DNA of 29,656 nt from an uncultured bacterium. Its GTDB lineage: Bacteria; Hydrogenedentota; Hydrogenedentia; Hydrogenedentales; JAEUWI01. The DNA lies in assembly GCA_937895305.1 (NCBI GenBank), contig CALAXS010000130.1:1-29656 (forward strand), in the 5' to 3' direction. Below the pieces are notes generated by a model. It worked only from the letters and a program-made list of their open reading frames with translations, was not told the DNA's origin and ran no database searches. The position numbers and the translations under genes are program-made. Below are positions 1-29,656 of this stretch, in pieces. Positions within the stretch are counted from its first letter, which is position 1; every line of letters begins with the position of its first letter.

Positions 1-8
1 TATAACTT

Positions 9-35
9 GGATCCCCGCGTTCGCGGGGATGACGT
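9..35 (-). repeat. CGTC-tagged REP-like palindrome (dRS3-like)
   Basis: Reverse complement reads CGTCATCCCCGCGAACGCGGGGATCCA: a CGTC tag followed by an ATCCCCGCG/CGCGGGGAT hairpin. This is the layout of CGTC-family REPs and Neisseria dRS3 (ATTCCC-N8-GGGAAT). Confidence 0.75.
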
Positions 36-196
36 CCTTGGAACCTAAAAAAGTACAAAGTGGTGATCTGCGACCCGGAACTAATTTTGTCCCGGATTTC
101 CCATTTGGAAGAGTCATCTTGAGATTCGCCGGTATCGTTTAACTCTATTAACAAAGGGTGTTCTCAGGGTGACGGCACAAAACAGCAGGGAATCCA

Positions 197-1185
197 ATGG
201 GTTAAACGAAAAAGACCGCGTTACGCGTCGATTTTGATCGAAGTCTGAAGCTGGAATTCCATGGTTCCAAAGTTACGAGCGATGCCGGACTGCTCGCGTA
301 CCGGGAATTGGATGACGTATTGGGATTGACAGTGATGGTGGAGGACATCTTCGACGATTTCCGCACCGGGGACAACACCCAGCACACCCTGACCGCCTCG
401 CTACGTCAGTCGGTGTTCAGTCTCTTGGCCGGTTATGAAGATACGAACGACGCCGAACGGCTCTGTGTAGACCCGACTATGCGGCACGTTGTTGGTGGCA
501 GGGCAAGGAGGTGCAACGCGGCTTCCAGGAACCACATGGGACGCTTCGAGACCGAAGTTCAGACCGAACCGCATCACGTCAACGCCCTTATCGACCTGTC
601 GGGGAAATGGGTTGATCGCGTTCAGGAACGCAAACCGATTCGAGAGTTGATTCTGGATTTGGATAGTTCAGTCAGTGCAACCTATGGTGCTCAGGAGGGC
701 ACGGCGTACAATGGGCACTTCGGCTGCACCTGCTACCATCCCCTGTTCTGCTTCAACCAGTTCGGAGACCTTGAGCGGGCACTGTTGCGCGAGGGCCAGG
801 TCCATAGCGCCGATGATTGGCATAGTGTACTGGAGCCAGTCGTGGCACGGCGGAACAGTGGATCAAGGAAGGCAAGAATGCCGTGAAATGGACTCGGCTC
901 TCCTGTCACGACTTCGTGGACAACCAGGTGCGACTGCAACTGCAACTGTTCGCCTTGGCGTACAACCTGGGCAACTTCCTTCGCAGACTGGCGCTACCCC
1001 AGAGTGCGAAGCACTGGTCGTTGACAACGTTGAGGGAGAAGCTGGTCAAGATTGGCGCCAAGGTCGTGGTCCACGCACGGTATGTCACGTTTCAGATGGC
1101 CGAGGTGGCTATTCCACGACGACTGTTCAGGACCATCCTTCGCCGGATTTCACGACTCGGTCCACTGGCGCCAGCACCAACATGA
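197..1185 (+). pseudogene. IS1380-family DDE transposase pseudogene
   Basis: ATG at 197 is followed by GGT TAA (stop at codon 3), then in-frame ..[32 protein letters not shown]. Motifs LILDLDSS and [14 protein letters not shown] are present. After nt 850 it jumps to another frame encoding [34 protein letters not shown], so the central part is missing. Confidence 0.92.
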
Positions 1186-1334
1186 AAAAGACGGCGTTCG
1201 TAGGAATGGAAACGGTTCGAGGCCCGATGGGGAGGTCTGCCCAAATTAGCACGAACAGCACTGACCGTGGCCTCCAATGGCTGCTTTGGGGCCGCGAACG
1301 ACCTCAAGGAGCGGCCATGACAGCAAAACCCGAC

Positions 1335-1363
1335 TTGGATTCGATAGTGTGTGTCTCTACAAT
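1335..1363 (+). promoter_or_regulatory. Putative outward-facing sigma70 promoter inside the IS right end
   Basis: TTGGAT (1335-1340), 17-nt spacer, TACAAT (1358-1363). It lies about 50 nt inside IRR and points toward the gene at 1519. Confidence 0.6.
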
Positions 1364-1518
1364 GCTCAATAACGTGCCCGTGGTGGTCACGGGCATCCAT
1401 ATGGGAAATGTCGATTCATTACAGAATGAGGGCAGGGAAGCAACTTTTCCGTTAATGGATGAATCGGGTCACCCGCTAATCGGGCTGTCGACCTATCTTT
1501 ACACAGGAGACGAAAATT

Positions 1519-1974
1519 ATGCATGACAAGCCTGAATCAGGCACAGTGATTTACGAGTGCACACTTGATATCACTGGCCTAACGGATTTCGGTGTGGGAC
1601 TGGATTTAGCACTGGATGGAGGATCATCGCCGCCAGAAGGTATCCGGATAGATGTCAGTGTCGCGGGAACCTCAAACGGGCCTGTGCTTAAGGGACAGGT
1701 ATCGGCCATTGACTACTTGTATGTCCGTCCAGATGGGAGGATAACGATTCATGTCCACGGGGTCATTACGACGGACGATGGGGCGAGGCTGTCATTATTT
1801 GCCGATGGCGTATTGAGTCGGCGGCTCAATACGCCGATTCTTGATCTCCGAGAGAACGTGACGCTCTTCACTTCGGCTCCAAAGTACACCTGGGTAAACG
1901 GTATGCAAGTGTGGGGCGAAGGCACGGTTGACTTAGCGAATCAGAAGCTCTTCATCAAGGCCCGCGTAGCGTGA
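1519..1974 (+). CDS. DUF3237-like (UPF0311-like) beta-barrel protein
   Basis: 151 aa with an AGGAG RBS. The motifs GPVLKGQV..DYLYVRPDG....VHGVITTDDGA resemble DUF3237. Confidence 0.7.
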   Translation: MHDKPESGTVIYECTLDITGLTDFGVGLDLALDGGSSPPEGIRIDVSVAGTSNGPVLKGQVSAIDYLYVRPDGRITIHVHGVITTDDGARLSLFADGVLSRRLNTPILDLRENVTLFTSAPKYTWVNGMQVWGEGTVDLANQKLFIKARVA

Positions 1975-2241
1975 TTCGGTCTTCTGCGGCCTCCGGATTG
2001 GACCCAAGCTTTACCTGAAACTTCGCCCCAGACTGGTATGGATTCGGGCCGTTGGCGCTTAACCGATCGATGACTCCACCAAAGGAAGCAGGGGTGGTCC
2101 CTGATCAGTAGAGACGGTCGTAATCCGTGCCCTCACGTGTTCCGCGAAACCGGCCGCCTGCTCTTTCGGGGAAATCTGCGTTTGTCATCGAATTAGTGAC
2201 CACTTACAGGAATGACAAGGTGGGTGGGGCAAAGCGAGGAC

Positions 2242-3111
2242 TTAATCGTTACTCGCTCTGGGGTCGAGTGCATCGCGGAGGCCGTCACCTAGGAAGTTAA
2301 GGGAGAAGAGGGTGAGGGAGAGGGCGATGGAGGGGAAGATGAGGAGCCAGGGGAATTCTTCCATGGTTTCGACACCTTCGTTGATGAGGAGTCCCCAGGA
2401 GGACATGGGGGGTTGGACACCGAGACCGAGGAAGGAGAGGAAGGCTTCGAGGAGCATAACCTGGGGGACGGTGAGGGTGGCGTAGACGATGATGGGGCCG
2501 AGGGCGTTGGGGATGAGATGGCGAAAAAGGACCTGGTGACGGCGGAGACCCATGACGGTGGTGGCTTCGATGAATTCTTTCTCGCGGAGGCCCATGACCT
2601 GACCGCGCACGATGCGTGCCATGGTGAGCCATTCGACGGCACCGATGGCGACGAAGAGCAGGATGATGTTGCGTCCGAAGAAGACCATGAGGATGATGAC
2701 GAAGATGGTGAAGGGGAGTGCGTAGAGAATGTCGACCATGCGCATCATGAAATTGTCCATGCGCCCGCCTGAAAAACCGGCTATGGCGCCATAGACAACA
2801 CCGATGAGGAGGGAGACGGTGGTGGCACAGATGCCGACGAGCAGGGAGATGCGCCCACCATACAAAATTCGTGTTAGCAGGTCGCGACCCAGCGCGTCGG
2901 TTCCCAGCCAGTGGGCAGCAGAGGGCGCAGAAGCCCCCAGTGCTGTGTCCTGCTCGTCATAGGTGTAGGACATGAACCAGGGGCCACACACCGAGACGAC
3001 CACAACGATGCTTAAGACTATGGTGCCAAAGACCGCCAGGCGATTCTTTCGCAGCCTCGCCCAGGCATCCTGCCAGAGACTGTGTCCCTGCTCTATAGCG
3101 TCTGTGGTCAT
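2242..3111 (-). CDS. oppC: Oligopeptide/dipeptide ABC transporter permease (OppC/DppC type)
   Basis: N-terminal SLWQDAWARLRKNRLA, HWLGTDALGRDLLTRILYGGRISL, EAA-loop region REKEFIEA..MG, EAFLSFLGLG..PP..SWG, and C-terminal GDGLRDALDPR. Confidence 0.9.
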   Translation of the reverse strand: MTTDAIEQGHSLWQDAWARLRKNRLAVFGTIVLSIVVVVSVCGPWFMSYTYDEQDTALGASAPSAAHWLGTDALGRDLLTRILYGGRISLLVGICATTVSLLIGVVYGAIAGFSGGRMDNFMMRMVDILYALPFTIFVIILMVFFGRNIILLFVAIGAVEWLTMARIVRGQVMGLREKEFIEATTVMGLRRHQVLFRHLIPNALGPIIVYATLTVPQVMLLEAFLSFLGLGVQPPMSSWGLLINEGVETMEEFPWLLIFPSIALSLTLFSLNFLGDGLRDALDPRASND

Positions 3112-3213
3112 GTGGTGCTCCGTGGATTTATTCAGGGCCTATAATAACGGTCTGGACCCCGATTAAGGAAGTGGATAAAATTTTTGCTTTACGAAGACAG
3201 GCTTCCCTTTTCC

Positions 3214-3245
3214 TGTCATTCCCGGTCGGTGAATGCATAGGGAAC
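3214..3245 (+). repeat. Internally deleted copy of the composite REP-like element
   Basis: Head TGTCATTCCC is joined directly to GTCGGTGAATGCATAGG, which matches the internal segment GTCGGAGTATGCATAGG of the 10723 copy. Confidence 0.5.
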
Positions 3246-3271
3246 TTCGCTGCATCCTGTCTGCGCTCTAT

Positions 3272-4126
3272 TTACTCCCCGAAGACCAACCTTCTGAATT
3301 CGGGGTTGTCGTAGAGGGGCTCTAGGTCTTCATCGATAGCGGCATCGTTACGAAGGATGGAGGCGCGCTTGAGGGCGAGTTTGAGGTAGGTCATGGCTTC
3401 GTCTTTACGACCGAGGAGGCTGTAGAGGCAGGCGAGGTTGTAGTAGGGCTTGGGGTGACCGGGGTCGAGGGCGATGGTGTCGAGGTATTGCATCTCCGCA
3501 TCGTGATACCGGTTGAGCTTCACCAGGAGATTGGCGAGGTTGTTGGCGGGGCCGATGGCGAAGGGGTCGAGTTCCGTTGCGATGCGGGCATGTTTTTCCG
3601 CCTCTTCAAGACGTTCCAGAATCCGGAGCAATCGTGCGAGACTGTCGTGGGGCCGTGCCCAGTTGGGGTCGAGGCTGATAGCCTTGCGCAATTCCTCTTC
3701 CGCTTCGGCTTCCCGCCCGATGGTGTTGAGCCCGATGAGGGTACCGAAACCGCAATGGGGCTCCGCCCAATCGGGGGCCTTGGCAAGGGAACGTTTGAAG
3801 AGGGCCTCGGCCTGGATAAGGTTTTGCTCCTGCTGATACTGGAGGGCGAGGATGTAAAAGGCCTCGGCCGAATCGTAGAGCCCGTTTTCAGTGAGTACGG
3901 CAACATGGCGCACAGCAGTGCGGGTATCGCTGAAGGACAGGGCGGGATCTTCGTAGAGGAGATCCATGGCGATCTGGATCTTTTCTTCGGTGGCGATGAC
4001 CGATGCAGACGGGTCGTCTTTAGCGCGGTTAAAGGCCACGAGGACAGCACAAAGCCCGGCACAGAGGGCAATCACCCACAGAGCCTTGTGTACTCCTGAA
4101 CTGTTTTGTTGGCTACTGGTGGACAT
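3272..4126 (-). CDS. Membrane-anchored tetratricopeptide-repeat protein
   Basis: Probable start MSTSSQQ at 4126 (the longer ORF-track start overlaps nagB). N-terminal TM (ALWVIALCAGLCAVLVAF), several TPR helices, and a C-terminal YYNLACLYSLLG..DEDLEPL..PEFRRLV cap. Confidence 0.85.
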   Translation of the reverse strand: MSTSSQQNSSGVHKALWVIALCAGLCAVLVAFNRAKDDPSASVIATEEKIQIAMDLLYEDPALSFSDTRTAVRHVAVLTENGLYDSAEAFYILALQYQQEQNLIQAEALFKRSLAKAPDWAEPHCGFGTLIGLNTIGREAEAEEELRKAISLDPNWARPHDSLARLLRILERLEEAEKHARIATELDPFAIGPANNLANLLVKLNRYHDAEMQYLDTIALDPGHPKPYYNLACLYSLLGRKDEAMTYLKLALKRASILRNDAAIDEDLEPLYDNPEFRRLVFGE

Positions 4127-4177
4127 CTTGCGCGAATTGTGCTCCAAACGGTACTCTATACAATCTACTGCATTGGT

Positions 4178-4225
4178 GTGCCAGTGTAGCGAATCTTTGG
4201 TATATTCGCCACATTTTAATGTGGC
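4178..4225 (+). promoter_or_regulatory. Putative nagB promoter with downstream palindromic operator
   Basis: GTGCCA, 17 nt, TATATT (with TG extension), then the perfect inverted repeat GCCACATT-TT-AATGTGGC (4208-4225) 21 nt before the GTG start. Confidence 0.5.
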
Positions 4226-4246
4226 CTGCATGGGGAGTGCCTGAAC

Positions 4247-5035
4247 GTGGAAGTTATTATCCAAAATAAAACAGAAGATGCCTGTCACCTGACAGCACGG
4301 CTTATCGCGGATGCAATCCGGATTAAGCCCAATCTGGTGCTGGGTCTGGCCACAGGCCGGACCATGGAAGCGGTCTATGGGATGCTGGCAAAGATGCATC
4401 AGGAAGAGGGTCTGGATTTCTCCCGGGTCATCACCTTTAATCTGGATGAGTATATCGGCCTGGAGCCGGAAGACCCGTGCTCCTATCGCACCTATATGAA
4501 CGAGCAGCTCTTCAACCATATCAATATCAACATGGCCAACACGCACCTGCCGCTGGGCAATGCGGAAGACCCGGATGCGGAATGTGCAGCCTATGATAAA
4601 AAAATCGCTGACGCAGGAGGTATCGACCTTCAGCTACTGGGCATCGGTCGTACGGGGCACATCGGCTTTAACGAGCCTCTGTCCGCGCTGCGTTCCCGCA
4701 CACGATGCAAGGCCCTGACGCCGGGCACTATCGAGCAGAACGCGCCCCTCTTTGACGACCCGAAGCGCATACCCCGTCGCGCCATGACCATGGGCGTGGG
4801 TACCATCCTGGAGAGCAAGCGCTGTCTCATGCTGGTGACCAATGCAGAGAAGGCGGACATTCTGGCGAAGGCAGTGGAAGGCCCCATCACCTCCATGATT
4901 TCCGCTACAGCCATGCAGCTTCATGAACATTGCACAGTAATTGTGGATGAGGAAGCAGCGGCGAATCTGGAGCAGAAAGAGTATTACAACTGGGTTTTCG
5001 CCAATGAGCCGGAGTGGGAAAAGTATCAGGACTAA
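4247..5035 (+). CDS. nagB: Glucosamine-6-phosphate deaminase
   Basis: VLGLATGRT, TFNLDEYIGL, GGIDLQLLGIGRTGHIGFNEP, AMTMGVGTIL, VEGPITSMISATAMQLH motifs. Confidence 0.97.
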   Translation: MEVIIQNKTEDACHLTARLIADAIRIKPNLVLGLATGRTMEAVYGMLAKMHQEEGLDFSRVITFNLDEYIGLEPEDPCSYRTYMNEQLFNHININMANTHLPLGNAEDPDAECAAYDKKIADAGGIDLQLLGIGRTGHIGFNEPLSALRSRTRCKALTPGTIEQNAPLFDDPKRIPRRAMTMGVGTILESKRCLMLVTNAEKADILAKAVEGPITSMISATAMQLHEHCTVIVDEEAAANLEQKEYYNWVFANEPEWEKYQD

Positions 5036-5050
5036 GTGCTTAAACGCACG

Positions 5051-5146
5051 AGATCCCATGCTGTGGGTGGTAATACAGGCATCCACTCTGGTAGAGGGAT
5101 GGGATACCGTTGGGGGGATCCCCAATCAAGTTGGGAATAATGACAG
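5051..5146 (-). repeat. Composite REP-like element, degenerate inverted copy
   Basis: Reverse complement CTGTCATTATTCCCAACTTGATTGGGGATCCCCCCAACGGTATCCCA...CCCACAGCATGGGATC matches the head and tail of the 10723 unit. It lies between convergent genes. Confidence 0.8.
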
Positions 5147-5156
5147 GGGGACCTTT

Positions 5157-5771
5157 TTATTGCTGCACGAAAGCGCGGCAGGGGGCCCCATCGGCATTCT
5201 GGATAGCCAGGGGCATGATTATAACAGGATGCACGCCGGGCTGAATGCCTTTGAGGCGGAGTCCTTCCACAATGAAAACATCATTGTCCAAAAGGGTGTG
5301 GTGGGTTGGACCTGCATTTCCGAAAGGTGCGATGGAAAGGTAATCGATTCCTACCAGTTTAACGCCCCCATCGACCAGACGCTGCGCGGCATCCTGGTCC
5401 AGGGCGACGTAAGATTCATTGAATGGCTGGTCTGTTGAAGCATCCGAGTTTTTCGTCTTGAGCAAAACACGTTCCGGCAATGGGCCCTCGGGGAGATGCT
5501 CGGCACGAATCAAATCTACATCGGGAAATTCCAGGATGAGGGCGGTACCTATGAACAGCGCCATGTCCACCTCATGTAGCTTCTTCCCCTGCTCATCGAA
5601 ATGCCAGGGCGCGTCACAGTGGGTGCCCGCATGGGAGGAAAGGGTGATGGTACTGGTATTGCAACTGTCCCCGTCACTAACCCGCGTATCGGGTGAAAAA
5701 CGGAACTCCGCATCGCCAGGCCATACGGCCATGCCTTCGTGCAGGGGGATGCTGATATCGTGCCATTGCAT
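5157..5771 (-). CDS. Cyclase-family metal-dependent hydrolase (kynurenine formamidase KynB-like)
   Basis: DISIPL..GMAVWPGD, HAGTHCDAPWHF (HxGTHxDxPxH), LVGIDYLSI, H..LL....IVEGL, DGAPCRA. Start taken as MQWHD at 5771. Confidence 0.9.
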   Translation of the reverse strand: MQWHDISIPLHEGMAVWPGDAEFRFSPDTRVSDGDSCNTSTITLSSHAGTHCDAPWHFDEQGKKLHEVDMALFIGTALILEFPDVDLIRAEHLPEGPLPERVLLKTKNSDASTDQPFNESYVALDQDAAQRLVDGGVKLVGIDYLSIAPFGNAGPTHHTLLDNDVFIVEGLRLKGIQPGVHPVIIMPLAIQNADGAPCRAFVQQ

Positions 5772-5795
5772 GCTGATTCTTCTCCCGGACAAATA

Positions 5796-6365
5796 CTATC
5801 GGCTGGTTTTCTTCTTCTTTTTCAGCGTAATAAAAGTAGCTATAAAATCTTCGGGCTTTTTATCAGGATAGTCCATTTCATTAAAGGCTTCTACCAATGC
5901 ATCGTAATCCTTGTGGTGCTTCGAGTCTTCCCGGTAGATTTCGTAGAGGGGTTCTGTGTCCACCACGCCATCACGGTTACGGGGACACCCCACGTCGTTA
6001 TGCAATGTAAAGCCCTTAAACTCACCTGTCCTGCTTTCTTCGAGTTTAAACGGGAAGAGTCGGCAGAGTAAAGGGCGGGATTCGTATATGGTACAGAACT
6101 TTGTTTTTTTATCCAGGAAATGGCACCCTTTTTTGCCGCGCTTGAGGGCCATCATGTATCGCTCCTCGCCCACTTGCAGCCAGGTGGGATCGTCGTCCTC
6201 TACGCCATCAATATCGTCCGGCTCAATAAACTCCAGGAACTTGTACGGACTCTCGCCGACTTCGCGAACCATGCGAATCACATCCCAGGGGCTGGGCAGG
6301 CAGATGACATCTGTACAACAATGACCACAACTATGACACCTGAACTTAACGGTGTGACGTCCCAT
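5796..6365 (-). CDS. YkgJ-family Cys-cluster (CxxCxxCC) Zn/Fe-chelating protein
   Basis: FRCHSCGHCC, CHFLD....CTIYESRPLLCRLFPF and a further CP. Purine-rich RBS before ATG 6365. Confidence 0.88.
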   Translation of the reverse strand: MGRHTVKFRCHSCGHCCTDVICLPSPWDVIRMVREVGESPYKFLEFIEPDDIDGVEDDDPTWLQVGEERYMMALKRGKKGCHFLDKKTKFCTIYESRPLLCRLFPFKLEESRTGEFKGFTLHNDVGCPRNRDGVVDTEPLYEIYREDSKHHKDYDALVEAFNEMDYPDKKPEDFIATFITLKKKKKTSR

Positions 6366-6585
6366 ACTACTTCTTCCTTCCAATCGCTATCCAAAGATTC
6401 CATTGACGAATCCATAGTGTTATACACGAGTGCTTTACCCTATTTCACCTACTCACTGCCCGGACCGGGTGGGCTGGGAAAAAGTTACCCCGGAATGCAG
6501 ATGCTGCCACATCCACTTTGGCCTGCCAAAACGACTGAATTGCATAATGCCTGTCCTCTTATTGACTTAGCACATCACGTAAAAG

Positions 6586-6600
6586 TGGCACGGACATTGC
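6586..6600 (+). promoter_or_regulatory. Sigma54 (-24/-12) promoter
   Basis: TGGCACG-GACA-TTGC matches the RpoN consensus TGGCACG-N4-TTGC. The predicted TSS near 6612 lies upstream of RBS GGAGG (6622-6626) and ATG 6638. Confidence 0.8.
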
Positions 6601-6637
6601 GTACTGATAGCATCTTGCTGTGGAGGAAAAGCACGTT

Positions 6638-7657
6638 ATGATACATGTTCATGTTGTCACCCCCCTCGCTACAACTGCCGCGACACCACGCGCCCACAGT
6701 TCTGCGCGGTATACACGACTGCCCGCTGCCTCCTTTAACACGCATCTGGAAGCCCATACCCGCAAGCAAGTTGATACGCCCATAGCGACAACCGCAGCAA
6801 AACAGCATGTGGTGGAGCGGGGCGATACGCTCTGGGGTATTGTAAAAAATCATATCCGGGAATCCGGCCAGTCCTTCAGTCAGCAGCAGGTTGCAGATGC
6901 CGTAAACAGCGTTGCCCGACAAAATGGTATGGCGAACCCGAACCTCATACAGCCGGGTCAGGCCATTAATCTCTCGGGTATCGGTATTGCAGAGACCGGA
7001 AGTCTGGCAAAAGCAACCACGGCACCCGCAACAGTTGCCGCACAGGCAGAAACTGCGAAATCAGTGCCACCCGTTCGAAGTGGCGCACACTATACACTGT
7101 TGAAACCTGCTGAGGGCGGGCCTGTAATTCACCATAAGGCCCGTATTTTTGATGTGTTTCGCAGAAACAAAAAAGCTGCAACTAAAACAGTGACCCCGCA
7201 TACGATAGCGACACCCAGCGCCATAGCAGCCAGGCCAGCCTATACCAAACCACTGGGCGGCACAGGCCGGTTGAGTTCCAACTTCGGTCCACGCAAGGAT
7301 CCCTTTACCGGGAAATCAGGTTTTCATAATGGCATTGACGTGGCGGCACGTAAAGGGACACCCATATTCCCGTTCCGTCCGGGCACAGTCACCTATAGCG
7401 GCTATAAGGGTGGCTATGGCAATGTGGTGGTGGTGAAACACGATGATGGCCTGGAGTCGGTCTACGGCCATGCCAGCAAGACGCTGGTAAAGGCTGGAAC
7501 CAAGGTGACAGAGAAAACCATGATTGGGCTGGTGGGTTCCACGGGGCGCTCTACCGGACCCCACCTGCACTTTGAAGTGCGGGAACAGGGCAATGCCGTA
7601 AACCCCCTACCCCATCTGGAACATGACCACGGCAATACCCGTCTGGCGAAAAACTAG
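6638..7657 (+). CDS. LysM-domain M23 metallo-endopeptidase (peptidoglycan hydrolase)
   Basis: LysM-like HVVERGDTLWGI...NPNLIQPGQAINL, an Ala/Thr/Pro linker, and M23 Zn motifs HNGIDVA (HxxxD), YGH, STGRSTGPHLHFE (HxH). No hydrophobic signal peptide is visible. Confidence 0.92.
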   Translation: MIHVHVVTPLATTAATPRAHSSARYTRLPAASFNTHLEAHTRKQVDTPIATTAAKQHVVERGDTLWGIVKNHIRESGQSFSQQQVADAVNSVARQNGMANPNLIQPGQAINLSGIGIAETGSLAKATTAPATVAAQAETAKSVPPVRSGAHYTLLKPAEGGPVIHHKARIFDVFRRNKKAATKTVTPHTIATPSAIAARPAYTKPLGGTGRLSSNFGPRKDPFTGKSGFHNGIDVAARKGTPIFPFRPGTVTYSGYKGGYGNVVVVKHDDGLESVYGHASKTLVKAGTKVTEKTMIGLVGSTGRSTGPHLHFEVREQGNAVNPLPHLEHDHGNTRLAKN

Positions 7658-7658
7658 G

Positions 7659-8288
7659 CTACAGCTCATCCCCATCGCCAAGTTTCTTCTCCAGCCAATC
7701 GCCATAGACCGCTATTTCCTTTACCGCCCTTTTGACCTGATCGGGTGTGGCATCTTCGAATCGGCAATTCTCGATAAGGACAAACTTCCGCACGCTGTCC
7801 TCCTTGAGGATAGCCAGGGCGCAATTTAACAGATTGGTATTATTCTTCAGTCCCCAGTAGAGCGCCTTCTCGGTGACTTCCCCGCAATAACTGAAAATAC
7901 GGAGCAGCTCTACCCCCTCCTTGCTCTTGTTCACATTCAGATAGACCGTCTGATGACGGCCCTCGGGGAGTTGCACCGCTACCGTATACCCGGCCCCTTT
8001 GGCAACGACTTCCCGTTGACCCGGTTTGGCACAGGCCGTAGCAAGGGATTCCAGAGAATAGATTCTCTTGTGCGCGTTCAAGGGTGGGGCATCGGGTAAG
8101 GTAATATGACGGAGCGCATCGCCCACTGCCGATTTCACATCCACATCGCTGTCGTCCACGTGTTCCTGAAGTGCCTGGATAGCATCTCGCGCTGCATTGC
8201 CCAACCAGACCACTGCGTCCCGGCGATTCACCCAGCCGGTCCCGGTGTCCTTCAGTTCATCAATTTGTTTTTGTACGTGTTCGTCCAT
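7659..8288 (-). CDS. HEAT-like repeat plus YbjN/type III chaperone-like domain protein
   Basis: N-terminal helical pair (WVNRRDAVVWLG..DVDVKSAVGDAL). The C-terminal alpha/beta domain (GRHQTVYL..RIFSYCG..ALYWGLKNN..ALAI..AVKEIAVYGDWLEKKL) resembles the YbjN/CesT-type fold. Fold call is by eye. Confidence 0.55.
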   Translation of the reverse strand: MDEHVQKQIDELKDTGTGWVNRRDAVVWLGNAARDAIQALQEHVDDSDVDVKSAVGDALRHITLPDAPPLNAHKRIYSLESLATACAKPGQREVVAKGAGYTVAVQLPEGRHQTVYLNVNKSKEGVELLRIFSYCGEVTEKALYWGLKNNTNLLNCALAILKEDSVRKFVLIENCRFEDATPDQVKRAVKEIAVYGDWLEKKLGDGDEL

Positions 8289-8307
8289 GTTTGCTCTTCC
8301 TGTGTCA

Positions 8308-8324
8308 TACTGCCCAGGGCAGTA
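8308..8324. promoter_or_regulatory. Perfect inverted repeat in a divergent intergenic region (candidate TF site)
   Basis: TACTGCCC-A-GGGCAGTA, 20 nt upstream of the 8288 start codon. Confidence 0.35.
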
Positions 8325-8465
8325 CCCCTTAACGTGAAGCTTTATTCACTTCCCTGCTTTGCAGCATAACAAAGACTGTGCTGTATTTACACCGCTATCG
8401 GCTTGTCGGGAATAGAGGCATACAGGTAGACTGTGATCTTCTATTGAAAACCCTGGAGTGCTTCC

Positions 8466-10691
8466 ATGCGAATAAATAAGCCACTTGCCTTGTTCATGGG
8501 TATATTGCTTGTGCCCTTCACTACATCCTGTGACGCTGTGGAAGCACCAACCCCGGAAAAGGAATCCCCTGCTGTGACGGATAGCCACCACGCCGATAAA
8601 GCGGTTTATATTAATGATCTTATTCATGAGACCAGTCCCTACCTCTTGCAGCATGCCCATAACCCGGTGGAATGGTATCCCTGGGGTGAGGAAGCACTGC
8701 AAAAAGCGAAGGACGAGGACAAGCCCATCTTTTTGTCCATTGGCTATTCCGCATGTCACTGGTGCCATGTCATGGCCCATGAGTCCTTTGAAGACCCGGA
8801 TATTGCTGCGGTCATGAATGAGCATTTTATCAATATCAAGGTGGACCGTGAAGAACGTCCGGACCTGGACGATATTTACATGTCCGCCGTAGTGGCCCTC
8901 AGTGGCAGCGGTGGCTGGCCCATGAGCGTGTGGCTCACACCCGACCTGAAGCCTTTTTATGGTGGCACGTACTATCCGCCTACGGACCGCTATGGTCGCC
9001 CGGGTTTCGTGACGGTACTCAACGCCATGGCAGATGCCTGGAAAAATAAACGGGACGAGGTGGAGACGGGTGCTACGGGTTTGGTGACCCATATTTCCAA
9101 ACAACTCACGGGCGCAGGTGCACCCCGGGGTCAGGTGAGCGAGACGATCTTTCCTGAAGCGGTGAAGGCGCTGAAGGCAACCTATGATGAGACGAATGGC
9201 GGGTGGGGCAATGCGCCCAAATTCCCGTCCAGCCCCTCTATCGCGGTACTCCTTCGCGACTATGCGCGTTCCGAGGATGAAGCAACGCTGGCAATGGCAA
9301 CCCATACGCTGGACCAGATGGCCGATGGTGGAATGTACGACCAACTGGGAGGCGGCTTTCATCGGTACTCGGTTGATGCCCAATGGCTGGTGCCTCACTT
9401 TGAGAAGATGCTCTATGACAATGGGCAATTGGCGCAGATTTATCTGGAAGCGTATCAACTCACTAAAAAACCGCGCTATGCAAAGATAGCCCGCGAGATC
9501 CTGGACTATGAATTGCGAGACATGCGCGATGAATTAGGCGCGTTCCACTCCACCGAAGACGCAGACAGCGAAGGCGAGGAGGGCAAATTTTATCTCTGGA
9601 CCCACAGCGAAATTATCGCATTGCTGGGCGAAGAAGACGGAGCAATTTTTAATGCGTATTACAATGTGAAGGAGGGCGGTAATTTCTCTTCTCATGAACC
9701 TTATCACACGGGACTGAATATTCTGCACCTGACCCGAACCCCTGCGGAAGTGGCCACTGAACTGGGCTTGAGCGTGGAGGAGTTGGAGGCGCAAATGGTC
9801 CCTATGCGAGCGAAACTTTTTGCAGTACGGGACAAGCGGGTACGTCCCGCCCTGGATGACAAGGTGTTGACCTCCTGGAACAGTCTGCTCATCACCGCGT
9901 TGGCACAGGGGAGTCGTATCCTGGATGAACCGCGTTATGCCAAGGCGGCAACGGAAGCGGGTACCTTTATTCTGGAACACATGATGGAGGACGGGGTCTT
10001 GTTACGGACCCATCGCCATGGCAAGAGTCATTTACCGGGGTACCTGGATGATTACAGTTACACTGTAAATGCATTTGTGGATCTCTATGAAGCCACCTTT
10101 GACACAAAATGGCTGGAAGCGGCGGACCGCCTGGCCGGGGATATGGTCTCCCATTTCTGGGACACCGAAGACAAGGCCTTTTTCTTTGCCAGTGATAAGC
10201 ATGAGAACCTCATCGTGCGTGCCAAGCCGAATCATGATGGGGCTGAACCTGCGGGGAATTCCATGGCGGCGCTAGGGCTGTTGCGTCTTGCGAAGTTGCT
10301 GGATAATGCCGACTATTACAACGTGGCGGACGAGGTCCTGCAATCGGGTGCGCCCTTTATGGAGCGTGGCCCCCAGGGCTACATGAAGCTCTTGTGTGCT
10401 GCCGACTTCATTGTTTATCCCCCAAAAGAAATCGCTATTGCCGGCAAGGCAGACCGTGATGATACACGGGCTATGGTTAGCGCGACCTTTGCCGACTTTG
10501 TACCCAACAAGGTGGTGGCCTTTGTGGACCCCGATAGCAAAGACGTTGAAGCACTGGGCAAGACCATGCCGTTGCTCGCATTCAAAACTATGGTCGACGG
10601 TAAAGCGACCGGGTACGTATGCAAGAACTTTGCCTGCGAAGCACCTGTGACGGAGGTGGCGAAGTTGAAGACGCTGTTGCAGGGCAATTAG
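8466..10691 (+). CDS. Thioredoxin-domain (DUF255) / alpha-alpha toroid protein, YyaL/SPATA20 family, with signal peptide
   Basis: [101 protein letters not shown]-terminal signal peptide ending TTSC. Confidence 0.95.
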
Positions 10692-11038
10692 TAGCTGGTC
10701 CTCTTCATAGTTTTCAGCCCTCTGTCATTCCCAACTTGATTGGGAATCCCTCAAACGGTATCCCAGCCTCCAGTCGGAGTATGCATAGGATATTCGCAAT
10801 GGCTTCCGAGGCAGGAGCCTCGGTGTATGCATTCCCACGCAGAGCATGGGAACGAGGGAAAGGCAATTTGTAGCTGATCCTCTACATAGTTTTCAATCCC
10901 TTGTCATTCCCAACTTGATTGGGAATCCCTCAAACGGTATCCCAGCCTCCAGTCGGAGTATGCATAGGATATTCGCAATGGCTTCCGAGGCAGGAGCCTC
11001 GGTGTATGCATTCCCACGCAGAGCATGGGAACGAGGGC
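10691..11038 (+). repeat. Tandem duplication (2 x 179 bp) of a composite REP/BIME-like unit
   Basis: GTAGCTG starts at 10691 and 10870, and TGTCATTCCC at 10723 and 10902 (period 179). Each unit has three hairpins: ATTCCCAA-CTTGA-TTGGGAAT, CCGAGGC-AGGA-GCCTCGG and TTCCCACGC-AGA-GCATGGGAA. It lies between convergent genes. Confidence 0.95.
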
Positions 11039-11055
11039 ATTTATCTAGCTCCGGA

Positions 11056-12987
11056 CTAATTCGGATTCTTCATGTAGTAAAAGAACCCATCCTCAGCACC
11101 GACCAGCAAATCGGGAACACCGTTCTTGTCCCAATCCACGACTGTGGGACTGGTGGTATGGCCTGCAAGCAAACGACTATCCACCTCGCCCTGATCTTCG
11201 AAGACGTATTCGCCATCCTTCGTCGCAGTGTTCTTGTAGAAGTTTATGTTCCGACTGTTCATGAGCAGGTCCAGCTTGCCGTCCCGGTCCCAGTCGACAA
11301 GACAGATTTTCTTGCGCCCGCTCCCACCCGCAGTCCGTTCATTCAATCGCAAAGCTTCGCCCTTGCCATTCTTAAAGATGTGCTCACCGGGTTGTAGAAT
11401 GAGCGCCCCATCCTGTTTGGTGCGTTTAAAGAAACTGAGGTAACCCTCGTGGTCGAGCATGACCAAGTCATTGAGGCCATCCTTGTCTAAATCCGTTACG
11501 TAGGGCGTCGTGCGCCATTGCGGTGCCAACGTCCCCGCTTCGGGGGTCCACCAGGTCCATGCAGGTTTAGGCGTCGCGCCTTTCCAGGCCACACGTACCG
11601 ACTGCTCGCCTTCCAGCGCGTTCAATCCACCTTGGCCATTGTTGCGGAACCAGACCACCTTGCCCCAGATGGAATTAGCCACGATGTCCAGGTGCCCGTC
11701 GTGGTCCCAGTCGGCCACCGTTAATGTGGTATAGCCCCACTTGGTTTCGCAGGGCCCCTGAATAGAACCGTTGTACCCGGCCATGATACGCACAGGCTCG
11801 CCATAGGCACGAAGGTATTGTGGTGCGGCCCATTTCGGTGGATTGCCCCCATCGAGGTTTTCGATAAAGCCGATATACCCGGCTGTATTGCCAGCAATGA
11901 TGTCCTCGTCGCCATCACCGTCCCAGTCGATGCTGTGGGGTGTAACCAGCGCACCAAACTTCACATTCTCCGCCTGCTGCTTCAGGTAGACGGGTGGTTT
12001 AAATACAGGTACACCCTCTTCAATCTCGCCTGTGTGCTCCATGAAAGACACTGTGCCGTCTTCTTCACCCACGATAAGATCCACATCACCATCTTTGTCC
12101 CAGTCGATGGCCGTGGGTACGATCATGCAGAGGTCCATGGTGAGTCGTTTGTTTTTGTAGGTCATGATCTTGCCGGGGGAATAATCGGGCTTGGTGCGAG
12201 AACCCACATTCTCGAAATAAGTGAAGTCATCCACAAAACTGCCGCAGAGCAAATCGAGGTCGCCATCTCCATCGAAGTCCGCAAAGTTGGGCGAGGGCAT
12301 GCCGTAGGTGTCGATGCGAATCCCTGCACTTTCCAGACGAATGGGATCTTTGTATTCAGGCGTATCGGTCGTGCCTGTGTTTTCTATGAGATAGACGTAA
12401 CCATGGAGTGGACCGCGCAACCAGTCACCATTGCTGTCGTAGGCATTGTCCCAGCCGTACTGGAGCCAGTAGCCCACACCCACGACCAAGTCCAGGTCGC
12501 CATCGCCATCAAAATCAACCTGCTTCCACTGGTTCGCCCGGGTCGTCTTCCCGTCGCGGAGAAGGTTATCCTGCGGGTAAATTTTCTTCGCTTTGTGTTT
12601 CTGGCCCTTCACTACGTTTTCCCACTGCATCGCCGGGGACATGATAATAGGACCGTCATCCGTGTGGGAGATTTGCGCGTTATTGATAGAGCCACTCAGG
12701 CGTACTGCTGGTGCGAAGAGGGGCGATTTACCATCCCCGGTCGTATTCTCAAAGAAGTAGGTACCGTTATAGGGTTTGTCCGGGCATGACACGAGAAGGT
12801 CGTAGTCCCCATCACCATCATAGTCCATGGGCAGGGGCCAGGCCCAAAGGCCCACACCGAGATTTACCACGAGATCAGGATTGTTATAGGCCACAGGCTG
12901 GAGCTTATCCGCGCTGTAACAAAGCCCTGTAGATAAGAGTAGGAGTATGAGGATCTTCAGGGTGCTATTCACATTCTTTAAAATCAT
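11056..12987 (-). CDS. Exported FG-GAP/VCBS-repeat beta-propeller protein
   Basis: Signal peptide followed by repeated Ca-binding blades: DYDGDGDYDLL, DFDGDGDLDLVVG, DWDKDGDVDLIVG, DWDGDGDEDIIAG, DWDHDGHLDIV, DWDRDGKLDLL, DWDKNGVPDLLVG. Confidence 0.92.
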   Translation of the reverse strand: MILKNVNSTLKILILLLLSTGLCYSADKLQPVAYNNPDLVVNLGVGLWAWPLPMDYDGDGDYDLLVSCPDKPYNGTYFFENTTGDGKSPLFAPAVRLSGSINNAQISHTDDGPIIMSPAMQWENVVKGQKHKAKKIYPQDNLLRDGKTTRANQWKQVDFDGDGDLDLVVGVGYWLQYGWDNAYDSNGDWLRGPLHGYVYLIENTGTTDTPEYKDPIRLESAGIRIDTYGMPSPNFADFDGDGDLDLLCGSFVDDFTYFENVGSRTKPDYSPGKIMTYKNKRLTMDLCMIVPTAIDWDKDGDVDLIVGEEDGTVSFMEHTGEIEEGVPVFKPPVYLKQQAENVKFGALVTPHSIDWDGDGDEDIIAGNTAGYIGFIENLDGGNPPKWAAPQYLRAYGEPVRIMAGYNGSIQGPCETKWGYTTLTVADWDHDGHLDIVANSIWGKVVWFRNNGQGGLNALEGEQSVRVAWKGATPKPAWTWWTPEAGTLAPQWRTTPYVTDLDKDGLNDLVMLDHEGYLSFFKRTKQDGALILQPGEHIFKNGKGEALRLNERTAGGSGRKKICLVDWDRDGKLDLLMNSRNINFYKNTATKDGEYVFEDQGEVDSRLLAGHTTSPTVVDWDKNGVPDLLVGAEDGFFYYMKNPN

Positions 12988-13109
12988 GGTCGCTCTCCGG
13001 CAGTCTTGATGAGGAAAATGCTATGATAGCGGGAGAGCCATGGTTGTGTCTATCGGTCATACGCTTGTATAGTACGGGAAGGCATGGGACAGACAGGGAG
13101 TGAAGTGAA

Positions 13110-13712
13110 ATGCGTGTAGTAGTAAAGAGCCTCATCGTTTTAAGTCTGTGTGCACTTGTGGGTTGTGCGCCCCCTACGGCCAATTTTACCGTAGATACCA
13201 CCGCAGGTGATGCCCCGCTGGAAGTGCAATTTACCGACACCAGCATTGTTGTAGGGCCTCTGGGTCTGGTGAATCTTGAAGACTATACCCCCATCACGGG
13301 CTGGGTCTGGACCTTTGGTGATGGCGGTGGCAGTACCATAGCGGATCCTGTACACACCTACGACGATGGTGGCACCTTCACCGTATCCCTTACCGTGACA
13401 AATTCAGAAGGTTCACATACCAGTAGCCAGGTGGGTATCATTACGGTAACTGAGGTGGGTCCCACAGCCGATTTTTCGTATTCCAACACCACCGGAACAG
13501 CCCCGCTGACCGTCAACTTCACAAACACCTCCGTACTGGGGAGTAATCCTGTCAATGCAGCCTACGCCTGGGATTTTGAGGTAGGCGTAAGTACCGCTGA
13601 AAACCCTGCGTTCACCTTCACCAATCCAGGCACCTATACCGTATCCCTCACCGTGACCACACCCCTTGGCATCGACACCTTTGAGGTGGTTGATCTCGTC
13701 GTGGTCAGTTAA
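13110..13712 (+). CDS. Lipoprotein with two PKD domains
   Basis: Lipobox LVGC, then PTANFT..G.APLEVQFTDTS..WVWTFGDG..PVHTY..G.FTVSLTV and a second repeat PTADFS..APLTVNFTNTS..WDF..NPAFTFTNPGTYTVSLTV. Confidence 0.92.
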   Translation: MRVVVKSLIVLSLCALVGCAPPTANFTVDTTAGDAPLEVQFTDTSIVVGPLGLVNLEDYTPITGWVWTFGDGGGSTIADPVHTYDDGGTFTVSLTVTNSEGSHTSSQVGIITVTEVGPTADFSYSNTTGTAPLTVNFTNTSVLGSNPVNAAYAWDFEVGVSTAENPAFTFTNPGTYTVSLTVTTPLGIDTFEVVDLVVVS

Positions 13713-13724
13713 GCGGTCCAGGTT

Positions 13725-15503
13725 ATGCAGGGTGCCACACTTGGAGAAGCCTTAATCGGGATTGAAGGGGCGCTGGGGGAACTGCGTACCGCCCTCACCG
13801 AATTTCCCGAAGTGAAGACAACGGTCTTTACCGATTCCGATGCGTGGACCGAATTGTTAACCTATAAGCTGGTGCCTCATCTGGGTGGCGGTGGTTGTCT
13901 GGTGGTGGCCGTTACCGGGGGCACCAACACCGGTAAATCCACGGTCTTCAATATGCTCCTGGGACATAACACCAGCCCGGTACGCACAACCGCAGCGGCG
14001 ACCTGTCGCTCCTGCCTGGTCGCGAATCAACGACGTTATGAAGAAGCCCTGGCGGGAAAGCTGGTACCGGAATTTACGCCCGTAGCACTGGAACGCGCTG
14101 AATCGATTGTGCTTCGTGAATCTTCACCGGACACGCTCTATGTAGCGCTACAGGACGATCTCCCTGATGATCTGGTGTTGCTGGACACGCCAGACATCGA
14201 CTCCATCGACAAGGACAATTGGACCGTAGCGCAGCATATTCGTACTGCGGGTGATGTACTGGTAGCGGTGCTCACCGGGGAGAAGTACAAGGATGAGCGG
14301 GTGGTCGCTTTCTTTCGTGAGGCACATGCTTCGGGTCGGGTAGTGCTACCGCTCATGAACAAGGCCAACCCGGCCAATGATTTTGAAATTGCACGGGCAC
14401 AACTACGCGAGTTTCAGAAAGATGTGGGATTGACAGATACCGTGTCCTTCGTCGTCGCCCACGATTTTAATCTGGTAGAGGATTTCACCAGTCAGCCCAT
14501 CCAACAGCTGGATGACACAGGCACCCTCCACAGTTACATCGAATCCCTGGATGTTCCTGCCATAAAAGAACGGGTATTCCATGACACCGTGTCTCATTTC
14601 AACACTGCTGCACAACGCTTTCTAAACAATGTGGAAACACAAAGCCAACAGTATCAGGATGTGCTGGCAACCTTTGAAGCCTTGACCCGGACTTTCGCCA
14701 TGCAATACGACCCGGCACCCGGCGCTGATATTGGCGGACTTTTTCATACATTTGTACAGTCCAAGCGCGGTCCGCTGGACAAGGCCATGGGTACTGCGAG
14801 CCGCACGGTAGTGAAGGGCGTCTCCTTCCTGGGCAAGTCGGTAGGCAATCTGATATTCAAGCAATCCACTCTGGAAACGCCGGAAGAGGAACCATCGGAT
14901 GCCCTGCTCCATGCAGCCCATGCAAAACAGTTGGAGCGGTATACCCTGGAATTGAGTACGGCCCTCTATGAAAAAGCACTGCCTCTGGAGCCACCCTTTA
15001 ACGATCTGGTGACCGCACGATTAAATCAGCTGGACCCGCCGCAAACGGTCGCGACCGTAACGGATGCCACGTTACAGGCTAAAAATATATCGGATGAATT
15101 CCGTGCCCATGCCGATCGGATGCTGGAATCCTGGTGGCAGGATAATACAGGCAAACGCAGGATTATTGAGGGCCTGGATAAAATTTTGTTGCTTATGCCC
15201 GCAGCTATAGCAGCGCCCTTGTCCTTTTATACCGCTGGCGTGGGCACACCGGAAGCCATTATGGTGGCGGGGCCTATTGTGGAACAGTTTATCGCCCGGG
15301 TCGTGGAGTATCAGTTCGGGGACCAGATGTTTAATTTCCTGGCACCCTGGCGTAAGGAGCAGCAAGCCTGTTTTCATTCTGCGCTCATGAACCATGTGAC
15401 CGGCCCGGCCATGACCGAGTTGAAGCAACTGGTTGCCACCCTGGACGGTGACGCTATGACCCAACTGCGGAGGTGTATGGATCAATGCCAGACCGCATCG
15501 TAA
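13725..15503 (+). CDS. Dynamin-like (TRAFAC) GTPase, subunit 1 of a tandem pair
   Basis: G1 GGTNTGKS, G2 Thr (..AAATC), G3 DTPD, G4 NKAN. Long helical C-terminal stalk with a hydrophobic hairpin (ILLLMPAAIAAPLSFYTAG). Confidence 0.8.
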   Translation: MQGATLGEALIGIEGALGELRTALTEFPEVKTTVFTDSDAWTELLTYKLVPHLGGGGCLVVAVTGGTNTGKSTVFNMLLGHNTSPVRTTAAATCRSCLVANQRRYEEALAGKLVPEFTPVALERAESIVLRESSPDTLYVALQDDLPDDLVLLDTPDIDSIDKDNWTVAQHIRTAGDVLVAVLTGEKYKDERVVAFFREAHASGRVVLPLMNKANPANDFEIARAQLREFQKDVGLTDTVSFVVAHDFNLVEDFTSQPIQQLDDTGTLHSYIESLDVPAIKERVFHDTVSHFNTAAQRFLNNVETQSQQYQDVLATFEALTRTFAMQYDPAPGADIGGLFHTFVQSKRGPLDKAMGTASRTVVKGVSFLGKSVGNLIFKQSTLETPEEEPSDALLHAAHAKQLERYTLELSTALYEKALPLEPPFNDLVTARLNQLDPPQTVATVTDATLQAKNISDEFRAHADRMLESWWQDNTGKRRIIEGLDKILLLMPAAIAAPLSFYTAGVGTPEAIMVAGPIVEQFIARVVEYQFGDQMFNFLAPWRKEQQACFHSALMNHVTGPAMTELKQLVATLDGDAMTQLRRCMDQCQTAS

Positions 15504-17122
15504 AGCAACTAAACACGCTGGAAAAACTGGCGGCCTATACAGGCCCGTGGCAAGCCTTTCACCATGCTTCTAAAAACCTGGCACCGCGTCTTGAAGAATT
15601 ACAGCACCGTGCAGACACCGAAGACGATGTGCTGGTGATTGCGCTGGTAGGTGGTTCCGGGGTCGGGAAATCAACCCTGCTCAATGCACTGGCCGGAGAC
15701 ACCCTCGCACGGACTTCGGAGTATAGACCCTGCACTGAAAAGCCCACGGTGTATCACCCACCCGGGGTAACCCTGGATTTCATGGATTGGGATACCGTGT
15801 CTGGGTCCGCGCTGGAACATCTGGTCATTGTGGACACGCCTGATTCAGACACCATCGCCAAAACACATCGTGAACGGGTTGTCGAGGTCCTGGGGAAATG
15901 TGACCTCATCCTCCTGTGCGGTAGTGCGGAGAAGTATCTGGACGAGGCGACCTGGTCCATCTTGCGCCCCTTGCAGGGTGAGCGGTCCATGATCTGTATC
16001 GAGACCAAGTCCCAGGGCGAGAGCAGCCCTATTGAAGCCCACTGGGTGGGACGGCTGGAGGAAGAAAATTTTACGGTCAGCGCCTTTTTCCGGGTGAATG
16101 CACTCCGTAGCCTGGACCGGAAACTGGCAGCACGGGCATCGACACCGGAAGAACTGGACTTCCCTAAACTGGAATGCTTCCTGCGAGATGAATTGAGTGC
16201 TGAACGGATTCGACGCATTAAATGCTCCAACTTTAGCGGACTCATGAACAAGACTGTCCAGGCTTTAGAGACCTGCGTTACTGAATCTGAACCCAGACTC
16301 GCCGCACTGGCAGAACAACTGGACACGGTGGATAAGGCACTGACCCGGGAAATCCTCACCGTCATTGAACGGCGCCTTTTTACGGAATCGCACCTGTGGA
16401 CCTATGCATTGGGACGGGAAATGGGGCTGCGCGCCAAAGGCTTTGTAGGGATGCTTTACCGCATTCTGGAAAGTATCCGCACCCTGCCCGCACGGCTTTC
16501 CGGGTGGTTGCCCTGGCGCAGATCCGGCAGCGGTGCAGGCCGCCAGGCTGCGGCTCTATTAACGCACAACGAATTATTTCAGGATGACCTGGAACTGGCC
16601 AACGATGAAATGGCCTTGTTATACCAAACGCGACAGAGTGAAATCGGGCTGGCCTTTGCCCAGGCAGGATTTGACCGACCTGATTCTGCGGCGGGTCTGG
16701 ACGCTTTTCGCCAGTGCATCAACGAACGGGTCACCGCCGTGTTGCGTGGTCCCGCCCGCGATGTGGTGGTGCTGCGTGCACGACGGCTTACAAGTTGGCC
16801 CATGACCCTGCTGTCCGATGCGCTACCCTTGGCTTTCCTGGGCTATGCCAGCTACGATGTGGTGCAGGACTGGTTCCAGGGCATCGCCCTGCCAGTAGGC
16901 TATGTGTCCCATACCTGCCTGGTGCTGGCTTTACTCCTCGGGGTAGAACTGGCTGTGTTGATGGGTATCGCGCGTATTACCGCCTGGTCAGCGCGCGGCG
17001 CAGCCCTGCGCAAGCTCAAGACAGCCTTGTCAGGTACACTGCACCTGTTTAAGTATGAGCAGGACATCCTTCAGGCATCGCTCGAAATCAGGGATTCCGT
17101 TAAATCCCTGAAGACTCTGTAG
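15485..17122 (+). CDS. Dynamin-like GTPase, subunit 2 of a tandem pair
   Basis: G1 GGSGVGKS, G2 RPCT, G3 DTPD, non-canonical G4 (ETKS), and two C-terminal hydrophobic helices. The start overlaps the upstream gene's end and has GGAGG upstream. Confidence 0.8.
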   Translation: MPDRIVKQLNTLEKLAAYTGPWQAFHHASKNLAPRLEELQHRADTEDDVLVIALVGGSGVGKSTLLNALAGDTLARTSEYRPCTEKPTVYHPPGVTLDFMDWDTVSGSALEHLVIVDTPDSDTIAKTHRERVVEVLGKCDLILLCGSAEKYLDEATWSILRPLQGERSMICIETKSQGESSPIEAHWVGRLEEENFTVSAFFRVNALRSLDRKLAARASTPEELDFPKLECFLRDELSAERIRRIKCSNFSGLMNKTVQALETCVTESEPRLAALAEQLDTVDKALTREILTVIERRLFTESHLWTYALGREMGLRAKGFVGMLYRILESIRTLPARLSGWLPWRRSGSGAGRQAAALLTHNELFQDDLELANDEMALLYQTRQSEIGLAFAQAGFDRPDSAAGLDAFRQCINERVTAVLRGPARDVVVLRARRLTSWPMTLLSDALPLAFLGYASYDVVQDWFQGIALPVGYVSHTCLVLALLLGVELAVLMGIARITAWSARGAALRKLKTALSGTLHLFKYEQDILQASLEIRDSVKSLKTL

Positions 17123-17150
17123 CACACCCATACATAAACGGGTCTGTTCG

Positions 17151-20100
17151 TCAGGGAACAGCATCAACAACGCGTCGTGGCGGGATAGCCTGCTTCAGCA
17201 CAATGGTAGTGCCTTGTATCACAGGCTTCAACACACCCGATTTTTCATTGATGACATACGCTATTTCCGCCCCGTTATTTTCCTGTACATCCACCTGAAT
17301 ACTGTCGGCAGTTGCCAACGCGGCATCCAGACGCCAGGGCAGTTCCAGAACCACTTCTTCCTGAGCCGGTCCACGCTCTAACGCCATACGGATTTGCAAT
17401 AGTCCTGGCTTCATTTCGTCACTTTGCAGTACCACACCCGGCGGGGCATCGCCACCGGGCCAACGCGCTTCATCCCACTGGAAACCGTCTGCAGGTTGAG
17501 CAGCAATAACAAGCACGGCAACGCGAAAATAACTTCCCTCCGAAAAACGAATGGTGCAGCGTATACGCCCCCGGGTAAGCGCCGTATCCGGCTCAACAGC
17601 CTGCCTGGAAACTTTCGTCAAATCTATATACACCGGAGTCCGGGGACCAAAATGAAAGCCCTGGGCCAAGGCACCTTGTATACCCGCCGCATTTTCTACC
17701 CGCACATCCAGCGTCTCATTTTCCAGGTTATGGTGGGGGATGTTTACCCGCGCATAATTTGCACCATCGGTTTCTGAAATCTGTACGGGGTGCTGGCCTA
17801 TCCAGAACCGCGAGCCGGCACTGAGATGGCGGCCATACAAGGTGCAGAGGCCACCGCCTTCCGCTGGTGCATCCGGTGGATCAATATGGGTTATCACCGG
17901 TGCACCCAGTGAAGAATAGGGCACTGCATCTGCGCCGTCCCACACACCATCCCCATCCGAATCCCGGTTACGTGGATCGGTCTCACCTTCATCAAGAACT
18001 CCATTTCGATTCCTGTCTTCCATGCCATCCGGCACACCATCCAGGTCTGTGTCTCCCCGAAGGAAATGGGTTTCCCCGGAATCCACCACAGCATTGTCGT
18101 TCTGGTCCTCTATACTGTCAGCAAGTCCATCGTTATCAAAATCGCTCCGCGTATAACCCAGTGCCATCCAATTCCTGAACAAGGTTTGTACCGCACGCTG
18201 ACGGGTCGTATCGCCAGACTCGATCTTCGTTAACAAAGTACCGTCGCTGAGCAGATGAATCTGTCCATTACCATAGGGTTGCATAATCCAGGCCGCTTCA
18301 TCGTTGACCGTAGCCAACACCACAGCCTCCTCCGCCTGAATACGTCCACCGTTAATGGCTGTACCAGACCAGGCCCGAAGTGCAGACTCCGAATCGGTAA
18401 CCGTCATGGTCCCGGTGAGCGCTTCGTCCATGGGCAGATAAATCCGGGCCGGGGCCAGCCAGTCGTGCAGGGAAAGAATAGCCGTGTCTGCTGCATGGGT
18501 GCCCAAAAATAGCAGGGTGCCCCCACCTGCAACGTAATCGAGAACCTGCGTCGTAGTAAGCACACCCTGATTCGCTGTAGCCCCATCAATCATAACCACG
18601 GTATAAGGCGATAAGGAGCCCGTGAAGGGCCCCCGGTGATGCTCATGGGACAGATAAAGTGGCGGGGCCGCCAATAAGGTTTCCAGCGCACTCCGCTCTG
18701 GAGAAGCCTTGTGCTTTTGCCCGTGCAACCACAGGACCGTCGGCACACTGTTTGCATTGGCTTCCCAGAGTATAGGCACCGTCACCGTTTGTCCTTTTTC
18801 CGGTTGGATGCGAAGCCGGGTCGATTGACCATAGCTATCGGGGTGCCACGCACTGCTCAATCCATAATATACCGGACCAGAACCCACACCCTCCGCAGTG
18901 TAAAAAGTGAATCCGGGTAAGCCCTCCCCGACTTCTTCCACCGTCCAGGACAGGGTGTCATCACTGTGGGTCTCAACCCAGAGTGCACGAACCTCCTGCC
19001 CGGCAGTCTGTCGGCGCAGGGTACTCTTATAGGGAACTTCCAGCCAGGGCGTGGGCTGGGTTGGTTCCAGATCAATGCCATCGTGCAGACCATCGCCATC
19101 GCTATCAGCGTTCATGGGATCCAGACCACGCGCGGTTTCCTCATTATCCAACAGGCCATCCAGATCCATATCATTACGATAATCTTCCACCAATAAAACC
19201 GTTACCACCTGCCCATGCTGAAGCTGAATCTGACGGCTCACTTTTCCATCAGAATCCATACGGTGTATACGACCGCCCGAGGCCAGAATAAACGCGCTTT
19301 CCCCCCAGCCCAGATAACGGATGGGCGCATCCATCTTGATCCGGATATCCCCGCGAGTAAAATTCTTCCACAGTTCAAGCTGGTTGCCCGAGGCCAATGC
19401 TAGGGTTTTGGATGTTTTGGACAGGGCTGCTTCAAAGGCATTGCCATAAAGGGGAACCGAAGCTTCATATACTTTCTTAAGCCCTTCACCTTCATCGGAT
19501 GCCAGTACGGCATGTACAAAACCGGTTTCATTCTCCCGGGTCAACGCCCAACACGTTTGGAAACTTACAGGATGAAGTGCTGGATCATTGAATGTAGCGG
19601 TTCCTGAGATTAAAAGAGGGGCACCTATGGGCGCAAGGGTCTCAAGATCTATGCGGTACAGATAGCTGACCAGTCGACCGGAGGGCATGTCAAAGCTGAA
19701 ACCCGTAGCCAGCAGCCATAATAAAGTGCCCGTTTCGTCCAGTCGCATATTGGCAACCCGGAAGCCCTGGGACCAACGCGACAATACAGGCAGCTTGAGT
19801 TGTTTTACGATGTTCTTCTCGCGAACATCCATACATACAAGCGTTTCCATATCATCCTGCTCACAAAGAAGAAGTGCCTGCGGTGTCGTCCCAAAGGAAA
19901 AGCCGTGTAGAACATACCCCGGTATGACTTGTGAGTGAAGCTCAGCACCAAGACCGTTCTCCGTGGACCAGGGTGCCTGATGCAGGGTTGAACGTTTTTG
20001 CACCAAATCGTTTTGGTAATAGAGCAAAGATGCCGTTGCATCGCCCTGCTTGAAGACTTTACCCAGCACCGTCATTCCACTGTGCCAGTGCACACTCTCG

Positions 20101-20438
20101 GGCGGGATACGCATGGGCACCAGTTCTACACCCGATGTGGCGACCTGCTCAGCGTCCCGTGTAACCAGAATGGGGCCCTTTTGCCCGGGCATAAGCATGG
20201 GAGGCTGAACCAATGTCGTGCCGGGCAAGGGAAAGGTGCCCGACAAAACACGTTGCGTTTCCAGGTCAACACTATGGGCAAAAAGTTGGGCTGGCTTGCC
20301 CGTAGTGGACAGGGCGTTGGTGATCACAAGGGCGCGCTGCCCCCAGGCCATAGCAGGCAGGAAGCAAAGGAATCCAATTGCAATGTTGACATACACATTT
20401 CGTAACACGATAAAACCACTCCGGGTAGAACCCTTCAA
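17151..20438 (-). CDS. Large exported multidomain surface protein (propeller-like region, DxDxDG Ca-binding repeats, GATase-like module, IPT/TIG)
   Basis: Signal peptide ..FLCFLPAMAWG; DMDLDGLLD..DSDGDGLHDG and DFDNDGLAD..DTDLDGVPDG..DSDGDGVWDG repeats; LDYVAGGGTLLFLG/PYGNGQIHLLSD module; PVITHIDPPDAPAEGGGLCTLYG (IPT/TIG). Start codon uncertain. Confidence 0.75.
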   Translation of the reverse strand: MKGSTRSGFIVLRNVYVNIAIGFLCFLPAMAWGQRALVITNALSTTGKPAQLFAHSVDLETQRVLSGTFPLPGTTLVQPPMLMPGQKGPILVTRDAEQVATSGVELVPMRIPPESVHWHSGMTVLGKVFKQGDATASLLYYQNDLVQKRSTLHQAPWSTENGLGAELHSQVIPGYVLHGFSFGTTPQALLLCEQDDMETLVCMDVREKNIVKQLKLPVLSRWSQGFRVANMRLDETGTLLWLLATGFSFDMPSGRLVSYLYRIDLETLAPIGAPLLISGTATFNDPALHPVSFQTCWALTRENETGFVHAVLASDEGEGLKKVYEASVPLYGNAFEAALSKTSKTLALASGNQLELWKNFTRGDIRIKMDAPIRYLGWGESAFILASGGRIHRMDSDGKVSRQIQLQHGQVVTVLLVEDYRNDMDLDGLLDNEETARGLDPMNADSDGDGLHDGIDLEPTQPTPWLEVPYKSTLRRQTAGQEVRALWVETHSDDTLSWTVEEVGEGLPGFTFYTAEGVGSGPVYYGLSSAWHPDSYGQSTRLRIQPEKGQTVTVPILWEANANSVPTVLWLHGQKHKASPERSALETLLAAPPLYLSHEHHRGPFTGSLSPYTVVMIDGATANQGVLTTTQVLDYVAGGGTLLFLGTHAADTAILSLHDWLAPARIYLPMDEALTGTMTVTDSESALRAWSGTAINGGRIQAEEAVVLATVNDEAAWIMQPYGNGQIHLLSDGTLLTKIESGDTTRQRAVQTLFRNWMALGYTRSDFDNDGLADSIEDQNDNAVVDSGETHFLRGDTDLDGVPDGMEDRNRNGVLDEGETDPRNRDSDGDGVWDGADAVPYSSLGAPVITHIDPPDAPAEGGGLCTLYGRHLSAGSRFWIGQHPVQISETDGANYARVNIPHHNLENETLDVRVENAAGIQGALAQGFHFGPRTPVYIDLTKVSRQAVEPDTALTRGRIRCTIRFSEGSYFRVAVLVIAAQPADGFQWDEARWPGGDAPPGVVLQSDEMKPGLLQIRMALERGPAQEEVVLELPWRLDAALATADSIQVDVQENNGAEIAYVINEKSGVLKPVIQGTTIVLKQAIPPRRVVDAVP

Positions 20439-20567
20439 AGTCTACGCGGAACGCCAGCGCAGGGCAAACCAGTAGCACAGGTTTGTACTATGGTGAAAAT
20501 TATATCAAGAAAGTACTCTTCAGCATTTATATTTCCCCATGGTTTAATATCAATTCCTTAACCGTGA

Positions 20568-21098
20568 ATGAAGGTGCAGAATGGCGGGGGCCTTGCTACA
20601 ATGACGCCCATGGAACGTGCCAATTTCAGCTATGACCACCCGAAAGGGTCCATCTATGGGTGTCTGGGTCCCCAGGGACTTGCGGCCCTTACCCTGCCCC
20701 ATGCTAACCGTACCAAGCCAACGCTGGTGATGGATGAGTTCCATCCTGACGCAGTGACCCTTGAAACTGCATTGAATCAATACTTTTCAGGAAGCCGGGA
20801 AGCCTTTATGAATATCCCGCTGGACCTGTCCGCAGGCACTGCCTTTCAGCAATCCGTTTGGCAAGAAGCCTGCAAGGTTGCTTGGGGTGACACCCGAAGC
20901 TATGGTGCATTGACAGCAAGCCTGGGGAAGAAACCGGGTACCGCACGCGCGGTGGGTGCGGCATTGGGCGCAAACCCCATTGCCATCCTCGTACCGTGTC
21001 ACCGCTTCATCGCACAGGATGGTGGACTGGTAAACTTCGCCGCGGGCCTCGCCTGGAAACAGGATCTGCTACAGTTGGAGGGTAGTATTTTATGCTGA
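20568..21098 (+). CDS. ogt: Methylated-DNA--protein-cysteine S-methyltransferase
   Basis: GTAFQQSVW..WGDTRSYG..ARAVGAALGANPIAILVPCHR (PCHR active site)..K..LLQLE. Confidence 0.95.
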   Translation: MKVQNGGGLATMTPMERANFSYDHPKGSIYGCLGPQGLAALTLPHANRTKPTLVMDEFHPDAVTLETALNQYFSGSREAFMNIPLDLSAGTAFQQSVWQEACKVAWGDTRSYGALTASLGKKPGTARAVGAALGANPIAILVPCHRFIAQDGGLVNFAAGLAWKQDLLQLEGSILC

Positions 21099-22189
21099 CA
21101 CAGCAAAGCCGCATACATGCATTCGTATTTCTGCTGCTCCTGACACTGGCGGCTCCCGTTGTTAGCGACACGGTACCCTGTAGCACCCTGCGGGATCGCA
21201 TCATTGTCCCCTTGCGCCTGAATCATCTGGGCCCCTATTACTTTGTGCTGGACGCAGGTATTGATACCCCCGTACTCAACGCCATGTTTGTGGACAGTTT
21301 ATCCTTCGCGACGAAGACCGAAGGAAATTTGCGGTATATGGAAGGCCCTCACTTCCTGGCCCACGACACGCTCCACTTCGAATTTAATCATCTGGGTGTC
21401 CTGGACCTCTCACGACTGGATGCAACACTGGGGCAGAAGGTAGCAGGTCTCTTCCCGCTGTACCAGCCCGGTTATGAAGTGACTGTCGATGTAGCCTCGC
21501 AACAAATACACTGGGTGCCATTGGGCAAAGATACCTTGCAACCGGATAGTCCGGGCGTAGTGCCTATACGGGTGGACAAAAACAAAACCGCTACGGTCGA
21601 TGTGGTATTGGCAACAGATTTTACACGGCCCTGCATCCTGGACCTCCACTTGTCGGAATCCGCCAGCCTACACCAGGCCACCCTGTTAAAACTGAACCTT
21701 GAAAAAAGTCCAAATTCCACCCAATTACCCAACGGCGACACCATTAAAACCATCGCGGTGCCCGAGTTGAAAATTGATTCCATGGTTCTGGCCCCCGCAT
21801 GGTGCCGCATCGTCCCGGATACCGCCAAAGAACGATTGGGTATGGCCTTTCTCAAGCGATGTGCCTTCACTTTAAACTATGAGGCGGGGCTGGCACGCTT
21901 TGCCCCGCTCGCAGGGCACGCGGAAGTCGGTGCTGCACCCTCCGCCCATGGCATTGCCTTGAGTACCTATACCCGTCCCTATTGGTCTTTGGCCCTCCTC
22001 CAGGAATCACCTGCAGCAAAGGCCGGGGTGCTGCCCGGAGACCAATTGATGGAGGTGCAGGGTATGTCCATGTCAGGTGCTTCGTACAAACAGGTAGCCT
22101 ATGCCCTGCAACAACCCTACACAGATGCCCTCCAGTTGCAGTTACGCCGTGATGGCGAGACCCTTGGCATCCAGATTCCCCCCGGGTAA
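21092..22189 (+). CDS. Exported double retropepsin-like (aspartyl protease fold) plus PDZ protein with degenerate active-site motifs
   Basis: Signal peptide, IIVPLRLNHLGPYYFVLDAGID (DTG to DAG), second lobe CILDLHL, LGMAFLKR, and a C-terminal PDZ (SPAAKAGVLPGDQLMEVQG..LQLRRDG). The start overlaps the ogt stop. Confidence 0.75.
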   Translation: MLTQQSRIHAFVFLLLLTLAAPVVSDTVPCSTLRDRIIVPLRLNHLGPYYFVLDAGIDTPVLNAMFVDSLSFATKTEGNLRYMEGPHFLAHDTLHFEFNHLGVLDLSRLDATLGQKVAGLFPLYQPGYEVTVDVASQQIHWVPLGKDTLQPDSPGVVPIRVDKNKTATVDVVLATDFTRPCILDLHLSESASLHQATLLKLNLEKSPNSTQLPNGDTIKTIAVPELKIDSMVLAPAWCRIVPDTAKERLGMAFLKRCAFTLNYEAGLARFAPLAGHAEVGAAPSAHGIALSTYTRPYWSLALLQESPAAKAGVLPGDQLMEVQGMSMSGASYKQVAYALQQPYTDALQLQLRRDGETLGIQIPPG

Positions 22190-22305
22190 GACAGGCCTCA
22201 GATGATTTGGGGCAGGACAGGGCTTTCGGGTATACTTGCCCACTGTCTATGTGCAGTGCTGGACACACAGTACGCGCTTTCGATTGAACACTTGGAGCAT
22301 GGTTA

Positions 22306-24021
22306 ATGTCAATCCGTTTCGTAAATGCAATTCTTTTCTCCATTCTGGTCTTTTCCGTTGTACTCACACCCCAGTCCCCCGCCCAGGCCAAGGAGGATTT
22401 ATTGCCCTGGACACTACGTACCCATTACTCCTTCAGTCGGGACACCATGACTTTAAGCCTCGACGAGGAGCGTGCCATGTGGCAGCTCAAGGTGGGTGAC
22501 GAACAGATTCTGGCCGATGATCTGGCCTTCGCCATCATCCTGGCAGACGATACCGAACTGCGGTGCCATGATCTTGGATTGGCAAAGACGACGCGTTCCC
22601 TCCATCAGGAAGGGCCACTTGGACCCTACGCCAAATACGAAATCCTGTTCCCCGTTAAAGACGGAATGGAAGTGCGCTATGAGATGACCCTGGCCAAAGA
22701 ACGGCCCGTATCCTTTTCCACCCTTCATGTGAAAAATGTAGGGGCTGCGCCCATTGACATTAAGACCTTGCGCATACTGGAAGCCCCGGCTGGAAGTATC
22801 CATTCCCTGAGTCCGGGAACCTTGTGCATTCAAAGGCACGGCAAAATTACGGGGGGTTCCCCTGTGGTGGATACCCAGGGCGAAGCCATTGCCATGCAAT
22901 ACCACGACCCCACAAGCAACGCCAGCTGGCTCGTAGGCCTTTCCCCCAGAGGACAGGGACGAAGCACCATGCGCTTTGATGCCTTTGGTGAAGGCTGGCA
23001 AGGCCAGGTGGAATCCCAGTTCCAACCCGCAGCACAGTTACAGCCGGGGGAGACCCTGCAATCCGCAGAAATGATCGGCGTCTTCGGACAACAACCCATC
23101 GCTAACCTGGACATGTACTATTCCTGGGCATACAGCACCCTCGAACGTTCGCTCAAGGCTACCCGACCTATTGAAGCATGGGTCACCGTTAGCGATCAGG
23201 GCAGCTTTAACGAATTGCTGGACATGACCGAGCACTGGAAAAGCGCCCGGATAGACCATGCGCTAATTCCAATGGGATGGGAATTACCACCGGGAAGTCA
23301 GCAGGGTGGAGACCGCTTTCCCCGTTCTATCGCCAATGCAGCCAGCGAGCTACAAAAACGAAAATACAAAGCCGGGATCAGTTTTGATCCACTGGCAATG
23401 AAAAAAGGGGACGGTGACTGGATTGGTAAATCCGCTGATGGGCAAATCTGGGCGAATCCTGCCCGTGCGCTGGGTAAAGCAGCAGTTCAGGAACGTGCCC
23501 TGTGGTTGAAAAAATCAGGCTTCTCGTTCCTCGTGCCAGCATCCTCGGGTATTCCTGAAGAGGTGTTACAACAATTCGGCTTGTCCCGGGGCCAGGCCAA
23601 TCGATTGGCATTGGAAGCCATCGGTGAGGCATTGCCCGATACAAGCCTCTACCCGCCATCGTCCATCACCAAGGGCATCGCGGGCAGAGACTCCTGGTTA
23701 CGTGCCTCGGCTTCGGTAGCGAGACTGGCAAAATATGGTGTCGCCGTAGGCCCCCTGCAACTGGACACGACCAGTATGGATAATTTGGGCAAAGAGAATC
23801 TGGATGCCTTGCGCCTTTGGCCCGGTCCTCTGGAAATAACGGGCAAGGCCAAGAACAGCGATCGTAAAGCCATCGGCGAAACCATTGGTACCAAGAAACT
23901 TTCGGGTTCACCTATGGATCTGGAAAGTCTTGTGCCCCTTCACTGGGAAGCCAAAGCCCATCGCGAGGGCAGTGCAGATGAAGTGATTCGCTTCAATAAG
24001 TCTGCAGTGACCACGCCCTGA
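22306..24021 (+). CDS. Exported GH36/alpha-galactosidase-like protein, probably non-catalytic
   Basis: Signal peptide and N-terminal beta-sandwich. TIM-barrel-like segments HALIPMGWE, RFPRSI..SELQKRKYKAGISFDP and GFSFLV align by eye to the GH36 segments IDDGW, KFP.G...GIW.AP and GF.Y.K.D, with the acidic residues lost. Confidence 0.55.
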   Translation: MSIRFVNAILFSILVFSVVLTPQSPAQAKEDLLPWTLRTHYSFSRDTMTLSLDEERAMWQLKVGDEQILADDLAFAIILADDTELRCHDLGLAKTTRSLHQEGPLGPYAKYEILFPVKDGMEVRYEMTLAKERPVSFSTLHVKNVGAAPIDIKTLRILEAPAGSIHSLSPGTLCIQRHGKITGGSPVVDTQGEAIAMQYHDPTSNASWLVGLSPRGQGRSTMRFDAFGEGWQGQVESQFQPAAQLQPGETLQSAEMIGVFGQQPIANLDMYYSWAYSTLERSLKATRPIEAWVTVSDQGSFNELLDMTEHWKSARIDHALIPMGWELPPGSQQGGDRFPRSIANAASELQKRKYKAGISFDPLAMKKGDGDWIGKSADGQIWANPARALGKAAVQERALWLKKSGFSFLVPASSGIPEEVLQQFGLSRGQANRLALEAIGEALPDTSLYPPSSITKGIAGRDSWLRASASVARLAKYGVAVGPLQLDTTSMDNLGKENLDALRLWPGPLEITGKAKNSDRKAIGETIGTKKLSGSPMDLESLVPLHWEAKAHREGSADEVIRFNKSAVTTP

Positions 24022-24028
24022 CGCAAAC

Positions 24029-24916
24029 ATGAGTAGCGTCGTAACGCAACACTGGTTTTCCTATGGCAAGATAAACTGGTATCTTGATGTGTTGGATAAA
24101 CGGGCCGATGGCTTCACCAATATCGAAACCGTTTTCCAATCAGTGAGTCTACACGACACCCTGGCCGTCACACCCCATGAGGCTACGCTGTTGCTCACCT
24201 GTTCGGACGACACCCTGGAAGTGGATGAATCCAATCTGGTGATGCGGGCCGCACGACTATTGCAGACCCACTGCAACTGCACCCAGGGCGCGACCCTCCA
24301 TCTGGAAAAGCGCATTCCCATCGCGGCAGGACTGGCGGGGGGTTCGGGCAATGCTGCTGCGACATTGGTAGCGCTGAACGAAGTGTGGCACTGTGACCTG
24401 GAGCTGAATTCCTTGATGGCGTTGGGGGCACAACTCGGCTCGGACGTGCCCTTTTGTATGATGGGCGGTACTGCGGCAGCCAGTGGACGCGGTGAAATAC
24501 TCACGCCGTTAGACCCGGTTACACCACAATGGCTGGTGCTGGCGAATCCCGGTATCCCGTTGACCGCTCGTGAGGTCTATACCCACCCCGCACTCACGCG
24601 CAATACTGCATCTTTTACAGGCCCTCACTCCCCCGGCTTTGATGCTGCACTGGAGTCACTAAATAACATCGGTCCCTCCGCCATGCTTTTCAACCGTATG
24701 GAAGGTCCAGTATTTTCATCGTTTCCAGCCATCGAAAAAGTGCGGGACGACTTGCTGACCGCCGGGTGCAGCCATGCCCTCATGAGCGGTAGCGGGTCCA
24801 CGTGCTTCGGGTTGTGTGCAAATGAAGATCAGGCCAATGCAGTCGCAGCACAACTGCATCACTACCGCTGCTTCACAGCACACACCGTCAATCAGGGCGT
24901 TTCAAAAGCCCCGTGA
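24029..24916 (+). CDS. ispE: 4-diphosphocytidyl-2-C-methyl-D-erythritol kinase
   Basis: GKINWYLDVL.KRADGF..IETVFQSV, NLVMRAA, LEKRIPIAAGLAGGSGNAAA, LGSDVPF, LMSGSGSTCFG. Confidence 0.96.
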   Translation: MSSVVTQHWFSYGKINWYLDVLDKRADGFTNIETVFQSVSLHDTLAVTPHEATLLLTCSDDTLEVDESNLVMRAARLLQTHCNCTQGATLHLEKRIPIAAGLAGGSGNAAATLVALNEVWHCDLELNSLMALGAQLGSDVPFCMMGGTAAASGRGEILTPLDPVTPQWLVLANPGIPLTAREVYTHPALTRNTASFTGPHSPGFDAALESLNNIGPSAMLFNRMEGPVFSSFPAIEKVRDDLLTAGCSHALMSGSGSTCFGLCANEDQANAVAAQLHHYRCFTAHTVNQGVSKAP

Positions 24917-25659
24917 CGTCCTTTACCATCGGCAAAACGCTGCGCCCCCGATAGACTCTCCCCGGCCAGGGAGGCCATGCCACGTTGCGCTTCGTTGCGC
25001 AGGGCATCGTCCAGGCTATAATCGAATTGTTCAATCGCCGAAAGTCGGTCGTTACGCATGCAGACCTGCGGAAACTGCGTAAGAGACAACGCCAGTGCTT
25101 CGGCCGCTGCGCGACTTTCCCCCTTGGGCACCACACGATTCACCAGGCCCCAGGCGAGAGCTTCGTCGGCGTGAACACCACGGCCTGTGAGCACCATATC
25201 CATGGCATGGCCCAGCCCGATGAGGCGGGGAAGGCGCACCGTGCCCCCATCAATGAGTGGCACGCCCCAGCGCCTACAGAAAACGCCAAGCACCGCATCT
25301 TCTTCGGCAACGCGCATATCACACCACAGGGCCAATTCCAGTCCACCTGCAACAGCGTGTCCGGCGATAGCGGCAATGACAGGCTTGGACAAAGTCCGAC
25401 GAGTGGGGCCGAGGGGACCATCGCCTTCCACATCAATCTCGTTGAGATCCCCCTCTGCAATGGCCTTGAGATCTGCACCAGCACAAAAGCTACCGTGGTC
25501 CCCATAGAGCACAGCGACCTGCGCATCCCCATCCGCCTCGAATGCCTCAAAGGCAGCGACCAGGGCCAAGGCGGTCTCGCGGTCCACCGCGTTGCGCACC
25601 TCGGGCCGATTTAAAACCACTGTGGTTACTGGGCCGTTCTTTTCAATCTGAACCGTCAT
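24892..25659 (-). CDS. Crotonase/enoyl-CoA hydratase family protein
   Basis: LNRPEVRNAV, FCAGADLK, KPVIAAIAGHAVAGGLELALWCDMR, GVPLIDGGTVRLPRLIG. RBS GGAG before ATG 25659. Confidence 0.93.
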   Translation of the reverse strand: MTVQIEKNGPVTTVVLNRPEVRNAVDRETALALVAAFEAFEADGDAQVAVLYGDHGSFCAGADLKAIAEGDLNEIDVEGDGPLGPTRRTLSKPVIAAIAGHAVAGGLELALWCDMRVAEEDAVLGVFCRRWGVPLIDGGTVRLPRLIGLGHAMDMVLTGRGVHADEALAWGLVNRVVPKGESRAAAEALALSLTQFPQVCMRNDRLSAIEQFDYSLDDALRNEAQRGMASLAGESLSGAQRFADGKGRHGAFETP

Positions 25660-25783
25660 AAGGACATCTCCCACCTTTGCCAATCATCCGCAGTGTACGC
25701 CACTGTAACCGCCTGAACCAATTCAATAGCGTTTCCCCCTGTGGGTCTGGTTTGTTATGATACACGGAAGCTTTTTTACGCTA

Positions 25784-27499
25784 ATGAAACGGGTACATAT
25801 TCGTCTTATGCAACCAGATATAAATCAGACTTCCATCAAAAAATATATTTCAACAGCCCTGTTGTTTCTCATGCTCGGCATGAGCCTGCTCTTTTTCCTC
25901 AGCCCGAAGCAGGCGCGGAACCTCTTTTCAGGCTGGTTCAGCTCGGGGGGTAGCGGTACGCTGGTCTTGGGCACGGCTTCCAAGTCAGGGGCCTATTATC
26001 AGCTGGGTGATGCCCTGCGAAGCGAGCTCATGGCGCGGAGTAAATATACGATTGAGGTGTTGGAGACTGCCGGGTCGGTGGCGAATCTGGAAGCTCTGGC
26101 CCAGGGCAAGTGCGACGTGGCACTCATCCAATCGGGGCTGAGTGCTGATCTCAGTGAGTATGCGGCATTGGCAAAGGTGGGGCGTCAGTATGTGCACCTC
26201 ATCGTACCCAAAGACAGCGATATTAAATCCTTCCGTGACCTGGCCGGGAAACGGGTTGGCCTGGGGTCAAAGGAAAGTGGTTTTGCCAATCTGGGCCAGC
26301 GTGTTTTTGATTTTTTTGATTTTACACCAGCACCGGAACTGATTTATGACCATCGTGCCAATCTGGAAGAAGCCTTTCTGGATGGCGAAATCGATGCCGC
26401 TTTTACGGTTTATGGCCTCTTTACCCCTGCGGTAGAGGAGTTGCTCCATTCGGGGTGGTACACCCTCTTGCCGATTCCAGAATCCGCAGCATTGGCCCGT
26501 TACCTCCCCGGAACCCACGAGGAAATCCTGCCCCACAGTCTCTATGGCCCCGACCGCAACATTCCCCGCTCCGACAACAACAACTTTCTGACACTGGCGG
26601 TGGATACGTTGCTGGTGGCGCGTAACGATACAGCGGCCCAGGCGGTAACAGCCTTGCTGGGTGCCTTGTATGAAGCACCTTACCCGCGTGAAGCACGACT
26701 CAATTCGCTCACGGAAGCAGAGGGGCAGCAGGTGTATTCACTGCCCTTGCATGAAGCTGCAAAAAAATTCTATGCGCGCAAAGCACCCTTGACCTCAGAC
26801 CATTTTGAGATTGCGTCTTTCTTTCTTGCGGGCATGCTCTTTCTCGCCAGTGTGACCCATTACCTCCTGGAGCGGCGCAAGCGAAATCACCTGGAGCGGC
26901 AACGCCGGGCTATCGTGCCCTATTTCAATGAGCTACTGGAATATGGCCAACGCATGAAAAGCACAGAACAAACCGAAACGCTCATGCAATTGACCCATGA
27001 AATGATGGCAACACAGCATAAAGCGGAAGAACAATGGCTCGCAGGGGTACTCAATACAGAGCACATGGAAAACCTCTATGCGGTCTATAACATCCGCATT
27101 CGTAATGCCTTCAGCAAAATCACCAAACTACAACTCCAGCACCTCGGTGGGGAGTCTCCCCTTTCCAATACCAGCAAGCCCCCCACACACCACGATACCC
27201 CATGGCCTCCCTCACCAGAAGAGGTTACCCTGGAAACGGAGACCGTGCCCGAGCCCACCCTGCGCGAAACCGGACGGCATCCGTTGGTGCAGGCCCCGGT
27301 GAGCGAAGAATCCCATGAAGAAATGGTGTCCATTACCGATGTGGAAGGCATTGGGAGGGTACGCATCCGCCGTAAAATTACGCCAACACCGACAGAACCC
27401 GAAGTGGGGGAGGAGGAAGTCCTCCCGTCCGAGCCCCAAGTCGAAGAGAATGACGATGACGATGACAAAAACAAACCACAACTGGATCTATTCAGTTAA
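25784..27499 (+). CDS. TAXI-family solute-binding protein with two TM helices, a cytoplasmic helical domain and an acidic tail
   Basis: TM1 (ISTALLFLMLGMSLLFFL); TAXI motifs GTASKSGAYYQLG, TAGSVANL..L..G..DVALIQ, IKSFRDLAGKRV.LG...SG, LHEAAKKFY; TM2 (FFLAGMLFLASV); tail ..DDDDDKNKPQLDLFS. Start uncertain (25757, 25784 or 25808); 25757 sits inside a TG-n-TATGAT extended -10. Confidence 0.85.
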   Translation: MKRVHIRLMQPDINQTSIKKYISTALLFLMLGMSLLFFLSPKQARNLFSGWFSSGGSGTLVLGTASKSGAYYQLGDALRSELMARSKYTIEVLETAGSVANLEALAQGKCDVALIQSGLSADLSEYAALAKVGRQYVHLIVPKDSDIKSFRDLAGKRVGLGSKESGFANLGQRVFDFFDFTPAPELIYDHRANLEEAFLDGEIDAAFTVYGLFTPAVEELLHSGWYTLLPIPESAALARYLPGTHEEILPHSLYGPDRNIPRSDNNNFLTLAVDTLLVARNDTAAQAVTALLGALYEAPYPREARLNSLTEAEGQQVYSLPLHEAAKKFYARKAPLTSDHFEIASFFLAGMLFLASVTHYLLERRKRNHLERQRRAIVPYFNELLEYGQRMKSTEQTETLMQLTHEMMATQHKAEEQWLAGVLNTEHMENLYAVYNIRIRNAFSKITKLQLQHLGGESPLSNTSKPPTHHDTPWPPSPEEVTLETETVPEPTLRETGRHPLVQAPVSEESHEEMVSITDVEGIGRVRIRRKITPTPTEPEVGEEEVLPSEPQVEENDDDDDKNKPQLDLFS

Positions 27500-27516
27500 T
27501 TCAGGAGCATTTACAC

Positions 27517-28500
27517 ATGCGTGCATGGCGATTTCACGAATTTGGAGCTATAGAAAATCTTGTCCTGGAGGAAGTAGGTATACCCGTTCCCAATAAAGAC
27601 GAGGTATTGCTGAAGCTGAACTTTGCTGCGTTGAACCCGGCCGACCACTTTTTGATCAAGGGACAATATCCACGCCCCGGTACACCGCCCTTTTCCGTGG
27701 GACGGGACGGCTGCGGCACAGTGGTGGAAGCCCCGGCAGACAGCCGTTTTTTTATTGGTGATAAAGTCATCGTTCTGCGTAGTGATCTGGGTGTGTCGCG
27801 CTCGGGCACCCTCGCTGAATACGTTTGTTGCCCGGAGGAATCTCTGGCCCCACTTCCCGGCGGATGGCGTGATGAAGAAGGTGCAGCAGGCCCTCTGGTT
27901 TTTCTCACCGCCTGGCAGGCACTCGTCGACCGGGGCCGACTCAAGGCGGGTGAGACCGTCCTTATCAATGGCGCATCGGGTGGTGTGGGAAGTGCCGCCA
28001 TTCTTCTGGCTAAGGCCCTCGGTGCCAAGGTGGTGGCTTTGTCCGGTTCAGAAAAAAAATGGCCTTCACTGCACGATTTGGGTGCAGACATGGTAGTGGA
28101 TTCCCGGTCGAAACATCTGGAGCAAGAAGTGAAGGGCGCACTGGGTGGCGGTCGTGTTGACCTGGTCATCGAAAATCTCGGCGGGCCTTTTCTCCAAAAA
28201 TCAATCAACCTTGTTAGTGTGAATGGACGCATTTGCGTCATCGGACTCCTCGCCGGATTCCAATCCGAGATCACCGTTGGTCATCTGATTTTTAAATGCA
28301 TCGAGATCCACGGCCTGAATGTAGGGGCCTATACCGCTGCTGAATCACAAATGGCGTGGAAGAAAATCGTTGCGGCACTGGATGATGCGAAACAGCGCCC
28401 AATCATCGATTCCAAATTCCCGCTGGGCAAGGTGCAAGAAGCTTTCGCCAAACTGGGTGAAGGCCCCCTGGGTAAAGTCGTCATCAACTGCCAGGGCTAA
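27517..28500 (+). CDS. NADPH:quinone oxidoreductase-like MDR-family dehydrogenase
   Basis: AALNPAD..G.YP..P..GRDGCG, FLTAWQAL, GETVLINGASGGVGSAAILLAKALGA, D.VIENLGG, GKVVI. No Zn-binding Cys set. Confidence 0.92.
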   Translation: MRAWRFHEFGAIENLVLEEVGIPVPNKDEVLLKLNFAALNPADHFLIKGQYPRPGTPPFSVGRDGCGTVVEAPADSRFFIGDKVIVLRSDLGVSRSGTLAEYVCCPEESLAPLPGGWRDEEGAAGPLVFLTAWQALVDRGRLKAGETVLINGASGGVGSAAILLAKALGAKVVALSGSEKKWPSLHDLGADMVVDSRSKHLEQEVKGALGGGRVDLVIENLGGPFLQKSINLVSVNGRICVIGLLAGFQSEITVGHLIFKCIEIHGLNVGAYTAAESQMAWKKIVAALDDAKQRPIIDSKFPLGKVQEAFAKLGEGPLGKVVINCQG

Positions 28501-28539
28501 GACTTGTTAAGGTTGGGAGGCATAGCTTCCACACTGATA

Positions 28540-28589
28540 GCCGTTGCGAGCAAGTGATTATCGTCGGCAGGGCCTCCGCGCAATGACGC
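28540..28589. repeat. Degenerate TTGCGAG...GCAATGACG-type REP remnant
   Basis: CCGTTGCGAGCAAGTGATTATCGTCGGCAGGGCCTCCGCGCAATGACG ends in the reverse complement of CGTCATTGCG, a CGTC-tagged head. Confidence 0.45.
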
Positions 28590-28615
28590 GTAAGTAAAAA
28601 ACACACCTCTGCACT

Positions 28616-28667
28616 TGTCATTCCCAACTTGATTGGGAATCCCCCCAACGGTATCCCAGCTACCAGA
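28616..28667 (+). repeat. Composite REP-like element, 5' part
   Basis: TGTCATTCCCAACTTGATTGGGAATCCCCCCAACGGTATCCCAGC is nearly identical to the heads at 10723 and 10902 and to the inverted copy ending at 5146. It lies between convergent genes. Confidence 0.9.
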
Positions 28668-28710
28668 CGAAGCACAATACCCACAGTCAAATTACAGGCT
28701 GGGTAAGTCA

Positions 28711-29403
28711 CTAGCGATTCGTCACGATTCCTTCGTGCATCTGAACCCAGCGATCCGCTCGTTGGGCCAACTGCTCATCATGGGTCACCATCACCAGCGT
28801 CATGCCCTCTTCCTTATTGAGATTCAGAAGTAATTCAACAATGCTGTTGCCTGTACTTTCGTCAAGGTTCCCTGTAGGCTCATCACTCAGAATTACACCG
28901 GGCTCGTTGAATAAGGCACGGGCAATGGCGACGCGTTGTTGTTCGCCACCACTCAACTGACCCGGTTTATGGGTCATGCGATCCGTCAGCCCTACCTTCT
29001 CGATGAGGTATTCTGCCCGTTCCATACAACTGCTTTTCCGCTTTCCCTGTGCCAACGCAGGCATCATCACATTTTCCAGTGCCGTAAATTCCGGGAGAAG
29101 GTGGTAAAACTGAAAAACGAAACCAATCTCTTCGTTGCGAATACGGTTTATCTCCGTCTTGGCCATGGCCGATAGCGCGGTGCCCCCAAAGAGGATGTCC
29201 CCCGCGTTCGGGTCGTCCAGAGTACCCATAAGATGAAGTAAGGTGCTTTTCCCTGCGCCACTGGAACCACTGATGGCCAGAATTTCACCTGCGCGCACTT
29301 CAAGATCTACGCCATTGAGGATGTCCAGTCGGCGATCACCATCATGATAATGCTTGTGTATATTCCGACATTCCAGTACGGGCGTTTTATTGTCGCTATT
29401 CAT
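28711..29403 (-). CDS. lolD: Lipoprotein-releasing ABC transporter ATP-binding protein
   Basis: Walker A GSSGAGKS, IGFVFQFYHLLPEFTALENVMMP, LSGGEQQRVAIARAL, DEPTGNLD, VTHD. ATG 29403 overlaps the upstream stop (ATGAATAG). Confidence 0.93.
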   Translation of the reverse strand: MNSDNKTPVLECRNIHKHYHDGDRRLDILNGVDLEVRAGEILAISGSSGAGKSTLLHLMGTLDDPNAGDILFGGTALSAMAKTEINRIRNEEIGFVFQFYHLLPEFTALENVMMPALAQGKRKSSCMERAEYLIEKVGLTDRMTHKPGQLSGGEQQRVAIARALFNEPGVILSDEPTGNLDESTGNSIVELLLNLNKEEGMTLVMVTHDEQLAQRADRWVQMHEGIVTNR

Positions 29404-29656
29404 AACGCAATGCATCCACCGGGTTCAATCGTGAAGCACTCCACGCGGGGTACAAGGTAGAAATAAACGTGAGCAGTATAGAACAGATGGTAATGACCAC
29501 CACGTCATAGGGCTGTACCGCCACCGGAATTCGGTCGAAGTAATAAATCTGGCTGTTGAACAGATCAACGCCGAATAAGCTCGCGAGGAATTCTGCGATA
29601 GGGTTCAGGTAGGTACTGAAAAGCGTACCCCCCACAACGCCGAGGAAGGTTCCCCC
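29396..29656 (-). CDS. LolC/LolE-family lipoprotein-releasing permease, C-terminal part (runs off the window)
   Basis: LFNSQIYYFDRIPV...TFISTLYPAWSASRLNPVDALRYE is the typical LolC/E C-terminus. It is coupled to lolD. Confidence 0.92.
   Translation of the reverse strand, partial: GGTFLGVVGGTLFSTYLNPIAEFLASLFGVDLFNSQIYYFDRIPVAVQPYDVVVITICSILLTFISTLYPAWSASRLNPVDALRYE

Follow-up and report, generated by a model that had tools for sequence, protein, structure and literature searches.

The receptor locus and its architecture

In the window, the whole stretch of 29,656 nucleotides analysed here, which comes from an uncultured bacterium of the Hydrogenedentota, an open reading frame at 25784..27499 on the forward strand encodes a 571-residue receptor protein, and its translation ends in ...EENDDDDDKNKPQLDLFS*. 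A GGAAG sequence lies 12 nt upstream of the ATG at 25784, and the homologue P0002 begins at the identical MKRVH, in line with this start. An alternative ATG for the same frame is found at 25757. The gene and its features are the following.

25784..27499, + strand: whole open reading frame, 571 aa plus stop
25841..25915, + strand: first transmembrane helix (TM1), aa 20-44 by hydropathy; the AF2 helix spans aa 15-39
25949..26776, + strand: periplasmic TAXI-type solute-binding domain, aa 56-331 (PF16868, TIGR02122, Foldseek)
26801..26869, + strand: second transmembrane helix (TM2), aa 340-362, followed by RKRNHLERQRR (hydropathy and AF2)
26870..27145, + strand: cytoplasmic three-helix bundle, aa 363-454, running on from TM2 (alignment, AF2)
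27152..27496, + strand: intrinsically disordered Pro/Glu/Thr-rich tail, aa 457-571, 115 aa (pLDDT <50)
27338..27376, + strand: second conserved island of the tail, aa 519-531, DVEGIGRVRIRRK (loose regular expression and inspection by eye)
27443..27466, + strand: acidic run EENDDDDD, aa 554-561 (E554-D561), preceding the terminal peptide
27479..27493, + strand: QLDLF, a pentapeptide of the clamp-binding-motif class, aa 566-570, followed by S571 and the stop
27517..28500, + strand: PIG3-type NAD(P)H quinone oxidoreductase, 17 nt past the receptor stop

An earlier note on this DNA had described TM1, a TAXI domain, TM2, a helical bundle, a Pro/Glu-rich linker, an acidic run and a terminal QLDLFS (27479-27496), and every one of these parts was found; the C-terminal stretch reads, as a peptide, ...DDDKNKPQLDLFS. 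The N-terminus before TM1 is basic, with five K/R residues, and the first 20 residues after TM2 hold six. Following the positive-inside rule, the tail is therefore predicted to be cytoplasmic, which agrees with the note's placement of it. The predicted topology also fits an extracytoplasmic TAXI domain and leaves a cytoplasmic part of 230 aa. Judged from its sequence, the receptor is thus a predicted two-pass inner-membrane protein with a cytoplasmic N-terminus and a periplasmic TAXI domain.

The TAXI domain matches PF16868 with an E-value of 1.6e-28 and 100.6 bits (cut-off 27) and TIGR02122 with 111.5 bits against a curated cut-off of 84.35, and the AF2 model has pLDDT values above 90 across aa 58-331. 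In a Foldseek search of this domain against the PDB, the top seven matches were all solved TAXI proteins (E-values of ~1e-19 to 2e-20; TM-scores of 0.76-0.79, normalised to the target), the top matches being 4DDD, 9IBO/8S4J and 1US4/8U79. These characterised proteins, namely an Ehrlichia protein (4DDD), VcGluP (8S4J/9IBO) and TtGluBP (1US4/8U79), share the fold of receptor residues 56-331 but are soluble or lipid-anchored in the periplasm, whereas the receptor has two membrane helices, cytoplasmic parts and no transporter partner. With 571 aa and two transmembrane helices, it also departs from the usual soluble or lipoprotein TAXI form of ~300-350 aa. Characterised TAXI proteins serve TRAP or GltS transporters (for GltS, see PMC12344293); the TRAP permease is of the DctQM type, and its gene usually adjoins that of the TAXI protein. 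The elongated TAXI protein of Bordetella (PMC12344293) was considered as a counterpart and rejected, as its architecture differs.

The bundle (aa 363-454) is modelled by AF2 as a confident helical domain (pLDDT ~90-95), and the alignment of the family gives it the signature ...WLxGxLDTEHMENLYAVY.IR.RNAF.KI. No match for its fold was found by Foldseek in the PDB at E<=0.001 (best value 0.22), the only Pfam match was a sub-threshold one to TaqI_C, and the Atlas returned only other TAXI-TM proteins together with generic helical matches. The tail, on the other hand, stays below a pLDDT of 50 throughout aa 457-571 (AF2). Autoinhibition, in which the terminal peptide would dock on the protein's own folded parts, was also considered, and no such docking was seen in the full-length AF2 model.

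The tailed family and its terminal peptide

The family is rare, comprising 69 clusters among 1.84 billion representatives, and its named genome records all belong to Hydrogenedentota except for one fragment labelled Aminicenantes. Within the phylum, 17 of 135 genomes carry it; it is therefore not a core replication factor. Outside it stands a wide family of two-pass membrane TAXI proteins (Atlas clusters of 395-481 aa, mostly Pseudomonadota), which share with the receptor the order TM1, TAXI domain, TM2 and three-helix bundle as well as the lack of a TRAP permease adjoining the gene, and for which we know of no output. The Hydrogenedentota clade differs from this wide family by an extra disordered tail of 53-273 aa with two conserved short motifs, and by the very narrow distribution of its bundle sequence, which is confined to the 69 clusters.

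The tailed proteins form one clade with a support of 97. Of its 50 members, 46 terminate in Q[LM]x[LMF][FLC], and two of the remaining four carry hexapeptide-like ends (QMDLGF and QMGFEF). All 34 long close homologues bear the terminal peptide, with Q in 34, L or M in 34, L in 33 and F in 32 at the successive conserved positions; in the homologue P0003, the Phe is replaced by Cys. The tail ends exactly at Phe in 30 of these 34, while several family members carry one to four extra residues after it, and the window's own clade adds S, SR or CGE. Positions -4 to -10 of the 34 tails are mostly D or E. Distant members with ~35% core identity likewise end in QLDLF, QLTLF, QMTLF and similar peptides, and among the complete family ORFs in the representative genomes of the phylum, 14 of 16 end in the same peptide class. 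In contrast, the linkers between bundle and peptide vary from 53 to 273 aa across the family and cannot be aligned. The earlier note's expectation of a C-terminal motif conserved in orthologues behind a divergent linker thus holds in the 34 long close homologues and in distant members as well. Taken together, comparison of the sequences indicates that the tail is of single origin and that the terminal peptide has been strongly retained while the linker drifted freely.

The same note had cautioned that a QLxLF-like tail may occur by chance. The genome contains 10,939 stop-to-stop ORFs with a length of 100 aa or more, and of these the receptor alone finishes with Q[LM]x[LM]F followed by 0-3 aa, so that no other ORF of this set shares the terminal signal. 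Since the peptide is also conserved across deep branches of the family, it is not a chance occurrence, and this caveat can be set aside.

The second island of the tail has the family consensus D-x-[SE]-G-[IA]-[VG]-x-[VP]-R-[VIP]-R-[RKT]; a loose core regular expression matches 41 of 53 motif-bearing members, of which ~35 are clear by eye. The island is similar to a basic site of the form R-x-R-[RK]-x-[ST]. Some family members lack the TAXI domain altogether and keep the two helices, the bundle, the tail and the peptide.

As the earlier note had stated, the next gene is an oxidoreductase at a distance of 17 nt, here assigned as the PIG3-type quinone oxidoreductase; it follows the receptor gene in three loci (the window, L019 and L040). 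The gene context was considered as a pointer to function and set aside, since it varies by clade, with ispE, an enoyl-CoA hydratase gene and the quinone oxidoreductase gene in some loci and unrelated genes elsewhere. Neighbours at other loci include pspF, a porin gene and a TRAM methyltransferase gene. Only pspF and the quinone oxidoreductase gene recur suggestively. A search for a sigma-54 promoter upstream of the receptor gene (near 25684-25783) gave no good match, and in the window as a whole the matches did not exceed the chance level.

Candidate partners of the terminal peptide

The peptide QLDLF fits the clamp-binding consensus QL[S/D]LF (PMC9690074) and also the revised consensus Q-phi-x-[LM]-[FL] / Q-phi-x-[LM]-x-[FL] (preprint 10.1101/2025.08.20.671105); Met at motif position 2, present in 12 of the 34 tails, does not belong to the strict aliphatic set that the latter allows there. 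The genome's own UmuC-like polymerase carries the identical QLDLF (...EEEGSQLDLFNTP..., ~aa 362) at the position expected for clamp binding, and its DinB-like protein carries QIELF. In relatives, the DinB orthologues show QLPLF, QMTLF, QLYLF and QMRLF directly after the little finger. The motifs QLDLF, QMTLF and QMRLF are therefore common to polymerases and receptor tails, and the earlier reading of the peptide as a clamp-type motif is reinforced, as the Y-family polymerases of this lineage have clamp-binding motifs that either equal it or belong to its class. Like the known clamp partners with a terminal motif (Pol II, Pol IV/DinB, UmuC, Hda and MutS/MutL, among others), the receptor would present a pentapeptide of this class on a flexible cytoplasmic terminus, and its tails show the same pattern of variation, hexapeptide forms included. 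It differs from them in being an integral membrane protein that crosses the bilayer twice and carries a ligand-binding domain on its periplasmic side, without any domain related to DNA, and its clamp binding is putative. To our knowledge, the known clamp partners are all soluble proteins of DNA metabolism, and we know of no integral membrane clamp-binding receptor; nothing relevant emerged from a literature search for clamp-binding motifs in membrane proteins.

A canonical DnaN with the conserved C-terminus ...VVMPIRI is present in all ten of the high-quality relatives. Searches with PF02768, PF00712 and TIGR00663 found no dnaN in the receptor's own genome, which is explained by the 88% completeness of this MAG, and the DnaN of a relative therefore stood in for it. 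One Hydrogenedentota DnaN is the 368-aa ORF at L030:1501-2607. On these sequence comparisons, we regard it as an evenly balanced proposition that the receptor tail peptide binds DnaN. Almost always, the peptide occupies the very C-terminus behind an acidic run. This placement counts against the clamp, because clamp binding does not require it, and it may instead indicate a partner that recognises Phe as a free C-terminal residue. Also weighing against the clamp are the Met at motif position 2, the residues that the window's own clade adds after the motif, the change from Phe to Cys in P0003, the limited spread of the family in its phylum, the missing dnaN and the adjacency to pspF in seven loci.

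Two other explanations would leave the clamp aside. The receptor could be an ordinary membrane-anchored TAXI protein feeding a transporter encoded elsewhere, with a tail that is irrelevant or resembles clamp motifs by chance. Its TAXI domain is intact by both HMM and fold, and the genome does encode one DctM-type permease. This sole permease, however, lies on another contig and adjoins its own TAXI partner of 347 aa. The profile search found no TRAP permease in the window, in agreement with the earlier observation that none stands beside the gene, and in none of the family loci examined does a permease adjoin the gene. Moreover, the members without a TAXI domain retain tail and motif, and a peptide kept across deep branches is not a chance resemblance, which makes this explanation highly improbable. 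Alternatively, the terminal peptide could be a degradation or turnover signal for an AAA+ protease or adaptor, or a tether for a modifying enzyme, and would then control the level or state of the receptor rather than the clamp. The prevalence of tails that stop exactly at Phe, with the acidic run and the long stretch of disordered linker in front of the peptide, would suit such a role, as would the basic R-x-R-[RK]-x-[ST]-like site in the mid-tail island and a Ser/Thr kinase with WD40 repeats that recurs near family genes (L004, L005, L008 and L038). The layout resembles that of the DDDIPF tip of SSB and of the chemoreceptor NWETF tether for CheR/CheB, and like these and ZipA-like tethers, the receptor presents a short, invariant peptide at the end of a long and variable linker that extends from a folded anchor. 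Nevertheless, none of the 34 motifs contains the Trp that NWETF needs, and none contains I-P-F as in SSB tips, position -2 being L or M and never P. Several members also continue for one to four residues past the Phe, so that its free carboxylate is dispensable. The receptor also lacks chemoreceptor (Pfam, MCPsignal), OB-fold and FtsZ-binding domains, so that with respect to SSB it shares the acidic run and the terminal F but not the OB fold. Since the variation of the motif tracks that of clamp motifs down to the hexapeptide variants, we consider a degradation or tethering signal quite unlikely.

The main rival to the clamp reading is a different cytoplasmic partner, which the terminal peptide, perhaps together with the mid-tail island, would tether. 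The best candidates come from the phage-shock (Psp) system: PspF, a sigma-54 activator without a regulatory domain, or PspA. The receptor would then feed input from the membrane or the periplasm into the envelope-stress response, comparable to the action of PspB/PspC on PspA-PspF. In seven of ten genome loci, pspF is immediately followed by the gene on the same strand; the upstream protein has 350 aa with Sigma54_activat, AAA_lid_14 and HTH_8 domains and no N-terminal regulatory domain. The receptor's own genome has a pspF orthologue (69% identity) divergent from genes for PilZ, PspA and two PspC proteins, and L001, L003 and L006 likewise have upstream PspC and PilZ genes. In addition, pspF does not neighbour L007 or L009, the two short forms that were inspected among the genome loci. 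On the other side, in the window and its clade (L019, L023) the gene is not close to pspF and the peptide is still kept, and in the receptor's own genome, the psp locus lies on contig C8 without a receptor gene, its pspF being followed by a SpoU methylase gene. The adjacency may be plain synteny of one clade, because the pspF loci share unrelated downstream genes (porin, TRAM methyltransferase). Like the PspB/PspC sensors, the receptor is a membrane protein in a psp locus beside pspF, yet in one clade only, and it has no PspC (PF04024) or PspB domain and no sequence relation to them. The invariant Gln is a hallmark of clamp motifs, and we know of no Psp interaction through a Q-L-x-L-F peptide. 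Combined, these observations make a Psp partner unlikely, though less so than a degradation signal.

Proposed mechanism and meaning

For the clamp reading, the membrane anchor, the bundle and the tail would form the core of the device, because the TAXI-less members keep all three, and the TAXI domain would be an added periplasmic input. The disordered tail may act as a flexible tether with a reach of tens of nanometres and capture DnaN at the membrane, either free or as clamps remaining on newly replicated DNA. Clamps would thereby be sequestered, or replicating DNA would become attached to the envelope. The TAXI input would probably act via TM2 and the bundle on the oligomeric state or on the availability of the tail, and the second island, GxVRVRRK, may provide a second contact with the clamp or with DNA. 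That the protein is a membrane receptor capturing the DnaN clamp through its long disordered, acidic and Pro-rich tail seems to us an even call, whereas the fuller proposal, that a ligand-responsive receptor sequesters clamps or pins clamp-decorated new DNA to the inner membrane, is tentative and unlikely.

The earlier note had proposed that the solute-binding fold was repurposed as a transmembrane sensor linking an external ligand to replication. The TAXI fold and the predicted cytoplasmic tail stand, whereas the sensor role is weakened by the tailed members without a TAXI domain and by the pspF adjacency in one clade, which offers a different partner. The conserved terminal peptide hints at a putative link between the cell envelope and DNA replication, into which an external ligand may feed.

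For the two-pass TAXI architecture, the tail added in the Hydrogenedentota clade is the first indication, at the level of sequence, that a cytoplasmic partner may exist. If the clamp reading is true, the receptor would constitute a previously undescribed coupling of the state of the periplasm or envelope, the latter in view of the pspF linkage in one clade, to chromosome replication or organisation. The clamp interactome would then extend to the cell envelope, and there would be a concrete handle on how, in some bacteria, replication or chromosome positioning might be tied to the membrane or to external signals.

Architecture, topology and surroundings of the receptor

The features of the window considered here are as follows.

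25784–27499, + strand: receptor open reading frame (571 aa), its translation ending in EENDDDDDKNKPQLDLFS before the stop
27338–27376, + strand: second conserved island of the tail (aa 519–531), DVEGIGRVRIRRK
27479–27496, + strand: QLDLFS codons, with the stop codon at 27497–27499
27517–28500: PIG3-type quinone oxidoreductase after the receptor gene, found likewise at loci L019 (from 9744) and L040 (2343–3332), the gap being 16–27 nt

A GGAAG element lies 12 nt 5' of the ATG at 25784, and the homologous protein P0002 (96% identity) begins at the same residues as the window ORF. Residues 56–331 form a TAXI-type solute-binding domain (Pfam PF16868, E=1.6e-28; NCBIfam TIGR02122, 111.5 bits with a cut-off of 84.35 bits), and hydropathy places membrane segments at aa 20–44 and 340–362. 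Five K/R residues precede the first segment and RKRNHLERQRR directly follows the second. Because of these flanking charges and the extracytoplasmic TAXI domain between the two segments, the topology is predicted to be N-in, TAXI-out and tail-in, in agreement with the cytoplasmic tail assumed in the earlier note.

A full-length AlphaFold2 model (input of 43 homologues; mean pLDDT 81) has TM1 as helix 15–39 and the TAXI domain at pLDDT >90. Helix 338–393 covers TM2 and extends into the cytoplasm, followed by helices 397–419 and 425–454, while residues 457–571 fall below pLDDT 50 and make no contacts with the folded parts. The top Foldseek matches were all solved TAXI proteins (4DDD, 9IBO/8S4J, 1US4/8U79) with target-normalised TM-scores of 0.76–0.79; the three-helix bundle had no detectable PDB relative. 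Translation, HMM search, hydropathy and model thus establish as real every part named from the sequence in the earlier note: TM1, TAXI domain, TM2, bundle, linker, acidic run and QLDLFS.

The receptor gene is flanked by an enoyl-CoA hydratase gene on the minus strand and, 17 nt downstream, by the oxidoreductase gene. No adjoining TRAP permease was found by Pfam and NCBIfam scan, so the surroundings had been described correctly. One of the three receptor–oxidoreductase loci belongs to the distant homologue P0105, with an oxidoreductase 54% identical to that of the window, and the two genes may form a conserved pair. The only DctM-type TRAP permease of the receptor's own genome, a 721-aa open frame that is probably a QM fusion, is on contig C266 (L021, L052) and adjoins a conventional 347-aa TAXI binding protein; the canonical TAXI–TRAP system is therefore separate from the window's gene. 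The window also contains a 571-aa ORF (22306–24021, + strand) with no Pfam or NCBIfam match; its syntenic counterpart in L019 is a 566-aa gene, between a PDZ protein and ispE. Four loci have a WD40-repeat Ser/Thr protein kinase of about 1200 aa a few genes away from a family member: L004 (685–4293), L005, L008 and L038 (2752–6441).

Conservation of the terminal peptide and loss of the TAXI domain

A word-indexed search returned 57 close homologues (40–96% identity), and the terminal peptide is present in all 34 long forms. Position 1 is always Q (34/34) and position 2 always L or M (22 and 12 of the 34), position 3 varies freely (M, D, L, E, T, K, S, R), position 4 is L in 33 and position 5 is F in 32. 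This Phe is the last residue in 30 of the 34, and G-P-D with an acidic run precedes the peptide. The linkers between bundle and peptide span 53–273 aa and are unalignable between homologues, so the check named in the earlier note, whether the motif is kept at orthologue C-termini while the linker diverges, came out positive.

Among 1.84 billion representatives, only 69 clusters match a profile of TM2 and the bundle. About 17 of the newly found, far more distant members end in QLDLF, QLTLF, QLSLF, QMTLF, QMKLF, QMSFF or similar, and P0105 ends in QLDLF despite only 35% core identity to the window protein. Phylogenetic analysis of 95 members groups the tailed proteins in a single clade (support 97). 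The motif is found in 46 of its 50 members, and two of the remaining four have the termini QMDLGF and QMGFEF, which resemble the known hexapeptide form. Such a terminus is unique to the receptor among the 10,939 own-genome ORFs that reach 100 aa. The peptide, also conserved among homologues, is therefore a short linear motif held by purifying selection. It is most improbable that the receptor is an ordinary binding protein whose tail is irrelevant.

In most tailed members the tail island (aa 519–531 here) is found 21–133 aa ahead of the C-terminus; it follows the consensus D-x-[SE]-G-[IA]-[VG]-x-[VP]-R-[VIP]-R-[RKT], as in YDTEASGAGSVRVRK and DSGIVSPPRPRRK. Where sister-clade proteins lack the Q[LM]xLF tail, their C-terminus is often an LP[DE]IVLPP-type peptide, [LV]P[DESH][IM][VL][LM][PE]P, plus a few residues (P0036, P0047, P0054, P0078, P0093, P0097, P0100, P0103, P0118 and locus L066), which may be an alternative docking motif.

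The TM–TAXI–TM–three-helix layout is widespread in the Atlas as proteins of 395–481 aa, mostly from Pseudomonadota, which lack the disordered tail; two such outgroup proteins examined had no permease neighbours. The disordered tail was gained once, in the Hydrogenedentota clade. Five members of 366–430 aa have lost the TAXI domain and retain TM1, a 35-aa loop, TM2, bundle and tail, three ending in QLDLF and two in hexapeptide-like variants. Since these members keep anchor, bundle, tail and peptide, those four parts are the conserved device, with the TAXI domain as an optional input.

Candidate partners of the tail

The family motif fits the clamp-binding consensus, published as QL[S/D]LF (PMC9690074) and since revised to Q-phi-x-[L/M]-[F/L] together with a hexapeptide form, Q-phi-x-[L/M]-x-[F/L] (preprint 10.1101/2025.08.20.671105); the rarer family variants belong to the latter form. 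The clamp clients of the lineage itself serve as an internal control. The own genome encodes a UmuC-like polymerase with EEEGSQLDLFNTP at about aa 362, its pentapeptide identical to that of the receptor tail, and a DinB-like polymerase carrying QIELF. In DinB of seven relatives, NQHQ is followed by LPLF, MTLF, LYLF or MRLF immediately past the little-finger domain, so that QLDLF, QMTLF and QMRLF are common to polymerases and receptor tails. Met at position 2 is normal in this phylum. In these DinB orthologues (L043–L049) the NQHQ[LM]xLF motif is internal, and about 45 further aa form a conserved C-terminal extension (...KWE.VLE..D.VR.KHGF...), whereas the clamp-binding motif of E. coli Pol IV is terminal. 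The clamp gene dnaN was not found in the assembled own genome (MAG 88% complete); 10 of the 10 high-quality relatives have it. The DnaN of one relative could be aligned over its whole length to solved beta clamps (E=1.6e-55 to 6AMS) and has retained ...VVMPIRI at its C-terminus. At the level of sequence, the terminal peptide has every attribute expected of a clamp-binding motif.

Binding of the tail to another partner is unlikely, the Psp system being the best candidate. It is suggested by a 350-aa sigma-54 activator without regulatory domain, encoded directly upstream of the receptor gene on the same strand in 7 of 10 genome loci. This activator is PspF, since its own-genome orthologue (69% identity) lies in divergent orientation to PilZ, PspA and two PspC genes. 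However, in the own genome pspF is followed by a SpoU methylase and the receptor gene lies on another contig, the receptor gene of the window's clade is near ispE rather than pspF, and the pspF-bearing loci have other, unrelated downstream genes in common, so that synteny within one clade may account for the adjacency. The own-genome psp locus (contig C8, L022 5454–9778) has the order PspC, PspC, PspA and PilZ-domain gene, all divergent from PspF; a PilZ gene within a psp operon is unusual and was seen again in L003 and L006. A signal for turnover or enzyme tethering is quite improbable: the almost strictly C-terminal placement behind an acidic run is reminiscent of SSB tips and of the NWETF tether of chemoreceptors, but the receptor peptides lack the I-P-F of the former and the W of the latter, and several members have extra residues beyond Phe.

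The reading we favour, held with about even confidence, is that the receptor is a putative membrane-anchored clamp tether. Its tail would extend from the inner membrane and capture DnaN, free or on DNA, and the TAXI domain would modulate the capture from the periplasmic side via TM2 and the bundle. The family occurs in 17 of 135 representative genomes of the phylum, nearly always as a single copy (the genome G070 has a second, partial match at a contig end), and 14 of its 16 complete ORFs there, from several taxonomic families, end in this peptide class. The named genome records that contain the family come from Candidatus Hydrogenedentota, except for one 2.5-kb contig labelled Aminicenantes. 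Because of this patchy occurrence, the family serves an accessory function and is not part of the core replication machinery.
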